Assembly (NCBI GenBank): GCA_905215385.1
Contig: CAJMPY010000006.1
Span: 5,292 to 69,291, forward strand
DNA length: 64,000 bases
Direction of reading: 5' to 3'
From: an uncultured bacterium
GTDB taxonomy: Bacteria; Actinomycetota; Coriobacteriia; Coriobacteriales; Coriobacteriaceae
The notes under the pieces were generated by a model. That model did not search any database. It was given only the letters and a program-made list of their open reading frames with translations, and had not been told where the DNA came from. Shown one piece after another: positions 1-64,000 of this stretch; positions within the stretch are counted from its first letter, which is position 1, and every line of letters begins with the position of its first letter. The position numbers and the translations under genes were made by a program.

Positions 1-549
1 GTGGTGCCGGTCGGGCGCGACCAGCTGCCGCACATCGAGCTCACCCGCACCATCGCACGCAAGTTCAACAACCGCTACGGCAAGGTGTTCCCCGAGGTCG
101 ACGCGCTGCTGTCCGACACGCCGCTGCTGCCCGGCCTTGATGGGCGCAAGATGAGCAAGTCCTACGGCAACGCCATCAACATCTCCATGACCGCTGAGGA
201 GACGGCCAAGCGCATCAAGAAGAGCCAGACCGACGGCGAGCGCATGATCACGTTCGACCCCGAAGCCCGTCCCGGCGTGTCCGGCCTGCTCTCCACCGCC
301 GCCATCTGCACCGGTCGCTCCGAGGTCGAGATCGCCGAGGAGATCGGCATGGGCGGCGCAGGCGCGCTCAAGAAGTACGTCACCGAGAGCGTGAACGAGT
401 ACTTCGCCCCCATCCGCGCGCGCCGCGAGGAGCTCGTGCAGGATATGGACTACGTCAAGGACGTCCTGCGCGAGGGCAACCGCCGCGCCAACGAGGTCGC
501 CGAGGCCACGCTCGCCGAGGTACGCGAAGCCATGGGAATGGTGTACTAA
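1..549 (+). CDS. trpS: tryptophan--tRNA ligase, C-terminal fragment (5' end lies outside the window)
   Basis: GRDQLPHIELTRTIARKFN and KMSKS motifs of class I TrpRS; ORF runs from the window edge to a stop at 549. Confidence 0.8.
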   Translation: MVPVGRDQLPHIELTRTIARKFNNRYGKVFPEVDALLSDTPLLPGLDGRKMSKSYGNAINISMTAEETAKRIKKSQTDGERMITFDPEARPGVSGLLSTAAICTGRSEVEIAEEIGMGGAGALKKYVTESVNEYFAPIRARREELVQDMDYVKDVLREGNRRANEVAEATLAEVREAMGMVY

Positions 550-688
550 GCCATCCGGCTCGCGGAAACGCGCCGCGACACGCGAATGGGCCATCTTCAC
601 GTGTCCACGCCTTCGACATAGTCAAGGTCTTACGAGGTGGGCGATAATAAGCCCGCCTCGTTTTTTACGTTGTATGGGGGATTGCATG

Positions 689-1516
689 TACCGACTTGTT
701 GCCAGCGATATGGATGAGACGTTTCTCGATGCCGACCACGCCATCCCGGCGTCCAATCTCCGAGCACTCAAACGCATGAGGGAGCTCGGTGTGCTGTTCG
801 TCCCTTCGAGCGGGCGATGGTATTCCTCTATCATGGACAACTTCTCGGGGGAGGCCCGCGAGCTGATCGAAGACGGCTATGTGCTCTCCTATAACGGCGG
901 CTTCATCAACCGCGTGGGAGACCCCACCCCGCTCACCACCTGCGGCCTTTCCAACGAATGCGCGAACGCGATCTATGCAAAGGGGCTCGAACTCGGACTC
1001 TGCATGCACGTCAACGTCGCCGACGGCCACGTGTTCGTGAATGACGCACCCACACGGGAGCGCGACTATCTGGAATCGATCACCGGGGTCACTCATTTTC
1101 GCGGATCTGACCATCTCGACCTCTCATTCCTTGAAGGCCGTGGCATCGTGAAGATCCTGTACGTCGACTGGGACTTCGATGCGCTGCAGGAATTGGGCCG
1201 CAAGCTCGCGCCGATGGCCGAGCGACTCGGCGTTGACATCACCTTCTCCTCCAAGCGCTACCTCGAACTCATGCCCGCAGGCGTTGACAAAGGGACGGGG
1301 CTCACGCGCCTTGCCGATATGCTGGGAATTCCGATGTCCGAGGTCATCGCCGTTGGTGATTCCGCAAACGACCTCTCCATGATCAAGGCGGCGGGACTGG
1401 GCGTCGGCGTGGCGAATGTCACCGACGACGTGCGGCCGTATTGCGATGTCGTCCTTGAAACGACCGGGACTGAGGGTGCGTTCTCCGAACTCATCGAGCG
1501 ATTCCTTGAACCCTAA
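689..1516 (+). CDS. Cof-type HAD-IIB family hydrolase
   Basis: N-terminal DMDETFL (DxD) motif, C-terminal GDSANDLSM motif; RBS-like GGGGGA before the ATG at 689 (ORF track starts at 674). Confidence 0.75.
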   Translation, partial: YRLVASDMDETFLDADHAIPASNLRALKRMRELGVLFVPSSGRWYSSIMDNFSGEARELIEDGYVLSYNGGFINRVGDPTPLTTCGLSNECANAIYAKGLELGLCMHVNVADGHVFVNDAPTRERDYLESITGVTHFRGSDHLDLSFLEGRGIVKILYVDWDFDALQELGRKLAPMAERLGVDITFSSKRYLELMPAGVDKGTGLTRLADMLGIPMSEVIAVGDSANDLSMIKAAGLGVGVANVTDDVRPYCDVVLETTGTEGAFSELIERFLEP

Positions 1517-1773
1517 CGACCACATGTCACTGTGTCTTTCTATTTGTAACCCTTGATTAACTTATGGAGAGGCTGTGTGCTCGTCGGTCTACGACTTGGG
1601 TCTCAGAGAATTAGCTATAGTTAACTTAATGAAGGCACAGGCGAATTAAAGACCTTCGACACGAACGTTGCGCCTTCCCACCCCTCGCGCAACACCTCTT
1701 TGGAAAGGCGCCCCGCACATGTGGGGCGCCTTTCTTGACTACAATGGCGATATCGATTGAAAGTGAGGGCGGC

Positions 1774-2106
1774 ATGGCAGACCGGGACACCGACGGATTC
1801 TTCAACCGCGTATACGACATGGTACGCCAGGTGCCCTGCGGCATGGTTGCCACATATGGTCAGATCGCCAAGCTCGTTGGTGAGCCCCGTCGAGCCCGAT
1901 ACGTGGGATACGCCCTGCACGTCAATCCGGAACCCGGCACCATCCCCTGTCATCGCATCGTATTCGCCGACGGACGCCTCGCGGAGGGGTTCGCCTTCGG
2001 TGGGCCCGAGGCGCAGCGCACACTGCTCGAGGACGAAGGCGTTGCCTTCCTCGCCAACGGACATGTCGACCTGCAGGCCTCTCGCTGGCCAGCGGGCCTG
2101 GTATGA
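1774..2106 (+). CDS. MGMT-family protein (methylated-DNA-protein-cysteine methyltransferase DNA-binding domain)
   Basis: YGQIA...PCHRIV active-site-like motif; GAGGGCGG RBS before the ATG at 1774 (ORF track 1735). Confidence 0.7.
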   Translation: MADRDTDGFFNRVYDMVRQVPCGMVATYGQIAKLVGEPRRARYVGYALHVNPEPGTIPCHRIVFADGRLAEGFAFGGPEAQRTLLEDEGVAFLANGHVDLQASRWPAGLV

Positions 2107-2160
2107 CAAGGGGCGCCGACAGCGCCCCTTCCCGTTTTGGATCCTTGGCAGGCAACCCAA

Positions 2161-3264
2161 TCAAACGGTCGCCTCGAGTGCGTCCCCCGCGCGGTCGAGT
2201 GTGCTTCTGACCTTGGCACCCTGTTTGAACCACGTGCGCAGGTCCTCGAGCGTGCTGCCCGCTGCATACACCTTGATTTTGCGACCACCCCTCGTGGTCA
2301 CCGTGCAGCGGTCGCCGCTCTCGCTGTTCTCGTGCGCCGTGATCTTCTTGAGGCAATCGCGGCGAAACGCCACGACGCGGGCGTTGCTGATCTCGATGAA
2401 CCAATCGTCATCGACAAGCGAAGTACCCGTGGCACCTCGGCTTGCCATCTCCTCGGAGAAGGAGAAACCGAGCGCGCGCTCCTGCCTGCCGATCTCGAGG
2501 ATGCCGCGGGCCGGCATGCTGAGCATGACCAGGGGAAGCGCGACGCCGATGAGTAGGAACAGGAACGGGATGAGCACGAGCAGGCGCGCACCCTCGTCGG
2601 TGAAGACCGCCATGAAGGCGAGGACGAGCGAGAAGACGAGGGCCATGCCGTTGAAAACAATCGTCAACGGCTTGATGGCAGACCAACACAGGCCCGCCTT
2701 GGTCATGGGACCGTCGACGGCGTCCGAGACTTCGATGCCCTCTTCCTCCAGACGGGCGAGGAGGTTGAGCGAGCACACCCCCTCGAGGCTTATCGAGCAG
2801 AACTTCCGGTCGCCCTCGAACAGGTCGATCCTCATCATCTGCGTGTGAAGCGTTGCACGGGTGATGTTGCCAAACGTCGTCTCCTTGCGGATGCCGAAGG
2901 CGTTACGCGAGAGAATTCGCTCACCGTCCACGTCGATGCGCGGGATGCTCAGCAGGGCCCAGATGGCCATGCCCGCGAGCGCCATGGCGTGACCGAACCA
3001 CACAAGTTCGTGGTCCCACTCGCCCAACGAGACGCCCTGCCAGACGTAGACACCCAGCATGAGCAGTTCGAACGCGACGGCGCAGCAGGCGATGATCGTG
3101 CGGATGGCTGCGGGCATGCGCACCGTGAAGCAATCGAGGCTGTCCGTTGCCTCGCTGCGCTCGCGCGCGCCGCGGCGGGCGACCCATGCAGTGAGCGGGC
3201 CGACGATGAACACGGTCATACCGACGTGCAGAATGGATTCGAGCAGATTACTCATAGGGGCCAC
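2161..3264 (-). CDS. hypothetical polytopic membrane protein
   Basis: 367-aa ORF with several hydrophobic helices; GTG start at 3264 or ATG at 3255. Confidence 0.5.
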   Translation of the reverse strand: MAPMSNLLESILHVGMTVFIVGPLTAWVARRGARERSEATDSLDCFTVRMPAAIRTIIACCAVAFELLMLGVYVWQGVSLGEWDHELVWFGHAMALAGMAIWALLSIPRIDVDGERILSRNAFGIRKETTFGNITRATLHTQMMRIDLFEGDRKFCSISLEGVCSLNLLARLEEEGIEVSDAVDGPMTKAGLCWSAIKPLTIVFNGMALVFSLVLAFMAVFTDEGARLLVLIPFLFLLIGVALPLVMLSMPARGILEIGRQERALGFSFSEEMASRGATGTSLVDDDWFIEISNARVVAFRRDCLKKITAHENSESGDRCTVTTRGGRKIKVYAAGSTLEDLRTWFKQGAKVRSTLDRAGDALEATV

Positions 3265-3512
3265 CGCCTCGGGCTCTGGAGATTAACTGCAGGAAACGCT
3301 GCCAGAACGATGGGATGCGCACAACGTAAGGAGCCGCGTATCGGCAAGCGGCGGCATCGCAATCGCCCGGCGAACAGATGATGATCGGCGCCGGGCCAGA
3401 CGAATTAAACAAAAGGGTGGTCGACGGCGCCCTCGCAGGCGCACCGTCGACCACCCTTCACGTCGCAGCGACCCTACGAGCCGTCCGAAACGAAACGCAC
3501 TCCGCCAGAGCG

Positions 3513-4763
3513 CTACCCAATCTTGCGGATGCTCGGGATCGCCCAGGTGATGCCTGCTAGGATCACCATTGCAGCACCGATGAGCACGAAACACGCGCTT
3601 ACGCCGATGGCGTCCGCGAACAAGGTCGATGCGACGAGCCCCACGGGCATGGCCCAGCTGCAGACCGCTCCGTACAGGCCGAAGACGCGGCCCATGCACT
3701 CGGGATCGACGCGCTCCTGCATGAGCGCCATCTGCGGCGCGCTGTACAGCGGACTCGAGACCCCCATCGCGAACGTAAGCCCCAGAAACACAACGAGCGC
3801 GGAAGGGGGCACGAGGCCGCCCGCGAGCGTGCCCGCTCCGAAGAGGCCGATGGCCAGCGTGCACGAAAGCGCGCGGTTCTTAAGGCCACCCGTCGCCCCG
3901 ATCCAGCCGCTCGCCGCGATCATGCCGACCGAGAACGCGATCTCCGCGATAGCCGACTGCGTAGTGGTACCCCCAAAATGGTCGAACACCATGAGCGGGA
4001 ACAGCGCGGATATGGGCGAGAACAGGACCGAGAAGGCGAAGCCGATCCAGAGCATGGCGAACAGACCGTGATGGCGTTTGAGCTCGCGGTACCCGTTGGC
4101 CGTCTCCAATAGGAAGGCCCGCACCGCGTGGTGCGACGCCTCGGCGTTCTCCTCGGGCGTATGGCGCTCGGGCGCCGGCGTCTTGATGCCGGAGGTCGCC
4201 ACCGCGATGCTCGCGAGCACCGCGCCGGCGACATCGAGCGCGATCATGAAGGTCAGACCAAACGCCGGGTAGACCACCGCGGCGATGGCGTTGCCGATAA
4301 TATAGCTACCCGACTGCATGAACTGCAGCATGCCCGCCAGCTTGCCGAGCACCTCGGGCGGGGCGATGAGCGGTGTGAGCGCGTTGAAGGCGGGCGTATG
4401 GAGCGTGCTGCCCAGCGCACGGACGAACAGCACCGCCGCCACAACGGCGACAGAGAGGTCGCCCCGAAGCGAGCCGAAGACAAGCGTGAGGCTCACGGCC
4501 GCGATGAAGAGATCGGCGCCGATCATGAGACGCTTGATGGACGTGCGGTCCACGATGGTGCCCGCGAAGGCGCCGAGGAGCGCCATGGGCAAGAAGGCCG
4601 CCAGGCTCACGAACGACAGGGCGCTCGCGGAGCCGGTGGTGAGGGTGACGTGCCAGATGAGACCCATCTGCAGAATGGAGCTCGTGAGCACGGAGAAGAA
4701 CTCGCCGATCCAGACGAGGGCGAGCGAGCGCTTCCAAGAAGCGCAGGGATTCGGTTGTGTCAT
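3513..4763 (-). CDS. MFS transporter
   Basis: 416-aa ORF with about 12 predicted TM helices and MFS-like glycine-rich loops; AAAGGA RBS upstream. Confidence 0.75.
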   Translation of the reverse strand: MTQPNPCASWKRSLALVWIGEFFSVLTSSILQMGLIWHVTLTTGSASALSFVSLAAFLPMALLGAFAGTIVDRTSIKRLMIGADLFIAAVSLTLVFGSLRGDLSVAVVAAVLFVRALGSTLHTPAFNALTPLIAPPEVLGKLAGMLQFMQSGSYIIGNAIAAVVYPAFGLTFMIALDVAGAVLASIAVATSGIKTPAPERHTPEENAEASHHAVRAFLLETANGYRELKRHHGLFAMLWIGFAFSVLFSPISALFPLMVFDHFGGTTTQSAIAEIAFSVGMIAASGWIGATGGLKNRALSCTLAIGLFGAGTLAGGLVPPSALVVFLGLTFAMGVSSPLYSAPQMALMQERVDPECMGRVFGLYGAVCSWAMPVGLVASTLFADAIGVSACFVLIGAAMVILAGITWAIPSIRKIG

Positions 4764-5158
4764 GGAATAATCCTTTGATGCGATCGGTGGTATGCAGCGA
4801 AGTACCGGTCGCTCACGCGACCGTGGCTAGAGCCAAATCCTCATGGAAGCAAGCATGGTGCAGCTCCCCTTTCCAAATCTCGAGGTAAACCTTCAGCCGT
4901 GAGTGGGGCTATTATAGGGACTTGCGAGCCAAGATGCAACAGGAAGACCTCTACGGAGCGTAGATGCCGGGCGCCCCGAACCACTTATGCCATGAGAGAC
5001 GGCATCCGATTCTCCTTGACTTGGTCTCAATGTGATTATCACAATGCAATCAGCAGCCGCACGGACTGCTCGGGGACTCGCCTCCTCCCCATCGCAATCT
5101 GGAGCGCGGCGCCGGGGACGTCACGCAAACGCCGGCGCGGTCGTGAAAGGAACTCACA

Positions 5159-6178
5159 ATGAGCGTGGAAAAGCAACTCAAGGCCACGTCGGGCTATGGT
5201 ATGCTCGCCGCCGTCATCGCGGCGCTGCTCGCCATCGTCGGCCTCTTCATCTGGAGCGTCACCGGCCTCGCCGGAACGCCGGACGGCGTCGACGCGCCGG
5301 CCGCCTACGGCTGGGGCCTAGGGCTCAGCATCGTATCCTTTTGTTTTTGGTTCCTGCTGCTGAACGGATTCTTCTCGCTGCAGCCCGGCCAGGCGCGCGT
5401 GTGCATCCTGTTCGGCAAGTACGTGGGCACCGTCCGCGACGAGGGCTTCTTCTGGGCCAACCCGTTCTTTAGCAAGAGCATGGGCGGATCGGCCGGGATC
5501 GGCGAGATGATCGAGCTCGAGATGAGCGATTCCAAAGCCGCCAAGGCCGCGGCGCAGAAGGCCGCCAAGGGCAACCCCACCACTATCTCCACCCGCGTGC
5601 GCACCCTGAATGGCGAGCGCCTGAAGGTCAACGACAAAATGGGCAACCCCATCGAGATCGCAACCGTCGTGGTGTGGCACGTCGCCGATACCGCCAAGGC
5701 GCTCTTCGACGTCGACGACTACCAGAGCTATGTCGCCATGCAGGCCGAGACGGCGCTGCGCCACGTGGCGAGCGTGTACGCCTACGACCATCTTGAGGAC
5801 GAGTCCGATGCCGCCGGCGCCATCACGCTGCGCGCCAATGTGGAAGAGGTCTCCGAAGCCCTGCGCCGCGAGCTCGCGATGCGCCTGGCACCCGCCGGCG
5901 TGGAGGTCGACGACGCCCGCCTCACCCATCTTGCCTACTCCCCCGAGATCGCCCAGGCGATGCTGCGCCGCCAGCAGGCCGAGGCCGTCATCGCCGCGCG
6001 CAAGAAGATCGTCGAGGGCGCGGTTTCCATGGTCGACATGGCCGTGAAGGAGATGGCCGCCGGCGGCACCATCGAGCTGGACGACGAGCGCAAGGCGCAG
6101 ATGGCCAGCAACCTCATGGTGGTGCTCTGCGGTGAATCCGAGGCGCACCCGGTGCTCAACGCAGGCTCGCTGTACTAA
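5159..6178 (+). CDS. SPFH/band-7 domain membrane protein
   Basis: Two N-terminal TM helices followed by a stomatin/prohibitin-like domain and an alanine/glutamine-rich coiled-coil tail. Confidence 0.65.
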   Translation: MSVEKQLKATSGYGMLAAVIAALLAIVGLFIWSVTGLAGTPDGVDAPAAYGWGLGLSIVSFCFWFLLLNGFFSLQPGQARVCILFGKYVGTVRDEGFFWANPFFSKSMGGSAGIGEMIELEMSDSKAAKAAAQKAAKGNPTTISTRVRTLNGERLKVNDKMGNPIEIATVVVWHVADTAKALFDVDDYQSYVAMQAETALRHVASVYAYDHLEDESDAAGAITLRANVEEVSEALRRELAMRLAPAGVEVDDARLTHLAYSPEIAQAMLRRQQAEAVIAARKKIVEGAVSMVDMAVKEMAAGGTIELDDERKAQMASNLMVVLCGESEAHPVLNAGSLY

Positions 6179-6241
6179 CCCCAACACCAATGAGTAATTT
6201 GGGACGGGTGCAGAATTGCACATTCGACAAGAAGGCACGTC

Positions 6242-6433
6242 ATGGCACGCAAGCAGTATCCACTCCGTATAGACCCCGCTATCGGGGAGGCCGTCCAACG
6301 CTGGGCGGACGATGAGATGCGCAGCGCCAACGGTCAGGTGGAATGGATCTTGCGAGACGCCCTCAAACGCGCGGGAAGGCTGCCGAAGAAAGAGCCCTCG
6401 TCCAAGGACGCACCCAAAGGCGAGGAGGGCTAA
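6242..6433 (+). CDS. Arc-type ribbon-helix-helix DNA-binding protein
   Basis: 63-aa ORF; YPLRIDPAIGEAVQRWADDEMRSANGQVEWILRDAL matches the RHH/Arc fold pattern. Confidence 0.55.
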   Translation: MARKQYPLRIDPAIGEAVQRWADDEMRSANGQVEWILRDALKRAGRLPKKEPSSKDAPKGEEG

Positions 6434-6640
6434 GCTGGGAAGACAGGGCTCGGCCGCTGCCGACGTCGGGACAAAGCCGCGCCCCGCGCCGCGGTCGAGG
6501 CAGAGCTGAGCCCCGCCGCTCCAAAGTCGAGCCGAGCGGCGGGGCCAACACCAACCCAAAGCAAGCTCGCCCCCTCTATACGCACCAACCGGTCCCCGGA
6601 GGCATCCGCCTTTGGGGACCGTTCTTTTCCCAGCTAGATG

Positions 6641-6707
6641 TCGTATATAAAGCCTTTTGACAGCTCGATTTTGCCCCGTGGGGGTCATATATAAAGACCT
6701 TTGATGG
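6641..6707. promoter_or_regulatory. two direct repeats TCRTATATAAAGMCCTTTGA about 44 bp apart, upstream of the XRE/TM regulator gene
   Basis: tcgtatataaagccttttga (6641-) and tcatatataaagacctttga (6685-) read directly from the sequence; each contains a TATATAAA -10-like element. Confidence 0.35.
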
Positions 6708-6776
6708 TACGATACTCGCGTCAATGACATGGTGGCTCTCGACAGGGGTCACCCCGACCCTCTAGGGAGCAAACGC

Positions 6777-7397
6777 ATGGAGCTGGGCTCGCACATCAAG
6801 GAGCATCGCACGGAGCTCGGACTGTCCCAAGACGATCTGGCGGAGCGCATCTACGTGTCGCGCCAGACCATCAGCAACTGGGAGTGCGGCCGTACGTATC
6901 CGGATGTCCAGAGCCTGCTGCTGCTTTCCAACGTGTTCGGGGTGACCGTGGACTCCCTCATCAAAGGAGATGTGGAAACCATGGCACAGGTAATGAACGA
7001 AGCGGTCAAGAAGTACAACGCCCTCTCCACAATCACGGTCGTGAGCGCGGTCGTGTTTTTGGTGCTGAGCGCGTGGGCGGCGTTCCAGTTCGAATGGGGC
7101 TGGGGCATGCACATCGCGCCCACCGCGGCGTTTGCCGCCGTGGCGCTCGTCGTGATGCTCGTGGCGTTCGTGTATATGGAACGCATGAAGAAGCAGCACG
7201 ACCTCGTCACGTACCGCGAGGTGTTGGCGTTTAGCCGCGGCGAGCAGGTCGATCGCGACACGCTCGAGGGGCGCCGTGAGCGCGAGATGAACCTTTGGGT
7301 CAAGGGCACGCGCAACGCGGTGCAGATCATCATCGGCGCCATCGCCGGCGGACTGGTGGGCGTCGGCATCGGCATGCTCGCCAAGATGTTGAGCTAG
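6777..7397 (+). CDS. XRE-family HTH transcriptional regulator with C-terminal transmembrane domain
   Basis: LGLSQDDLAERIYVSRQTISNWECGRTYPD HTH motif, then two hydrophobic helices; ORF track 6729..7397, likely ATG at MELGSH. Confidence 0.7.
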   Translation: MELGSHIKEHRTELGLSQDDLAERIYVSRQTISNWECGRTYPDVQSLLLLSNVFGVTVDSLIKGDVETMAQVMNEAVKKYNALSTITVVSAVVFLVLSAWAAFQFEWGWGMHIAPTAAFAAVALVVMLVAFVYMERMKKQHDLVTYREVLAFSRGEQVDRDTLEGRREREMNLWVKGTRNAVQIIIGAIAGGLVGVGIGMLAKMLS

Positions 7398-7492
7398 GTA
7401 GATCTGCAGACCGGATGGCCTTTCGCCGGCACGATCGCCCCCATTCCCGCCCCTCGTGGCAGAATGGGAGCGATTCTCGTTGAGGAGGCCCC

Positions 7493-7852
7493 ATGAACGC
7501 AACCGCGCGCACATTGCTCATCGCCGCAGCCGCCATCGCCGCCGCATGTTGGGCGGTCCCCGCCTTCCTGGTCGGCGCCGTCCCGCCCGATGCGGGGATG
7601 TTCGCCATGATGGCGCTCCTCTACGCCCTTCTCCCGATCACCGCGGTCGCCCTCGGCATGCTCGCCGCGGGCTCCGCGCGAACGCTCTTCTGGTTGCCCG
7701 CGGCGCTCGGGGCCGCCTTCGCCCTCCTGTTTCCCCTCGCGGTCGAGGGCAGCCAGGATATCGCGTTCTACGGCATCGCCTACGCTGCAATCGGCTACGC
7801 CGCCATGGCCCTGCGTGCCAGCACGGCCAAGCGGTGTTGCCCACCACGTTGA
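7493..7852 (+). CDS. small hydrophobic membrane protein
   Basis: 119-aa ORF, about 4 TM helices, GAGGAGG RBS 6 nt before the ATG. Confidence 0.5.
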   Translation: MNATARTLLIAAAAIAAACWAVPAFLVGAVPPDAGMFAMMALLYALLPITAVALGMLAAGSARTLFWLPAALGAAFALLFPLAVEGSQDIAFYGIAYAAIGYAAMALRASTAKRCCPPR

Positions 7853-7888
7853 ACCAGATGCCCATAAAGGGCCGTACAGGTCCGTCGC

Positions 7889-8060
7889 TTTCGGTGCGTC
7901 TATCTGATCTTCGGTGCGCCTACCAGATTTTCGGTGCACCTGTGAACCATTTTCCATTCGGTTTATCGTGCTCAGGTGCACCGAAGTTTTCAAAGTGCTC
8001 CGAAGATGAAATGAGATGCGCATTGGGCGCCCAACGTTTCAAAGAGCTCGGTGCGTATCG
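7889..8060. promoter_or_regulatory. array of TTCGGTGC(G/A) repeats (three direct at about 20-bp spacing, plus inverted copies)
   Basis: tttcggtgcg (7889), ttcggtgcgc (7910), ttcggtgcac (7930), inverted ggtgcaccgaag (7975), gctccgaag (7997), ctcggtgcg (8047). Confidence 0.4.
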
Positions 8061-8138
8061 AGCCAATCAAAGAGGCCCGCATATAGGGCGCACATCACTC
8101 CAATCGCACCACGATTCATGAATCTCCCAGCTCACAAG

Positions 8139-8198
8139 CATGTACAACAGATTTTGCAGAGGCCGGCGGTCCTTGCCGCATATGATGTACAACAGATT
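8139..8198. promoter_or_regulatory. 14-bp direct repeat ATGTACAACAGATT x2 immediately upstream of the second XRE/TM gene
   Basis: Copies at about 8140-8153 and 8185-8198; gene start at 8253. Confidence 0.4.
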
Positions 8199-8252
8199 CG
8201 ATAGCGCACCCGGCGTGTTCGCGGGACGCTCCTTCACGACCGGGAGGTGACG

Positions 8253-8790
8253 ATGGACATCAGCAACCAGATCAAGACGAGGCGCGAGGCGATGGGGCTC
8301 TCCCAAGAACAGCTCGCCGAGAAACTCTACGTGTCGCGTCAGACGATCTCGAACTGGGAGCGGGACAAGACGTATCCGGACGTCCAGAGTCTGCTCATGC
8401 TGAGCATCCTATTCGACACCTCCATAGACACGCTCGTGAAGGGAGACGTGACCGTTATGGAAGAGGCAGTCGAAAGAGATCGCAAGCGCATGGGAACGCG
8501 GATGCTATGGCTGGCCGTGCTGATGCTCGCGTTGCTGGCGGTGGCGTTCGCGCTGATACTGTCGCCGGCGTTTAACTGGATGGAGGGCACCTGGGGCGCC
8601 GGCGTCGCCGCGGCTGCGGCGTTCCTGCCGGCGATAGCGGCGCTTGTTGTCGCAACCGTCCTCGAGCGCATCAAGCGCGAGAACGACCTGGTGACATACC
8701 GCGAGATCCTCGCTGTCCGCAATGCAGACAGGTGCTTTACAGCCACAAGCGCGATAGTTTCAACAACAAGATGCAGTGCCCCAGAGCCCC
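8253..8790 (+). CDS. paralogous XRE-family HTH/TM regulator; 3' end unresolved (possible pseudogene or read-through)
   Basis: About 60% identical to the 6777 gene over HTH plus TM region (LYVSRQTISNWERDKTYPDVQSLL); GGGAGG RBS; the frame has no stop until 10133 and runs antisense through the 8790-10112 gene. Confidence 0.45.
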
Positions 8791-10112
8791 TAGCAGTCGA
8801 CGATGGTCTTGCCGATCATGATGTTGAGGATCTCGACATCGGTATCCTTCATGCCCACACGGCCCACATAGCCCATGCTCGCGATCGTCTCCTCGACGGT
8901 ATCCTGGATCAGACCCTCGCCGGCGCGGAAGCCGCGGCCCTGCATGGCCATATCGTGGCCCAGAATCGCCGCATCGACGGCAGCGGAAATCTTGGCGGCA
9001 CAGCTCGCCTTGGCGCCGTCGCACACGATACCGCCCACGTTGCCGAGCGTGTTCGAGACCGTCGCACCAATCTGTTCGCGCGTGCCGCCACACAGCCAGG
9101 TAATCGCGGCACCGGCACCGCACGCGGCGCAAATAGCGCCGCAAAACGCCGAGAGCGCACCAATATAGCTCTTGATATGCACGGCGATAAGGTCGGACAG
9201 CATCACGGCGCGCACCAGGCGCTCGTTGTCGCAACGCAGGTAGTCGGCATACTCCATAACGGGCAGCGCACAGGTGATGCCCTGGTTGCCCGAGCCGCAC
9301 ACAATGGCGACCGGCAGCGCACAGCCGTTCATACGGGCATCGGACCCGGCGGCCGCACGGGCACGGGCACGGCAGGCGACGTCGTCGGCACGAGCGCCCA
9401 GCAGCGTACGGCCTACCTCGGCGCCCCAAGCGTGCGCCAGGCCCTCGGCGCTTATTGCGCCGTTCAGCTCAATCTGACGTTCAACGGCGGCGCGAGCACC
9501 CTCGATGTCGCCGTCCTCGATAAAGTCGATGATGGATTCGATCGACATGGGCGTGTCGGCCTTATCGGCGGCACGCTCGGCCACGACGCGCTCGGCGCAG
9601 GCGGCACACTCCCCCGCCGACTTGCCACACACCGGAATACCGTCGAGCGTATGGCACGTAACATTGGTGTGGTGGTCGGTGATCTCGACGACCGCGGTAT
9701 GGCCCCCGGCAGTGGCAGTTACCTTGATATAGAGGTTAGGCACACCCTCGACAAGCGACACGTCGCAGTAGTCAGCGTCGGCGAGCAGCTCGGTCACGCG
9801 AGCGCGGTCTGCATCGTCAACACTCTCGAGCACCTCGAGCGCGCTCTTGGCGTCACCGCCCACGGCACCCAGCACGGCCGCAGCCTCGATACCGTGCATA
9901 CCGCCCGAGTTGGGCACGGTCACGCTCTTAACGTTCTTAATGATGTTGCCCGAGCAGGCAACGTCCATATGATCGGGTTCGCAACCGAGCGTCTGGCTCG
10001 CCAACGCCGCTGCATAGGCAACGGCAATAGGCTCGGTGCAGCCGAGCGCACAGACAAGCTCGCGGTTCAAAACATCGCAAAACGCGGCATCACGGATGGA
10101 ATCGGTAGGCAT
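8790..10112 (-). CDS. L-cysteine desulfidase family protein (UPF0597/YhaM-like, serine dehydratase alpha-like)
   Basis: GCTEPIAVAYAAA N-terminal motif and Cys/Gly-rich C-terminal half typical of the family; 440 aa. Confidence 0.75.
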   Translation of the reverse strand: MPTDSIRDAAFCDVLNRELVCALGCTEPIAVAYAAALASQTLGCEPDHMDVACSGNIIKNVKSVTVPNSGGMHGIEAAAVLGAVGGDAKSALEVLESVDDADRARVTELLADADYCDVSLVEGVPNLYIKVTATAGGHTAVVEITDHHTNVTCHTLDGIPVCGKSAGECAACAERVVAERAADKADTPMSIESIIDFIEDGDIEGARAAVERQIELNGAISAEGLAHAWGAEVGRTLLGARADDVACRARARAAAGSDARMNGCALPVAIVCGSGNQGITCALPVMEYADYLRCDNERLVRAVMLSDLIAVHIKSYIGALSAFCGAICAACGAGAAITWLCGGTREQIGATVSNTLGNVGGIVCDGAKASCAAKISAAVDAAILGHDMAMQGRGFRAGEGLIQDTVEETIASMGYVGRVGMKDTDVEILNIMIGKTIVDC

Positions 10113-10383
10113 AGGTATCTCCTGCTTGCATAACGGGCTGGACTCTCAAAAAAGTTGGCTCCTTTATTTGATAACAATGCATCAAAAACCGCAACCATGG
10201 TTCCGGCGGACGGCGCTCAAGCACAAACTGGCGGCATTCATTCATGAAAAGCGGGTCTTGTTGCCTGCTAAAGCGTTTGATCAAAAAACGCCCGAGCGTT
10301 TACACAAAAGTCGCGCTATCATGCAGTCGAACGCGGTAAACACCTTTAGCATTTGCGCCGCACAGACCAGAGAGGAACCATCC

Positions 10384-10851
10384 ATGAAGATCGGTATCGG
10401 TAACGACCACGCCGCCGTCGAGCTCAAGAACATCATTTCCGAGCACCTGAAGGAGCGCGGCTGCGAGGTCGTGAACTTTGGCACCGACACCTCCGAGAGC
10501 TTTGACTACCCCATCGCCGGCTACAAGGTGGGTAAGGCCGTTGCCAACGGCGACGTCGACCTGGGCATCCTGATCTGCGGTACCGGCGTCGGGATCAGCC
10601 TGGCTGCCAACAAGGTCGAGGGCGTACGCGCCGTCGTGTGCTCCGAGCCCTTCAGCGCCAAGCTCTCCCGCATGCACAACAACACCAACGTGCTCGCCTT
10701 TGGCGCCCGCGTCGTTGGCTCCGAGCTCGCCAAGATGATCGTCGACGAGTGGCTCGACGCCGAGTTTGAGGGCGGCCGTCACGAGCGTCGCGTTAACCTC
10801 CTCAACGAGATCGACCACACGCGCGGCCTTAAGATCGTCGACGAGGCCTAA
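10384..10851 (+). CDS. rpiB: ribose-5-phosphate isomerase B
   Basis: MKIGIGNDHAAVELK...ICGTGVGISLAANK motifs; true ATG at 10384 inside the longer ORF 10036..10851. Confidence 0.85.
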   Translation: MKIGIGNDHAAVELKNIISEHLKERGCEVVNFGTDTSESFDYPIAGYKVGKAVANGDVDLGILICGTGVGISLAANKVEGVRAVVCSEPFSAKLSRMHNNTNVLAFGARVVGSELAKMIVDEWLDAEFEGGRHERRVNLLNEIDHTRGLKIVDEA

Positions 10852-10961
10852 AGATTCACAAAGCCATACGACGCTAACGCCAGCCCCCGCCCGGAAGAAA
10901 CATCCGGACGGGGGCTCTTTAGTAGATTTGTGGGGGTTTACCAAAAGTCTACTGGAATAAA

Positions 10962-10992
10962 AAGGGCGCCGCGGATGAAGTTCCGCGGCGCC
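10962..10992 (-). terminator. rho-independent terminator downstream of ndk
   Basis: gggcgccgcgga-tgaagt-tccgcggcgccc perfect hairpin followed by a T-run on the minus strand. Confidence 0.5.
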
Positions 10993-11031
10993 CAAGCCAC
11001 ACGCTAACAGCTTTAAGGAGTCAAAGCTGGT

Positions 11032-11436
11032 TTAGCCAAAAAAGCGCTTGATCTCGATCTCGGCGTTCTCCAGGCAGTCGGAGCCGTGGATCACGTTGGC
11101 GTTGACATCGACAGCAAAGTCGCCGCGAATGGTGCCGGGGGCAGCATCAAGCGGGTTGGTGGCGCCCATAAGGGTGCGCATCTTGGAGACAGCGGAGAGG
11201 CCGGAAACGACCATCTTGACGACCGGACCGCTCGTCATAAAGTCGCAGAGACCGCCAAAGAAGGGCTTGTCGGCCAGATGGGCGTAGTGCTCCTCGACGG
11301 TAGCGCGCTCGAGCGTGGTCATCTCCATGCGCTCGATGACAAGGCCGCTGCGCTCAATACGAGCAACGATCTCGCCGATCTTGCGGTCGCGCACGGCGTC
11401 GGGCTTAATCATGATGAAGGTCTTCTCGATAGCCAT
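11032..11436 (-). CDS. ndk: nucleoside diphosphate kinase
   Basis: MAIEKTFIMIKPDAV...NVIHGSD motifs; 134 aa. Confidence 0.9.
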   Translation of the reverse strand: MAIEKTFIMIKPDAVRDRKIGEIVARIERSGLVIERMEMTTLERATVEEHYAHLADKPFFGGLCDFMTSGPVVKMVVSGLSAVSKMRTLMGATNPLDAAPGTIRGDFAVDVNANVIHGSDCLENAEIEIKRFFG

Positions 11437-11820
11437 AAGGTAGCCTTTCAAGTAGGTTCGCGCGTGCCCAAGTCCCATTCCGGCACCCGCCTGGACTGCA
11501 TCGTAACAGAGTTTTAGCTGCAGTTAAACAAAAAGCTGTTTATTGAAACGCTGCAATTTATTAAAGCGCTCCATATGTGTCGCTTCTGTTTCGAAGCCCG
11601 ATTAGAGTACCATCCGACCGCTCATCAACCACATCGAACAGAGCGGGCGGTCGGTTGCCACCCGCGAACGTACCCCCTTCACAACCTGCCCAAAGGTCCT
11701 ACAGAAGTTCTCGACAAGCCCCTCCCCCATAGCAGCAAAATAGGGGCGCCCGCATCAGCAGACGCCCGTAAAGCAAAAACGATTTATCAATAAATGGACA
11801 ATACGTCTTCAGCCAAACCT

Positions 11821-13251
11821 CTACTTTGCCCCGTGACCCATCTCGACAACCTTGGTCAGCGATCCAAACACGCCCTCGTCGGCCACGAGCTGCGCCTCGG
11901 CACGCTGCAGCTGCACGGCAACGGCGGCAGGAGCGGTGCCGCCCTCGGTCGTGCGCGCGGCGACAATCGACGGGATGTCGAGCGCCTCGGTAATATCGCG
12001 CTCAAAGAGCGGGCTTGCCTCCTGGAACACCTCAAACGGCAGGTCCTCAAGATTGCAGCCGCGCTTCTCGCACATCAGGACTAGATGGCCCACCACGGCG
12101 TGCGCCTCGCGGAACGGCAGACCGCGCTTAGCCAGGTAGTCGGCAACGTCGGTGGCGGCAAGGTGACCCACGCCGCACTCGCGCGCCATGGCGCCCTCGT
12201 TGACGGTCCAGGTCGATATCATGCCGGCCATAACCGACAGGCACTGCATGAGCGTATGGGCGGTATCGAGCGCGCCCTCCTTGTCCTCCTGCAGGTCCTT
12301 GTTATAGGCAAGCGGCAGTCCTTTCATGGTCACGAGCAGCTGCACCAGGTTGCCATAGACTCGACCGCTCTTGCCGCGGATAAGCTCGGCAAAGTCGGGG
12401 TTTTTCTTCTGCGGCATGATGGACGAGCCGGTGGAGTACGAGTCGGAAAGCGTGATGAAACCGAACTCGGAGCTCGACCACAGCACGATCTCCTCGGAAA
12501 GACGCGACAGGTGCATGGCCATGACGGAGCCGGCGTAATGCAAATCGAGCAGGAAATCACGGTCGGAAACCGCATCGAGCGAGTTGGGAATCACACCCGC
12601 AAAGCCAAGTTCGGCAGCCGTCATCTGGCGATCGAGCGGATAGCTCGTGCCGGCAAGCGCGGCAGCACCCAGCGGGCAGTTATCGGCGGCATCGAAGGCG
12701 GCCTTCAGACGCGTAAAATCGCGCGCGAACATCCAGGAGTACGCCAGCAGGTGGTGCGAGAGCAGCACGGGCTGAGCATGCTGCATGTGCGTATAACCCG
12801 GCAGGATAACCCTGTCATACTTCTTGGCGGCATCCATCAGCACGTGGCGCAACTGCAGGTTGGCCTCCATGAGCTCCTTGGCAAGCGCCTTGACGCCCAG
12901 TCGCGTGTCGGTCGCCACCTGGTCGTTGCGCGAACGCCCGGTATGCAAGCGCTTACCGGCCTCGCCGATGCGGCGCGTCAGCTCGCTCTCGATGGACATA
13001 TGAATGTCCTCGTCGTTGATGTCGAAGGTAAAGTTGCCGGCATCGATATCCTGCTCGATTCCGGTCAGGCCCTCGGCAATCGCCTGCTCATCCTCGGCAC
13101 TAATGATGCCCCGGGCGGCCAGCATCTTGGCATGTGCCTTGGAGCCGGCAATATCTTGCTTATAGAGATGCTTGTCGACCGGCAGCGACGCACCGAACTC
13201 CTGCGTGACCTCGGCCACGCCCGCCTCAAAACGACCACCCCAAAGAGCCAT
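11821..13251 (-). CDS. argH: argininosuccinate lyase
   Basis: MALWGGRF start and fumarase/ASL signature GSSIMPQKKNPD. Confidence 0.9.
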   Translation of the reverse strand: MALWGGRFEAGVAEVTQEFGASLPVDKHLYKQDIAGSKAHAKMLAARGIISAEDEQAIAEGLTGIEQDIDAGNFTFDINDEDIHMSIESELTRRIGEAGKRLHTGRSRNDQVATDTRLGVKALAKELMEANLQLRHVLMDAAKKYDRVILPGYTHMQHAQPVLLSHHLLAYSWMFARDFTRLKAAFDAADNCPLGAAALAGTSYPLDRQMTAAELGFAGVIPNSLDAVSDRDFLLDLHYAGSVMAMHLSRLSEEIVLWSSSEFGFITLSDSYSTGSSIMPQKKNPDFAELIRGKSGRVYGNLVQLLVTMKGLPLAYNKDLQEDKEGALDTAHTLMQCLSVMAGMISTWTVNEGAMARECGVGHLAATDVADYLAKRGLPFREAHAVVGHLVLMCEKRGCNLEDLPFEVFQEASPLFERDITEALDIPSIVAARTTEGGTAPAAVAVQLQRAEAQLVADEGVFGSLTKVVEMGHGAK

Positions 13252-13773
13252 GGGACCGTCCCCTTTCATCAAATACCAAACCAAGCGCCCAATGCAATGC
13301 GCCCTGTCGCTAAAGCGATTTATCAACTGCTAGTTTTGCACATCCCCCGCCGCACGCGGGGCCATGTAGCTAATTTGCAAAGAAGTGACGCACCATGCAC
13401 TTGGCGCCCAACGTCTCCCTCCGGATGTTGCCCTGCGAACCATCGATCCAGGCCTTCAGGCTCATAGGGACGTCCTCGACCTTTGCAGCATCAAACTCGG
13501 GCGCGAGGGCAAGTAAGGCATGCACGATAGCACTGAACATAATGGATACTCCTCATATATATAGACGCAGAGCCGCCAAATTGATAGAAAGAGCCCCGCC
13601 GGACAACCCCGGCGGGGCTCGGACTCAGCCGCAGACGCGGCATCATATATGCGGGCGGAACGTAGGGGCCACCGATGTTAAGAAGTGTCAGCAAGCATAA
13701 CGAAAGGTAGGGACCCCGTGCGCCCGATATGTATCACGCGGATGGGCCGCGCGGATACCAAGGGAAGGAGGCG

Positions 13774-15000
13774 CTAGGCCTGGGCGGCGGCGGAGCTGGG
13801 ACCCTGAACCTTTGCCCACGTCTTGAGCGACAGCGTATCGATCTCGATAAAGCCGGCGCTGGCCTTCTCGTCAAACGTGGTGTCGCGGTCGTAGGTAGCC
13901 AGGCCGTAGTCATACAGGCTAAACGGGCTCTTGCGGCCGACGACATGGCAGTTGCCCTTAAAGAACTTCAGGCGGACGGTGCCGGTCACGAACTTCTGGG
14001 TGTCGGCCATAAAGGCGTCGAGCGCGTTTTTGAGCGGGCTGTACCACTGGCCGTTGTACACGGCGGTCGCCCAATCCTGCTCGAGCTTAATCTTGGTCTT
14101 GAGCAAGTCGCCCTCGACGCAAATGTCCTCGAGCGCCTTGTGGGCGGTGATGAGCGTCAGGGCGCCGGGAACCTCGTAGCACTCGCGGCTTTTGAGGCCC
14201 ACCAGACGATCCTCGACCAGGTCCAGGCGACCAAAGCCGTTGTCGCCCGAAATCTTGTTGAGGGCGATGACGATCTCGGAGAGCTTCATCTTCTTGCCGT
14301 CGACGGCGACGGGCTTGCCGGCCTCAAACTCAATCTCGGTATAGGTCGGGGTGTCGGGCGTATCCTCGGGGTTCTTGGTCATAACCCAGGCGTCGTCGAG
14401 CGGCTCGTTCCAGGGATCCTCCAGGTGACCGCACTCAATGGCGCGACCCCACAGGTTGTCGTCGATGGAATAGGGGTTGTCGTTGGCACCTTCGGGAACC
14501 GGCACGTTGTGGGCGTGGGCGTAGGCGACCTCGTCCGGACGGCACTTCAGATCCCACTCGCGAACCGGGGCGATAACCTTGAGCTCGGGGTCGAGCGCCT
14601 TGACAGCGGCCTCAAAACGGACCTGGTCGTTACCTTTGCCGGTGCAGCCGTGGGCGACGTAGGTCGCGCCAAACTCGTGAGCAACCTCGACGAGCTTCTT
14701 GGCGAGCAGCGGGCGGGACAGGGCGGAGAGCAGCGGGTACTTGTTCTCGTACATGGAGTTGGCCGCGATGGCCTTGGTCAGGAACTCATCGGAGAACTCG
14801 TCGCGCAAGTCGAGCACCTGACAATCCAGAACGCCCAGGTCGAGCGCCTTCTGCTTCTTGGCATCCAGGCCGGTCTCCTCCTGGCCCACGTTACCGCAGA
14901 CGCAAACGACATCAAGATTCTTCTCGTCCTGAAGCCACTTGACACATACGGATGTATCAAGACCACCGGAATATGCGAGAACGACTTTTTCCTTGCTCAT
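13774..15000 (-). CDS. argG: argininosuccinate synthase
   Basis: AYSGGLDTS PP-loop motif, 408 aa, ATG at 15000. Confidence 0.9.
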   Translation of the reverse strand: MSKEKVVLAYSGGLDTSVCVKWLQDEKNLDVVCVCGNVGQEETGLDAKKQKALDLGVLDCQVLDLRDEFSDEFLTKAIAANSMYENKYPLLSALSRPLLAKKLVEVAHEFGATYVAHGCTGKGNDQVRFEAAVKALDPELKVIAPVREWDLKCRPDEVAYAHAHNVPVPEGANDNPYSIDDNLWGRAIECGHLEDPWNEPLDDAWVMTKNPEDTPDTPTYTEIEFEAGKPVAVDGKKMKLSEIVIALNKISGDNGFGRLDLVEDRLVGLKSRECYEVPGALTLITAHKALEDICVEGDLLKTKIKLEQDWATAVYNGQWYSPLKNALDAFMADTQKFVTGTVRLKFFKGNCHVVGRKSPFSLYDYGLATYDRDTTFDEKASAGFIEIDTLSLKTWAKVQGPSSAAAQA

Positions 15001-15553
15001 GGCTGTTTCCTTTCGCCCTTGGTAGCTAGTTAGAACATCGGTCAGTTGCAAGTCATTTCGAGGTCAAAAACCGTGCAATATCAGGTTAAATAGCAAAAAG
15101 CAGCACAACATGCCCTAGAAACATGCGTCTATGTCGTGCTAAAACCCAACGACCTCAAAATGACTCTGTTGGGGCATTTAGCCCCATACGGACAGAGACG
15201 ATTGTTATCGTCGTCGGGAAATTGCGCGCTGGCGTCGGATGGCATTGTCTGCAGTAGTGATGATCTTTACGAACTGCATCTGCCTCTCCTTTCACCTACC
15301 GCCGGGCGCAATTCTAATATCGTAAACGGTACCTTTTCCTCGGTAAGCGGTTGTTTTTCCGTCTCCGTTTTCGATGGTCGCTATATTACGCTAAAGTGCC
15401 TACAGCGCAAGCGACAAATTCAAATTTCTGAAATTTTTTTTCATTACTTTGTGAAGCGTGGTGCAAATACGCCCCGTTCCTGCGACAATACGCTCGGTTA
15501 CTGGTTGATGATTATAACGTCTGAAACAATTTTGAAACGAAAGGCGCGCTTTT

Positions 15554-16381
15554 ATGCAAACTTACGAATCGGACACCAATATTGGAAGCATTAAGATTCT
15601 CGCCGTTGATATGGACAAGACGCTTCTCACCGACGAGCGCGTGTTGCCGCAGGGTCTTGATGAGCGCCTAGACAAGCTCGCCGAGGCTGGCATCGTGTTC
15701 TGCCCCGCCAGCGGACGCCCCGCCCCAAAACTCGAAGAAATGTTCGAGAGCATTAAGAACCGCCTTGCTTTTTGCCCCGACAATGGAGCCTGCGTTATCT
15801 ACCGCGGCAACTATATCTATAAGAGCAACATCGATGTGGCGCTGTATCAGCAGGTGCTCGCTCGTGCCTCGGAGGACCCGCGCGCCGTTCCCGTCCTGTG
15901 CTGCTACGACGAGTTCTATGTGCTCGCCCGCGACCATCAGTACCACGACGAGATCAGCGTCTACTACAACACGATCAACTACGTCGACAGCTTTGAGGGC
16001 ATTGATCTCGAGTCCAACAAGATTTCGATCTTCTTCCCCGACTATGATGCTGAGCCCGCATTTCGCGAGGACTATAACCCCGCATTCTCGGACAAGCTCT
16101 ATGTCACCAATGCCGGTCGCGAGTGGATCGACTTTATGAACCTGGGCGTCGACAAGGGCGCCGGCGTCGCGCACCTGTGCGAGCACCTGGGCATCGATAT
16201 TGCCGATGCTGCCGCCGTGGGCGACACCTACAACGACATCCCCATGCTGGAGCGCGTCGGTCACAGCTTTATCGTGGACAATGCCGAGGAGCACATGAAC
16301 GCGCACGCCAAGTGGCGCATTCCGAGCAACAACGACGGGGGCGTACTGACGCTCATCGACGCCATCTTGGCGGCTCGGTAA
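15554..16381 (+). CDS. Cof-type HAD-IIB family hydrolase (second copy)
   Basis: VDMDKTLL N-terminal motif and GDTYNDIPM C-terminal motif. Confidence 0.75.
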   Translation: MQTYESDTNIGSIKILAVDMDKTLLTDERVLPQGLDERLDKLAEAGIVFCPASGRPAPKLEEMFESIKNRLAFCPDNGACVIYRGNYIYKSNIDVALYQQVLARASEDPRAVPVLCCYDEFYVLARDHQYHDEISVYYNTINYVDSFEGIDLESNKISIFFPDYDAEPAFREDYNPAFSDKLYVTNAGREWIDFMNLGVDKGAGVAHLCEHLGIDIADAAAVGDTYNDIPMLERVGHSFIVDNAEEHMNAHAKWRIPSNNDGGVLTLIDAILAAR

Positions 16382-16392
16382 CGTGGCTCGTC

Positions 16393-16522
16393 GGACCTGG
16401 CCGGGCGGCGCGGATTAGTTTTTCGTTCGGTCAGGTCCTGGGCTCGCTCGGAAAGCACATTAAGTGCTTTCCGGCTCGTGCGGAATCTACGAAAAACTAA
16501 TCCGCGCCGCCCGGCCAGGTCC
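16393..16522. repeat. 33-bp perfect inverted repeat (arms 16393-16425 and 16490-16522) flanking a 64-bp spacer that contains a nested 9-bp palindrome
   Basis: ggacctggccgggcggcgcggattagtttttcg / cgaaaaactaatccgcgccgcccggccaggtcc; inner ggaaagcac-atta-agtgctttcc. Confidence 0.6.
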
Positions 16523-16590
16523 TAGGTTTACTTTCCTGCCGCCAAGATGGCGTCTTGAGTGTCTAGATACTTAGCTGAAATGATTTGAGC

Positions 16591-16630
16591 AGAGGGGAGC
16601 CCCTTGTTGGAAGGGGCTCCCCTCTGTTTT
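16591..16630 (+). terminator. strong rho-independent terminator (15-bp stem, loop gttgg, T-run)
   Basis: agaggggagcccctt gttgg aaggggctcccctct gtttt. Confidence 0.6.
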
Positions 16631-16726
16631 GGTTACTGTGGGACAAATTAATCAGTAGTGTTTGTCCCAAATCTTAAGTATGTGGGGGCTTGCGTCTTGG
16701 GCGAGCTTGCCTTACGGAGTGCTTCC

Positions 16727-19471
16727 CTATTTCGCGTCGGCCCAGGTTATGCCGGTGCTGGCTTCGGCGATCAACGGTACGCGGAGGTCTACTACGTGTT
16801 CCATGACGTCGCGGACCATGGCGGTGAGGCGCTCGACTTCATCGACGGGGCACTCAAAGTCCAGTTCGTCGTGTACCTGCAGGATCATGTGGGCGGCAAA
16901 GCCTTCTTCTTCCAAGCGACGGCTTACGCGGGCCATGGCGATCTTGATGATGTCGGCGGCGGTGCCCTGCATGGGGTGGTTCATGGCCGTGCGCTCACCA
17001 AAGCCGCGGAGCTGTGGGTTTTTGGCCTTGAGCTCGGGAATATGGCGTCTGCGGCCATACATGGTCTCGGCATAGCCCGTCCGCTTGGCTCGCGCCACCA
17101 CATTGTCGAGGAACGTGCGCACGCCCGGGTAGGCCTCGTAGTAGCGATCGATCATATCGCGCGCCTCGGCCATCGAGATGTGCAGCGACTGCGACAGACC
17201 ATAGGCCTGCTGACCGTACACGATGCCAAAGTTCACGGCCTTGGCGCGGCTACGCAGGTCGGGTGTCACCTCGGACACCGGCACGCCAAATACGCGCGCG
17301 GCCGTCTCGGCATGGAAGTCCTCGCCCTCGTTGAAGGCGCGCACCAGGTGCTCGTCACCCGAAAGATGCGCGAGCAGGCGCAGCTCGATCTGCGAGTAGT
17401 CCACCGCCAAAAAGACGCTGCCCTCGCCCGCCGAGAACGCCGTCTTGACGGTACGCCCCAGCTCCGAGCGCGTCGGAATGTTTTGCAGATTGGGGTCGCT
17501 CGAAGACAAACGCCCCGTCGCGGTGATGGTCTGGTTGTACGTGGTGTGCACACGCCCGTCACCACGGCGCAGCGGACCCAGCGTATCCAGATAGGTGGAC
17601 TTGATCTTGGACTTCTCACGCCAGTCCAAAATAAGGCGCACGATCTCGTGGTCGCGGGCAAGGTCGCTCAGCACCTTGGCGTTGGTCGAATAATAGCCGC
17701 GCTTGGTCTTTTTGAGGCCCTTGGTCGGAAGCCCCATAACATCAAACAGCACGTGCGAGAGCTGCATGGGGCTGCCGATGTTAAAGGTCTCGTCGCCTGC
17801 CAGGTCACGAATGCTGCGCTCGACCTCGGCAATCTGGGTCGCCAGGCCCTCGGACAGACTGCGCAGCCGATCGGGATCCACGAGCATGCCCGCGCGCTCC
17901 ATCTTGGCAAGCACCGGCACAAGCGGCATCTCGATGCCATCGAACACGTTGGCGGCGTTCTCGCGGGCCATGCGGTCGCGCAGCGGTGCGACCAGCGCCA
18001 GCGTCAAGGCCGCCGTGCAAGCGGCGGGCGCTGGAGCGTCCTCACCGGCACCCTCTGCACCGCGCGCCGCAGGCAGCGCCATCTGCAGATAGGTATCGGC
18101 AAGATATGCCTCATCGAACTCGGAGCGATCGGAATCCAGCAGATAGGCAGCGACCACGGTATCGAAAATACGCGTGGAATCGGCAGCGAGCGGATCCATG
18201 AGCTCGGGCTCAGAAGAATCAATGGGCGAAAGCTCGTGCAACAGCACCTTCATATCCGGGCTCGCCACACGGCCTTCCATAAACAGACGCGCGAGCACGC
18301 CGGCAATCACGCCGTGGGCGAAGTTGAAGCCCTCAACCTCAGCCGCCGCACCGCTGTCGCCCTCCTCGAGCGCAAACAGGCCCTTGGACGTCGCCAACCA
18401 CAGCGTGCGCGTCAGCCCAAAGAGCGCGCCCTCTTCCTTGTCATCGTCCACAACGGCGGCGACCCACTCGCCGGCATCAATCACGCGGGAGACCTCAGCC
18501 GCAACGGCACCAAGCGCGCCAGCATCGCCGGCGGCTGCGCGCAAAACGGCGGGAATCTCAAACGTGCTGGCAGCAGCGCCACCCTCGTCACCGATCAGTG
18601 CCAAGAAACGGTTCTGCATGGCGGTGATACCAAGCGTACCCAGCGCCGCGGAAACCTCATCGGCAGAAAACGCCGGGAAGGATGTTTCGTCAAAGTCGAG
18701 CTCGACGGGCGCATCGGTGCGGATGGTCGCCACCTTACGGCTCAGCAGCGCGTCGTCGATGTGTGCGCGCAGGTTTTCGCCCATCTTGCCCTTGACCTCG
18801 TCGGCGTGTGCGATGACCTCGTCCAGGCTACCGTACTGCGCAATGAGCGCGCTCGCCTTTTTGGGGCCGATGCCCGGCACGCCGGGGATGTTATCGGACG
18901 TGTCGCCCTTCAGACCATAAAAGTCGGGCACGAGCGCCGGCGTAATGCCGTGATACAGGTCGTCCACGCTCTCGGGCGTCATAATCGCCACGTCGGACAG
19001 GCCCTTGCGGGTCGAGACCACGTTGACGTGCTCGGTCACGAGCTGATACATGTCGCGGTCGCCGGTCACCAGCAGCATGTCGCAGCCGGCTTCCTCACCC
19101 AGGCGCGCCATGGTGCCCAGGATATCGTCGCCCTCCCAGCCCTCGGACTGCAAAATCGGCACGTTGAGTGCGGCGAGCAGCTCCTTAATCATGGGGAACT
19201 GCGCGTGCAGGTCGGGGTCCATGGGCGGGCGCTGCGCCTTATACTGCGGCAGCATCTCCATGCGCACGCGCGGCTTGCCCTTATCAAATGCCACGACCAC
19301 ACCATCGGGGTTAAAGGCGTCGATCATCTTGAGAAACATGTTCAGAAAGCCAAAAATCGCGTTGGTGGGGCGACCGTCCGGCGCATTCATGGTCGGCGGC
19401 ACGGCGTGGAAGGCGCGATGCATGAGCGAGTTGCCGTCGATAACGGCAAAGGTGCGGCGCTTTTCAGACAT
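16727..19471 (-). CDS. polA: DNA polymerase I
   Basis: 914 aa; 5'-3' exonuclease N-terminus (AVIDGNSLMHRAFHA) and pol A family C-terminal motifs (RRRAKAVNFGIVYG, QVHDEL). Confidence 0.9.
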   Translation of the reverse strand: MSEKRRTFAVIDGNSLMHRAFHAVPPTMNAPDGRPTNAIFGFLNMFLKMIDAFNPDGVVVAFDKGKPRVRMEMLPQYKAQRPPMDPDLHAQFPMIKELLAALNVPILQSEGWEGDDILGTMARLGEEAGCDMLLVTGDRDMYQLVTEHVNVVSTRKGLSDVAIMTPESVDDLYHGITPALVPDFYGLKGDTSDNIPGVPGIGPKKASALIAQYGSLDEVIAHADEVKGKMGENLRAHIDDALLSRKVATIRTDAPVELDFDETSFPAFSADEVSAALGTLGITAMQNRFLALIGDEGGAAASTFEIPAVLRAAAGDAGALGAVAAEVSRVIDAGEWVAAVVDDDKEEGALFGLTRTLWLATSKGLFALEEGDSGAAAEVEGFNFAHGVIAGVLARLFMEGRVASPDMKVLLHELSPIDSSEPELMDPLAADSTRIFDTVVAAYLLDSDRSEFDEAYLADTYLQMALPAARGAEGAGEDAPAPAACTAALTLALVAPLRDRMARENAANVFDGIEMPLVPVLAKMERAGMLVDPDRLRSLSEGLATQIAEVERSIRDLAGDETFNIGSPMQLSHVLFDVMGLPTKGLKKTKRGYYSTNAKVLSDLARDHEIVRLILDWREKSKIKSTYLDTLGPLRRGDGRVHTTYNQTITATGRLSSSDPNLQNIPTRSELGRTVKTAFSAGEGSVFLAVDYSQIELRLLAHLSGDEHLVRAFNEGEDFHAETAARVFGVPVSEVTPDLRSRAKAVNFGIVYGQQAYGLSQSLHISMAEARDMIDRYYEAYPGVRTFLDNVVARAKRTGYAETMYGRRRHIPELKAKNPQLRGFGERTAMNHPMQGTAADIIKIAMARVSRRLEEEGFAAHMILQVHDELDFECPVDEVERLTAMVRDVMEHVVDLRVPLIAEASTGITWADAK

Positions 19472-19637
19472 ATTGAATACCTCGCTTTAGGCTGGGCACG
19501 GTTTGCTCACTCCAGTTTACACGCTCCCCGCCCCGCGGCCACCTCACATCAAGCTCCCCCGCCACCGTGAGCCCGCGCGTGATACGATGGCTCACGGTAC
19601 ATCAACCAGCACGATCGATCCGAAAGGAGCCTGCGTC

Positions 19638-21035
19638 ATGGAGCGTCCCTGCGCATGGAAAAAGTACACGCCACAGCAAATCGAGGAGCTCGAGGAGCTT
19701 TGCCGCGGCTATAAGCAGTTTTTGAGCGAGAACAAGACCGAGCGCCTGTGCGTCAAGACCGGCATCAAGATGGCCGAGGAGGCGGGATACGTCGACCTGG
19801 AGACCGTGATCGCCGAAGGCCGCGAGCTCAAGGCAGGCGACAAGGTGTACGCCGCCAACCACGGCAAGGACCTTATGCTCGTCAACCTGGGCACCGCCCC
19901 GCTCGAGCAGGGCTTTAACATCCTGGGCGCCCACGTGGACTCGCCGCGCCTGGACCTTAAGCAGAATCCCGCCTTCGAGGCCGGCGACATGGCCTACCTC
20001 GACACGCACTACTACGGCGGCGTCAAGAGCTACCACTGGGTAGCCTCCCCGCTCGCACTCGTGGGCGTCATCTGCAAAAAGGACGGTACCACCGTCGACA
20101 TCAATATCGGCGACAAGGCGGACGACCCGGTCTTTACCATCTCCGATCTGCTGATCCACCTCTCGAGCGAGCAGATGTCCAAGCCCGCCAAGGACGCCGT
20201 CGATGCCGAGATCCTCGACGTGATCGTGGGCGGCCGCCCCGTCAAGTTTGACGAGGACGACAAGGACGCCCCCAAGGAGCCCGTCAAGCAAATGTTCCTG
20301 GACATCCTTAAGGAGCAGTACGACGTCGAGGAGGAGGACTTCCTCTCCGCCGAAATCGAGGTCGTGCCCGCCGGCCCCGCCCGCGACATGGGCCTCGACC
20401 GCTCTATGATTCTGGGTTATGGCCATGACGACCGCGTTTGCGCCTACCCCTCCATGCTCGCCCAGATCAACGTGGCAGACGTCGAGCGTACGAGTATCAC
20501 GCTCATCGTCGACAAGGAGGAGATCGGCTCCGTGGGCGCCACCGGCATGACGAGCCGTTTCTTCGAGAACACCGTCGCCGAGATCATGACGCTCGCCGGC
20601 GAGAGCAGCCCGCTGGCCCTGCGCCGCGCACTCGCCCGCAGCCGCATGCTCTCCTCTGACGTGTCCGCCGGCTTTGACCCGGGCTACGCCGGCAAGTTCG
20701 AGACCAAGAACGCCGCCTTTATGGGTCGCGGCCTGTGCTTTAACAAATACACGGGCAGCCGTGGCAAGGGCGGCTCCAACGACGCCGACGCCGAGTACGT
20801 CGCTCTCATCCGCGACATCATGGACGAGGCAGGCGTGGACTTCCAGACCTGCGAGCTCGGCCGCGTCAACGCGGGTGGCGGCGGCACCATCGCCTACATC
20901 ATGGCCGAGTATGGCATGAACGTCATCGACTCCGGCGTTGCCGTCCTGTCCATGCACGCCCTGTGGGAGGTCGCCAACAAGGCCGATATCTACGAGGCCT
21001 ATCGCGGCTACAAGGCCTTCATCGAGCGCGCCTAA
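19638..21035 (+). CDS. M18-family aminopeptidase
   Basis: GAHVDSPRLDLK and GYGHDDRVCAY motifs; GGAG RBS before the ATG at 19638 (ORF track 19503). Confidence 0.75.
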   Translation: MERPCAWKKYTPQQIEELEELCRGYKQFLSENKTERLCVKTGIKMAEEAGYVDLETVIAEGRELKAGDKVYAANHGKDLMLVNLGTAPLEQGFNILGAHVDSPRLDLKQNPAFEAGDMAYLDTHYYGGVKSYHWVASPLALVGVICKKDGTTVDINIGDKADDPVFTISDLLIHLSSEQMSKPAKDAVDAEILDVIVGGRPVKFDEDDKDAPKEPVKQMFLDILKEQYDVEEEDFLSAEIEVVPAGPARDMGLDRSMILGYGHDDRVCAYPSMLAQINVADVERTSITLIVDKEEIGSVGATGMTSRFFENTVAEIMTLAGESSPLALRRALARSRMLSSDVSAGFDPGYAGKFETKNAAFMGRGLCFNKYTGSRGKGGSNDADAEYVALIRDIMDEAGVDFQTCELGRVNAGGGGTIAYIMAEYGMNVIDSGVAVLSMHALWEVANKADIYEAYRGYKAFIERA

Positions 21036-21138
21036 CCAACCCTTCATCAGTTGCGGTGAAATACGGACTAAACTGGCCCACAAACGGCCAAGACAGACCG
21101 TATTCCACCGCAACTTCCTTCTTGGCAGAGGAGAGTCC

Positions 21139-21948
21139 ATGCTGCAGGTCATCATTTCGCCCGCCAAGCAAATGCGCGCGGCCCAAGATGCTTTTGAAGT
21201 CCAGGGCATTCCACCCTCTGCGCACGAGACGGCTCGCCTCCACCGCGCATTGCTAGATATCGAGCGGAATGAAGGCAGCGGCGGCCTGCAGGCGCTGTGG
21301 AACGTGAGTGACAAACTGCTGGGACCTTGCCTCAACACCCTGCGTGAGTTCCGGCCCATCATGAATAACGGCGATCTCGACAATCCCGCACTCGCCCGCC
21401 ACCTCTCCCCTGCCGTCATGTCCTATCACGGCATTCAATACCAGAGTATGGCGCCCGAGGTGATGGATTCCGCGCAGCTCGCATGGCTGCAAGACCATCT
21501 GTGGATCCTCTCGGGCCTTTACGGATGCGTACGCCCCTTTCATGCCGTTGAACCGTATCGACTGGAGATGGGCGCGAAGCTCGCCGTCGACGATGCCCGA
21601 GACCTCTACGCGTTTTGGAGCGACAAGCTCGCGCGGGTTATCGCCCCGGCAGGCTCAAACACCACGATCGTCAACCTCGCCAGCGTAGAGTATGCCAAAG
21701 CCGTTCTGCCCCATCTCGCGGGCGACGCCACGGCCGTCACATGCCTCTTTGGCGAGGGTATCCGCAACGGGAAGCCCATCCAACGGTCGACCGCCAGCAA
21801 AAAGGCGCGCGGCTCCATGGTGCGGTGGATGGCAGAAAACAAGCTCGAGGATGTAAGCGAACTTACCGCATTCAACATCGGCTATCGGCACATCCCCGAG
21901 CTTTCAGACAAAAACACCCTGGTATTCATGAACGCGCAGGCACAATAG
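21139..21948 (+). CDS. yaaA: YaaA-family (UPF0246) peroxide stress protein
   Basis: MLQVIISPAKQM N-terminus; about 270 aa. Confidence 0.8.
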   Translation: MLQVIISPAKQMRAAQDAFEVQGIPPSAHETARLHRALLDIERNEGSGGLQALWNVSDKLLGPCLNTLREFRPIMNNGDLDNPALARHLSPAVMSYHGIQYQSMAPEVMDSAQLAWLQDHLWILSGLYGCVRPFHAVEPYRLEMGAKLAVDDARDLYAFWSDKLARVIAPAGSNTTIVNLASVEYAKAVLPHLAGDATAVTCLFGEGIRNGKPIQRSTASKKARGSMVRWMAENKLEDVSELTAFNIGYRHIPELSDKNTLVFMNAQAQ

Positions 21949-21971
21949 GCCCGCCGTTTCCAAACACTCCG

Positions 21972-22487
21972 TTACTCCGCCAAGGTATCGGCCTTTGCAA
22001 TCTCGCTCGTCGAGCCATCTTGGTAGGTAATCTTAACGTGCTCTACCTCGGACACCGCAACACCCGATGGGGGCTCCAAGCGCCATTCCGTCAGCGCGAT
22101 ATCCATAGTCGTAGGCACGTCGCCCTGATTCTTGAGCTTCACCGTCAGCGTTTTGAGCGCCGCATCATACGTCACGCGTTCGATTTCCTCACCAGGAATA
22201 GACCCACCGCTCAGCTGAAGCTGGACAAATCCATCGCGCGAATACCAATAGTCGCCCGGCGCGGCCACCGTGTTACCGCCAGCGATCTTCACCGTCATGA
22301 TCGGCAGGCTATCATCGGCCTCGAACTCCCATGCAGCGCCGCCGCGACCACCAAACGTCCAGATACAAACGGCAATCACCAGCACGGCAAGCACCGCAAA
22401 ACCAATCGCGACCAACCCATGGTGCGCACGGCTTTCCTCGGCCGATACATCCCATTGCATCTCTCGATATAGATGCTTGTCTTCCAT
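21972..22487 (-). CDS. hypothetical membrane-anchored protein
   Basis: 171 aa with a single N-terminal TM helix; upstream part of the 600-aa ORF is antisense to thiC and judged spurious. Confidence 0.45.
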   Translation of the reverse strand: MEDKHLYREMQWDVSAEESRAHHGLVAIGFAVLAVLVIAVCIWTFGGRGGAAWEFEADDSLPIMTVKIAGGNTVAAPGDYWYSRDGFVQLQLSGGSIPGEEIERVTYDAALKTLTVKLKNQGDVPTTMDIALTEWRLEPPSGVAVSEVEHVKITYQDGSTSEIAKADTLAE

Positions 22488-22557
22488 GTACGCCTCCCCA
22501 CAGGCACGCTCGTTAGGCCAATCGTACCCATTCGAGCTATACTTGAGCCCATTACAT

Positions 22558-22651
22558 AAACGGGGAGCTTGCAGGACAAGACGGCAGGCTGAGATTGGGC
22601 GCGCCCGCCCTGACCCGCAAACCTGATATGGGTAATGCCAACGAAGGGAGC
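22558..22651 (+). promoter_or_regulatory. TPP (THI-box) riboswitch preceding thiC
   Basis: ggggagc...gcugagauugggcgcgcccgcccugaccc...aaccugauauggguaaugccaacgaagggagc matches the CUGAGA and ACCUGAUCUGGAUAAUGCCAGCGUAGGGA consensus blocks. Confidence 0.8.
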
Positions 22652-22658
22652 CGTGCCA

Positions 22659-23993
22659 ATGAGCACACAGACCGAGCCCAAGCTCGTCACGCAAATCGAC
22701 TTCGCCCGTGCCGGGCAGATCACGCCGCAGATGAAGGAAGTCGCCGAGCGCGAGCATCGCGACCCCGAGTACATCCGCGAGCGCGTGGCCGACGGCCGCA
22801 TCGCCATTCCCGCCAATATTGTGCACATCAAAAAGGGCATGCGCGCCTTTGGCGTCGGTGAGGGCCTGTCCACCAAGGTCAACGTGAACTTGGGCATCTC
22901 GGGCGACAAGGCCGATGCCGCCGAGGAATGGAAGAAGGTCAAGATCGCCGAGGACTTTGGCGCCGACGCCATCATGGACCTCTCCAACTCGGGTAAGACG
23001 CGCCAGTTCCGCCAGCAGCTCATCGACGAGACGCCGCTCATGGTGGGCACCGTCCCCATGTACGACGCCATCGGCTACATGGAAAAGCCGCTTGTCAAGC
23101 TCACCAAGGACGACCTGTTCGAAGTCGTGCGCGCGCACGCCGAGGACGGCGTGGACTTTATGACCATCCACTGCGGCATCAACAAGTCGGTCACCAAGAC
23201 CTTTAAGGAGACCGGCCGCTTGATGAACATCGTGAGCCGCGGCGGCTCGCTGCTGTTTGGCTGGATGGAGGTCACCGGCAACGAAAACCCCTTCTACGAG
23301 TACTTTGACGAGCTGCTCGAGATTTGCCACGAGTACGACGTGACGATTTCGCTCGGCGACTCCTGCCGCCCGGGCTGCCTCTACGACTCCAACGACGCCA
23401 CCGAGACCGCCGAGATGATCGAGCTGGGCAAGCTGTGCAAGCGCGCTTGGGCCGCCGGCGTCCAAGTCATGGTCGAGGGCCCGGGTCACATGGCGCTCGA
23501 CGAGATCGCCGCCAACATGAAACTGCAGAAGCGCCTGTGCCACAACGCCCCGTTCTATGTGCTCGGGCCGCTGGTGACCGATATCGGCGTGGGTTACGAC
23601 CACATCACCGCCGCCATCGGCGGCGCTATCTCCGCCAGCTCCGGCGCCGACTTCCTGTGCTACGTGACGCCGGCCGAGCACTTGTGCCTGCCCAACGCCC
23701 AAGACGTGCTCGATGGCCTCATGGCCACCAAGATCGCCGCGCACGCCGCCGATATCGCCAAGAAGGTGCCGCACGCCCGCGACATGGACGACAAGATGGG
23801 CCAGGCACGCCGCAAGCTCGACTGGGACTCCATGTGGAAGTGCGCGCTCGACCCGGTCACCGGTAAGAAGCGCTACGAGGAGTCCCCCGCCGCCACCGAG
23901 GGCACCTGCACCATGTGTGGCAAGATGTGCGCCGTCCGCACCGTCAACAAGGTGTTCGAGGGTACGACGATCGATCTCGGCATGGAGGACTAA
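22659..23993 (+). CDS. thiC: phosphomethylpyrimidine synthase
   Basis: Radical-SAM ThiC motifs (CHNAPFYVLGPLVTDI; C-terminal CTMCGKMCA cluster); the ATG at 22659 lies after the riboswitch. Confidence 0.9.
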   Translation: MSTQTEPKLVTQIDFARAGQITPQMKEVAEREHRDPEYIRERVADGRIAIPANIVHIKKGMRAFGVGEGLSTKVNVNLGISGDKADAAEEWKKVKIAEDFGADAIMDLSNSGKTRQFRQQLIDETPLMVGTVPMYDAIGYMEKPLVKLTKDDLFEVVRAHAEDGVDFMTIHCGINKSVTKTFKETGRLMNIVSRGGSLLFGWMEVTGNENPFYEYFDELLEICHEYDVTISLGDSCRPGCLYDSNDATETAEMIELGKLCKRAWAAGVQVMVEGPGHMALDEIAANMKLQKRLCHNAPFYVLGPLVTDIGVGYDHITAAIGGAISASSGADFLCYVTPAEHLCLPNAQDVLDGLMATKIAAHAADIAKKVPHARDMDDKMGQARRKLDWDSMWKCALDPVTGKKRYEESPAATEGTCTMCGKMCAVRTVNKVFEGTTIDLGMED

Positions 23994-24171
23994 CTCGTCA
24001 CCGGAGCCACAATCAGTAACATGGTGTTCGTCAATTGTTGACGTGTGAACATTTGCTTACATTTGCGTAAAGATTGCATCGCCCGCCCGGGTTCGACATA
24101 GAGTCGGCCCGGGCATCTTTATAATGCTGGCTTAAAGACCCATTTGATTCCGACCGAACAAGGGAGCAAAC

Positions 24172-25002
24172 ATGGATCGCAGTAAGGTACCTGCCGTTCT
24201 ATCCATCGCAGGATCCGATTCCAGCGGTGGCGCCGGCATTCAGGCCGACATCAAGACCATCACGGCGCACCGCCTGTATGCCGAGACGGCCATCACCGCC
24301 ATCACCGCACAAAACACGCTCGGTGTCACCGCCGTGCAGAATATCTCCCCTGATATCGTCGCTGCGCAGATCGACGCCGTATTTGACGATATCCGCCCCA
24401 GCGCCGTCAAGATCGGCATGGTTTCCTCTGCCGAGATTATCGAGGTTATCGCCGACCGCCTGAGCGCCTGGAACGCGACAAACGTGGTCGTCGACCCCGT
24501 CATGGTAGCCACCTCGGGCGCACGGCTGATTGCCGAAGATGCCGCCGAGGCGCTCACCCGCCGCCTGTTCCCACTAGCAACCGTCATCACGCCCAATATT
24601 CCCGAGGCCATGGCCCTGCTTGACTACGAGGTCGACTCCGAGCGCACACAGCAAAATGCTGCCATGCTCCTCACCCGCCGCTTTGGTTGCGCATCCCTCG
24701 TTAAGGGTGGGCATCTTGTCAACGAGGCCAACGATGTATTGGCCGAACCCGCGCCACTCGATGACGAGGGCAACCATCTGGGCGATCCGCTCACCACGTG
24801 GTTCCGCCACAAGCGCATCGAGACCGACAACACACACGGCACCGGCTGCACGCTTTCGTCCGCCATCGCCTGCGCGCTGGCCCAGGGCATGGATCTTGCC
24901 GATGCCGTCAATGCGGGCAAGGCATACCTGACAGGCGCTCTGGCCGCCGGCCTGAACATGGGCAAAGGCTCCGGCCCTGTCAACCACATGTGGCAGTACT
25001 GA
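24172..25002 (+). CDS. thiD: hydroxymethylpyrimidine/phosphomethylpyrimidine kinase
   Basis: VLSIAGSDSSGGAGIQADIKT and GTGCTLSSAIA motifs. Confidence 0.85.
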   Translation: MDRSKVPAVLSIAGSDSSGGAGIQADIKTITAHRLYAETAITAITAQNTLGVTAVQNISPDIVAAQIDAVFDDIRPSAVKIGMVSSAEIIEVIADRLSAWNATNVVVDPVMVATSGARLIAEDAAEALTRRLFPLATVITPNIPEAMALLDYEVDSERTQQNAAMLLTRRFGCASLVKGGHLVNEANDVLAEPAPLDDEGNHLGDPLTTWFRHKRIETDNTHGTGCTLSSAIACALAQGMDLADAVNAGKAYLTGALAAGLNMGKGSGPVNHMWQY

Positions 25003-25123
25003 GACAGTTTGCCGCAGCTCGCTATTGATGCTGACCATCAGGCAAAACTCGCTGACGGCACCGCAACACGCTGACCGTACTTGGGGTTTTGCGCCCACTT
25101 GGGATATTCGAGGGATACGAGAA

Positions 25124-25160
25124 AGGGGCCGTGGCGACGAACCGCCACGGCCCCTTTTGC
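25124..25160. terminator. bidirectional rho-independent terminator between thiD and the prophage lysis cassette
   Basis: aggggccgtggcg-acgaa-cgccacggcccct followed by TTTTG on plus and preceded by AAAG (a T-run on the minus strand). Confidence 0.6.
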
Positions 25161-25178
25161 TGTTATCGCCCGCAGTCG

Positions 25179-25268
25179 TTAGCGCCGGTTGATGCTTACG
25201 ATGCAGAGCCCGATTGTCGCCACTGTGCCGCCGAAGAGCGACCCGAGCACGAATGCCAACGCGATCAT
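25179..25268 (-). CDS. 29-aa hydrophobic micro-ORF translationally coupled (ATGA overlap) to the endolysin stop
   Basis: [29 protein letters not shown]; not in the ORF track (<60 aa). Confidence 0.3.
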
Positions 25269-26404
25269 CGGCGCGTTCCGTCCGACACGTAGCACTGCAG
25301 GCGGTCGAGCGCATAGCCGTAGATGCCAGCGTAGTCATCGCCGCCATAGGTGGAGCCGTCATCGCAGACCTCGTCCCAGTAGCCAGCGTGTGCGACGTCC
25401 TGAGACCTGTAGTAGACCTGCTTGTATTCACCGTTGGTCGTGATGTAGTACATCTGAACACCGTCAATGGTCTGGCCCCAGATGCCCGCCATGCCGTTCA
25501 CGCTGTCGTTGTAGTTGGCATACTGTACCCAGCCGAGCCAACCGCTCTCCTTGGTGTGGACGCGGTAGCGAAGCGTGCCGCTGTCAACCCATGCGATGAG
25601 CATGTCGTGGGAGCCGTAAGGCATACCAGCGAAGCCCTCGGAGTTGGAGTCGTTGAAATTGGTAACGGCATCATTCCACGCACCGTAGCGGTTATGGAGA
25701 GCATAGTGGATGTTTACGCTCTTGCCCGTGGACTTCGGGAACTTGGTACGGGTTGCAGAATAAGAGGGCTGATAGGTGCCTCCATTGCCGTTGGTCGGCG
25801 CGATGGGAGCGACATAACCGCTGCCGAGATAGGCTGCGACCGCCTGCTTGAACTCCCACCACGACTTGCCGTACTGGGCGAAATAGCCATTCGGGTCGGT
25901 GTGATCGGACCCGCCCCAGCGCTGAGCCGCTTCGTAGTGGCTCAAAAGGCGGGACGTATCCCAGCCGCGAGAGCGGAGTTCGTCGCCCGCCCACTTCACG
26001 GCCTCGGACCACTGCTTGGAGAAGTCGGAAGCGTTCGTGGCGTGGGCGAGCTCGATGCCGATGGTTGCGTAGTTGCCGTTGCCCACGTGCCAACAAAGGC
26101 GGTTCTCCGGCACGGTGTTGTACACGGTGGAGCCGTCCAGCTCCATGACGTGATGTACGGCGTAGGTGTCGTCACGCGACCACAACAAAGTGTGGTTGTA
26201 GGCAGAAGCGCCGGGGTTCGCGGTCTCGTGAATGACGAGGTAGCTCGCATTGAGGTAGCCGTGACCGCCGCTCACGTACTTGTTCACACTCTGGTACGCC
26301 TCGGCTCCGCACGGGGCGGCGAGGGCCGCGGCGAGTGCGAGGACGATGGCGAAAACGCTGCGCATCGGCAGCTTGCGCTTAGCCTCGGCGTTAATCTCCG
26401 TCAT
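25265..26404 (-). CDS. phage endolysin: N-acetylmuramoyl-L-alanine amidase (amidase_2/PGRP fold) with N-terminal signal peptide and C-terminal aromatic-rich binding region
   Basis: [13 protein letters not shown]...[17 protein letters not shown] zinc-amidase motifs; [21 protein letters not shown] signal-like segment. Confidence 0.8.
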
Positions 26405-26621
26405 GATCGCCACCCGCCTTCAGGCGCGCAGCGTCCACAGCCTGCTCGGCCGCGGCGTAGATGGCCGCACTCGCGACCCCGCACACCGTGCCGATGGCGG
26501 CGACGGTCTGGTTGTCCGTGGCGATGCCGGCCACGCTGGTCGCGACGGAGCCCAAAAAGGCAGCCGTGCACAGCCAGAACTTGCGGCTCGTCAGCTTGCG
26601 GGTAATGTCTTCGGTAGTCAT
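26391..26621 (-). CDS. holin (two TM segments)
   Basis: 76 aa, two hydrophobic helices, charged C-terminus; directly upstream of and overlapping the endolysin; GGAGGAATC RBS. Confidence 0.6.
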   Translation of the reverse strand: MTTEDITRKLTSRKFWLCTAAFLGSVATSVAGIATDNQTVAAIGTVCGVASAAIYAAAEQAVDAARLKAGGDHDGD

Positions 26622-26629
26622 GATTCCTC

Positions 26630-27043
26630 CTATCTACCTGTTTCTTTGTCGTAGAGCAGGTCGACGCGGTCGCGAATGTGGCTCACCTGTTCGGCCATCC
26701 CCTGACTGCGTGCCTGGCTGTGAACCAGGTCGGCGTGCAGGACGTCGTTTGACGCGACGACCGACTCCATGAGCGTTTTCATTCCTTCAATCAGGGTGTT
26801 GCTGCGCTCCATCTGGGCGGCGATGCGCCCCTCCATTTGGGACCGCTCGCGGTCGCGCTGCGCCCTCTCGTCGACTTCGGCCTGCTTGCGCTCCTCGCGC
26901 TTGAGGTCGAGGTTCGCCTTGCGCTCGTTCTGAACCTTGTACTCGGCCAAAAATTGCCGCCCAAAATAAAAGGCAATGAGCGCAAGCGCCGCGCCGCCGA
27001 GCCACCCCGGCCCGTACGGCGCGAAGAGCTTGAGTACCTCCAT
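26630..27043 (-). CDS. lysis-cassette membrane protein with N-terminal TM helix and long coiled coil
   Basis: MEVLKLFAPYGPGWLGGAALALIAFYF then a K/E/R-rich heptad region; GGAAGGAGG RBS. Confidence 0.4.
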   Translation of the reverse strand: MEVLKLFAPYGPGWLGGAALALIAFYFGRQFLAEYKVQNERKANLDLKREERKQAEVDERAQRDRERSQMEGRIAAQMERSNTLIEGMKTLMESVVASNDVLHADLVHSQARSQGMAEQVSHIRDRVDLLYDKETGR

Positions 27044-27121
27044 CTGACCTCCTTCCCGTTCTGCAGCGTGGTGGGGCCCATTCCCCGCCACACTGCAGGT
27101 TCGGGCCCCCGTAACGCGGGC

Positions 27122-27379
27122 CTACACCGCTGCCATCGTGCCGACGCACACGGCCAGCGGGCCCTGCGACAGGATCACGGCGCGGTCGGTGATGATGCAC
27201 CCCGTGCAGGAGCGCACCATCGGGACCGTCACCACCGCGCCGTGCAGCATCACGTCGAGCGCCGTGTCGTGGACGCCCACGACCGTGCCGAACTCCATCG
27301 TCAGCCGCTTGCCGCCCGACGGCATCGCCGCCGCCAGCCGCGCCGCCGCGCCCTTGATCTCGGTCGTCGAATCGCTCAT
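27122..27379 (-). CDS. hypothetical phage protein
   Basis: 86 aa from the ATG (MSDSTTEIKG); overlaps the stop of the upstream tail gene. Confidence 0.35.
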   Translation of the reverse strand: MSDSTTEIKGAAARLAAAMPSGGKRLTMEFGTVVGVHDTALDVMLHGAVVTVPMVRSCTGCIITDRAVILSQGPLAVCVGTMAAV

Positions 27380-28941
27380 CGCTCGTACCTCCTCGCCGTG
27401 TGCTTTATGACGCAGCCGGCGTCGAGCGTCAGCGTCTGCTTCTGGATTGCCAGCTTGCCGACAACCCCGCCGGTCCTGTAGTTCATCGCCACCGCCATGC
27501 ACGGCTCGACGGGCTTGTATACGCTCTTGAACTCGTCCGTGCGCGTCACGGCGCGCTCGGTGGCGAGCAGCTCAGCCGCCTTGCGGTCCGCCGCCGCCTG
27601 CATGGCGTCCTGGGGCCAAGGCGTGGCGTTGCCTCCCTCCTCGACCTTGTCGGCGACGAAGATGGCCTCGCCGCCGTCGATGTAGCAGTAGCCCCAGCTG
27701 ACCTTGCTGTGGTTCTCCGTGGCGTGGTAGGTGTAGCTGACCTTCTGCCACTCACCAGTCATGGTGAACCCCTTGGTCGCCGGGCCAAGCGCCCTCTCCT
27801 GATCCCAGAAAGACTGTATGATGCCCGTCGCGCCCTTGGTGCCCTTGACCCACACGCTCTGCGTGTAGTCCGTATCCTTCTTGACGCTCGGCCCCTCGTC
27901 CTGGCAGAAGCCGACGCGCCCGTCACTCGAAACGACCTTGATGCCGAAAAGCACTCCCACCTGCGGCGAGTCGGAGACGTAGACGGTCTGGATGCTGCCG
28001 TGCGAATCGCTCTGTCTAAAGCTCTTATCCGACTTCTTGCCGGTGCCGATGAGGGCGTTGGCGGCGCCCTCGACAAGGTTGGCGTCCTCGGTATCCACGC
28101 CCGGCAGGCTGTCGTAGCTGTAGCTCTTGACGATTCGACGACCGACCGAGACGGTCGAGAGGTCTGAATCGGGCGAGTCGTCCACCGCCGTGCCGCGCAC
28201 CGATGCGTCCTGCGTGCTGAAGTCCACGTGCACGACGTTGCAGACCTCGGCGCGGTTAGTCGATTCGGTCATGTCCGGCATGAAGCGCGCATCCCTGCCC
28301 TCGGTGAACTCCGCCGAGATGGGCATGTCGGCAGGCTCGACGTAGCGCCTGTAGATCACGTTGCCCATCCGGTCGGTCGCCGGCGAGCGGAACCTGGCCG
28401 CCTTGAGGAGCAGGTCCACCGCGTCCAGCTTGTTCTTAGCGTCGTTGTCCCTGCCCACGCCGAAAACCAAGGTGCTGCCCAGAAGGAGGCTGCTGGGGTC
28501 GGCGTAGACGGTGAGGCCGACCGATTCGGCTATCTTGACGGCCTCATCAACCAGATTGCTGCCCGCAACGATCACGTACGGCCCGTCGAAGTCGTCGTCT
28601 TTGAGCCGCTTCAGGAGGCCGTAGGCGTTGATCTGGCCCTCGCGGTAGGCGCCGTCGATGTCCACCGAGTCCACCTGCGGCATGAATGTTCCGAGGCACT
28701 CGCGCCTCTTACTGCCGTCCGTGAAGGTGGCGTTGAGGTACACACGCAGAAAGTCGTTGCCAACGTCGAACTTGTCGGCGAAGTCCAGGGATGCAGTCTC
28801 ATAGAGCGCCGTGTTCGCATTGCGCTCGATGGAGCCGCCGTTCTCGATGTCGCGCACGAAGTCGAGCTCGAGCCCCGTCTCACGTGATACGCGCACGAAG
28901 TCGTAGGAGGCGTCGAACGGCCTTATCCAGCTATCAGCCAT
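27376..28941 (-). CDS. phage tail protein (distal tail/baseplate or receptor-binding component)
   Basis: 521 aa; position after the FN3 fibre gene and before the lysis cassette; no specific motif recognised. Confidence 0.5.
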   Translation of the reverse strand: MADSWIRPFDASYDFVRVSRETGLELDFVRDIENGGSIERNANTALYETASLDFADKFDVGNDFLRVYLNATFTDGSKRRECLGTFMPQVDSVDIDGAYREGQINAYGLLKRLKDDDFDGPYVIVAGSNLVDEAVKIAESVGLTVYADPSSLLLGSTLVFGVGRDNDAKNKLDAVDLLLKAARFRSPATDRMGNVIYRRYVEPADMPISAEFTEGRDARFMPDMTESTNRAEVCNVVHVDFSTQDASVRGTAVDDSPDSDLSTVSVGRRIVKSYSYDSLPGVDTEDANLVEGAANALIGTGKKSDKSFRQSDSHGSIQTVYVSDSPQVGVLFGIKVVSSDGRVGFCQDEGPSVKKDTDYTQSVWVKGTKGATGIIQSFWDQERALGPATKGFTMTGEWQKVSYTYHATENHSKVSWGYCYIDGGEAIFVADKVEEGGNATPWPQDAMQAAADRKAAELLATERAVTRTDEFKSVYKPVEPCMAVAMNYRTGGVVGKLAIQKQTLTLDAGCVIKHTARRYER

Positions 28942-31120
28942 TGGCGGGCTCCTCCCACGTCTCCCACGTCGGGTCGCACGAAGCCACCCACGCGCCGTCG
29001 GAACGCTTCACGCTACAGCTGAGGCGGGCGCGGAACCGCTCGCCGTAGAGATCGCGCACCCAGAAGCGCCCCGCCATGTTCATGACCTCGAGGAATGACT
29101 TGTAGTCCTTCTCGTCGAGCAGCAGGAAGTCCATGCTGTCCTTGACGTCCCGTTCGTTGATGCCGTACGAGACGGGCAGCCCTTCCCCGCCGTCGGCGAA
29201 GTGCAGCATCTTGTATCCGTGCGTCACCTTACGGCTCGAGCCCTTCTTGAGATAGCGCCCGAGCCACGACCTCTCAGCGCCGGCTCCCCAGTTGAGAGCC
29301 ACCGCGCGGCTCGCCACGGTCGTTTTGACCCTCGTCGCCGCGCTCACGCCCGTCGCCGCGTACGCGACGGCAACGTACTCGAACTCGCTGTTGAGCGGCG
29401 GCAGCGGATCGCTCGCGCCCTCGCCCGCCGCAAGGTGCGAGCCGAGCTGCAGGGTCGAGCCGTCTGGCAGGACGCGCGACACGGTGAAATGGGACGTCTC
29501 GGGCGTGTCATCGCTGTCGGCCCTGCCGGGGAATACCGACAGCTGGCATCCCAGCCTCTCGTCGACGAAAACGTTGAGCGACGGCTTGGCCGGTGGCGCC
29601 CAGTCGGTCTGGAAAACTCTCGAGGCGGCGACCGACAGCGACGAGCCGGCTGTGACCGTGAGCACGACCCTGTAGACCGTGTGGTTGACGAAGGCGTGCT
29701 GCGCATAGCCCAGGCGGAAGGAACGCGCGTCCTTGTCCAGCATCCCGCTCCACAGGATGTTGCCCCTGATGTCGCGCAAAGACAGGTGCTGTCGGCTGAC
29801 GCCCGTCTCGTCGGCCACCTTCCACGTGAAGGTATGCGGCACCGCACGCAAGGTCGCCCCGTCCGCAGCCGGGTCGGTGAAGAATGCCTGAGGCGCGTCC
29901 GCCACGGTATAGGCCGCCGCGCTCGACCATGCGCCCCAGTCCTCGTCGAGTCCCTTGGTGCGCACGCGCACGGTATAGGGGCCCTTGGTGCCGGTCGGCA
30001 GCTTCAGGCTCGCGCCCGGGCCATCGACCGTCGTGGTGGTGGGACCCGTCGGCGTCGTGATCTGCACCTCAGCCGAGGCCTGCGCCGAGCCGTCCGGATG
30101 GTTGGGCACCCATTCGAGCGTCGCAGTCGAACCCGTGGCGTAAGCCGCCCTGACGCCCCTGATGGACGGTGCGAGCGGCGGGCATATGGTCGTGACCTCG
30201 TTTGACTCGGTCCACGGTCCCTTGAGGCCGCTCTTGACCGCGCGGGCGCGGTAGCGCACCGTACCCGCCGGTGCCTCCTCGTCCTCCCAAGAGGCGTTCA
30301 CGTCCGCATCGACCCACGTCTTTCCACCGTCGGTCGTGAGCTGGAACTCCCAGCTGTCGACGAAGGCCGGCGCGTCGTGCTCCTTGAGCACGACCTTCGC
30401 CGCCTCCGCCTTGACCGCCTCGAGCATGCCGAGCGCCGTCGGCGTGGTGTAGATCGCCGGCGCGCTCACGCCGTAGTCCGACGTGCCGCCGGGGCCCGTC
30501 GCCTTGGCTGAGAAGATGTACATGCAGCCCGGCTCGAGGCCGTTGTAGGTGTGGCTCGTGGTGTCCCAACTGACGGTGCCGACGTCGGTGAACTTCCCCG
30601 GGCCGTTCTTCACCACGCCGACGGTCACGGTCGACCAGGGGAAGTCGCCGTTCATGCCCGTGTAGTCGACGTCCCAGCTGACCTTCGCGCTGGTGTCGCT
30701 CAGGCGCTCCGCCCTGATGTTCTTCGGCGTGTGCGGCGTGTGGTAGGCACGGCACGGGACCGTGACGGTGTTGGAGGCGTTAGATGTTCCGTTGCCGAAG
30801 CCGCCCGTGACGTTAATCTGGCCCGTGAAGGTGTGGTTGTAGGCGTCGCCGTTTCCGCGCGCGAGCTCGACGTCGCGCGACGTGCACTGCACCCACACCC
30901 AGCCGGAGTTGTTCGTCGAGTAGACCGAGCCGTTCCACGAGCCGCCCGCCGACGAGCTGCCGTTTGCGTAGCAGTCGATGGCGTAGCGCGTGCCGTAGCC
31001 GTGCGTGACGCGGTAGGTCACGGTGGTGTCCGTGCGCCCGACCTCAGCAACGTCCACGTACGCGCACCAGCAGTACTTTCTATAGCCACTGCCACCTTGA
31101 ACCCAGTTTCCCTGCGCCAT
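28934..31120 (-). CDS. phage tail fibre/tail-associated protein with fibronectin type III-like repeats
   Basis: 728 aa; several repeats of about 90 aa rich in W/T/G with the ...VSW...Y.V.A. FN3 pattern; directly downstream of the tape measure gene. Confidence 0.55.
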   Translation of the reverse strand: MAQGNWVQGGSGYRKYCWCAYVDVAEVGRTDTTVTYRVTHGYGTRYAIDCYANGSSSAGGSWNGSVYSTNNSGWVWVQCTSRDVELARGNGDAYNHTFTGQINVTGGFGNGTSNASNTVTVPCRAYHTPHTPKNIRAERLSDTSAKVSWDVDYTGMNGDFPWSTVTVGVVKNGPGKFTDVGTVSWDTTSHTYNGLEPGCMYIFSAKATGPGGTSDYGVSAPAIYTTPTALGMLEAVKAEAAKVVLKEHDAPAFVDSWEFQLTTDGGKTWVDADVNASWEDEEAPAGTVRYRARAVKSGLKGPWTESNEVTTICPPLAPSIRGVRAAYATGSTATLEWVPNHPDGSAQASAEVQITTPTGPTTTTVDGPGASLKLPTGTKGPYTVRVRTKGLDEDWGAWSSAAAYTVADAPQAFFTDPAADGATLRAVPHTFTWKVADETGVSRQHLSLRDIRGNILWSGMLDKDARSFRLGYAQHAFVNHTVYRVVLTVTAGSSLSVAASRVFQTDWAPPAKPSLNVFVDERLGCQLSVFPGRADSDDTPETSHFTVSRVLPDGSTLQLGSHLAAGEGASDPLPPLNSEFEYVAVAYAATGVSAATRVKTTVASRAVALNWGAGAERSWLGRYLKKGSSRKVTHGYKMLHFADGGEGLPVSYGINERDVKDSMDFLLLDEKDYKSFLEVMNMAGRFWVRDLYGERFRARLSCSVKRSDGAWVASCDPTWETWEEPANG

Positions 31121-31121
31121 G

Positions 31122-33545
31122 CTACGCGACCCCCATCGCCATGCTCTGCTCCACCGCCGCGACGAAGACCCTGAACGCGGACGCCACGCGCCCGTCGACG
31201 CCCAGCAGGTCGCCGTCGAGGTAGAGGTTGTAAACGTTTCCGCCGCCCGCGATGCCCGCGGCGCCGTTGGCGGTCGCCCCGTATGCTCCGCCGCCGGTAA
31301 CGCTCACGCCGAACACGGCGGCCTTCTCGACGTTGCGCACCGCCGACCTCATGGACTTCACCGGCTCGTCCGCCGTGTCGTCGATGCCGAGGGCCGCGCC
31401 CTGCATCACGTAGCCGAACATCTTGCGGAACACGCGCGACGGCGAGTGGATACCCAGCAGGTTCTTGGCCGCGTCGATGGCGCCGCCGACCACGCCGGTA
31501 ATCTTGCTCACGACCACGCCTGCCGCGCCGCTGATTCCGTTTGCGATGCCCTGCACGATCTGCGAGCCGATGGAGGCCACGCGGCCCGGGATGGAGGACA
31601 GGGCGCCCATGATGGAACTGCCGATACTCGAGGCCGCCGAGGTCACGAAGCCGACCGCGCCGCGGATGGCGGAGCCCAGGCTGCTGATTCCGTTGCGGCC
31701 GATGCTCGCCAGGGTGGACGGCAGGTTCTGGATTGCGCCGCGGATAGCGGACACGATGTTGGCGCCGCACGTGCTGACGAAGCCGGCCATGCCGGTGATG
31801 CCGTTGCCCAGGAACGTGATGGCGTTCCTGCCTAGGCTCAGCCAGTCGAGCTCCGACCACGCCGATACGAAGGCCGAGAAGATGGCCGGGATATTGGCGA
31901 TGAGCGTCGGTATCGCCTGTACGATACCGAGCGCCAGCGTCACGATTGCCTGGATGCCGGCACCGAGCAGCGTCGGCGCGTTGTCGTTGATCGCGCTGGC
32001 GAGGTTCTGCACGATGACCGGGGCCTGCTCGATGAGCGTCGGCAGGCTGTCGGCGATACCCTGCGCCAAGCCGACGATGAGGTTCGCCGCGCCCTCTGCC
32101 AGAACGCCCGCGTTCTCGGCTATGGACTCGGAGAGGCCGGTGAGAATCTGCAGGCCGCTCTCCGTGATGGAGGGCAGGTTCTCGGACAGGTAGCCGCCGA
32201 GCGATGTCATGAGCGACGCCGCCGTCTCGGAGAGGAACGACAGCCCCATCTCGATTCCCTCGGCGAGTCTGGGAACGACCTCGCCGCCCACGTCGGCGAA
32301 GCCCTCGGCGATGCCGGGCAGCGATGAGGTGATGTTCTCCTGCAGCGTGGACAGGTCGCCCTCGAGCAGCGTCAGGCCGTAGACCATGGCGAGGTGCAGC
32401 GACTCGAGCGGGTTGTCGCCAGCCGACCAGATCTCGCCAAGGCCCTTGAAGCGCTCGCCGATCTCGTCCACGCCGTCTGACACGGCGGAGAGGATGTCGC
32501 CCATGGGCCCGGGCACGGCCTCAGCCGCGCTGTCGAGCGCCTGCGTGAAGATGTCGACGAACGCCTGGCCGAGCACGGGACCGACCGACGTGACAAGGCT
32601 CGGTAGCTGCGACAGCGCCGTGCCGACGATGGTCGCGACGCGCGGGACGACGTTCGAGGCCGCTGTCTCGACCGACTGTAACAGCTCCTCGGTGAGCTTG
32701 CCCATGTCGGCGTCGTCCTTGCCGAGCTCCGTCACCCAGTTCTCCCAGGCGGCCTTCGCCATGTTGCAGGAGCCCTCGATGGTCGTCGCGGCCTCGCGCG
32801 AGGTCGTGCCGGCGATCTGCATCTGCTCCTGCATCGTGTGGATGGCCAACACGACGTTATCGAAGGACAGGCTCGACTCGTCCACGGCGGAGTTGACGGC
32901 GTGCGCGTCCTTGATGAGGCGCTGCATCTCCTCCTTGGTGCCGCCGTAACCCAACTTGAGGTTGTCCAACATGGTGTAATTTTGTTTCGCAAAGCCCTGG
33001 TACGCGTTCTGGAGGTCCTCCATCGCCGTGCCGAAGGTGTTCGCGTTGTCGCTCATGTCGACCATTGCCGTGTTGGCGTACTTCGCGGCCTTTACCGTGT
33101 CGCCGCCCAGTGAGGAAACGAGCGAGGCCGAGAAACCTGTCACCTGCTCCATGTATTGGTTGGCGCTAATGCCGGCCGTCTTGTAGGCTGCGTCGGCGTT
33201 TGCGAGCACCGTGGTCTGCGCCTGCTCGAGCTGCTGCCACTTGCCGGAGCACTGCTCGACGGTCTGCCCCGTGAGCGCGGCGTACTCGTCGAGCGACTTG
33301 CCCATGTTGCCGAAAATCTTCTGGATGCCGCCGACGTTCTGCTCGTACGCGGCGTAGGCCTGCGTGCTCGCCACGCCGATGGCGGCGACGCCCGCCCCCA
33401 CGGCGGCGACGCCCACGCCTACCGCCTTGGCAACGGTCGCGCCGGCCTTGCCGAGCGTGCCCACGACCTTCGAGGCCACGCCCTCGGCCTTGCCGCTGGC
33501 CTCGTCCTTGAGGCCGACCTTAATCATCAGGTCGAGAAGGTTCAC
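31122..33545 (-). CDS. tail tape measure protein
   Basis: 807 aa, Ala/Gly/Ser-rich helical repeats, LLGIHSPSRVFRKMFGYVMQG motif near the C-terminus; located after the chaperone pair. Confidence 0.85.
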   Translation of the reverse strand: MNLLDLMIKVGLKDEASGKAEGVASKVVGTLGKAGATVAKAVGVGVAAVGAGVAAIGVASTQAYAAYEQNVGGIQKIFGNMGKSLDEYAALTGQTVEQCSGKWQQLEQAQTTVLANADAAYKTAGISANQYMEQVTGFSASLVSSLGGDTVKAAKYANTAMVDMSDNANTFGTAMEDLQNAYQGFAKQNYTMLDNLKLGYGGTKEEMQRLIKDAHAVNSAVDESSLSFDNVVLAIHTMQEQMQIAGTTSREAATTIEGSCNMAKAAWENWVTELGKDDADMGKLTEELLQSVETAASNVVPRVATIVGTALSQLPSLVTSVGPVLGQAFVDIFTQALDSAAEAVPGPMGDILSAVSDGVDEIGERFKGLGEIWSAGDNPLESLHLAMVYGLTLLEGDLSTLQENITSSLPGIAEGFADVGGEVVPRLAEGIEMGLSFLSETAASLMTSLGGYLSENLPSITESGLQILTGLSESIAENAGVLAEGAANLIVGLAQGIADSLPTLIEQAPVIVQNLASAINDNAPTLLGAGIQAIVTLALGIVQAIPTLIANIPAIFSAFVSAWSELDWLSLGRNAITFLGNGITGMAGFVSTCGANIVSAIRGAIQNLPSTLASIGRNGISSLGSAIRGAVGFVTSAASSIGSSIMGALSSIPGRVASIGSQIVQGIANGISGAAGVVVSKITGVVGGAIDAAKNLLGIHSPSRVFRKMFGYVMQGAALGIDDTADEPVKSMRSAVRNVEKAAVFGVSVTGGGAYGATANGAAGIAGGGNVYNLYLDGDLLGVDGRVASAFRVFVAAVEQSMAMGVA

Positions 33546-34267
33546 CTAGACCACCTTCAATCCCATCCGCTCGATGATGTCTGCGGCGATCTCGTCGCCG
33601 CTGCGCGTGTCATCCGCCTCGGACCCATCGCCCGCACCGCCGTTGACGATGCTCAGGAAGGGCTCCTTGAGCCACTTCCCCTGCGCCATGAGGCGCACCG
33701 ACTCGCTCAGGTACACGCGGAACGCCTCCCGCTCGTCCCGCTCGCGCCACCGCGCGACCATGTACCTAGAGAAAGGGCGAGCACGCCGTGGCCCGACGTA
33801 CTCGCCCAGACAGAGCCATATGTGAGATGGGTCCTCGGCGGCTATCCAAAAAAAGGAGCCAGGACGTCCTTGATGCCGTCGATACCGTCGACGGCATCCT
33901 TGATGTCGTTCACCCACTTCTTGACGGTGAAGTCGGCCTTGTACTCCTCGAGCGTCTGGCCGTCGAGTGCGGCGAGCAGCTTGTAGCTGATCTCACCACC
34001 CTGGCGCAGCACGTCGGGCAGAAGACCCACTACCATGTCCACGGCGAGGCCGTTGACCTCGGCGGTGGCGGCTGCCTTTGCGGCCTCGGGGTCGCCCTTG
34101 GCCTTGGCGGTCGCCTTGGCCTTGGCCTTGGCGGAGTCGGAGCGGAACTTGGCGTAGGCGGCCTTGGCCTTCGCGCCGAGTTCGCCGTTCATGACGTCCT
34201 CCGCCACGTCCGCCAACAGGCACATGGCGTTCTGGAACTCGTCGGCGTTAAGGTTCTCCAGCTTCAT
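33546..34267 (-). CDS. tail assembly chaperone G-T fusion made by a -1 programmed frameshift at the U7 run (plus-strand A-run 33848-33854)
   Basis: The -1 frame continues ...FFWIAAEDPSH... for another 103 codons to 33546; canonical phage G/GT arrangement upstream of the tape measure gene. Confidence 0.55.
33842..34267 (-). CDS. tail assembly chaperone (G-like, zero-frame product)
   Basis: 141 aa, acidic; ends at a CCU UUU UUU GGA UAG slippery run. Confidence 0.65.
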   Translation of the reverse strand: MKLENLNADEFQNAMCLLADVAEDVMNGELGAKAKAAYAKFRSDSAKAKAKATAKAKGDPEAAKAAATAEVNGLAVDMVVGLLPDVLRQGGEISYKLLAALDGQTLEEYKADFTVKKWVNDIKDAVDGIDGIKDVLAPFFG

Positions 34268-34269
34268 GG

Positions 34270-34839
34270 TTAGGCTCCAATCTCCTGTTTGATATACAGC
34301 TCGTAGGGCACGATCTCGGGGTTCTTGATTGAGTAGTGGCCCGTGAACTCGAACGCGAACTGGCCCTTGGCCTTGTTCTGCGTCGTGATCTGCAGGCCGC
34401 CCGTGTTGAGCGCGTTGATGAGGCGGATGGCGATATAGCCGTTGCCGTTCTCGCCCGAGTAGTCGCCGATGAGCCAGATATCGGCGAAGTCGGCCTCCGA
34501 GAGCGCGGAGCGCGGGACGATCTTCCCCTCGGTCTCGTCGGCTGCGGCTGCGAGCTTCTTGCCGAGCGCGGTGTTCAGCGTCACGAAGGTGCCGCTCAGC
34601 TTGGCCTCGATGCTGTCGATGCGCTTGAGCTCCATCGTGTTGGCGGGGCAGTTGTCGATGTCCTCGCCGTAGTCGATGAAGCTGGGCGTGGCGGCGAAGC
34701 TGGTTCCGCCGCTCGTCGCGCCCATCAGCTCGGACTCCGCGACCTCTGCGGTCTTGGGGTTGAAATTCGTGGCGAGTAGGCCCGCGTTGATGACGATCTC
34801 CTTGAACGTGTTCTCGGGGATGCGCGTGAACTTAGACAT
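34270..34839 (-). CDS. major tail protein
   Basis: 189 aa; synteny (immediately upstream of the chaperones) and beta-rich composition. Confidence 0.65.
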   Translation of the reverse strand: MSKFTRIPENTFKEIVINAGLLATNFNPKTAEVAESELMGATSGGTSFAATPSFIDYGEDIDNCPANTMELKRIDSIEAKLSGTFVTLNTALGKKLAAAADETEGKIVPRSALSEADFADIWLIGDYSGENGNGYIAIRLINALNTGGLQITTQNKAKGQFAFEFTGHYSIKNPEIVPYELYIKQEIGA

Positions 34840-34847
34840 ATGACCTC

Positions 34848-35216
34848 CTAGTAGCTGGTCATGTACTCAATGGTCAGGTTGATGATTCGGCGCTTCACGG
34901 CGTTGTCCTCGTCGGCCATGGCGTTGCAGAACGGCTCGCCCTGCATCACCCACATGCCGCCGCCGTCGCACGGCAGCAACACGCCGGAGAGCCCCAGCGC
35001 CCGGGCGACCTCCTCGGCCTTGGCGTTGGGCGCGGCCTCGGACGAGGTCAGGTACCAGAGGTTCACCTCGGAGTTGCACTGCGTGCCGAATGCCGCGGTC
35101 GGCAGGTCGTAGGTGATGTAGGGCATCTTCGCCTTGCGCGGCACCGCCGAGTCGCGGTACACGGGAAGGCCGAAGCCCTCGAGCCACGCCTGCAGCGTCG
35201 CCGCTTTAGTCGCCAT
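34848..35216 (-). CDS. tail terminator/completion protein (by position)
   Basis: 122 aa from MATKAATLQ; between the connector genes and the major tail gene. Confidence 0.4.
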   Translation of the reverse strand: MATKAATLQAWLEGFGLPVYRDSAVPRKAKMPYITYDLPTAAFGTQCNSEVNLWYLTSSEAAPNAKAEEVARALGLSGVLLPCDGGGMWVMQGEPFCNAMADEDNAVKRRIINLTIEYMTSY

Positions 35217-35538
35217 CCGGCACCTCCCACTCCTCCGCGCTGCACTGGCCGAAGCCAAACGACGCGCAGCGCGGCGCGGCCCCGTCGTCCGCGTTCGACG
35301 TGCAGCGGAATACCTGCCCGTCGAACGCACGCTGGAAGAGATCGCCGTATCGCAGCGGCTCGTCGGTGGTCACGGTGTAGACGTTCCTCACGCCGTCGTG
35401 CTCCGCGATGCGCGAGGCCGTCGAGCTGTCGCGCACGATCGCCGCCGTGAAGCCGTCGCCTACGGCGAGGACGGTCTTGAATCCGCCCTCGCCGTCAGGC
35501 TCGGTCTTTGCGACGAGCCTCGCGCACGCTACCGCCAT
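35206..35538 (-). CDS. head-tail adaptor/head closure protein (by position)
   Basis: About 110 aa from MAVACARLV; overlapping start/stop with its neighbours. Confidence 0.4.
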   Translation of the reverse strand: MAVACARLVAKTEPDGEGGFKTVLAVGDGFTAAIVRDSSTASRIAEHDGVRNVYTVTTDEPLRYGDLFQRAFDGQVFRCTSNADDGAAPRCASFGFGQCSAEEWEVPDGD

Positions 35539-35555
35539 GCGCTCGTACAGGCGGC

Positions 35556-35972
35556 TCACAGCTTTCTCCAAGGGTCGAGACGCGCCTTGAACTGCTGTCG
35601 CCACGTGATGGGCGAGCCGTCGCCGCCGACGCGCGTGTAGCTGTAGCCGCCGAAGCTCTCGGATGCGTACGGGCTGTCCAGCTCCTTGGCATGCTCGGTC
35701 TGCCACGCCGCGATCTCGTCAGCGAGGTCGACCACGGCGCGCGGGATGGCGAGCGCCCAGACGGTGCCGACGAACTCCTCGTCCGTGAGTTCGTTGTAGG
35801 GCCACGCGTGCAGCCCGTCGTTGAAGGTCGAACCCGTGATGCGGATGTACTGGCCCTCCTTGAGGCCGAGGGCCGCGGGCGGCACGAGGCGGCCGTCCTC
35901 GATACGGACGCGCCCCGTGCGCTTGTCGGCGACGAACCAGTTGCGCAGCGACAGAAGCACCTGCTCGAGCAT
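35556..35972 (-). CDS. head-tail connector protein (by position)
   Basis: 138 aa, immediately downstream of the major capsid gene. Confidence 0.4.
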   Translation of the reverse strand: MLEQVLLSLRNWFVADKRTGRVRIEDGRLVPPAALGLKEGQYIRITGSTFNDGLHAWPYNELTDEEFVGTVWALAIPRAVVDLADEIAAWQTEHAKELDSPYASESFGGYSYTRVGGDGSPITWRQQFKARLDPWRKL

Positions 35973-35980
35973 CTCTGCGC

Positions 35981-36862
35981 CTATCGCTTGTCGGTGATGA
36001 CGGCGGCGAGCTCGGGGCTGAGGGTCTTGACGCCGCAGAGCATGTCGATGGAGACGGTGTCGGTCTTGGTCTTCTGGTCGTAGCCCTGCACGACGCGCAG
36101 GCCGAAGCCGTCGTAGGAGGTGGAGAACGCCTTGGGGGCGCCGAGCGGCATCTCGAGCTGGCGGGTCACGAGCGCGAAGGCGTTCTTGTGGAACGCGATG
36201 GACGGCGTGTAGTTTGCCGTCTCCGCCGTGGTCTTCTGCACGTTCTGGTCGCAGTAGAAGTCGAGGCCGTACTTACGGCCAAGCGATGCCTCCTTGAGGG
36301 CGGTGCCGTTGTCGCCGACGGCGGACGCGTTGGTGAACGCCTCGGTGTTGAGCAGGTCGGCCTCGGCCTGGGAGCCGTAGACGAAGCGGCGCTCCGTGGA
36401 GGGCGCCTTGGCGTCCACGAGGAACTTGCGGGCGGCGATGATGTCCGCCACGGCGATGGCGCCCTTGGCGTGGTCGACGCGGTTCGTGACGTCCTTCTCG
36501 AGCGCGAGCAGGTAGCCGTCGATCTTGTCGGCGAAGGCCTGCATGGCGGGGACGAGGAACTGCGCGGAGAAGTCGACGATGCCCATCGTCAGCTCCTTGG
36601 ACGTGACGGCGAACGTCACGTCGAGCAGCTTGTCCATCTTGACGGGAACCTTGCTCTCCGTGGCGTCCTGCACCTCGACCTCGGTAGTGAACTCCTTGGC
36701 CTCGAAGGTGGCGGGCTTGCGGACGGTGATGGTGTCGCCCACGCCGGCGACGAACTCGGAGGAGTAGTCGCGGTGGACGAGGTTGGCCATGACGGCGTTG
36801 GTGCGCAGCACGTCCAGTGCCTCGTTGGCGATGATGTTGGGTGTAAGGATGGTGTTCGACAT
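35981..36862 (-). CDS. major capsid protein
   Basis: 293 aa; follows the scaffold gene; overall composition and size fit a phage coat protein. Confidence 0.7.
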   Translation of the reverse strand: MSNTILTPNIIANEALDVLRTNAVMANLVHRDYSSEFVAGVGDTITVRKPATFEAKEFTTEVEVQDATESKVPVKMDKLLDVTFAVTSKELTMGIVDFSAQFLVPAMQAFADKIDGYLLALEKDVTNRVDHAKGAIAVADIIAARKFLVDAKAPSTERRFVYGSQAEADLLNTEAFTNASAVGDNGTALKEASLGRKYGLDFYCDQNVQKTTAETANYTPSIAFHKNAFALVTRQLEMPLGAPKAFSTSYDGFGLRVVQGYDQKTKTDTVSIDMLCGVKTLSPELAAVITDKR

Positions 36863-36871
36863 AGAAACCCC

Positions 36872-37417
36872 TTAGCCTCTCTGCTCCGCCTTGTACTTCA
36901 TGTACTCGGCGGTGCTCATTTCGTTGATGTCCTTGCCGCCCTCGCCCTTGGGGGCGTGGGCCACGTCGGCGCCCTTGACGGTCGTGGTTGCGATGAAGTC
37001 GGCCCAGTCGGCCTTGATGCCCTCGGTGAGCTTGTCCGCGCCCTCGATAGCGCCGTCCTTGACGGTCACGTTCTCGAGGTCGGAGACCTTGAGAACGGTC
37101 TCGATGCGCTTGGGGTCGACGCCCGCCGACTTGAGCAGCTCTCGGTACAGGCTGCGCTTCTCGGCTGCGGCCTTCTCGCCATCGACCTTGGCCTTGTAGT
37201 CGTCGAGCTCCTTGCACTTGGCCTTGTACTTTTCCTCGTACTCGCCCGCGCCCTCGCCCTTGGCCTTGAGCGCGTCCAGCTCCTTCTTGTAGCCGTCCGC
37301 CTTGCCCGCGGCCTCCTTGAGCTCGTCGCGCTGCGCCTTGAGCGCGTCCACGCTCTCGGCGTGCTCCTCGATGATCTGGTCGATCTTCTCGTCCTCGATG
37401 CCCATTGCCTTGAGCAT
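36872..37417 (-). CDS. capsid scaffolding protein
   Basis: About 180 aa, highly charged K/E/A-rich coiled coil (KAQRDELKEAAGKADGYKKELDALKAKGE...). Confidence 0.6.
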   Translation of the reverse strand: MLKAMGIEDEKIDQIIEEHAESVDALKAQRDELKEAAGKADGYKKELDALKAKGEGAGEYEEKYKAKCKELDDYKAKVDGEKAAAEKRSLYRELLKSAGVDPKRIETVLKVSDLENVTVKDGAIEGADKLTEGIKADWADFIATTTVKGADVAHAPKGEGGKDINEMSTAEYMKYKAEQRG

Positions 37418-37544
37418 CTTTCGCGTGAGTGCCAACAGAATCTCCCTTGCTTCGGAATGGGCGGGTCCCAGCCTGTTGCCTCGGCAGGGCCCGCGCCGCA
37501 ATACCTCGCGGCAAGGGTGAGTATCCAAGCGGAGTAACGCGGCC

Positions 37545-37967
37545 CTACGCGCCGCCCCTCAGGTGCTTCTCGAGAATCGCCCGGTACGTGTCCCCGTGGC
37601 CCGTCGCCGCCTTGCGCAGGAAGTGCTTGCCCTTCATGCGGGAAGTCCCCTCCTCGACGTACGGCGCGTACTCGACGTTGGTGCCGATGAAGCAGTCGTA
37701 GCCTTTGAGTAGGTGCGTGACGGAGTTGCGCAACCTGCCCGTGTCGACCGGGCACGTCGCCTTGGCGTAGCCCTCCGCGACGAGGCCTATCTCCTCTAGG
37801 CCCGTTTTATAGGCGCGCAGGAGGGCCTTCTCGACCTGCTCGATGTTGTTCTGCCGTATCTCGATGCACTCGGCGGTATCCAGTTTCGCGGCGTTTACGA
37901 TCTCCTCGGTGATGAGGGTCCCGTGCCGTCCTCGGTCGCCGACGCCGCCGACGAGCCCGTAGGCCAT
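37545..37967 (-). CDS. HK97 gp10-like phage protein
   Basis: 140 aa from MAYGLVGG; CPVDTGRLRNS motif typical of the gp10 family. Confidence 0.45.
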   Translation of the reverse strand: MAYGLVGGVGDRGRHGTLITEEIVNAAKLDTAECIEIRQNNIEQVEKALLRAYKTGLEEIGLVAEGYAKATCPVDTGRLRNSVTHLLKGYDCFIGTNVEYAPYVEEGTSRMKGKHFLRKAATGHGDTYRAILEKHLRGGA

Positions 37968-38188
37968 CAGTCGAGCACCTCGCAGCCGTAGCCAACGCGG
38001 CCGTTGACGTCCGCCTCGATGGCCTCGATGGCCTGCACCGGCACGCCCTCGCATCCGAGCGTGCAGCCGTCGTCTGGCGCGACCTCGTCGCCGCGCTGCG
38101 TGCAGATGTAGGTGTCCGGGAACGTGAAGCCGAAACCCAGCTTTACGGCGCAGTCGCCGCAGTTCGCGCAAGTGAATAGCTCTTTCAT
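37967..38188 (-). CDS. small cysteine-rich phage protein
   Basis: 73 aa with CANCGDC...C...C...C pattern; start overlaps the downstream gene. Confidence 0.35.
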   Translation of the reverse strand: MKELFTCANCGDCAVKLGFGFTFPDTYICTQRGDEVAPDDGCTLGCEGVPVQAIEAIEADVNGRVGYGCEVLD

Positions 38189-38270
38189 GCCTGCCCCAAT
38201 CTCTCTGCGGGCAGTGTCGCGGCACGGTCACGCGGCATGAAAAAAGCCCCGCCGTGGCGGGGCCTGTTGG

Positions 38271-38537
38271 CTAGTTATTTAGTTCGCTTTCGAATATCTC
38301 GACTATATCGGCCTCAAGAGCATCCTCGAACTTATCCGGGCCAAACAGCTCGTAGTACTCCCTGCGATTCTCGTCGTCGTATTTGGCCTCTTCAAGCCAT
38401 AGCTCCTGAACGGCTTTAGGCTTGGAATCGAGAACGTGACCTATAGCGTCGACGTCGTCTCTTCCGTCGAGATAGCTAACGGCTTCGTTGAGTATGTCAT
38501 TCATGATGCTCAATCTTGAAACCGAACCTCTCCTCAA
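38271..38537 (-). CDS. small acidic protein immediately after the MuF-JAB gene (candidate immunity/antagonist partner); start uncertain (MRRG at 38537 or MNDIL at 38504)
   Basis: 88 aa, very acidic C-terminal half; locally lower GC (about 50%) than the surrounding phage DNA. Confidence 0.4.
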   Translation of the reverse strand: MRRGSVSRLSIMNDILNEAVSYLDGRDDVDAIGHVLDSKPKAVQELWLEEAKYDDENRREYYELFGPDKFEDALEADIVEIFESELNN

Positions 38538-40269
38538 TCGCCCGAAACAGCCTGTCTTCGTTGCCGCCGTAAAGCCTTTGGATTCTAAGGTACTTCACCT
38601 CATCGACATTATAGGACGCATCCGGCTCGGAAACCTTCTCGAACGTGTAGATACTTCCATCGTGAGCTGCGATTATCCCCATCTCGCAGCCCTTGCCGCC
38701 GACCGCCAAAAGGTCAGCCGCGCTCGGGATGCCAGAGGCCGGGTGGTTGTGGAGCAGCACTACGCGCCGACCGTCCCCGATTGCCGCCTCGACCTTCTTG
38801 CCGAACTTCGCCGGAGGGACCACGGTGCTGCCGACGGTCGAGTTAACGCAGCTCGTGATTGTCTTGCCCGTTGACAAGTCGATGGCGTAAAGGTCCTCGC
38901 CGTTCGTGCCCCCTCGGTGGCTGAGGATGCGTCTTATGCTCGCATGTACGCCGTCCGCGGCATCTTTGCCGACGGCTTTAGACACCTTTGCCCTGTAGTC
39001 CCTGCTCGCGATCTTCCCCATATCCACCGCGAACTCCATTGAGTGCTCTACCGGCTTAGCCCTCGATTTCCCGCCGCCCTCGTAGACCGTGCCGAGCGCC
39101 GAGTCCAGCACCTTCTGCTGGTCGCCCGCCGACATCTTCCTGAAGCCGCTCGACGGTATGCCGTAGTCCTCGAGCTGCCGCGAGAGCCGTTTTCGCGCCT
39201 CGGTCTTGGACACGCCCGCCGTATCCAGCTTGCGCTTGGTGCCGGGCATGTCCATGAACTCTGAGATGGTGCGGTTCGCGGGCTTCTCGCCGTTGACGGC
39301 GGGCTTGCCGGCCTTCCATTCCTCGTAGGTCATGCCCTCGGGCAGGCGGCTGAAACGCTCGCCGTCGAGCACGTCGAGTCCGTCACAGCACGCCACCAGC
39401 GTGCAGCGGCAGTTGCACGTCTCGGCATACGGCGCCTCCGGGTCGCCGGGATAGCGGCACCCGTTGCTGAACTTCTCGCCGACCTCGACCTTCTCGCGGT
39501 CAATCTTCCTGTGGCTCGAGCGCGTGCGCAGGTCAAGCGTCGCCACCCATTCCTGCTGCACATTGATGCCGAGCCCCTTGGCCCTCTTGTAGCTGTCGAC
39601 GCGCCCGGCGTTCTCCGCCGCCGTCGTCGAGGTCCGCGCCAAGCGCACCGCCGCCGCGCGGTTGGACCCAGCCACGTCCTGGATGCGCTTCGCAATCTTG
39701 GGTATCGACTCGCCGAGCAGCAGACCTTGCGTGATCTGGTTGGCGATGAGCCGGCGGTTCCACGCCACGTCCTTGGCGACGTTGACGGACGGCTTGGGCA
39801 GGTAGCTGTCGTGGTCGGTGAGCAGCCTCTGCACGGTCGACGCGTCCTGCAGCGCGTAGGCCGTGTCAACGCCAACGGCGCTCTCGACCTGCCACGTGCC
39901 GTAGTTGTAGTTCTCGGCGTAGACCTCGGGCAGTCTGCCCTCGTTGGCGGCGGCCGCGACGACGTTCGCGTGCGTCATGGCCTCGGCGCACTGCTTGAGG
40001 ACGATTCGGTAGCGCCTGCCCGCCGCGATCTTCCCGCTTCGCCAAGACCTGTATTGCGCCTTGGTGATCTCGCCGGTCTCGAGCCGCTCGCGCATCTTCT
40101 CGTCGTCGGCCTCGAACTGCGCCAGATAGCGCTTGAGGTTGGCGTAGGCCGTCTTGCTCGCCTCGCCGTACACTCCCGCCACCTCGCGCTCGAACGCCCG
40201 AATCTCGGCGTCTGAGAACTCGTGAGCGTTATCCTTCGCCATGCGCCGCCTCCAATCGTCGGCACGCAT
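38497..40269 (-). CDS. MuF/SPP1-gp7-like head morphogenesis protein fused to a C-terminal RadC-like JAB (JAMM-type) domain
   Basis: N-terminal F-like region with ETCNCRCTLV motif; C-terminal ...VVLLHNHPASGIPSAADLL...IIAAHDGSIY matches the RadC/JAB HNHPSG...PS..D signature. Confidence 0.7.
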   Translation of the reverse strand: MRADDWRRRMAKDNAHEFSDAEIRAFEREVAGVYGEASKTAYANLKRYLAQFEADDEKMRERLETGEITKAQYRSWRSGKIAAGRRYRIVLKQCAEAMTHANVVAAAANEGRLPEVYAENYNYGTWQVESAVGVDTAYALQDASTVQRLLTDHDSYLPKPSVNVAKDVAWNRRLIANQITQGLLLGESIPKIAKRIQDVAGSNRAAAVRLARTSTTAAENAGRVDSYKRAKGLGINVQQEWVATLDLRTRSSHRKIDREKVEVGEKFSNGCRYPGDPEAPYAETCNCRCTLVACCDGLDVLDGERFSRLPEGMTYEEWKAGKPAVNGEKPANRTISEFMDMPGTKRKLDTAGVSKTEARKRLSRQLEDYGIPSSGFRKMSAGDQQKVLDSALGTVYEGGGKSRAKPVEHSMEFAVDMGKIASRDYRAKVSKAVGKDAADGVHASIRRILSHRGGTNGEDLYAIDLSTGKTITSCVNSTVGSTVVPPAKFGKKVEAAIGDGRRVVLLHNHPASGIPSAADLLAVGGKGCEMGIIAAHDGSIYTFEKVSEPDASYNVDEVKYLRIQRLYGGNEDRLFRAIEERFGFKIEHHE

Positions 40270-40432
40270 GGTCGCCCGCGCATAACGGAAAAGGGCCCCA
40301 ACCGAAGCCGGGGCCCTTCCCTACTCGCCGTCTGCCTCTAGCATCTGGCGCACCTCGTCGCGCCAGCGCTCGGGAACGCTCTCGAGCGTGCGCTTGCCGC
40401 TCTTCACGGCGCGGTAGTAGATCTTCGCCAAG

Positions 40433-40774
40433 TTACTCACCTCCAACGATGTCGCCGAGCTCGAGAAGGGCCGCCTGCGAGTCGGCGACCTGCTGCTGGA
40501 GCGATGCGATCTGCTCCTCCATGCTCATGCCGTCCGCCTCGTGTGCCGCCCAGACGGTGTCAAAGTCGGCCTTTGCGCCCTCGACCGTCAGCTCGCCAGT
40601 CGGGTCGGTGAAGTGCAGCTCCTCATAGGTGAACACCTTCACCTTGACGGAACCGCCCTCGCCGCCCCGCTCCTCGCGCTCGCCCTCGGCGATGCCGCGG
40701 CGCAACCAGACGTCGGTCCCCGCGATCTCGACCGCCTCGGGCCTCTCGCCCGTTCGCTCAGACTTCACAACCAT
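40433..40774 (-). CDS. hypothetical protein downstream of the DGR reverse transcriptase
   Basis: 113 aa, acidic; function unknown. Confidence 0.35.
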   Translation of the reverse strand: MVVKSERTGERPEAVEIAGTDVWLRRGIAEGEREERGGEGGSVKVKVFTYEELHFTDPTGELTVEGAKADFDTVWAAHEADGMSMEEQIASLQQQVADSQAALLELGDIVGGE

Positions 40775-40784
40775 AAATTACCTC

Positions 40785-41816
40785 CTAACCCACGGCCCTC
40801 GCCGCGTTGAATATGCACCGCTTAGCGTTCATCTGGTGCTCCATGACGGCCGTTTTCAACCAGCCCCAGTAAGAGCACACGCGCCTCGCCAAGCGCTCGG
40901 TGCGCCTGCGCATGTAGCGCGCGAACGCGCGTCGCAGTCGTTTCCAGAGCCTCTTTCGCAAGTCGACCCGGCGCCCGCGAGCGCACCAGATGCGATAGCC
41001 CGCGAAGTCGATGGGCTCGGCGCCGTTGCGCCTCACCTTCCACGGCTTCAGCGACAATCCTAGCCGCCCCAAAACGCGTGCGGCGATGGTCGCGGCTTTC
41101 CCGAGCGAGCGCTTTGAGTTGCCGAGAAAATAGCCGTCGTCGGCGTACCACACCTGGCATCCCGCGAGCCTCACGCGCTTGCCGCGCCGCTCCTTCGCCG
41201 CCTCCTCAACCGCGTGATACGCGAACGAGATCACGAACGCCGCCAACCGAAGCGACAGGTAGCTGCCGAGGATAAGGACGCCGTTCATCGTCGACAGCAG
41301 CGAATGGAGCAGGTAGAGGACCTGGCTGTTCTTGACATAGCGAGCCACCAGACCCTCCACTATCGCCGTCTGCATCGAGCCGTAGCAGTTGCGGATGTCG
41401 ACGTGCACGTGGTAGGCGAAGCGGTGAACCTCGCGCCTGAGCTTGCGCATCCCCAGCGCCGCGCCCTTGCCCTTGACGCCGCTCGACACCTGCCAGAAGC
41501 CGACCTTGGCGGCAAGGAGCGGCTCGAGTGCCCCGACGCACAGGTAGTTGCACACCTGCCGCTTGATGCTTTCGACGCTTATCTCGCGCAGCTTGCCGCT
41601 GTTCGGGTCGTGTTTCAGATAGGTTCGGATGGGGTCGAATGTCAGCGTCTCGGTCGAGAGCTCTAGCCAGATGCGGTCGACGAACGCCGTCTCGGTGCCG
41701 TATTCGTCGGCGACGCGCCAGCCGTTCTCCTTGCCGGAGTCGCTTTTCTTCCATCGGTGCAGGGCCTCGACGACGCTCTTGCGCGTGAACTCGAGGCCCT
41801 TGCAGTAGGTTTTCAT
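40785..41816 (-). CDS. DGR-type reverse transcriptase
   Basis: 343 aa; RT motif VWYADDGYFLG (YxDD); adjacent to the TR/VR repeat pair that shows adenine-specific differences. Confidence 0.8.
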   Translation of the reverse strand: MKTYCKGLEFTRKSVVEALHRWKKSDSGKENGWRVADEYGTETAFVDRIWLELSTETLTFDPIRTYLKHDPNSGKLREISVESIKRQVCNYLCVGALEPLLAAKVGFWQVSSGVKGKGAALGMRKLRREVHRFAYHVHVDIRNCYGSMQTAIVEGLVARYVKNSQVLYLLHSLLSTMNGVLILGSYLSLRLAAFVISFAYHAVEEAAKERRGKRVRLAGCQVWYADDGYFLGNSKRSLGKAATIAARVLGRLGLSLKPWKVRRNGAEPIDFAGYRIWCARGRRVDLRKRLWKRLRRAFARYMRRRTERLARRVCSYWGWLKTAVMEHQMNAKRCIFNAARAVG

Positions 41817-41973
41817 AGATCAAAGCTCTTTCTGTCTGTCATACGAGCGTTCGCCTTGCGGCTACCAGCCCGTGAGCCTTGCGGACAAATTTCACTCAAA
41901 GGAGTCAGGCTGAGCCGCGTCCCGCCAGAAAGCGGCGGGCGCGGTAGACACGGTGCGAGTAGAGATTTATAGA

Positions 41974-42086
41974 CAGATTGCCGGGAGACGAAGTTCCAAG
42001 TGGCCCTACCGGACCTGTTCCTCGAGTTCGCGTAACGAAGACCGGCCGTCGAGCCGTTCCTCAGGTTGCCGAGGAACTGAACCAGA
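41974..42086 (-). repeat. DGR template repeat (TR), 113 bp, intergenic between the target gene and the RT
   Basis: Aligns with no gaps to 42187-42299; 18 mismatches, 17 of them at TR sense-strand adenines; TR contains five AAC codons in the target frame. Confidence 0.8.
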
Positions 42087-42163
42087 AACCAGCGCCGCCC
42101 TCACCGTGAATCCCTGTTTGGAGTCAGGAGGGGGCCAGCCCCCTCTCAGGGCTACGCCCTGAT

Positions 42164-43801
42164 TCACCCCCGGCTACGGCCCGTAGCAGAAAGCCGGGAG
42201 ACGAAGTCCCAAGCGGCCCAACCGGACCAGGGCCACGAGTACGCGCAACGAAGACCGGCCGACGAGCCGCCCACCAGGTCGCCGAGGAACCGAACCAGAC
42301 GGATCGTGCCCTTGACCTTACCGCCGGAGGTGTCGAAGTAGAAGTAGTCACCGACACCGGTCGTCGCCGAGCCGCCGAGCCCCTTTCCCAAGATGAGGCC
42401 GTTGACGAACTGGATGTCGAGCATGTAGCCATCTGCCGCCGGCATGCACGCCGCCGTCGGGGTCACCCCGTCCGCCACGGCGTTCTTCTTCTCATTGCGT
42501 GTGTCGGGGTTGACCGCGATGCCGAAACCCGTGCCGTCGGAGACGAAGAGCGTATCGCCCATGAACTCCCACAGGCCCAGCCCCGTCTCGACGCCGCCGA
42601 CCTTGAACGGATGCTTGCCGTCCTTCGCCACCTGGCCGTCGCCCACGAGGGCATCGGTGTTGCCCGTGCACCACGGCGCACTCTGGATCCATGTGTTCAC
42701 GGTCGTGTCGAACGCCTTGGCGACGTCCATGAGAAGCGCCACGTTGCCGTCTGCGAGCGTCTCCTTGCCACCGACAACGGCACCGTCGAACACGTCGTAC
42801 GCCGCCGCGGCGCCTCGGTCTGGGCACTTGGTGCCCGTGTCGGTGCCGTACATCAGCGACGCGCCCACGGGGATACTCGCGGCCTGCGACGCGGTCACGA
42901 CGACGCGCGTGACGCCCGTCTCGGCGATTGCCGGGTGAATCTGCACGTTGAAGTCGGTGCAGCCCGGGAAGTCCACCTGGGAGGACTTGCACAGCGTCTT
43001 GGTCAGCTGGTGGAAGTTGACGTACCACTGGTCGTAGGCCGACATTCCCGAGTAGCCCGTGGTCGCCGTCTTGCACAGGTCGATGAGCGAGTCGTGCGAG
43101 GTCACTCGATTGGCGATCTTCGCGCCGGAGACGGAGCGCGGACGCCCGTCGGCGTCGATGCTCATCGGGTACGTCGGCGTCAGCATGTACGGTCGCAGCG
43201 TGCCGTCCGGCAGCAACGCCTTGGGGTTCGGCTGCGAGCCGCTGAATCGGCTGTCGGACCACGAGACGAGCAGGTTGCCGTTCGTCAGTACCTCGACCGC
43301 CTGCCACACGACCGGCGCGATCTCGTAGACGTTGTTGCCGCGTCCGTTGTCCACACGCGAGAAGCCGTAGTCAACGCCGTCGATTGCCTCGACCCACGGC
43401 ACGCCGTCGGCGTCGGCACCGGCGTTGGCGGACACGTGGAACCACGGGCCGCCCTCGGCGTCGAACGGGTCGACAGCCGCGCTCGTCGCCGTCGCGGGCA
43501 CGAACTCGGTGGAGGCCACGCGCTTCGCGGCGGCGCTCATGGGCTGGATGTCGGTGGGGCTGCCCGCCGGGATGAGGAACGTGTACACCAGCCCCGTCTT
43601 GTGCTTGTCCACCATCGCGGCGACGCTCTCGTTGGAGTAGCGGCCCGTCGAGGCGTCGCGCTCGAGCGACTTCTGGTCGCCCAGATTCTTCACCGCGCCG
43701 ACCAGCGCCCACACCGCCTCGTCCGATGCCAGCGGGTCCGCGTACTCGAACCCCTCGGTTGCCTGCTCGGTTGCCTGCTCGGCTGCCTGCGTATCGGCCA
43801 T
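42164..43801 (-). CDS. DGR target (variable) protein, 545 aa, with a C-terminal variable region
   Basis: VR covers codons about 500-538; C-terminal W/G-rich segment fits a CLec/Ig-like variable ligand-binding tip; its start is coupled to the stop of the upstream 301-aa ORF. Confidence 0.7.
   Translation of the reverse strand: MADTQAAEQATEQATEGFEYADPLASDEAVWALVGAVKNLGDQKSLERDASTGRYSNESVAAMVDKHKTGLVYTFLIPAGSPTDIQPMSAAAKRVASTEFVPATATSAAVDPFDAEGGPWFHVSANAGADADGVPWVEAIDGVDYGFSRVDNGRGNNVYEIAPVVWQAVEVLTNGNLLVSWSDSRFSGSQPNPKALLPDGTLRPYMLTPTYPMSIDADGRPRSVSGAKIANRVTSHDSLIDLCKTATTGYSGMSAYDQWYVNFHQLTKTLCKSSQVDFPGCTDFNVQIHPAIAETGVTRVVVTASQAASIPVGASLMYGTDTGTKCPDRGAAAAYDVFDGAVVGGKETLADGNVALLMDVAKAFDTTVNTWIQSAPWCTGNTDALVGDGQVAKDGKHPFKVGGVETGLGLWEFMGDTLFVSDGTGFGIAVNPDTRNEKKNAVADGVTPTAACMPAADGYMLDIQFVNGLILGKGLGGSATTGVGDYFYFDTSGGKVKGTIRLVRFLGDLVGGSSAGLRCAYSWPWSGWAAWDFVSRLSATGRSRG
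42187..42299 (-). repeat. DGR variable repeat (VR) at the 3' end of the target gene (encodes ...LVRFLGDLVGGSSAGLRCAYSWPWSGWAAWDFVSRLS)
   Basis: Cognate of the TR; followed within 1 nt by the palindrome GCTACGGGCCGTAGC (42173-42187) and the stop codon. Confidence 0.8.
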
Positions 43802-44707
43802 TTAGGCACCTACCTTTCGCATCTGGCAAATCTTGCCGTTTACCTTCTTGAGTCCCAGCGCCGTCACGGCAGCCGCCGAGTCGATAATCGACTGGTAGTT
43901 CAGGGCTGCCGTCTTGGCGTCCTTGAGCGCCGCCTGCGCGTCGGCGAGGGCCTTGGTCGAATCCTGCTCGCGCTTCTGCTCGGCGGTCTTGCGCCCCACC
44001 TCAGCCTCCTTGCGCTCCGTCTCGGAGGTCTTGCGCTCGGACTCGGTCTGCCCGCGCTCGGTCTCGGCGTCGGCGCGCTTTTTCTCAGCCGTTTCGACAG
44101 AAGCCTTGAGCTGCTTGAACTCGTTGTTGACCTTGTTCACGCCAGCCGCCGCGTCCGTCGCGGGCTTCTTGAGCTCCGCGATCTGCTCGGCGGTGAGGTC
44201 GCTGTATCTCAGCGCGTCGCCCTTCGGCACGCCGACGACCAGCACGTTGTTCTCCATCGTCGCCGTTGCCTCCGAGCCCGAGGCGAGCGTCGTGGCTCGT
44301 GCCCCCTTGACCTCGGCGGCGACAGCCTTGTCGCGTGCGGCCTCCGCCGCCTTCTGCGCGGCCCTGGCCTCGTCTCGCGCCGCCTCTGCGTCCTTGATGG
44401 TGCGCTGGTCGCTCGGCTCGTAGATGTACTCGGCGGGCTTGGCTCGCCTCTTTACGTCCCAGAGCGCCTCGATGCGCGTGCGTCCGCCGTATGCCTCGTC
44501 CGTGATGTAGGCCCATGCGTACACGCGCCCAGCCACCTGGAGCAGCTCGTCGGGAATCTTCGCCTTGCTGTCGGCAACCGCGACCGTGTAGCACGTCCCC
44601 GTGGTCGACTTGGCGAAATGCACCTGCTCGCAGCCGACAACCTCGACCTCGCGCCCGGTGTCCCACTGCCACAGCTCGCCGTCAAGCACCTGCAATGCCG
44701 CCATCAC
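43802..44707 (-). CDS. hypothetical coiled-coil protein between the portal and the DGR target
   Basis: 301 aa; long E/K/A-rich helical C-terminal half. Confidence 0.4.
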   Translation of the reverse strand: MMAALQVLDGELWQWDTGREVEVVGCEQVHFAKSTTGTCYTVAVADSKAKIPDELLQVAGRVYAWAYITDEAYGGRTRIEALWDVKRRAKPAEYIYEPSDQRTIKDAEAARDEARAAQKAAEAARDKAVAAEVKGARATTLASGSEATATMENNVLVVGVPKGDALRYSDLTAEQIAELKKPATDAAAGVNKVNNEFKQLKASVETAEKKRADAETERGQTESERKTSETERKEAEVGRKTAEQKREQDSTKALADAQAALKDAKTAALNYQSIIDSAAAVTALGLKKVNGKICQMRKVGA

Positions 44708-46164
44708 TCATCACCTTCCTCGTCCTCGTCGTTGTCGTCGTCCTCGTCGCCCTTCTGGGCGCCCTTCGCGTTCGCCGCCAGGGCGGGCGGCAGCGCTGCC
44801 ATGCGCTCCTCCTGCTCCCGCTGCTTGCGCTCCAAAATCTTCGCCCTCTCGTCGGGCGTGATGTTCGGCAGCTTTCGCAGGATCGTCTCGTCGTCCAGAT
44901 ACTCGGCCTCCAGGCACACGGTCTCGACCTGTTCCTTGGTGTTGCTGATGCGAGTGTGCGTGAACACGGGCGTGTCCTCGATGCCCTGCAACGCAAGGAT
45001 GTCCATGATACCCTCGCGGATGTGGCGCTCGAACTCGGCGGCCTCCTCGTCCATCGGCTGGTATGCCGCGTCGATATGGTCGTTGGTCGCCCCCGCCGCG
45101 ATGGTGTGGACGTCCAGCGCGCCGAAGTCCTCGTAGATGTCGGCCTTGATCTGCGCCAGCGTCTCCTTGCGGCCCTCGACGGGCACCTCCTGCGTGTACG
45201 GCGTCACGGACTGCCCCTGCTCGGCGTCGACCTCGGCCACGTGCGTCAGCTTGAGCTTCGCCCGCCACAGGTCGAGGTCCCTGTCGTCCATGCCGCCGGC
45301 TCCGTTGATGAGCCAGTAGATCTGCGCGCAGTCGCGCGTGTCGTTCACCAGGCCGCTCTTGATGAGGTCGTAGGCGTCGATGCTCTCGCGCATGCCGACG
45401 AGCGTGCTCTGGTGCGCGTCGCTGCCCCAGACCGCCACGATGGGCAGGCGGGAGTAGTTTTCCGCATCGACGGCCAGCTTCATCCCGTCCGCCGGTATCT
45501 CCCGATACGTGACCTTGTAGGCGCGCTTGGCCTCGGCCACCTCGAAGTCGAAGCCGCTGCCGCCCGACACCATCTCAGTGTAGCCGTCCTGCTCGTAGAG
45601 GGTCGCGTGCCACGGGTGGTCGGAATCGAGCCGCCAGAACCTCACGCCGGCGTATAGCGCCCCCGAGTACTCGTCCCACACCGGGCAGAACTCGTCGGCG
45701 GTGAACACATCGATGTGGTCGAGGTTCCAAAACGGGAACGACACACCGTGGATGAGCGCCTTGAGCCCCATCTCCATGACATCGTCGTCGAAGCGGTCGC
45801 CAAGCCCCTCCTTGGTCGTGTCCTTGCCGCCCGCCGAGACGTCCACGAAGCTCACGCCCTTACCGAGCGAGTATGTGCAGCGCTGGACGTTTAGGCGCTT
45901 GAACAGGTTACTCGCCAGCCTCAGCTTCGAGGCCGTGAAGTCCTCGGCCTCGGCACCGGAGCACGAGTAGATCTTCTGCACGAAACGGTTGATCGTGACG
46001 TTGTGCTGGCGGTAGTACTCGTTCGCGGTGACGGCGTTGCGGTACATCTCGCTCGACATGTGCCGCTCGATGGCATCGGCCGCGAACGCCGTCGCCGACG
46101 CCGCCTCCTTGAGGTCGCCATCGGTCACCAAAGGCCCCTTAGACAAGCCGCTACCTCCCTCCAA
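44704..46164 (-). CDS. portal protein
   Basis: 486 aa, acidic C-terminal tail (DEDDDNDEDEEGDE), directly downstream of the large terminase gene. Confidence 0.7.
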   Translation of the reverse strand: MEGGSGLSKGPLVTDGDLKEAASATAFAADAIERHMSSEMYRNAVTANEYYRQHNVTINRFVQKIYSCSGAEAEDFTASKLRLASNLFKRLNVQRCTYSLGKGVSFVDVSAGGKDTTKEGLGDRFDDDVMEMGLKALIHGVSFPFWNLDHIDVFTADEFCPVWDEYSGALYAGVRFWRLDSDHPWHATLYEQDGYTEMVSGGSGFDFEVAEAKRAYKVTYREIPADGMKLAVDAENYSRLPIVAVWGSDAHQSTLVGMRESIDAYDLIKSGLVNDTRDCAQIYWLINGAGGMDDRDLDLWRAKLKLTHVAEVDAEQGQSVTPYTQEVPVEGRKETLAQIKADIYEDFGALDVHTIAAGATNDHIDAAYQPMDEEAAEFERHIREGIMDILALQGIEDTPVFTHTRISNTKEQVETVCLEAEYLDDETILRKLPNITPDERAKILERKQREQEERMAALPPALAANAKGAQKGDEDDDNDEDEEGDE

Positions 46165-47383
46165 AGAATGGGTTTACCTGCTCTTTCGCAGGCTTGTACA
46201 TGCGCATGGTCGCCACGCCGTAACGGAGCGCGTCGCAGCTGTGGTCCTCGACCTTGACGGGCCTGTCGCCGTCCGCCTTGGCGTCCCAGCAGTAGCCGCC
46301 GAGCTCGCCTATCAGCCCCGCGCAGGCGTCGGAGATGCGCACTGAGCCGTCGCCCAGGCACACCCCCGTCTCTCGTATGCCGTCCGCGACGTCGTTGCGC
46401 CCCTTCTTGGTCTTGAAGCCAGCCTGCCGCATCGCGGCGATGAAGCTCGTGGCGCTCGGGTCGATGATGAACAGGGGTGGCTTGCTCAGCCCGCCCACGA
46501 AGTCGGCCATGTCGGCCACGTAGTCGGCGTCCGTCTTCTGGTGCCCCGTGTCGCGGCCCGAGTAGCGGTACTCGTCCACCACGTGCCACACCTTGCCGTC
46601 AAACGCCCACAGCAGCGCCGCGAAGGCGTTTTGCGTGCCGTAGTCGCAAGACACCGCGTACTTGACGGCGCTGCCCTCATATCGGCCCTCGAGGGCGCCC
46701 TTGAAGTCCGGGTAGATAAGTCCCTCCGCCAGCGTCCACAGGCCCCTGATGTATCGGTCGTAGAACACACCCCTGTACATGCGCTCGTAGCGGCTCACGA
46801 TCTCGGGTGAGAGCGTGGGGTTGTCCTGCATCTCGAAGTGCAGCACGAGCAGGTTCAACTCGTCTGCGCGATCGATGTACTCCGTTTTGAAGAAGTGCGT
46901 CGGATAGCTGGGGTTGCAGTTGAACCAGAGCTTCGACCCGTCCTCCGAGCATCGGCCGATCATCTGGTCGACGAAGCTCTGCGGGAACAGCGCCACCTCG
47001 TCGGCGTAGCATCCCGCGGCGGTCAGTCCCTGCAAGACGTCCTGGCTCTTCTCGGTGCTCGCGCCGAACAGGTAATAGGTGTTCGTCCCGATCTCGATGC
47101 GGTTCTCGCTGCGGTTGAACTTCCACGACCACCCGAGAAGCCGCAGAATCTGCCCCATCGGCCTCACGACGTTGCGCTTGAGCGTCTCGATGGAGGCGCC
47201 CGCCATGATGAAGCTGCTGCCCGAGAAGCGCCCTTGGCTCCAGAGCAGGAACCCAGTCAGCATCGCCCACGTCTTGCCGCTTCGGATGGCGCCCTCGGCG
47301 ATAACGCCCTCGCATCCGGAGGTCGGCCTGTCGAGCGACCACCATTCGGCGAGCAGCCGCTGCTTCTCGCTGAACTCCTGCAT
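46151..47383 (-). CDS. terminase large subunit
   Basis: Walker A AIRSGKT; C-terminal nuclease-like region; likely ATG at MQEFSEK (47383), inside the longer ORF 46151..47506. Confidence 0.85.
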   Translation of the reverse strand: MQEFSEKQRLLAEWWSLDRPTSGCEGVIAEGAIRSGKTWAMLTGFLLWSQGRFSGSSFIMAGASIETLKRNVVRPMGQILRLLGWSWKFNRSENRIEIGTNTYYLFGASTEKSQDVLQGLTAAGCYADEVALFPQSFVDQMIGRCSEDGSKLWFNCNPSYPTHFFKTEYIDRADELNLLVLHFEMQDNPTLSPEIVSRYERMYRGVFYDRYIRGLWTLAEGLIYPDFKGALEGRYEGSAVKYAVSCDYGTQNAFAALLWAFDGKVWHVVDEYRYSGRDTGHQKTDADYVADMADFVGGLSKPPLFIIDPSATSFIAAMRQAGFKTKKGRNDVADGIRETGVCLGDGSVRISDACAGLIGELGGYCWDAKADGDRPVKVEDHSCDALRYGVATMRMYKPAKEQVNPFFGGR

Positions 47384-47796
47384 CACTTGAGCCCCAGCGC
47401 CTCGATGAAGCCCTTGATGCGCTCGTCGTCCCTCTCGGCGGAACGGTCCTCGACGGGCCTCACGGGCTTGGCGAACTCGCTCGGGTACTTGCGCTCGAGC
47501 AGCCACGCCGCCGCCTGCCAGCTCTTGTCCGATGCCTCCATGACGCGCATCACAAGCGCCGCCTTGCGTTCCACCTCGCCCTTTTTCATGGCTTCACAAA
47601 GTTCGCGTTGATTCTCGGTACTCGGATGGTTGATCCAGCGGGAAAACGTCTGCGGCGCGACACCGAGGTATGCGGCGATGTCCTTGTCGGTCATGCCGAC
47701 ACGGCACAGCTTGATGGCATCCTTGATGCCCTCCTTGGTCAGTTTTTCACGCCCTTTTCCCGCCACAAAATCACATTTCCGCTGGTAGATAGCCAT
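47383..47796 (-). CDS. terminase small subunit (HTH)
   Basis: About 137 aa from MAIYQRK; DIAAYLGVAPQTFSRWIN HTH; stop overlaps the TerL start. Confidence 0.55.
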   Translation of the reverse strand: MAIYQRKCDFVAGKGREKLTKEGIKDAIKLCRVGMTDKDIAAYLGVAPQTFSRWINHPSTENQRELCEAMKKGEVERKAALVMRVMEASDKSWQAAAWLLERKYPSEFAKPVRPVEDRSAERDDERIKGFIEALGLK

Positions 47797-47880
47797 ATGG
47801 AAACGCGAACGTTCCCACCTTTTTACGCACGTGGACAAGCGCGTGCGTTTGCCCACGAGCGTAAAAAGGGGGTAACGTTT

Positions 47881-47908
47881 AAAGAAAAGGCCCCGGGAAA
47901 CCGGGGCC
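47881..47908 (-). terminator. rho-independent terminator between the early/middle genes and the packaging module
   Basis: ggccccgg-tttc-ccggggcc followed by TTTTCTTT on the minus strand. Confidence 0.45.
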
Positions 47909-47960
47909 TTTCGGCTACTCGACCTTGGTCGACATGATACTGATTACCTCGGCCAGCCTC

Positions 47961-48329
47961 TCAAGCGTCTCCGTCCAGCTTCTGCCGTCTGTGCGCGGCC
48001 TGTCGTATGCGGTTGCTCTCCGCCTCCTCCTCGAGCCGCCTCTTCCGCTCCGCCAGATAGCACCCTTTGCACAGTCCCCACCTCCTCGCCTGCGCCGAGG
48101 TGTCGAACACGGGCCGTGAGTCGCACGCGATGCACAGCATCCCCGTGCCGCTGCCGAAGCGACCGTATCTCTGCCTGGCGTGGCGCACGCTCGACGGCGT
48201 CACGCCGAGGAGCGCCGCGATCTCGGCCGCGCTCCTCTCCGGGTGCGCCTGCATCGCACGCACCATGTCCGGCGTCCAGAGCCGGTAGCCCTTGCGCCGT
48301 CGGCGGGCGAGCTCGGCCCCGAGCGGCAT
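47961..48329 (-). CDS. putative late-gene regulator (HTH plus C4 zinc finger)
   Basis: AAEIAALLGVTPSSVRHAR HTH and CIACDSR...CKGC; sits just upstream of the terminator and TerS. Confidence 0.35.
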   Translation of the reverse strand: MPLGAELARRRRKGYRLWTPDMVRAMQAHPERSAAEIAALLGVTPSSVRHARQRYGRFGSGTGMLCIACDSRPVFDTSAQARRWGLCKGCYLAERKRRLEEEAESNRIRQAAHRRQKLDGDA

Positions 48330-48520
48330 GTGTGTAGATTCCGTAGATGGGCCAAAAGGCCCATCCGTAAGCCTCGACGTTCCCCTCAAGTGGTCCCCCA
48401 AACGGGCTGCGGGGAGGGTGCCGGCATGGCACCCTCCCCTTATCTGTCAGTTTCCGTACGGCGCGCCCAGCCGCCTGAAGATGTGGCGGCGGACCTCGAT
48501 GCGAAGGCCGGTCCTCGCCA

Positions 48521-48790
48521 TCACCTGCACCTCCCCTCGCGCTTGAGCGTCTCGACGTTTCGGCGGGAGCGCCTCAGCGCACGGGCTCTGGCCCGTTGCC
48601 GCGTAGGGTCAAGATACTTGTCAAACTTCCTCATCTCGCGCACTACGCCACGCAGCTCGGGCACGAGGTTCTCTTTGAAACCCGCAACTATGTTTGCCAT
48701 GATGGCGGCAGCGGCCTTCGCAGCGGGGCCGTCGGGTCTCAACAGCTCGACAGATGGCGACAACACCGGCTTCATCTCGTTATCGGGCAT
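48521..48790 (-). CDS. hypothetical phage early protein
   Basis: 89-aa ORF in the co-directional early gene array. Confidence 0.3.
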   Translation of the reverse strand: MPDNEMKPVLSPSVELLRPDGPAAKAAAAIMANIVAGFKENLVPELRGVVREMRKFDKYLDPTRQRARARALRRSRRNVETLKREGRCR

Positions 48791-49058
48791 TTGTCAAATC
48801 CTCCCCACACCACGGGCAATACCGTGGGATCGTCTCGAACTCGGTCCAACTCGTGATATACGTGTCGTCATGCTCGTAATGCACGACGCCGAAGACGAGG
48901 TCGCACCTAGGGCAATGGACGGCGTCGACTGGGTCGACGTCCCCTATCGCGACCACCTCGTTTGTGTACACCAACTTGCGTGGCTTCCACTTCTGGTGCG
49001 ACGGGGTCGCACCGCACGTCGGGCAATCGACCGGCCTTGCGAACTTAATACGCGTCAT
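48780..49058 (-). CDS. zinc-ribbon phage protein
   Basis: CPTCG...CPRC...CPWCG cysteine pairs. Confidence 0.3.
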   Translation of the reverse strand: MTRIKFARPVDCPTCGATPSHQKWKPRKLVYTNEVVAIGDVDPVDAVHCPRCDLVFGVVHYEHDDTYITSWTEFETIPRYCPWCGEDLTNAR

Positions 49059-49389
49059 CGAGGACCACCGCCCCGCACACCGGGCACGAGTACCAGTCGA
49101 GCGGGAACGCCTCGGAGGTCACGACGAGCACGCCGTCCGGCCGGCCACCGGGCACCAGCACACGGCATCCGCACTCTGAGCACCTGAACGACTCCTTGGT
49201 GTAGTCGGCGACGTTGTGGCATGTCGGGCGGTCAATCAGCTCGGCGAGCGTCGGGCCGTACTCCATGCCCTCCGGCAGGCACTCGTTCATCGCCGAGGCG
49301 ACCATGCCCTGAAGCGAGACGTCCGGGTTCTCTCGGCATATCTCGAGCATCTTCGCCGCCACCTCGTGGCGTACATCATCGGTAATCAT
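49045..49389 (-). CDS. cysteine-rich phage protein
   Basis: CHNV...CSECGC...CPVCG. Confidence 0.3.
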   Translation of the reverse strand: MITDDVRHEVAAKMLEICRENPDVSLQGMVASAMNECLPEGMEYGPTLAELIDRPTCHNVADYTKESFRCSECGCRVLVPGGRPDGVLVVTSEAFPLDWYSCPVCGAVVLDDAY

Positions 49390-49616
49390 TCGTCCACCTT
49401 CTCAACGAGGTCGCGCGGATCCATCCGCATCGCGTCGGCAAGCGCAAAAAGGTTACCCACGCGCATGTCGCGCTGGCAGCGGATGAGCGCACTGAGCGCA
49501 CCTGGCGTAATGCCAGCCATCTGCGCCAGCTGCTTCTGCGTGAGGTCATGGTCGGCCAAGTAACGCTTTATCACCTTCTTGCTGACCTTGTACCGGGTCG
49601 AAGCCTTGGTCGTCAT
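49386..49616 (-). CDS. XRE-family HTH DNA-binding protein
   Basis: LTQKQLAQMAGITPGALSALIRCQRDMRVGNL. Confidence 0.5.
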   Translation of the reverse strand: MTTKASTRYKVSKKVIKRYLADHDLTQKQLAQMAGITPGALSALIRCQRDMRVGNLFALADAMRMDPRDLVEKVDE

Positions 49617-49873
49617 TCACCCTCACCACCTATCCATGCGTACTGCCTAAATATCTCTTCAGGCGCGTCGATGGTCACGCATTCAGCTCTGACTGTCACA
49701 ACATCGCCCGATTCGAGCATCACGGCTGCGACCGGGTACGCGATTTGCCCGGCGGGGAATCCACCGATTAGAGGTGATGCATCATGCGTCCATGCTTTTT
49801 GGTAGAAACCGACAAGCAGTGCCTTTGTCTTTTCCCCGGGCATTTCGGAAATGAAGCAAGGTGTCATGTTCAT
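49613..49873 (-). CDS. hypothetical phage early protein
   Basis: 86-aa ORF with overlapping start/stop with its neighbours. Confidence 0.3.
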   Translation of the reverse strand: MNMTPCFISEMPGEKTKALLVGFYQKAWTHDASPLIGGFPAGQIAYPVAAVMLESGDVVTVRAECVTIDAPEEIFRQYAWIGGEGE

Positions 49874-50277
49874 TCGCCCTCACCCCTCAGCTTGCGGATG
49901 CGGGATGCGATGTCGCGCATGACAACCCTTTCGCAGGTTGCGCCTTTGTCGGCGATGCACGATGAACAGTCGCATGCGCTCTTGCCAAGATAGGCGCAGG
50001 CTTCGTAATTCAGCGCGTCCGCACCTCTGCGCAAGTCCTCTTCCAGCTTCTCCCAAGTGTCTGGCAGAGTGAGGTGCATGTTCTTTGGCTTGAAGCTGTT
50101 GTAGTAAAAGTTGCCTTCGTACTGGGCTTTAATCGTCCAGCTGTTTTTCTGACTCTCCACCAACGTTCTGGATAGAAACTCCTTCACGCTCACCTTTGTT
50201 CCGCACTCGTCATACAGCACCTCGGTATCAAGCGGAATCTCGCGTCCCTCGGCATCTTTCGGCAATTCGATACTCAT
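49870..50277 (-). CDS. hypothetical phage early protein
   Basis: About 135 aa from MSIELPK. Confidence 0.3.
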   Translation of the reverse strand: MSIELPKDAEGREIPLDTEVLYDECGTKVSVKEFLSRTLVESQKNSWTIKAQYEGNFYYNSFKPKNMHLTLPDTWEKLEEDLRRGADALNYEACAYLGKSACDCSSCIADKGATCERVVMRDIASRIRKLRGEGE

Positions 50278-50579
50278 AGCCCAAACTCCTCGTAGTCGCG
50301 GCACTCGCCGCACTCGTCCTCGCAGTACAGCAGGTTCCTCATGAGCCACGCCACGGCCCACTTCGCCAGGCGCCAGAACCCTTCCTTGCGGTCAGGCGCC
50401 TCCGCGTCGTAGGCGCGCTCAAACTCAAGGTGGCAGTAGCCGTAGTCGACGTGGATGTCGCTGCCGCAGAAGTGCCTGCAGTTCCCGCACATCCGAGGCT
50501 CGCAGGCCCCGCCGAAGTGGCGCTCGATGGCGGCATCGGTCACCCCCATCGGGTAGCCGCCGACCCTCGAGTCACTCAT
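50274..50579 (-). CDS. cysteine-rich phage protein
   Basis: CGNCRHFCG...CEDECGEC. Confidence 0.3.
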   Translation of the reverse strand: MSDSRVGGYPMGVTDAAIERHFGGACEPRMCGNCRHFCGSDIHVDYGYCHLEFERAYDAEAPDRKEGFWRLAKWAVAWLMRNLLYCEDECGECRDYEEFGL

Positions 50580-50880
50580 CGCAGTCCGCCCCCCCTACAC
50601 TCTCGTCGAGCAGGTCGATGGCATCCCCGACGGTCGCCTCGATGCTCGTCAGCTGGCGGCGCAGGTTCTGCACGAGGTTCGCGTCGGCGACCTCCGCCCT
50701 TCCCGCCTCGTAGGCGCGCTCGATCATGTCGGTCACCGCGACCTGCATCGCCGTGTCGTTGTAGCCGCGCCTGACGCGGTACTTCCCCAGGTAGGCGTGC
50801 GCCCTGTCCTGCGGCCTGCACTCGCGGTCGAAATGGAACACCTCGACCGCATCCGCCTTGATCTGTTCCAAAGTCTCCAT
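50572..50880 (-). CDS. hypothetical phage early protein
   Basis: 102-aa ORF. Confidence 0.3.
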   Translation of the reverse strand: METLEQIKADAVEVFHFDRECRPQDRAHAYLGKYRVRRGYNDTAMQVAVTDMIERAYEAGRAEVADANLVQNLRRQLTSIEATVGDAIDLLDESVGGADCDE

Positions 50881-51113
50881 CAGATTCGTCTCCCCTCAGC
50901 CAGCGCGGCGCGCATGGCGTTGACCTCGCGTCTCGACTCGCTCCTCGTCCCGAGGTACACGTCCACGGGCCGCCTGCTCTCGTTCCTGTGAGCCACGTTC
51001 TCGCACCAGCCGCAGCAGTACCGCTGGCGGGCGCCCCTCGCGCGGAACCGCCTGCCGCACTGACGGCACACGAGCACGTTGCCCCCTCGCACGTCCCACG
51101 ACTCATCCCTCAT
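50880..51113 (-). CDS. zinc-finger phage protein
   Basis: CRQCG...CCGWC. Confidence 0.3.
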   Translation of the reverse strand: MRDESWDVRGGNVLVCRQCGRRFRARGARQRYCCGWCENVAHRNESRRPVDVYLGTRSESRREVNAMRAALAEGRRI

Positions 51114-51345
51114 GGCGCGCCTCCCAGTAGTTGCACCTCGCGAGCCCCTGCGTGGTGTGCACGAAGTCGGGGCAGCGCATGCACGTGTACCGCTTGCGGC
51201 CCTCGCCGGACGCCGTCATGACCGCCTCGCTCACGGCGCAAAAGCCGCACGTCTCGCAGCGGGCGCCGCGCGGCCCGTCGTCGTAGATGCTCACGGACCC
51301 CTTCGGTCTGCCCATGTTCTCGTTCCTCTCGGCGTCCAAGCTCAT
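51103..51345 (-). CDS. zinc-finger phage protein
   Basis: 80 aa from MSLDAERN; CETCGFC...CMRC; ATGA overlap with the upstream gene. Confidence 0.3.
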   Translation of the reverse strand: MSLDAERNENMGRPKGSVSIYDDGPRGARCETCGFCAVSEAVMTASGEGRKRYTCMRCPDFVHTTQGLARCNYWEARHEG

Positions 51346-52298
51346 GACGCCCTCCTCTCGCATGCGGCCCTCGCGTCCAGCAGACGCCGCGCGTCCTGGT
51401 ACGCCTTGAGCGCCACCGGGTCGGCGGTCGTCCCCCTCGGGGCCTTCACCTTCGCCGGGTCGATGCCCGGATGTTCCTCGCGCCACCTGCGCTCGAGCTC
51501 CGCCCTCGTCTGCTCGGGCGTCCTCGTCGGCTTGAACGTGGCGGCCTGAATCTCGGCATCGGTCGGCTTGCCGCTGGCATGTGCCTCGGCGTCGCGGCGC
51601 TTCTGGTTGCCGTTCCACAGCATCGCCGCGGCCTTGAGCGAGGTCACGGGCATCCCGTTCGAACGGATCCAGCCCTGCGACTCGTAGTGCGCCCAGAACT
51701 TGTCGGGGTCGCCGCTGATGCAGTTGGCGGCGAAGTACGCTCGGCACTCCTCGAGGGTCGGCGGGGCGAAGCCGTCTGCGTCGCCGCCGCGCGTACCATC
51801 AACACAAGCTAGGCTAGGTAAAGCTAGGCTAGGACAGGCTAGGTTAGGGTTTTCGCTTTCGGAAACCTCGGTTTCGGGTTCTGAAAACCTAGGTTTCCCA
51901 TTTTCAAAACCTGGGTTTTCGCTTTCGGAAACCTCGGTTTCGGGTTCTGAAAACCTAGGTTTCCCATTTTCAAAACCTGGGTTTTCGCTTTCGGAAACCT
52001 CGGTTTCGGGTTTTTGCTCAGGCTTGGGTTCAGGCTCCGGCTCTGCCTTGACCTTACGCGGCCTGCCGCCTTTCTTGGCCTGCTCTCGCCTTTCCTTGGA
52101 GTTGTCGATGGCGTTCTTGAGTCCCTTGAAGGCCCTCTTGACGTTCTTGGGCAACTCGATCTCAATCCCGTGGAGGCCGTACATGAGCACCGCGTCCGCG
52201 AGCATCATGCGCTCCCTCATGTCCTCGGGGTCGTTCGGATCGTAATCGTCGTAAAGCTCGGCTATCGAGTCGGCGAAAACCGTGAAGTCCTTGGCCAT
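51342..52298 (-). CDS. putative replication initiation/replisome-organiser protein with an internal 22-aa tandem peptide repeat
   Basis: About 318 aa from MAKDF; ETEVSESENPGFENGKPRFSEP repeated; the gene contains the iteron array; positioned beside SSB. Confidence 0.45.
   Translation of the reverse strand: MAKDFTVFADSIAELYDDYDPNDPEDMRERMMLADAVLMYGLHGIEIELPKNVKRAFKGLKNAIDNSKERREQAKKGGRPRKVKAEPEPEPKPEQKPETEVSESENPGFENGKPRFSEPETEVSESENPGFENGKPRFSEPETEVSESENPNLACPSLALPSLACVDGTRGGDADGFAPPTLEECRAYFAANCISGDPDKFWAHYESQGWIRSNGMPVTSLKAAAMLWNGNQKRRDAEAHASGKPTDAEIQAATFKPTRTPEQTRAELERRWREEHPGIDPAKVKAPRGTTADPVALKAYQDARRLLDARAACERRAS
51847..52012. repeat. 66-bp tandem repeat x about 2.5, built from about 22-bp AAACC-NN-GGTTT palindromic sub-units (iteron-like; candidate phage replication origin)
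   Basis: gggttttcgctttcggaaacctcggtttcgggttctgaaaacctaggtttcccattttcaaaacctg recurs at 51847, 51913 and 51979. Confidence 0.7.
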
Positions 52299-52407
52299 CA
52301 GAACCACCCCCATAGAAGCGAAGAGAAGAACAGGAAACCCGCGGAGAAGGAGGCGGCGAACAGAGCCGCCTCCCAGTGGTCGCGGATGATGTCGGGTACA
52401 TGCCTCA

Positions 52408-52884
52408 TCAGAACGGCACGTCCTCGTCGTAGAACTCGGACTGCGGGACCGCGGCGTAGGCCTGCTGGGCATTCCGCTGCGGCGCGGCCTGCGCCCGGGG
52501 CTGCACGGGCACCGTGTCCGCGAGGCTCTGCTGCGGCTGGGCCTGCGTCTGCCCCTCGCGGCGCACCATGACCTCGATCTCGTCGACGATAACCTCGAGC
52601 TTCGAGCGCTTCTGGCCGTCCTTCTCCCAGGAGCTGTAGCGCAGCTTGCCCTCGATGGCGACCTTCATCCCCTTGGCGAGGAAACGGCCAACGGCCTCGG
52701 CGCGGTTGCCGAACATCGTGCAGTCGACGAAGTTGGGGTAGTCCTCCCACTCGCCCGTTTGCGCGTTGCGGCGGCGGTCGTTTACCGCCACGCCAAAGGA
52801 CAGGACCTGCGTCCCGCCGGCGGTGGCGCGCAGCTCGGGGTCGCGGGTCAGGTTGCCGCTGATGTTCACTCGGTTGATGCTCAC
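52408..52884 (-). CDS. ssb: single-stranded DNA-binding protein
   Basis: OB-fold N-terminus MSINRVNISGNLTRDPELR, Q/P-rich linker, acidic C-terminal DEDVPF. Confidence 0.85.
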   Translation of the reverse strand: MSINRVNISGNLTRDPELRATAGGTQVLSFGVAVNDRRRNAQTGEWEDYPNFVDCTMFGNRAEAVGRFLAKGMKVAIEGKLRYSSWEKDGQKRSKLEVIVDEIEVMVRREGQTQAQPQQSLADTVPVQPRAQAAPQRNAQQAYAAVPQSEFYDEDVPF

Positions 52885-53222
52885 TGCCCGTCCTCCTTCG
52901 CGGTCATGTTGTTCTTGATAAACGCGACAAGGCGCGGCCCCTGCATGTAGCCCAGGCCGCTCACACGGCGACCATCGGGGATGTCAAGCGCCTTGACGAT
53001 CACCTTCGCCTTGACCGTGCCGATGCCCGGGAACGAGCGGGCGAACTCCTCGACCTTGAGCCTCTGCGCGATGGGCGCCTCGATGGCCGCCTCGGGCGGG
53101 ATGTTGCCCGCCTTGCAGGCGGCCTTGAACGCGGCGCGCTCGCGGCGCGTGTGGACGGCCTTCGCCATCGCCTCCTTGCGCTGCTCCGGCGTTCGGAGCG
53201 GCGGCAGGTTCTTCTCCTCCAT
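52881..53222 (-). CDS. hypothetical phage protein
   Basis: 113 aa; overlaps both neighbours. Confidence 0.3.
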   Translation of the reverse strand: MEEKNLPPLRTPEQRKEAMAKAVHTRRERAAFKAACKAGNIPPEAAIEAPIAQRLKVEEFARSFPGIGTVKAKVIVKALDIPDGRRVSGLGYMQGPRLVAFIKNNMTAKEDGQ

Positions 53223-53225
53223 GTC

Positions 53226-54212
53226 CTACATCCTCTCGACGTATCCGTGAATGCCGTTGTCGACCATGACGGCCCTCACGCGGCGCAGCTCGTCCGCCGT
53301 GGCGCACTCGATGACCACGCGGTAGCCCCTCTGCGGTGCCGAGGCCGCATCCTCGGCCGCATCCGACTCGGGGCGCGACGGGACCACCCGCACGCACCTC
53401 GGCACGCCCAAGGGCGGTTCAGGCTCCTCGACGGGCATCGGCTCGGGGTCGGGCGGCAGCGGCGCGGGCTCCGGCTCGGGCTCCGGTGCGGGCGCCGTCG
53501 CCTGCTCGTAGGTCGACACGAGCGCGGCGGCCTTGGCGACCTCCTCGCGGTGCGCGGCTACAGCCGCCGCCACTTCGCCCGAGTCCATCGGCAGCGTCCT
53601 AGTCCACCACGCCACGGCCCACGCCTTCTCGTCCTCGTCCGCGTAGTCGAGCCCGTTGACGAACTTGAACTGGTGCAGCAGCTCGCCCACGCGGCGCTCG
53701 ATGATGTTCTTGGCCTTGACCTCGCCGAAGCTCGCGTTGAGCCACTTGTCGTCGGCGATGCGCTCGTAGGGCACCAGCGGCCCCATCTCGCCCGCGAGGT
53801 CGTAGTAGTGGCCCTCGAGCGCGGCGAGGCGGCGGGCCCTGCACTCGCCGTCGTATCGGTCGATTTCGGCCTTGTACTCATCGGAGAGCGCGTCGATGGG
53901 CGCCGTGATCTCGCCGATGGTCTTGTCGAACGTCTTGAGCAGGTCGTTGTACTTCTTCTTCGCGGCCTTGCGCTGCGCCTCGATGGGCTTCTTCACGTCG
54001 TTGACCGCCGCGCGGTACTTCTTTGCCGCCTTGAAGTCCTCGTCCTTCTCGATGTGCTTGACGTCCACGTAGTCCGCCAGCTTCTCGTCCACGTTCTTCT
54101 TGAGCTTTGCCAGCTTGTCCTCGAGCGTGTCGTCGATGGCGAGCGACGCCACCAGCGTGTCGAAGTCCTCCTCGAGCGGCACGGCCTCGACCGCCAAAAC
54201 CTCGTCTGCCAT
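53226..54212 (-). CDS. DUF1351-like phage protein (partner of RecT in many phages)
   Basis: 328 aa, K/E-rich N-terminal half, proline-rich linker; adjacent to recT. Confidence 0.4.
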   Translation of the reverse strand: MADEVLAVEAVPLEEDFDTLVASLAIDDTLEDKLAKLKKNVDEKLADYVDVKHIEKDEDFKAAKKYRAAVNDVKKPIEAQRKAAKKKYNDLLKTFDKTIGEITAPIDALSDEYKAEIDRYDGECRARRLAALEGHYYDLAGEMGPLVPYERIADDKWLNASFGEVKAKNIIERRVGELLHQFKFVNGLDYADEDEKAWAVAWWTRTLPMDSGEVAAAVAAHREEVAKAAALVSTYEQATAPAPEPEPEPAPLPPDPEPMPVEEPEPPLGVPRCVRVVPSRPESDAAEDAASAPQRGYRVVIECATADELRRVRAVMVDNGIHGYVERM

Positions 54213-55111
54213 TAGAAGCCTCCCAGAAGGTCGTCGTCGGTCGCGTACTCGGCGGGCGCGGGCTCATAGACGAGCGCGGGCTCCGGCTCGGGGGCGGCGG
54301 GCTCGGGCTGCGCCTTGCGGGCCGCGATCTCCTCCTCCATCCACGAGGCCGCGCGGCGCGCCTGCATGAGCGTCATGTCGTGCATGGAGCCCGACGTGCA
54401 GCCCACGGCGGCGCAGATGGCAGCCATGGCCCCGGCGCTGTCGAGCCCAGTCGCCGCCATGAACGGCTTGAACAGCTCGCGCACGGGCTGCAGGTCGGCC
54501 ACGGGCTCGACGCTCTCGGCCTCGACGGTCTGAGAACCTGCGCGCATGTCGCGCTCGACCTTCTGGTCCATCTCCTCGCCCGTGTACATCCCGCCGAACT
54601 CGTCGGGGTAGGCAAGGCGCCACGCGCCGGCCTTGGCGCACTTCTCGATCATGACGCCCGGCATCTTCGCCCAGTTGCTCTTGCCGGTGCTGTAGTCGCT
54701 AAGCGCCAGCTCCACGTAGGCCGGCTCCTTGCCGTCCTTGAACTGCACCTCGGCCCAGCCGCCGAGCAGCTGCTCGCCCACCTGCTTGTAGACGGCGCTG
54801 CCGCGCTTCTTGACGATCTGCCCCTCGCGCATCACCACGACGCCGCTCTTGATGCCGCCGTAGCTCTCCTGGCGGTTGGCGCGGCGGTTGAAGACCTGAT
54901 AGCTAGTGATGATGCTCGCCGGGGCGTCCCTGTACTTCACCAGGTAGACCTCCTTGGTGAAGGGGTTCAGGTGCTGGCGGTTGCACAGCTCGATGCACAG
55001 CGCCAGCTCGCTTTCGGTCGCGTTCGGGCACAGGCGCTCGCGAATGTCCTGCGAGGTGAACTTGACGGGCATGCCCGCATCGTCCTTGTACTCGATGATC
55101 CCGTTACTCAT
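54212..55111 (-). CDS. recT: RecT-family single-strand annealing recombinase
   Basis: 299 aa; RecT-like core (ITSYQVFNRRANRQESYGGIKSGVVV...). Confidence 0.75.
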   Translation of the reverse strand: MSNGIIEYKDDAGMPVKFTSQDIRERLCPNATESELALCIELCNRQHLNPFTKEVYLVKYRDAPASIITSYQVFNRRANRQESYGGIKSGVVVMREGQIVKKRGSAVYKQVGEQLLGGWAEVQFKDGKEPAYVELALSDYSTGKSNWAKMPGVMIEKCAKAGAWRLAYPDEFGGMYTGEEMDQKVERDMRAGSQTVEAESVEPVADLQPVRELFKPFMAATGLDSAGAMAAICAAVGCTSGSMHDMTLMQARRAASWMEEEIAARKAQPEPAAPEPEPALVYEPAPAEYATDDDLLGGF

Positions 55112-55451
55112 TGATGGTCACCCCTTCGTCATTGATCTCGACCTTCTCGATGTCCACGCCCGCCAGCTCGGCGAACACGCCGCGTGGCCCGTCCAGCTTG
55201 TAGATGCGCTCCATGCGGCCGGCGCTGCCGACAATGGAGTCGTAGACCTCGGAGTCCTGCGAATCGGCTCCCAGCAGCTTCACGCTGTACAGAAGCCCGT
55301 AGGCGATACCGCGCAGGCACGCTGGCTTCAGGCCCCTCTTCCCTATCTCGGCGCCATCCTCGTCTGCGAGGCAGATAAGGTTCGTGGCGAACTCGTCCAG
55401 CACTTCGAACGCATCGCCACCGACTTGGACGTCTATGTGCATGTACTCCAT
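55104..55451 (-). CDS. hypothetical phage protein
   Basis: 115 aa. Confidence 0.3.
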   Translation of the reverse strand: MEYMHIDVQVGGDAFEVLDEFATNLICLADEDGAEIGKRGLKPACLRGIAYGLLYSVKLLGADSQDSEVYDSIVGSAGRMERIYKLDGPRGVFAELAGVDIEKVEINDEGVTINE

Positions 55452-55454
55452 TGC

Positions 55455-55927
55455 TTAATCTCCGTTTCTCTTCTTCTCCATGGTGCCTGCGAACCAGCCG
55501 CGGTAGACCCGTATGTCCATGTGCGGCTCGATGCCGCGCATTCGGGGCCACTTGACGACATGGAGCTCGACCACCTGGTTGTCGTCACCCCAGACCGCCC
55601 CGTTCATCCCGTCCAGCACCAGCTTGGCTATGTTGTCCGCGTCCGGCTTGAACGTGTAAGGCTCCGACGTGATGCTCTTCGGCCTCGACTCCGGCAGCGG
55701 GCCGTACGCGTCGATGCGTACCGCGACGGGGACCCTGAACGGGAACAGCATCCCCTTGAGACCCGGGTACGCCTCCCGCATGGCCTTGAGCGCCGCGTCG
55801 CGGATGGCGGCCTCGTTGCGGATGGTCTCGGTGGGCGTGTACATCCGCGCGTGGCGTCGGTCGAGCCTGTGGCGAAGCTTGCCGGCCACGAACGGGACGG
55901 TGAACGCGAAGTTCCTTCCGATCACAG
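55455..55927 (-). CDS. rusA: RusA-family Holliday junction resolvase (GTG start)
   Basis: KPDADNIAKLVLDGMNGAVWGDDNQVVEL catalytic-region pattern; GTG at 55927 overlaps the stop of a 46-aa hydrophobic micro-ORF (55924-56062). Confidence 0.6.
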
Positions 55928-56042
55928 CATCGACCCCATTCCGAGCACGACGCGGATGCCGTCCGCCGCAAGCAGCATCGCCCGCAGGACGTTGGGCATG
56001 AGGGCGTACACCGCGAACAGGAGCGCGATGTACCCAGCGCAC

Positions 56043-56291
56043 CTAAGCAGCTTCGATGCCATGCGTTCCCTCCTCGATCCACTGCTCCACCCATTCTGGG
56101 CGCACCATGCGCCCCACCTTGCGCCCCTCGGGCAGCTGCGAGCGCAGGCGGCCCGCCTTGCACTCGATGCGCAGCGTGTCGTATGGCACCCCCGTCACCC
56201 TCGACGCCTCGCGCAGCGTGTACATCAGCTTGTGCCTGATGCCAAGCTCGTCGGCCATCTGCTGGAACGTTTTGGCTCTGCTAGAATCCAT
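56043..56291 (-). CDS. HTH DNA-binding protein (excisionase/MerR-like)
   Basis: 82 aa, LMYTLREASRVTGVPYDTLRIECKAGRL; AGGAGG RBS. Confidence 0.45.
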   Translation of the reverse strand: MDSSRAKTFQQMADELGIRHKLMYTLREASRVTGVPYDTLRIECKAGRLRSQLPEGRKVGRMVRPEWVEQWIEEGTHGIEAA

Positions 56292-56596
56292 GAGTGACCT
56301 CCTTTCAGGTCAGGGAGCCGTCCCCGCTTTCCACACTGGGCGGCTCCTTTTTTGTCTTTCCGGGGCCTCGCCCCCGGCACGGCACCGGTTGGGAACGTCC
56401 CCGCGGATGGTTATTGGAGAGCCGCGGGGCAACGGTGCCGCCCCGGGAGCGGGGCCTGCGGGATGCCTGAGCGGCAATACCCGCGTGTCCGCGTGACGCA
56501 CGCGGTAGGCTTCGGGCCATGATTAGGAGACATCTGACATACCGACCGAGGCACGCGAAGCCGGAGGCGCCCTTCAGGCGCGCCCTCCGGTCGGCG

Positions 56597-56785
56597 CTAG
56601 CGCTTTTTGTGCGCTCCTCCCTCATCGGGACGCTCAGCTGGGCCGCGGGCTTCATCCCCGGCATCCCGGGACTCTTTGCGCAGATAGCGCTTCAGCTCCT
56701 TGACTCGCTCATCGATCAGATGCAGCTTGAGGATGATCGCGAAGCACCACGAGGCTAGGCACCAGAACCCCCAGTCCCCCATCAC
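56597..56785 (-). CDS. small membrane protein
   Basis: 62 aa, N-terminal TM (WGFWCLASWCFAIILKL); TGATG coupling with the upstream gene. Confidence 0.3.
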   Translation of the reverse strand: MMGDWGFWCLASWCFAIILKLHLIDERVKELKRYLRKESRDAGDEARGPAERPDEGGAHKKR

Positions 56786-57063
56786 TGATCGCCGCCCAGG
56801 TAGACTTCCTCTAGGCCGGGCATGTAGACGAGCGAGTTGCCCAGCGTGAAGTAGACTTGCCCGTACAGGGCGAACGTCACGGGCGAGGCGATGTAGTACT
56901 CGGTCCCGTCGAACTCGCCCAGCTTCTCGGTGCCCTTCTCCAAAATCTTGATGTGCTGCTCGTCAGTGAAGCCGAACGTCTGCGAGATACGGAATACGGC
57001 ACTCTTGTCGGTCTCGACGTAGGAGCCGTCGACAAGCTCGAAGTCGTAACGAACCCTCTTCAT
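56782..57063 (-). CDS. hypothetical phage early protein
   Basis: 93 aa. Confidence 0.3.
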   Translation of the reverse strand: MKRVRYDFELVDGSYVETDKSAVFRISQTFGFTDEQHIKILEKGTEKLGEFDGTEYYIASPVTFALYGQVYFTLGNSLVYMPGLEEVYLGGDQ

Positions 57064-57065
57064 CG

Positions 57066-57398
57066 CTACTCACGCCCCTTCTGAAGCTGGTACATGACCC
57101 ACTCGCCCGCAGCGAGGCCCACCTCAACCGGCTGGATGCCGGGGTCGATGGCGTCGGCGGTGTTCATGCAGACCGTGCGCTGGACGTAGGCCATGACCGC
57201 CTCGCCGCGCAGCAGCCCGAGCAGACGGCCGCGGGCGTCGAGGAACGACTCGAAGGCCTCGCGGTGCCAGCCGCCGCCGGCGTCGCACCAGCAGACGATG
57301 GCCTCGACGCCCGCGAAGCCCTGCGGGCACTCGATCTCGAAGGACTTCCCGCGCGCCTCGTACCTGATGTTTTCGTGGCGCATCTTCACGTCTCCCAT
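57066..57398 (-). CDS. hypothetical phage early protein
   Basis: 110 aa. Confidence 0.3.
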   Translation of the reverse strand: MGDVKMRHENIRYEARGKSFEIECPQGFAGVEAIVCWCDAGGGWHREAFESFLDARGRLLGLLRGEAVMAYVQRTVCMNTADAIDPGIQPVEVGLAAGEWVMYQLQKGRE

Positions 57399-57408
57399 GT
57401 CGCCCTCC

Positions 57409-57690
57409 CTAGCGCTCGTCGAGAACCGGGTCGCGGACCAGGTTCTCGAAGTCGGTCGACCAGCCGATGCCGTTGGCGGTGAAGCGCACGGAGGTGTGCA
57501 CGTAGTAGCGCGTGCCCGCGATCTCGGCGCTGTCGAGGTCGCTCTCGACCATGCTCACGGCCCAGTCAGAGAAGCCGAACAGGTGGCAGATGCGGTTCAC
57601 CACCGACTCCGTCGTCTCGCACATGGCGCCGTCGAGGTCCTCGTTCTGCTTGAAGACGACGTGGTAGGGGTAGTTCTTCTTGGTGTTCAT
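57409..57690 (-). CDS. hypothetical phage early protein
   Basis: 93 aa from MNTKKNY; GGAGGG RBS. Confidence 0.35.
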   Translation of the reverse strand: MNTKKNYPYHVVFKQNEDLDGAMCETTESVVNRICHLFGFSDWAVSMVESDLDSAEIAGTRYYVHTSVRFTANGIGWSTDFENLVRDPVLDER

Positions 57691-57841
57691 GTCGCCCTCC
57701 CCTACAGCTCGAAGTCGGAAAAGTCGCGGGCCTCGGCGGGCTCGGCCTCGACCGTGATGGCCTCGGGGACGTTCCAGCCGCCCAGCTCGATGTCGATGTA
57801 GTTCTCGTTCATGGTTCTCTCCGTTTCGTTTGCACCCTAAT

Positions 57842-58045
57842 TTACTTAGGGTCGATACCCAAAAAAATATTGCCGTCAATGCCGAAGTGCTTACCTAGTT
57901 TGTCAGCCATCGTAGCCGTAAGCTTGTCCGCTTGTGCATCCTCGATGGCTGTAAGCGTCGGCTCGGTAACTCCCAAAGCTGCGGCGATTTCCTTTTTCTG
58001 GAATCGCTTGGCCCCCGCTTCTCGAAACTCCTTAAGGTTCTGCAT
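57842..58045 (-). CDS. Cro-like HTH regulator
   Basis: 67 aa, FQKKEIAAALGVTEPTLTAIE HTH; divergent from the cI-like gene; GGAGG RBS. Confidence 0.6.
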   Translation of the reverse strand: MQNLKEFREAGAKRFQKKEIAAALGVTEPTLTAIEDAQADKLTATMADKLGKHFGIDGNIFLGIDPK

Positions 58046-58162
58046 CCGTTCCTCCTTTCGTTGACCTAATCATAATCTAATTTGGGTCGAACCACAATTA
58101 CTTTTTTCTTTAAACCAAAATTATTTTTGCTTAGGATAAAAGCGACCCAGTTAGGAGGCACT
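58046..58162. promoter_or_regulatory. cI/cro divergent promoter-operator region with GGGTCGA-type repeats
   Basis: ttGGGTCGAacc (58082-58093) and inverted aGCGACCCag (58141-58150), plus a third copy taGGGTCGAtacc at 57846-57859; TTGACC -35-like hexamer at 58061; AT-rich. Confidence 0.5.
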
Positions 58163-58795
58163 ATGGAATTTGGTGAGAAGCTTCGGTCGCTACGCATAAA
58201 AGCAGGATTGACCCAGCTAGACATCGCCGAAAAGCTCGACGTGTCAGCAGCGGCCATCGGAGCATGGGAAAACGGTCGGGCAAAGCCTCGCCTAACCAAG
58301 TTAGGGCAGCTTGCCGAACTTCTTGGAACGAGCGCAGCCGACCTAATGGGAGAGACCCCGGAGCCCGTGCGCCCCAACGGCGCCCAGTACGTGACTCTGC
58401 CCGTGCTCGTCGCCGGGCACGCAGGCGAGTTCACCGATGAATTCGGTCCCGACGAGGTCGCTGACGTGCCGATCTCAGTCCTCGAGCGCGTCAACGATCC
58501 GGACGCCTACCTCATGCGCGTGCGCGGCTCATGCATGAATCGCAGGTTTGCCGACGGCGAGAACGCACTACTCTCCCCCAGGTGCGAACCGCGCAACGGC
58601 GACGCCGTGGCGGCCGAGTACAACGGCGAGATGATCCTTAGAAGCTACTACCGCGGGGCGTCGACCCTCGTGCTGTCGCCGGACAGCTACGAGGACGGCT
58701 ACACCGACATAGTGTTCGACGATCCGGAGAACGCCAGCGTGAGCTTCCGCGGCGTCGTCAAGTGGCACCAGGCCAGCGAGGTCAAGAGGTATTAG
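58163..58795 (+). CDS. phage repressor (CI-like): XRE HTH plus S24 LexA-type peptidase domain
   Basis: LRIKAGLTQLDIAEKLDVSAAAIGAWENG HTH; GSCM (Ser) and a downstream Lys of the S24 fold; AGGAGG RBS. Confidence 0.8.
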   Translation: MEFGEKLRSLRIKAGLTQLDIAEKLDVSAAAIGAWENGRAKPRLTKLGQLAELLGTSAADLMGETPEPVRPNGAQYVTLPVLVAGHAGEFTDEFGPDEVADVPISVLERVNDPDAYLMRVRGSCMNRRFADGENALLSPRCEPRNGDAVAAEYNGEMILRSYYRGASTLVLSPDSYEDGYTDIVFDDPENASVSFRGVVKWHQASEVKRY

Positions 58796-58813
58796 AGACA
58801 GAAAGGCGAACCG

Positions 58814-60103
58814 ATGGCTTTCAGGGACATGTTCAAGGCGACCGAGTACAAGCAGCGGGTAGAGGAGCTCGAGTCCATGCTCACGCCGGAGATGGCGGAC
58901 GCGGATAGGCTCAGGCGCGAGGCCGAGGACCTCAGGAAGAAAATCGAGGAGGAGAAGGCCTCGCTCGAGAAGCTGGAGAAGCAGAACGGCAAACTGGATG
59001 CCATCGTCAAGGAAAAGGAGTCCAAGTCGCGCGTCCTCGATGACGAGCTGCTGGTCGAGGAGTTCGGCCTGTACCGCCCACGCTTCGACTTCGCCGACTC
59101 GACTCACTACAAGGACGCCCTCGACCGATGCCGCAGGAAACAGAAGGAGGCCGTCAAGAGCTTCAGCAAGGCCGCGGACAAGACGTCCTGGACGGTTAAC
59201 GGCAGCGCCTCGAAGGGCAAGGCGATGGTCCGCGAAATCTCGAAGCTGCTCATGATGGCGTACAACGGCGAGTGCGACGAAATCGTGCGCAAAGTCAAGG
59301 CGACCAACGTCGAGCGCTCGCTCGAGAGAATCGAGAAGTCGGCCGCAGCCATCAACCGCAACGGCAAGACCCTCGGCATATCCATCCCCGCCGCATACGT
59401 CCTCCTCAAGCAGGAGGAGGTCCAGCTGGCCTTCGAGTTCGCACAGGAGAAAGAGGAGGAGAAGGAGGCGCTGCGCGAGGCCCGCGAGCAGGAGCGCGAG
59501 GCCCGGAAGCTCGAGCGCGAGATAGCGGCCGAGCGCAAGAAGCTCGAGAAGGAGCGCTCCCAGTACCTCAAGGCGTACAAGGACATCTCGGCACGCCTGA
59601 AGGATGCCGGCGACGACGAGCGCGCCGATCTCGAGGAGAAGGCCGCGGAGCTCAAGGCGAAGCTCGACGACGTGGACAGGGCAGTGTCGGATGTCGATTA
59701 CCGAGAGGCGAACCAGAAGGCAGGCTTCGTATACGTAATCTCAAACATCGGCTCATTCGGTGAGGGCGTCTACAAGATCGGGATGACGAGGCGCCTTGAG
59801 CCGATGGACCGCATCCGCGAGCTCGGAGACGCGTCCGTCCCGTTCAATTTCGACGTGCACGCGCTCATCTTCTGCGATGACGCCCCGAAGCTCGAGGCGG
59901 CGCTGCACCGGGCCTTCGAGGACAGGAAGGTGAACATAGTCAACCAGCGCAGGGAGTTCTTCCGCGTGTCGCTCGATGAGATCGAGGAGGTCGTCAAGGC
60001 GAACTACGACAAGACCGTCGAGTTCCACAGCGTGCCCGACGCCGAACAGTACCGGACGAGCGAGAAGTTGCGCGAGAGGGGCATTTTCCACCCGCTCGCC
60101 TAA
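58814..60103 (+). CDS. DUF4041 plus T5orf172-domain protein (defence/abortive-infection-associated family) in the lysogeny module
   Basis: Long N-terminal coiled coil; C-terminal GFVYVISNIGSFGEGVYKIGMTRRLEPMDRIRELGDASVPFNFDVHALIF matches the T5orf172/GIY-YIG-like signature. Confidence 0.65.
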   Translation: MAFRDMFKATEYKQRVEELESMLTPEMADADRLRREAEDLRKKIEEEKASLEKLEKQNGKLDAIVKEKESKSRVLDDELLVEEFGLYRPRFDFADSTHYKDALDRCRRKQKEAVKSFSKAADKTSWTVNGSASKGKAMVREISKLLMMAYNGECDEIVRKVKATNVERSLERIEKSAAAINRNGKTLGISIPAAYVLLKQEEVQLAFEFAQEKEEEKEALREAREQEREARKLEREIAAERKKLEKERSQYLKAYKDISARLKDAGDDERADLEEKAAELKAKLDDVDRAVSDVDYREANQKAGFVYVISNIGSFGEGVYKIGMTRRLEPMDRIRELGDASVPFNFDVHALIFCDDAPKLEAALHRAFEDRKVNIVNQRREFFRVSLDEIEEVVKANYDKTVEFHSVPDAEQYRTSEKLRERGIFHPLA

Positions 60104-60337
60104 AGACTCGGCTACACCGCCGACGCCGTTCTCTACACCGCGAACGTAGGGCGAGATTCCATGCGTCTACATCTAGGGAGGTGATGCCCATGAAAGCAAA
60201 AAATCTCGGGACCGCAGGCTGATGCCGCGGCCCCGAGACTAAGGAGACGGCCCCTGCACTTTGGAACGTGAGACGGGGCCGGAGTCAGAACCGGGCGAAA
60301 CGGAGAATAAGCCCGCGATCTGAACGGATCTGATTAT

Positions 60338-61465
60338 ATGACAAAGAAGCAGCGCCGCCGCGTCTGGGGCTCCGTGACCGAGATGAGGCGCGGCAAGAAG
60401 TACGTCCTGCGCTGGATGCAGAACACGCCGCAAGGCCGCAGGCGCAAGACCAAGACCGTGTACGGCACCTACCGCGAGGCGTGCGCGGAACTCGACCGCA
60501 TCCACGTCGAGCACGCCGACGACGCGCCCGTGCCCACCATAGCCAAGGCCTACGAGACGTGGCTCGTCCCCAAGATGGCCGCACAGGTCGAGGCGGGGAC
60601 GCTCGCCCCCAACACCCGCGACCTCGTGCTGCGCTCGTGGAGAAACTACGTCGGACCCCGCTGGGGCGCAATGCCCGTCGACCAGCTGCGCGCCGTCGAG
60701 CTGCAGGACTGGCTGCTGACACTTCCCGCCGCCACCGCCGATACCGCCCTGCTCACCCTGCGCAAGGTCTACGCCTGCGTCTCGACCTTCATCCGCCTGC
60801 CGCTCGACCCGTTCGCCGCCAGCGTCAGGTACACCATGCCCACCCGCAAGACCCGCGAGCGCTCAAAGCGCGTCTACACCCTCGACGAGGCCCTGGGCGT
60901 CCTCGACGCACTGCGCGGCAACCCCCTGGAGCCCGCGTTCATCCTCGCGTGCTTCGGCTCCTGCCGCTCGGGCGAGTCGCTGGGCGTGCGCACCGAGGAG
61001 GTACTGCGCTGGGAGCGTAGCGGCACCGTCCTCGCCTCCGCCGACATCTGCCGCCAGATGCAGCAGTCCGGCACCGAGCCGGTGGGTGCCCTCAAGACCG
61101 CCAAGTCCGCCCGCACCGTCGTGATCCTGCCGCAAGCCGCCGACCGCCTCGTCGAGATAGCGGCCTCGCGCGCCGCCGAGGGCCGCGAGTGGCTGAGCGA
61201 CCGGGGCGACGGGCTGCCCATGAACCGCAGCATTTGCAACGACCGCTGGCGGAAACTCTGCGCCGCCCGCGGCATCGAGCACATCCCGTGGTCAAACCTC
61301 CGCAACTCGTGGCGTACGATAGCGGAGGTCGAGCTTCGCCTGCCGTGGGACCTCATAGAGATGCTGATGGGCCACGCCCTCCCCGGCGTGTCGGGACGGC
61401 ACTATATCCGCCCCACCGCCGAGCAGGTCGTCCGCGCCGCCCTCGACGCGCTTGGGATAAGTTAG
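60338..61465 (+). CDS. int: tyrosine-type site-specific integrase
   Basis: C-terminal catalytic region with R...HxxR...Y (LRNSWRTIA...MLMGHA...GRHYIRP); last gene before host DNA. Confidence 0.85.
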   Translation: MTKKQRRRVWGSVTEMRRGKKYVLRWMQNTPQGRRRKTKTVYGTYREACAELDRIHVEHADDAPVPTIAKAYETWLVPKMAAQVEAGTLAPNTRDLVLRSWRNYVGPRWGAMPVDQLRAVELQDWLLTLPAATADTALLTLRKVYACVSTFIRLPLDPFAASVRYTMPTRKTRERSKRVYTLDEALGVLDALRGNPLEPAFILACFGSCRSGESLGVRTEEVLRWERSGTVLASADICRQMQQSGTEPVGALKTAKSARTVVILPQAADRLVEIAASRAAEGREWLSDRGDGLPMNRSICNDRWRKLCAARGIEHIPWSNLRNSWRTIAEVELRLPWDLIEMLMGHALPGVSGRHYIRPTAEQVVRAALDALGIS

Positions 61466-61560
61466 GATATTCCCCCGCAAAGCCGCAGGTAGATGGCACG
61501 CAGTTAGTTGTGGCAGTACTAAATAGCCAGTAACCTGCCAAAAAGAGACAGGCTACCTTG

Positions 61561-61635
61561 CACCAAAAACCGTCGCAACATTCGATGAAAATCGTGCAAA
61601 CGCAAAAAATCATTAAATGTTGCGACGGTTTGATT
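61561..61635. terminator. 15-bp perfect inverted repeat (aaaccgtcgcaacat ... atgttgcgacggttt) with a 45-nt loop between the convergent int and pentapeptide-repeat genes; possible bidirectional terminator
   Basis: Read from the sequence; T-rich tract follows on both strands. Confidence 0.35.
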
Positions 61636-61667
61636 TTAGATAGCGGTCGAGCAAAGGACCAGAGCGC

Positions 61668-62279
61668 CTATTCGTCGGCGAGTTGAATTCCCAACAAACC
61701 CGAGAGTGCCAGCGCCTGCTCGGCATTGACCGTCAAGCCACGCAACTCATGGTAATCGCCCGAAACAACGGGCGCTGCAAATGTACAGCGCGACACATCA
61801 ACGCCGGAAAGCGACGTCTTGAACACATCAACACGCGTCAGGTCACAGCCATCCAGGCGTATCTGACCCAGCTTGGCACCCTGAAACGCGGCCTCGGTCA
61901 AACGCGTGTCATGCGCAGCCATGGGGCCAATGCGTCCCTCCGAAAGGTTCGCATAGCTCAAATCGCACGATGTAAACGACACGCTCGACAGACGCGCCCT
62001 GAGCAAGTTGAGCCCCGGCGCCGAGCAGTCAACGAAGTCGCAGCGGTTGAGCCAGCAGCCTTCCATGTTGCAGCGAATAAAGCGGCAACCGCGAAACACC
62101 ACGTCGCGAAACGTCGAGCCGCTCCAGTCAACGCTATCGAACTCGCAAGATCGGAACACGACGCCATCGAAGGTCGCGCCGTTCGCCACGTCGCAGGCAA
62201 GATCCAAATCCTCAAAAGCGGTATTGGAGACGAGCTCATCGCCCTCGGCAAAGAGGTCGATGAGCTCGTCCATGCCCAT
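61668..62279 (-). CDS. pentapeptide-repeat protein
   Basis: Consecutive A(D/N)LxG-type pentapeptides (CDLSYANLSEG, CDFVDCSAPGLNL...). Confidence 0.7.
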   Translation of the reverse strand: MGMDELIDLFAEGDELVSNTAFEDLDLACDVANGATFDGVVFRSCEFDSVDWSGSTFRDVVFRGCRFIRCNMEGCWLNRCDFVDCSAPGLNLLRARLSSVSFTSCDLSYANLSEGRIGPMAAHDTRLTEAAFQGAKLGQIRLDGCDLTRVDVFKTSLSGVDVSRCTFAAPVVSGDYHELRGLTVNAEQALALSGLLGIQLADE

Positions 62280-62358
62280 ATGGCAGCCAATCCGTTCGTT
62301 TACCCGGGCAAAACCACCACAAAGGTGCCTGCCCCCTTTGCGGTGGCTTGGGGTCGCG

Positions 62359-63018
62359 CTACTCACCGAGCATCTCTTGGAGCTTGGCTGCCACGGCATG
62401 TCCCAAGCTCTCGTGGCTTTCGGGCATCATATGCAGATAGTCGATATCGCCCGGCTCGGCAAACTCGGCGGCATTCAAAAAGTCGCAGCCAAACTGCTCG
62501 GCCACGTGCGCATAGTACTCGCCAAAATGTTCAGATGCCTCGACGGAACGCTCGTCAAAATCGGTCATATATACATCGGCGATCTGCGGCTTGATCTTGA
62601 TAGGAGCCATCAGCAGGATGCGCGGGCGAGGCGCAGCGTCGGTCCACGGAAACGCGCGGACGGCGCGAATCAGCGCCATGGCGCCACGGGCGATATCGGA
62701 AGCTGTCACGTTAAAGACCGTCTTACAGTCGTTGGTGCCCAGCATGATCACAATGGCGTCCAGCGGCTTATGAGCCTCGAGCAGCATCGGAAGCGCGCGA
62801 ATGCCGTTGAGGTTAGTGTCCAGATGGCACATGTCGTCGCGTACCGTCGTGCGGCCGTTGAGGCCTTCTTCAATTACATGCCAGCCCTCGCCTAAGTCAC
62901 GTTGGACCACGCCACACCAGCGCACATCCTGCGCATAGCGCACCGCGGTACCGTCGCGCATGCCCGCCGGATCGTAACCATAGGTGTTGCTGTCACCAAA
63001 GCACAGAACGTTTTTCAT
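62359..63018 (-). CDS. SGNH/GDSL-family hydrolase
   Basis: MKNVLCFGDSNTYGY (GDS block I), GTND block and DxxH C-terminal block; GGGGAG RBS. Confidence 0.75.
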   Translation of the reverse strand: MKNVLCFGDSNTYGYDPAGMRDGTAVRYAQDVRWCGVVQRDLGEGWHVIEEGLNGRTTVRDDMCHLDTNLNGIRALPMLLEAHKPLDAIVIMLGTNDCKTVFNVTASDIARGAMALIRAVRAFPWTDAAPRPRILLMAPIKIKPQIADVYMTDFDERSVEASEHFGEYYAHVAEQFGCDFLNAAEFAEPGDIDYLHMMPESHESLGHAVAAKLQEMLGE

Positions 63019-63096
63019 CGTAAGCTCCCCACTCAATAAAAAGCCGACAGGAGCAGCCTCTCCCGTCGGCTCGGTATATCGCATCACGAGCACCGT

Positions 63097-64000
63097 TTAC
63101 AGGTACTTGCGCCAGTCGTCGTCATCCTCGTCATCCTCGGCAGCGGTCTGAGCCTGCTCGGCGGCACGGGCGGCTGCGGCGCGGGCGGCAACCTGAGCAT
63201 AGGACTCCTCGTTTTGCTCGGGGAAGTTTGCCAGCACGTGCTCGAATTTGGCGAAGTCCTCGTCCCAGCGCGTAGAGGGCACGGCAAAGAAGACCTGCTT
63301 GACCTTGAAGTCGCCCGATGCGAGCTCCTTGCGGAAGAGCTCGGCCACGGCCTCTGCGTCAAAGCCGTTGTTCTCGCAGCCCCAAGCACCCAGTACGAGC
63401 TTCTCGCGGCCAAGCTCATCGCAGATAGCAAGCACAAAGCGAATGCGGTCGCGCAGGGCGTCAAGCAAGGCATCGTCGCTCACGCGGTACTCCTGGCGAG
63501 CACGCTTGGCGTTGGGTGCAGCGGCGACGATCACGTCGGCATAGGCGTGCACATGCTTGCGCTCGAAGCGCACCGCGGGCACCACCAGCGCACGGTTGCG
63601 GTACAGCTCACAGTTGATGTTGCGGCGACGGTTCTCACCGTACCATTTACGCTGCTTATCGAGGACGTTGTACAGATACGAATCGGCGCACAGCGTGGCC
63701 TCCTGGCCCAGATAACCCTGAATATATCCACCGCCCGGATTGGTAAACGAGGCAAAGGCGAGCACGGCCATGTCGCAGAACTGCGCATAGCCGCGACCGT
63801 TATCGAGGATTGCCTGCGTGGCGGAGGCATCAAGCACAGTGACCTCGGGCAGGACCGGAGCGGGCTCCTCAGCAGGCGCGGACTCAGCTTCGGCGATTTC
63901 CTCGGCAGGCTCCTCGACGGGCTCGGGCGCCGCCTCGGTCTCGGGCGCCGCCTCGACCTCGGCAGTCTCCGCGTTCTCGACGTCCTCGGCGACCTGCTCT
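63097..64000 (-). CDS. macro-domain-like protein (TIGR02452/DUF2263-like), 5' end probably beyond the window
   Basis: LVLGAWGCENNGFDAEAVAELF motif; the in-frame upstream stretch to 64000 has no stop and encodes an acidic E/P/A-rich segment with no ATG. Confidence 0.45.
   Translation of the reverse strand, partial: EQVAEDVENAETAEVEAAPETEAAPEPVEEPAEEIAEAESAPAEEPAPVLPEVTVLDASATQAILDNGRGYAQFCDMAVLAFASFTNPGGGYIQGYLGQEATLCADSYLYNVLDKQRKWYGENRRRNINCELYRNRALVVPAVRFERKHVHAYADVIVAAAPNAKRARQEYRVSDDALLDALRDRIRFVLAICDELGREKLVLGAWGCENNGFDAEAVAELFRKELASGDFKVKQVFFAVPSTRWDEDFAKFEHVLANFPEQNEESYAQVAARAAAARAAEQAQTAAEDDEDDDDWRKYL

Follow-up and report, generated by a model that had tools for sequence, protein, structure and literature searches.

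The end of the muf gene of a temperate Collinsella siphophage, lying in the window (the whole 64,000-nucleotide stretch of DNA that was analysed), probably forms a MuF-type polymorphic effector (toxin) locus, in which a JAB payload is joined to a capsid-targeting carrier and accompanied by a small partner gene. The locus fits the known design of MuF polymorphic toxins and effectors, with a putatively toxic payload and a small protein that presumably confers immunity.

The 590-aa MuF open reading frame (38497-40269, (-)) and the 88-aa frame at 38271-38537 (-) are both present as originally predicted, and the motifs CNCRCTL and VVLLHNHPASGIPSAADLL...AAHDGSIY are both found in the former. The probable true start is ATG 40242, which yields a protein of 581 aa and matches relatives. 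The SPP1-gp7/Mu-F-like nature proposed for the N-terminal region is well supported: Pfam Phage_Mu_F (PF04233) matches aa 175-291 with E=8.4e-17 and 62.4 bits (cut-off 29.6), and TIGR01641 (SPP1 gp7) matches with 2.1e-10 and 41 bits (cut-off 39.65). This domain proper, including the CNCRC motif, occupies 39397..39747 (-) within a conserved carrier part (codons 1 to ~391; 39095..40269, (-)) made up of the MuF domain and a linker, which terminates ...GDQQKVLDSAL and is common to all cassette types. The surroundings are those of a siphophage late operon, running from TerL and portal to MuF, scaffold, a P22-like coat, major tail protein and tape measure. More closely, TerL (46151-47506) and portal (44704-46164) are followed by a 301-aa gene, a DGR cassette, muf, scaffold and coat; in the relative L012 the portal directly precedes muf.

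What follows the carrier is exchangeable. Loci of MuF relatives were gathered by a scan with the MuF N-domain, and blastn homology to phages with other cassettes extends from 42000 down to ~39095 and is resumed from ~38264. The breakpoints are sharp against L073, L075, L084, L086, L087 and L090 and enclose the small frame, which places JAB and the small gene together in one cassette of 830 nt (38265..39094, (-)), delimited by breakpoints, GC and diversity. Among sister Collinsella phages whose MuF N-parts are 88-99% identical, at least six types of C-terminal domain occur: JAB, three HEXXH domains ('HEFGH'), a Gln_amidase/Tox-PL1 papain-fold toxin (PF15644, E=1.7e-10) and one unknown. Each type has its own, different small frame of 59-88 aa directly downstream, and the cassette measures 0.8-1.4 kb among near-identical Collinsella phages. 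A swapped-in C-terminal module had been suggested, and the comparison of MuF homologues upholds it, the related phages sharing no one uniform extension.

The lower GC reported earlier for the C-terminal region and the next gene is confirmed, at 0.51 over 38300-38700 against ~0.65 in the flanks, and the cassette as a whole stands at 0.565 against 0.646-0.663. GC3 is also low: the two halves of JAB have 0.80 and 0.70 and the small gene 0.59, compared with 0.87-0.97 in neighbouring genes; hence the dip is not an amino-acid effect alone. The alternative cassettes in related phages are all GC-poor. Nucleotide diversity across 28 copies falls to 0.003-0.015 at 38300-38900, against 0.03-0.09 in the flanks, in a trough limited to the cassette, which is nearly invariant. 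Low GC3 and the diversity trough reveal a foreign composition and a recent spread of the cassette, while both the JAB part and the small gene (pN/pS 0.29) are under purifying selection.

Exchange on this scale bears on the proposal that JAB is a head-maturation or self-processing protease, cleaving scaffold, coat or MuF in the procapsid and having no role in the next host. The domain is always tethered to procapsid-resident proteins, the head module shows no sign of another protease, and the MuF part is matched by PHROG 595 ('head maturation protease'). However, that match is confined to aa 25-344 and leaves the JAB domain outside, and a cassette-specific partner gene would not be expected of such an enzyme. 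Moreover, in L073, L075 and L087 the flanking head genes share ~96-99% DNA identity with those of the window and unrelated domains, one of them without a protease motif, replace JAB, which makes a substrate-fitting maturation enzyme implausible. Heads built with a separate scaffold and a P22-type coat can usually do without a protease. We consider this role highly improbable and have rejected a prohead maturation protease on the ground that the domain is not conserved together with its scaffold and coat substrates.

[quoted passage not shown] An N-terminal three-helix part precedes a beta-beta-alpha-beta(HxH)-alpha(SxxD)-beta-beta core. Conservation among relatives points to a predicted metal-site motif, H507-N-H509-PASGIP-S516-AA-D519 (HxHx6SxxD; 38713..38751, (-)), and to E458 (38896-38898, (-)) as the predicted catalytic glutamate. 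Across 77 diverse relatives E458, H509 and D519 never vary, and H507 and S516 are kept in at least 90%; HxHx6SxxD is found in 137 of 145 representatives, with a spacer of six residues every time. The canonical JAMM spacing from HxH to S is seven residues. The domain also contains HNHPASG and, within 'AHDG', the invariant H536; these may correspond to the RadC-type motifs, HNHPSG and a conserved His ('DH') after the following strand.

The best structural matches are Ubl-specific JAMM isopeptidases (PfJAMM1, Rpn11, BRCC36) at 9-15% identity. A Pfam scan of the isolated window domain gave nothing at E<=10, and PHROG, NCBIfam and PADLOC yielded no significant match for it. Relatives, over the same residues as the window domain, scored 16.8-20.1 bits against Prok-JAB (cut-off 25) and 17.1 bits against Pfam RadC (cut-off 22.1). 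The PDB RadC entry 2qlc appeared at a sub-threshold E=0.5, 0.21 and 0.016 as the query was broadened, and PHROG 10276 ('DNA repair protein') at E=0.046, below significance; a significant RadC (PF04002) match was thus not reached with Pfam, PDB or PHROG searches. The RadC/JAB match originally claimed for the C-terminus needs qualifying: assignment to the JAB/JAMM type holds by structure and catalytic motif, with no HMM at threshold, and 'RadC-like' survives in that RadC is the nearest sequence neighbour, at scores that are sub-threshold only. The effector domain is described by no current protein-family library.

That RadC is the nearest neighbour invites the view that the same capsid-delivered cassette carries a RadC-like nucleic-acid enzyme, with JAB processing host DNA or RNA or the ends of the injected genome. 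Against this, all RadC scores are below threshold and the alternative cassettes in the phage lineage are of peptidase fold, not nucleases. For RadC itself a nucleic-acid role has been proposed and peptidase activity is not established, but nuclease activity is only hypothesised in the same papers (PMC5512222, PMC3482391). We think a nucleic-acid enzyme rather unlikely. Since HEXXH and papain-fold domains can take the place of JAB, a peptidase is favoured over a nuclease, and a protein, peptide or isopeptide substrate is judged more likely than nucleic acid.

The second element of the cassette is a small acidic, helical gene (38271..38513, (-)) that follows JAB within the swapped block and is a candidate inhibitor or immunity protein. 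The 88-aa frame first described for it does exist, though a likelier start is TTG 38513 or ATG 38504. From TTG 38513, preceded by an SD-like GGAGAGG, the product has 80 aa and begins 'MSIM...', like homologues starting MSI; ATG 38504 would give 77 aa. From either start, the gene overlaps the JAB stop codon (38497-38499). The protein has a pI of ~4.2 and homologues in 53 clusters. In the best AlphaFold2 (AF2) model it forms four helices with a pLDDT of 85, a value for that model only, one of five being confident, and fold comparison found no recognisable fold.

Small frames of the type found in the window (A4-type) are present at four of the four JAB loci with downstream sequence, against none of ~70 MuF loci lacking JAB, and they lie behind JAB in Senegalimassilia, Olsenella and other divergent viral-metagenome loci. 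Homologous small acidic frames adjoin JAB domains down to 34-48% JAB identity, as expected if the 88-aa frame is conserved next to such domains. Orphan copies without any MuF or JAB occur in some chromosomes, an occurrence typical of immunity genes. The same orphans, together with the strong acidity, all-helical make-up and absence of a recognisable fold, would also suit an independent moron with no JAB partner, such as an acidic DNA-mimic anti-restriction protein, or a hitch-hiking assembly factor. This we regard as unlikely: the gene overlaps the JAB stop codon, it co-occurs with JAB over a wide divergence with both sequences changing together, and hitch-hiking is hard to sustain when a different small frame occupies this position in every alternative cassette.

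The JAB clade to which the payload belongs comprises 1020 clusters at 50% identity, and its members always form the very last part of head proteins (MuF, minor capsid protein 2, VG15 and one portal); phage head proteins carry it in 76 of the 77 long relatives scanned, and RHS/LXG-type carriers were not found among them. The payload had been called unusual; as the clade ends more than 1000 head-protein clusters, it is not rare, and 'unannotated' is the better term. Other polymorphic toxin families use most of the toxin domains found on MuF proteins (PMC5576092). This clade, by contrast, was seen on phage heads only, a hint that its role is specific to phages and not that of a generic toxin. Firmicutes-type members, among them Streptococcus phage MissF and Anaerostipes phage AC844P2, carry an acidic frame of a different kind, 45-57 aa long, where the small gene stands in the window.

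The E...HxH...S..D constellation is shared with Ubl-specific JAMM isopeptidases (PfJAMM1, Rpn11, BRCC36 and the bacterial BilC and Cap3), and on a rival account JAB is an injected counter-defence isopeptidase, similar to Cap3 or BilC, that would strip the Ubl modifications made by the host defence systems type II CBASS, Bil or Bub. The enzyme would be delivered with the DNA or act late in the producing cell, and the small acidic protein, instead of conferring immunity, would serve in regulation or as a further anti-defence factor. The window domain differs from these isopeptidases in having a low identity, as given above, and no sequence-level match, and no Ubl, E1 or E2 genes lie near muf, the neighbours being phage structural genes. 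PADLOC gave no match on six members of the JAB family, and a literature search found nothing specific on anti-defence roles of RadC/JAB or on MuF-JAB fusions. We hold this account to be decidedly unlikely. It is tempting to speculate, as a long shot of similar standing, that the window domain is the founding case of a head-restricted clade of more than 1000 clusters that is virion-delivered and reverses Ubl conjugation by type II CBASS, Bil or Bub, or cleaves another specific host protein, with the small protein as an inhibitor in the producer cell.

The preferred reading of the locus as a MuF polymorphic effector has a clear precedent. The bioinformatic framework for MuF polymorphic toxins of temperate phages is established (Jamet et al. 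2017, PMC5576092; Zhang et al. 2012, PMC3482391; PMC5512222), and Apk2 (a MuF-(p)ppApp synthetase) and Bxa (a MuF-ADP-ribosyltransferase) provide experimental cases with small non-enzymatic immunity proteins (PMC11699363, PMC12226406). Like these systems, the window has a MuF carrier at the N-terminus, encoded downstream of the portal among the head-morphogenesis genes; near-identical carriers end in differing enzymatic domains, a small frame particular to each cassette comes directly after, and the exchangeable block is GC-poor. It differs in its JAB/JAMM-fold payload and in the DGR cassette between portal and muf. In the main texts of PMC5576092, PMC3482391, PMC11699363 and PMC12226406 and in the Jamet supplementary files consulted, JAB does not figure among the MuF toxin domains listed. 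The 2012 survey of polymorphic toxins (PMC3482391) does contain JAB-fold C-terminal toxin modules with dedicated immunity proteins, a further likeness, but its table lists them with T2SS, T6SS, T7SS and TcdB/TcaC delivery and RHS repeats, not MuF, and the window domain gave no Pfam match to those JAB toxin domains at E<=10. The RadC-type JAB of polyvalent proteins (Iyer et al. 2017, PMC5512222) resembles it in the HNHP-type metal motif, in RadC being the nearest neighbour and in carriers thought to be injected with invading DNA. The window domain is distinguished from that group by scores below the Pfam RadC and Prok-JAB thresholds, the HxHx6SxxD spacer, the extra N-terminal three-helix part and C-terminal helices, a strictly C-terminal position on head proteins and the small acidic partner gene.

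By analogy with SPP1 gp7 and Mu F (PMC5512222, PMC5576092), from which we infer packaging and delivery, the system may operate as follows. The N-terminal ~390 aa (MuF domain and linker) would act as the capsid-targeting carrier, placing a few copies close to the portal in the interior of the head. The C-terminal ~200 aa form the exchangeable payload, a putative zinc hydrolase of the JAB/JAMM type whose E...HxH...SxxD site is intact; the segment encoding it and the overlapping, probably translationally coupled small acidic gene are passed on and exchanged as one cassette. During virion building the small protein most likely binds and blocks JAB in the producing cell, a non-enzymatic form of immunity. 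MuF-JAB would then be packaged, leave the capsid with the DNA and become enzymatically active in the cytoplasm once the next cell is infected.

To our knowledge, Apk2 and Bxa are the only characterised MuF effectors, and the candidate purposes of such effectors include competitor killing, host takeover and aid to colonisation. Near-identical Collinsella phages that differ only in the cassette at the muf end provide a clean comparison made by nature, in a genus that is abundant in the human gut. The JAB substrate, once defined, would reveal how a capsid-delivered JAB enzyme acts and could illuminate the activity of RadC-like JAB domains, and a widespread 'minor capsid protein' extension with its small partner gene would become annotatable.

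The fused MuF-JAB frame is intact in 33 of 38 close loci and interrupted in five. Three of these interruptions, in L005 and L007 (TCG->TAG) and in L006 (-1 nt), split it just upstream of the JAB domain, and so the fusion to MuF is not strictly maintained; that of L065 falls inside the domain. A separate JAB gene or a programmed split, suggested by first homologues of only 115-297 aa, was rejected on the strength of the 33 fused loci and the scatter of the other breaks. Self-cleavage at the boundary 'EGGGK' was dropped, the GG not being conserved in L012. At the right-hand edge of the cassette (38244..38265, (-)) lies a GC-rich hairpin followed by a T-run, terminator-like by consensus match only.

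The MuF ORF belongs to the late operon of a prophage of the siphovirus type, whose host is Collinsella (Coriobacteriia). The prophage region recurs, at 94-99% DNA identity, in numerous genomes of Collinsella and in viral contigs from the gut. The operon runs from the large terminase (46151-47506) through the SPP1-type portal (44704-46164), a 301-aa protein, a diversity-generating retroelement (DGR) and a 113-aa protein to muf, and continues with two small genes, an HK97-gp10-like neck protein, scaffold, P22-type coat, major tail protein and tape measure. As read, muf encodes 590 aa (38497-40269, minus strand); its relatives begin at the second methionine (MAKDNAHEF), equivalent to ATG 40242 and a protein of 581 aa. 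Pfam Phage_Mu_F (E=8.4e-17) and TIGR01641 (SPP1 gp7) both recognise aa 175-291. The DGR between the portal and muf genes (40785-43801, minus strand) comprises a reverse transcriptase (40785-41816, minus strand; PHROG 1423, 1.6e-31) and a 113-nt pair of template (41974-42086) and variable (42187-42299) repeats, both on the minus strand, in which 17 of 19 mismatches fall on template adenines. The variable repeat lies at the 3' end of the target gene (42164-43801), which encodes 545 aa with a tail-protein-like C-terminus. One relative (L012) has no DGR insert, and there the portal gene is followed directly by muf.

The C-terminal domain of MuF is of the JAB fold, a predicted enzyme with an intact catalytic constellation. 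This domain occupies the last 180 aa of the ORF (MEFAVD...IEHHE), a stretch matched by no model in Pfam, PHROG, NCBIfam or PADLOC. A sequence search of the PDB returned only RadC (2qlc), at E-values of 0.5, 0.21 and 0.016 as the profiles were broadened, and several relatives of the domain give sub-threshold Prok-JAB or RadC matches at the corresponding position. Structural matches comprise BilC (8.4), Rpn11 (7.9), BRCC36 (7.8), AfJAMM (7.3), RadC (7.1) and Cap3 (7.0). A strand ends in HxH and the next helix starts with SxxD, the same placement as in JAMM enzymes; furthermore, E458, H509, P515, D519, G531, H536 and G538 are invariant across 77 long relatives.

The domain belongs to a large, phage-head-specific clade that has been left without annotation. 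When 1.84 billion cluster representatives were searched with a profile, 1020 relatives passed E<=1e-3, of which 649 also passed E<=1e-10. In all 145 relatives examined, no more than a few residues separate the end of the domain from the protein C-terminus, and 137 of the 145 retain HxHx6SxxD. Its N-terminal partners are Phage_min_cap2 (33), Phage_Mu_F (28), VG15 (14) and portal (1), and the top BFVD matches are the C-termini of gut-siphovirus 'minor capsid proteins'; the only cultured phages carrying it are Anaerostipes AC844P1-3 and Streptococcus phage MissF. The VG15 (PF25310) fusions, found among the related proteins P0084-P0125, are of ~440-460 aa, and in a single case (P0121, 659 aa) a complete portal protein is fused to the domain. 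Thus, the carrier can be any procapsid-resident protein, not MuF alone.

We aligned the N-terminal part of MuF alone, scanned viral contigs with this alignment and inspected the sequence that follows, which revealed that the C-terminal domain is exchangeable. Where the N-terminal part is 88-99% identical to that of the window, the common sequence ends at ...GDQQKVLD(S/T/A)AL, and beyond it lie at least six different extensions, each type having a different downstream ORF that abuts or overlaps the stop codon. The JAB extension (L072, L074, L076, L077, L083) is followed by the window-type acidic ORF, except that the L077 contig stops short of it. HEXXH ('HEFGH') extensions occur in versions of 351 aa (L073, L079, L081, L084, L085, L089), 387 aa (L075, L078, L082) and 403 aa (L086), with downstream ORFs of 60-64, 59 and 71 aa, respectively. 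A Gln_amidase/Tox-PL1 papain-fold toxin extension of 266 aa (L087; PF15644, E=1.7e-10) precedes an ORF of 88 aa, and a 217-aa extension of unrecognised type (L090) one of 79 aa. Pfam matches none of the three distinct HEFGH domains that replace JAB in L073, L075, L084 and L086; these are probably zincin-like MuF payloads not yet described, each paired with its own ORF of ~60-70 aa as putative partner. By blastn against sister phages, homology extends from 42000 to ~39095, breaks off there and returns at ~38264; the replaced block is therefore 38265-39094, containing the JAB domain and the entire small gene and ending 6 nt beyond the small-gene stop codon. A head-maturation protease is an unlikely role for the domain, because unrelated domains replace it in sister phages whose head genes are ~96-99% identical. 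A strong, terminator-like hairpin, GC-rich and accompanied by a T-run (38244-38265, minus strand), lies exactly at the right-hand breakpoint, inside the late operon; it may act as an attenuator or as a landmark for recombination. Just beyond the cassette, a 73-aa Cys-rich protein (CxxCxxC...C...C...C; 37967-38188, minus strand) without a family match is kept in all cassette types.

The longest ORF of the small gene, 88 aa from TTG 38537, is probably too long judging by sequence comparison: homologues start MSI..., equivalent to TTG 38513 (80 aa) with GGAGAGG upstream. An alternative start, ATG 38504 (77 aa), and the stop codon of JAB together form ATGAATGA. The small protein is strongly acidic (pI ~4.2), and its predicted structure consists entirely of helices; just one of five modelling runs gave a confident model, and a fold search with it gave no match. 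Homologues of the protein fall into 53 clusters. Recognisably related small acidic ORFs take the same overlapping place behind JAB even where JAB identity is only 34-48%, in Senegalimassilia and Olsenella genomes and other divergent viral-metagenome contigs. Firmicutes-type members have a different acidic ORF (45-57 aa) in this position, and among MuF relatives the window-type ORF stands behind JAB only. Additionally, an intact copy of 79% identity lies in a 405-kb bacterial contig (L009:5001-5246; also L010 and L011) whose neighbourhood lacks MuF, JAB and head genes; this solitary copy looks like an orphan immunity gene.

All cassettes are GC-poor (0.55-0.61 versus 0.63-0.68 in their own flanks). 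The original prediction of a less GC-rich JAB region and small gene is borne out: from ~0.9, GC3 drops to 0.59 in the small gene, and the two halves of the JAB domain have values of 0.80 and 0.70. Across 28 JAB-type copies (the window and 27 related loci, L013-L061), nucleotide diversity is 0.003-0.015 at 38300-38900 versus 0.03-0.09 in both flanks, a sharp-edged trough coinciding with the cassette's low-GC part, and the synonymous divergence of the cassette is 3-6 times below that of the MuF part next to it. A recent sweep or exchange of the cassette is the suggested cause, though constraint on the DNA or RNA itself may account for the trough instead. Together with low pN/pS (0.12 for JAB, 0.29 for the small gene), the low diversity is consistent with a functional module that has spread recently by horizontal exchange.

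In its features the locus agrees with the anatomy that defines MuF polymorphic toxins (PMC5576092, PMC3482391); in both characterised examples, Apk2 and Bxa, a small immunity protein without enzymatic activity is encoded beside the toxin (PMC11699363, PMC12226406). We therefore read the locus as carrier, payload and inhibitor. The MuF part would be a capsid-targeted carrier, JAB its exchangeable payload and the small protein the cognate inhibitor of that payload; packaging and ejection of MuF-JAB, JAB activity and its inhibition by the small protein are what we infer. Our first choice of target is a protein or isopeptide, because HEXXH and papain-fold domains can take the place of JAB, whose JAMM site is intact. 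RadC is the closest sequence neighbour and has a proposed nucleic-acid role (PMC5512222); we consider a RadC-like nucleic-acid substrate an unlikely alternative. A counter-defence isopeptidase acting against bacterial ubiquitin-like conjugation is a further reading, of low probability. MuF polymorphic toxins are an already known kind of system, as are JAB toxin domains on carriers other than MuF (Tox-JAB-1/2) and RadC-type JAB domains in polyvalent proteins. The papers we read contain no description of a MuF-JAB cassette with this partner family, and the combination falls outside the coverage of the four libraries searched.

The MuF-JAB ORF is interrupted in 5 of 38 related loci. A TCG to TAG change (L005/L007) and a 1-nt deletion at window position 39086 (L006) each part MuF from an intact 180-aa JAB ORF; these independent lesions fall within ~50 nt just upstream of the domain (~39040-39090; L005:2753-2778), and the separate ORF is 100% identical after either. 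The separate protein (P0001) represents a 23-member cluster and is found on five contigs. We treat these split forms as sporadic prophage decay or tolerated variants. Elsewhere, on a 120-kb contig (L001:1-7880), a prophage remnant consists only of the linker and JAB part (292 aa) and the small, 73-aa and gp10-like genes, and directly adjoins a type II-A CRISPR-Cas locus (Cas9, Cas1, Cas2, Csn2).

Follow-up and report, generated by a model that had tools for sequence, protein, structure and literature searches.

The region described here is very probably a functional diversity-generating retroelement (DGR) that forms part of a temperate Collinsella prophage of siphovirus type. It lies in the window (the whole 64,000-nucleotide stretch of DNA that was analysed), and all of its features are on the minus strand. 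Gut phages extremely often carry DGRs, whose workings are well established in outline, so one in Collinsella is no surprise and its value is a practical one; the element is of a well-known kind and belongs to a lineage without the usual Avd helper. No description of a Collinsella DGR was found in the literature searched. The host was identified as Collinsella (Coriobacteriaceae) from about 70 species-level genomes, and the presence of terminase, portal, MuF, P22-type coat, tail proteins, amidase, RecT and SSB bears out the claim of an earlier note that the element sits within a prophage, where its five-part cassette is placed between the portal and MuF genes. The same note had read the region as a reverse transcriptase (RT), a repeat named TR and a target gene bearing a second repeat, VR, arranged after the paradigm of Bordetella phage BPP-1. 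All of these parts are present and behave as those of a DGR should. The paradigm itself holds for the A-specific relation of TR to VR and for the RT; the architecture of the cassette departs from it, because there is no Avd.

TR (41974–42086) is a non-coding sequence of 113 nt with 20 adenines, 18 of them mutable, and VR (42187–42299) occupies codons ~502–538 of the 545-amino-acid (aa) target, in frame. A repeat search recovered the two as a single 113-nt direct repeat of 84% identity, which breaks off sharply at both ends. A recount agreed in every detail with the gapless alignment proposed earlier, in which 17 of 18 mismatches fall at TR adenines, and reproduced exactly both peptide translations and the five AAC codons of TR; VR does form the end of the open reading frame (ORF) 42164–43801, in frame and within its last ~45 codons. 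On the sense (minus) strand, the changes from TR to VR are A>G (8), A>T (7), A>C (2) and G>T (1), the last being the sole non-A mismatch in the window pair (TR 42060, VR 42273). The hypergeometric probability that at least 17 of 18 mismatches land on the 20 adenines of TR is 3.1e-16, and the enrichment, set beforehand as a refutation test of the DGR reading, was upheld. The further claim that 17 of the 20 TR adenines are substituted is correct as a count, but the last two A>T changes (TR 41978–41979 versus VR 42191–42192) are present in all ~90 copies of the element and therefore represent a fixed TR/VR difference, not mutagenesis. Once this AA>TT pair is set aside, 15 of the 18 mutable adenines are changed in the VR of the window. 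In the VR frame, all 18 stand at the first or second position of a codon, and their substitution cannot create a stop; TR could give rise to 6.9e10 different DNA sequences and 1.6e10 different proteins.

The fixed pair lies at the 3′ end of VR (42187–42206), where GC-rich CTTCGTCTCCCGGC is followed by TTTCTG, and TR has AATCTG. Across ~90 TR/VR pairs the GC-rich 14-mer, then TT in VR versus AA in TR, is invariant, and the last variable adenine is located 5′ of the GC-rich block. The second T, although a synonymous third position of a Leu codon, is the same in every copy, so mutagenesis does not reach this site. Similar fixed differences stand directly before TCTG in eight of eight divergent lineages. 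BPP-1 likewise combines a GC-rich block with a fixed 3′ difference between its repeats, and by analogy the 3′ end of VR appears to be a directional marker, the counterpart of IMH (in VR) and IMH* (in TR).

Nearly all of the ~90 near-identical copies, drawn from Collinsella genomes and gut viromes, have different VRs. The copies from IMG/VR and metagenomes comprise 30 TR/VR pairs with 28 different VRs, and 449 of their 456 mismatches are at A (7 elsewhere). Copies in Collinsella genomes, located via the RT and independently of the repeat, gave 61 pairs with 61 distinct VRs and 879 mismatches at A. The same pairs have 72 non-A mismatches, of which 23 come from an indel-shifted alignment in one copy (L042), 24 from a 3-nt offset of the repeat start in the 70% clade (L099–L108) and 19 from three copies whose TR is itself altered (L106, L041 and L085). 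In a comparison of 65 elements that are nearly identical yet distinct, pairwise diversity was 0.627 for the 18 TR-A sites, versus 0.024 for the 93 other VR sites, 0.073 for upstream third codon positions and 0.033 for the remainder of the target gene (Mann–Whitney p = 4e-15 for the contrast of site classes). VR heterogeneity, proposed earlier as a check on the DGR reading, is thus apparent between genomes and samples, with TR-A sites varying among near-identical elements and other sites barely doing so. Private non-A polymorphisms of a TR (GACGG versus GAATG) are mirrored in the cognate VR, and eight divergent lineages, with RT identities of 40–71%, each have their own A-specific TR/VR pair. 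The flow of information is A-specific and runs from TR to VR. The substitution spectrum in the copies, A>T before A>G before A>C, agrees with dATP being the nucleotide most often misincorporated by the Bordetella enzyme, bRT (PMC7826257).

With all 61 genome VRs distinct, flanks that differ by a few percent and an A-site diversity of 0.63 near the maximum of 0.75, many independent recent homing events must have occurred in the lineage. The DGR is evidently active, the evidence for diversification coming from comparison between genomes and samples and not from within the lysogen of the window. That the element was once active and no longer retrohomes in this lysogen, its VR differences being inherited relics, is improbable. 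Such a history would fit the stops or frameshifts in 4 of 77 distinct full-length RT copies (the other 73 are intact), which mean that some copies are decaying, as well as the loss of adenines from some TR copies and the VR of one copy (L006), which is identical to that of the window, G>T included, so that a VR can stay stable for some time. The window, however, has an intact RT, spacer, target and TR (with its 20 A); purifying selection acts on the RT (pN/pS = 0.10), and the near-maximal A-site diversity between closely similar flanks is difficult to reconcile with relics.

The RT (40785–41816) is a protein of 343 aa and pI 10.4 that starts 157 nt past TR and contains a YADD box (VWYADDGYF). 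Its identity as an RT, first proposed from this box, was confirmed by profile and structure databases: it covers the whole Pfam RVT_1 profile (24.3 bits, under the gathering score of 29.6; E = 2.9e-5), matches PHROG 1423 'reverse transcriptase' (E = 1.6e-31) and has as its best PDB match 8ub7_A 'Reverse transcriptase' (E = 2.5e-7, residues 19–318), which we take to be Bordetella bRT, so that homology to the RT is shared with BPP-1. The equivalents of bRT Arg74 and Ile181 are conserved as R77 and L183. The RTs of DGRs have the signature [I/V/L]GxxxSQ (PMC7826257). Motif 4 reads LGSYLSL in the window and (I/L)GS(Y/F)(L/F)S(L/M) clade-wide. Both fit the signature at its first six positions, of which the first has been implicated in function; the seventh, Q in BPP-1, is L in the window and L or M throughout the clade. 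The signature is a consensus and not an operational definition of a DGR, and the TR/VR pairs of the clade are A-specific regardless.

Assignment of the enzyme to group II introns, retrons or defence RTs (DRT, Abi) was rejected, as the family profiles fall below threshold and a cognate Rfam RNA is lacking. The top NCBIfam match is to TIGR04416, the model for group II intron RTs, with 46 bits where the cut-off is 300; the retron St85 model gives E = 0.06; PADLOC retron, DRT and Abi profiles yield weak generic matches of at most 32 bits; and no Rfam match, group II intron included, was found within 40300–44000 at E up to 1. These scores also bear on the proposal that ordinary diversifying selection or recombination among receptor-binding alleles generated the variation, and that neither the second repeat nor the RT, which would be of group II intron, retron or defence type, has anything to do with it. 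Hypervariable receptor-binding tips are common, and both the weak match to RVT_1 and the identity of the top NCBIfam model might be cited in its favour. Against this stand the low group II and PADLOC scores, the empty Rfam search and the best solved relative of the RT, presumably bRT. Moreover, only TR-A positions vary, which are first or second positions of codons; the synonymous and non-A sites of VR match the remainder of the gene in conservation, and each VR follows the polymorphisms of its own TR. The proposal is already contradicted by the data and is almost certainly wrong.

The target gene (42164–43801) encodes a variable protein of 545 aa and pI 4.7, and a C-type lectin fold is predicted for the C-terminal region that carries VR, as the earlier note had suggested might be looked for. 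The best structural match of the predicted protein is the DGR variable protein TaqVP of Thermus aquaticus (PDB 5vf4), followed by Mtd, TvpA and FGE-type C-lectin folds. The variable protein, whose identity had been left open, is on this predicted structure identified as a C-lectin-fold module of tail-fibre or receptor-binding type. Fused homologs of the target carry BppU_N or collagen stalks, and its place on the virion is one that we infer. Immediately upstream, a 301-aa protein (43802–44707) consists of an N-terminal domain, a coiled coil and, at the C-terminus, ~55 conserved aa, and accompanies the target in differing genomic contexts. It has a 58% identical homolog in locus L123; in L110 and L113 conservation is limited to the C-terminal ~55 aa (45%), and the L110 counterpart has a weak BppU_N match (E = 0.0023). 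In one fused homolog of 848 aa (P0139), BppU_N and a coiled coil are followed by a region that aligns to target residues 49–542. The 301-aa protein is a putative anchor or stalk partner of the variable protein.

Base-pairing of the RNA around TR is supported by covariation. Just past the target stop, tandem hairpins (42130–42161) recur in nine divergent lineages: HP1 (42147–42161; CAGGGC-GTA-GCCCTG) keeps its stem while its sequence changes (for example, CATGGC..GCCATG and TTGACGC..GCGTCAA), and HP2 (42130–42143; GGGGGC-TG-GCCCCC) is nearly invariant. These hairpins may serve to terminate transcription or to enhance homing. A conserved block upstream of TR (42102–42116), comprising CAGG (42113–42116) and TCACGGTG (42102–42109), provides the 5′ strands of two long-range helices whose 3′ strands lie in the spacer, at 41906–41909 (helix 1) and 41948–41955 (helix 2), as determined with RNAalifold on 11 lineages; 5 of their 12 pairs show compensatory changes. 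The spacer RNA from TR to the RT (41817–41973) also contains a stem-loop (41915–41943), a hairpin plus GAAA (41888–41905), a further helix (41843–41873) and an invariant CAGA box, AGACAGA (41831–41837), which pairs with TCTGTCT at the 3′ end of TR (41971–41977). Ten of the 11 lineages have the helix between the TR end and the CAGA box, in which GT/AC, GG/CC, GA/TC, AT/AT and TC/GA occur as variants. In alignment A8, 20 of 38 pairs show compensatory changes, 89.7% are paired versus 76.1% in shuffles, and the covariation score is 0.391 versus 0.145 in shuffles (reached by 0 of 500) and at most 0.099 when slid. The structure matches no Rfam family. The RNA of the Bordetella ribonucleoprotein (RNP) has template:primer and cPRT-Stop duplexes (bioRxiv 10.1101/2023.10.23.563531), and in both systems the spacer pairs with the TR 3′ end and with sequence upstream of TR. 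The template:primer and Stop duplexes are thus matched in kind, but their order differs: in Collinsella the Stop-like strands precede the primer-like CAGA strand, which sits ~140 nt past TR, at the spacer 3′ end. The analogy in priming is for this reason weaker than the evidence for base-pairing.

The BPP-1 DGR (mtd-avd-TR-brt) is similarly phage-borne; its target(VR), TR and RT likewise follow one another on one strand, its substitutions from TR to VR are A-specific, and its template codons are AAC-rich. Avd is essential in BPP-1, whereas the Collinsella DGR has none; it further differs in a small acidic ORF after the RT, in a site within the head-gene module between portal and MuF, and in its Gram-positive actinobacterial host. 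Searches of Pfam, NCBIfam and PDB detected Avd neither in the cassette nor in 20 further small prophage ORFs, and the precomputed Pfam annotations of relatives' neighbourhoods likewise lacked it. Not all DGRs have Avd, which is present in 74% of them (PMC5758913); its absence is therefore compatible with membership and places the element among avd-less DGRs. Those described by Wu et al. 2018 include Architecture A1 (target-TR-RT), 'Lineage 3' and Architecture E with CH1 (PMC5758913); they share with the Collinsella element the core order target-TR-RT and the lack of avd in the cassette or elsewhere. Prophage DGRs of Eggerthella lenta, which act on a presumed receptor-binding gene and of which DSM2243phi4 has been shown experimentally to be active, have an avd-like gene between mtd and TR (PMC8778435). 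Compared by description only, they share with the Collinsella DGR the host class (Coriobacteriia), niche and carriage by a prophage, and differ in that avd-like gene.

The small acidic ORF (40433–40774; 113 aa, pI 4.35) starts 10 nt past the RT stop. Its homologs lie 0–170 nt after the RT or overlap it in every context examined (portal/MuF, tail/lysis and others), and all five distant family members sampled adjoin an RT of the same clade. Most are 105–135 aa long, and they are found in Coriobacteriia and other gut phages. It is possible, though doubtful, that this translationally coupled protein is an accessory factor that replaces Avd by binding the basic RT and/or the RNA, and so accounts for Avd independence. 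The constant linkage to the RT, distant members included, is consistent with this, as are purifying selection (pN/pS = 0.17), the failure to find Avd and the opposite charges of the two proteins (pI 10.4 versus 4.35). A precedent exists in CH1, an acidic protein (160–169 aa, pI ~4.7) of Bacteroides lineage 3A that occurs in avd-less DGRs only (PMC5758913); likeness to the Collinsella protein, by description only, extends to acidity and an avd-less setting but not to length. The modelled fold, however, is not a helical bundle and is unlike Avd, and a structure search found no relative. The family combines a conserved N-terminal domain of ~85 aa with a variable C-terminus (in L131 a carbohydrate-binding module, CBM_5_12), as is typical of virion-surface or fibre-associated proteins, and co-inheritance with the whole target-TR-RT cassette would give the same linkage without a role in reverse transcription.

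For the DGR as a whole, the following mechanism is proposed. The minus-strand cassette would be transcribed, and RNA spanning TR and its flanks would fold through pairing of the sequence upstream of TR with the spacer, while TCTGTCT at the TR 3′ end would pair with the AGACAGA box ~20 nt ahead of the RT start codon. If the RT acts as Bordetella bRT does, this duplex would be where cDNA synthesis begins, and the terminal adenosine of CAGA would probably serve as the primer in cis. TR would be copied faithfully except opposite adenines, where any nucleotide may enter, and the cDNA would replace VR in the last ~40 codons of the target, presumably by integration. The 3′ limit of transfer probably falls within the GC-rich block, in which case the fixed TT/AA difference would keep the flow one-way. 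Thirteen codons on the predicted ligand-binding face of the C-lectin fold, in a protein of tail-fibre or receptor-binding type, would thereby be re-randomised to at most 1.6e10 variants and never to a stop.

A broader proposal, rather unlikely when all of its parts are taken jointly, is that of an Avd-independent DGR lineage of gut Coriobacteriia and related phages. In it the small acidic protein would replace Avd, the RNA would be rearranged, with Stop-like duplexes first and the primer-like CAGA duplex at the spacer 3′ end before the RT start codon, and the RecT/SSB module of the prophage may anneal the mutagenised cDNA into VR. The cassette would then be the best-populated example of such a lineage.

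Collinsella is an under-studied, disease-associated gut actinobacterium, and the prophage is abundant in it, being present in ~70 species-level genomes that include cultured isolates and a complete genome. The different VR of each copy provides a natural replicate series for studying the diversification of receptor binding. To our knowledge, the mechanism of the avd-less quarter of DGRs has never been characterised, and testable candidates for priming in these elements are offered by the RNA model that covariation supports and by the small protein linked to the RT. If the joint reading is true, cultured Collinsella strains would offer a compact five-part system for Avd-free function and cDNA integration, and compact Avd-independent DGRs would be of interest for DGR-based directed-evolution tools.

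The cassette contains a 113-nt direct repeat, with the intergenic template repeat (TR) at 41974-42086 and the variable repeat (VR) at 42187-42299; the copies align without gaps at 84% identity and form the sole long direct repeat found in a repeat search of the region. Read on the minus strand, on which all genes of the cassette region are encoded, TR and VR differ by 18 mismatches, of which 17 fall at TR adenines and one is a G>T change. With 20 A in the TR, the probability that at least 17 of 18 mismatches hit them by chance is 3e-16. The similarity stops abruptly at both borders, and the VR lies in frame at the 3′ end of the 545-aa target ORF (42164-43801, minus strand), at codons ~502-538. 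This recount upholds the repeat coordinates, the ungapped alignment, the A-biased mismatches and the placement of the VR described in the earlier note, whose peptide translations and five AAC codons were reproduced exactly. A terminal AA>TT difference between TR and VR is invariant in all copies, even at a synonymous position, and thus represents a fixed TR/VR marker; together with the GC-rich 14-mer that precedes it, it resembles an IMH/IMH* pair. Two hairpins are located just past the target stop codon in all lineages.

The ORF at 40785-41816 (343 aa, minus strand) had been called a reverse transcriptase (RT), and this is borne out by a YADD box, a full-length yet sub-threshold match to Pfam RVT_1 and a match to PHROG 1423 (E 1.6e-31). 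Profiles of group II introns, retrons and defence RTs scored far under threshold against it, and Rfam returned no intron or other RNA family in the cassette region, nor any match for the TR/spacer RNA. The nearest solved relative is 8ub7, a 328-aa 'Reverse transcriptase' containing IGSLTSQ (E 2.5e-7, residues 19-318). We take 8ub7 to be the Bordetella phage enzyme (bRT), given that IGSLTSQ in the aligned sequence fits the signature motif described in PMC7826257. Here motif 4 reads LGSYLSL, with L or M throughout the clade where DGR RTs carry Q. Of 77 distinct full-length RT copies, 73 are intact, and pN/pS is 0.10. The remaining four (L109, L078, L066 and L092) contain stops or a frameshift but retain their TR/VR pairs; they represent either decay or sequencing error.

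RT clusters at 97-99% identity hold thousands of member sequences. Searches with the exact RT protein sequence, a pattern scan of IMG/VR and a scan of genomes that used the RT alignment as seed together yielded ~90 near-identical elements. Among thirty TR/VR pairs from metagenomes and viromes, 28 distinct VRs occur; 449 of the mismatches fall on TR adenines and 7 on other positions. All 61 VRs differ among 61 pairs from Collinsella genomes, which were recruited via the RT and are therefore unbiased as to the repeat; here 879 mismatches are at A and 72 are not. The latter include 23 from an indel-shifted alignment in one locus (L042), 24 from a 3-nt offset in the repeat start of a 70% clade and 19 in three loci where the TR copy itself is altered. 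When 65 distinct elements were anchored on the TR flank, pairwise diversity was 0.627 at the 18 TR-A sites of the VR, against 0.024 at other VR sites, 0.033 in the rest of the target gene, 0.073 at third codon positions upstream and 0.008 in the intergenic spacers. Non-A polymorphisms private to a given TR (GACGG versus GAATG) reappear in its own VR, revealing in which direction information flows. A>T substitutions are the most frequent, followed by A>G and then A>C, which fits the known bias of bRT towards dATP misincorporation (PMC7826257). A-specific TR/VR pairs of their own are also found in all of eight divergent lineages, whose RTs are 40-71% identical. The points on which the earlier note had staked its reading were answered in favour of a DGR: the mismatches are A-specific, the RT is confirmed and, in between-genome data, the VR varies at TR-A sites. 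On this population evidence between genomes and samples, we are highly confident that the element is a functional DGR.

The repeats themselves show further variation. Between elements, diversity at the adenine sites of the TR is ~5x that at its remaining sites (0.105 versus 0.019), and altered TR copies occur in L012, L024, L030, L041, L085 and L106. Part of the 'TR' in L012, L024 and L030 is identical to the cognate VR, A>N changes included, while in L106 the two repeat copies look partly swapped. Gene conversion from VR to TR, homing that leaks into the TR, or chimeric assembly could account for this; if the alterations are real, template adenines are eroded. An exact 213-bp deletion, within the equivalent of 41974-42299, is present in seven contigs from different assemblers (L001, L002, L017, L018, L074, L077 and L088). 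What remains, with the VR 5′ flank joined to the TR 3′ flank, is a single hybrid repeat bearing 2-16 changes at A sites, and the target ORF in these contigs extends to the RT start (587 aa). Either the repeat was collapsed during assembly of samples containing a mixture of VRs, or VR and TR really recombined, which would inactivate the element.

Alignments of 9-11 lineages support a defined RNA structure around the TR, in which long-range pairing is predicted. An invariant CAGA box, AGACAGA (41831-41837), located ~20 nt before the RT start, is the pairing partner of TCTGTCT (41971-41977) at the TR 3′ end; five compensatory combinations are seen at the variable positions of this helix. Close to the TR on its 5′ side, blocks at 42113-42116 and 42102-42109 pair with the spacer at 41906-41909 and 41948-41955, respectively, and three internal stem-loops covary too. 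Compensatory changes are found in 20 of 38 pairs, and 89.7% of cells are paired compared with 76% in shuffles; the covariation score of 0.39 compares with 0.15 in shuffled alignments (reached by 0 of 500) and at most 0.10 with partners slid. In the Bordetella ribonucleoprotein, a TR:spacer template:primer duplex positions the priming adenosine and an upstream:spacer 'cPRT Stop' duplex ends synthesis (bioRxiv 10.1101/2023.10.23.563531). Both kinds of pairing are present here, but the spacer order is different; the published survey of RNA conservation covered only DGRs bearing the accessory variability determinant, Avd (bioRxiv 10.1101/2023.10.23.563531). By analogy, cDNA synthesis would be primed from the terminal A of CAGA.

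No Avd was detectable in the cassette, among other small prophage ORFs, in the neighbourhoods of relatives or in a fold search with the small ORF that follows the RT. DGRs without avd made up 26% in Wu et al., where an Avd-independent mechanism was inferred (PMC5758913). The small acidic ORF (40433-40774, minus strand; 113 aa, pI 4.35) starts 10 nt past the RT stop and is under purifying selection. Its family has 142 representatives among 1.84e9 proteins, and all five distant members sampled lie directly after an RT of the same clade. The predicted model, a beta sheet with helices, has no structural relative and is thus not Avd-like. The C-terminus is variable, and other members carry different C-terminal extensions; in L131 (5001-5711), a related locus, a 236-aa member overlapping the RT stop codon has the conserved N-terminal ~85 aa fused to CBM_5_12. 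This fusion and the varied extensions argue for a surface or fibre-associated role. The product of the small ORF may be a cofactor of the RT, or else a protein of the virion or fibre that is merely inherited along with the cassette. Family members of 161-166 aa were considered as CH1, to which no link was found; they are metagenomic proteins without a name, either extended at the C-terminus or artefacts of gene calling.

The target gave chance matches only when compared with the PDB by sequence, which made a search by fold necessary. Its distant homologs (35-46% identity) are longer, and BppU_N or collagen repeats precede the region aligned to target residues 49-542. BppU_N is a baseplate attachment domain. 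Upstream of the target, a 301-aa protein (43802-44707, minus strand) has an N-terminal domain followed by a coiled coil, and its last ~55 aa are shared in conserved form by different cassettes. Direct BLASTP against the fused homologs yielded a weak coiled-coil match (E 0.002), and BppU_N was matched, sub-threshold, by the counterpart in L110 alone. From sequence, we infer that the 301-aa protein probably corresponds to the BppU_N and coiled-coil part of the fused homologs. The most economical reading is a two-gene fibre, with an anchor/stalk protein and a distal C-lectin head diversified by the DGR. The anchor domain differs between head-module cassettes (the window and L123) and the tail-module cassette of L110. 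At the 5′ end of the target gene (43750-43800, minus strand), ~3 copies of a 12-nt tandem repeat (CCTGCTCGGTTG-like) encode AEQATEQATE, and homologs vary in length at this repeat (541 versus 545 aa).

The host is Collinsella: the element occurs in ~70 of its species-level genomes, with RTs 96-99% identical, among them those of cultured strains and one complete genome (NZ_AP031421.1). Around it lie the usual genes of a temperate siphovirus (terminase, SPP1-type portal, MuF, scaffold, P22-type coat, tape measure, tail proteins, amidase, RecT and SSB), and the cassette sits in the head module, between the portal and MuF genes. Its five-part unit, ordered as an upstream 200-300-aa protein, target, TR, RT and small ORF, adjoins tail and lysis genes in L110, L120 and L131, is elsewhere in L117, and in L123 (RT identity only 40%) occupies the portal-MuF interval once more; the unit behaves like a mobile module. 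Among 50,697 GenBank phage records, megablast found nothing matching the cassette, and tblastn with RT and target yielded only hits of <30% identity, which belong to crAss-like phages, Lactobacillus phage LBR48 and 'Bacteriophage sp.' records from human faeces that lack annotation. By these comparisons, no closely related isolated phage is on record. The Collinsella-type element or a 46%-identity relative is also filed in bins named Treponemataceae, 'Firmicutes bacterium AF25-13AC', Acutalibacteraceae and 'bacterium' (L087, L093 and L113-L115); the 96-97% identical copies (L087 and L093) most likely reflect binning error, not true host range. The prophage encodes a RecT-family single-strand annealing protein (54212-55111), a DUF1351 protein (53226-54212) and SSB (52408-52884), all on the minus strand. 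E. coli systems engineered for DGR use rely on a RecT from a Collinsella species, CspRecT, to integrate the cDNA (bioRxiv 10.64898/2026.07.21.739853). The prophage RecT may itself act in natural retrohoming, or its presence may equally be a coincidence, since many temperate phages carry RecT. A 429-aa DUF4041 and T5orf172/MUG113 (GIY-YIG-like) protein (58814-60103, plus strand) lies on the opposite strand just past the early prophage genes, with no evident link to the DGR.

No description of a Collinsella DGR was found in the literature searched, and large IMG-based catalogues very likely list these loci already without comment. Prophage DGRs of Eggerthella, in the same class, have a described avd-like gene (PMC8778435). 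In the scheme of Wu et al., the present element corresponds to Architecture A1, which lacks avd. The BPP-1 pattern proposed in the earlier note holds: the element falls within the operational definition of a DGR and works like BPP-1, departing from it in having no Avd, which is not universal among DGRs, and in the last residue of the RT signature. The variant features observed in this family, namely the lack of Avd, L or M in motif 4, the small ORF and the RNA order, are moderately interesting, and their role in the mechanism is putative.
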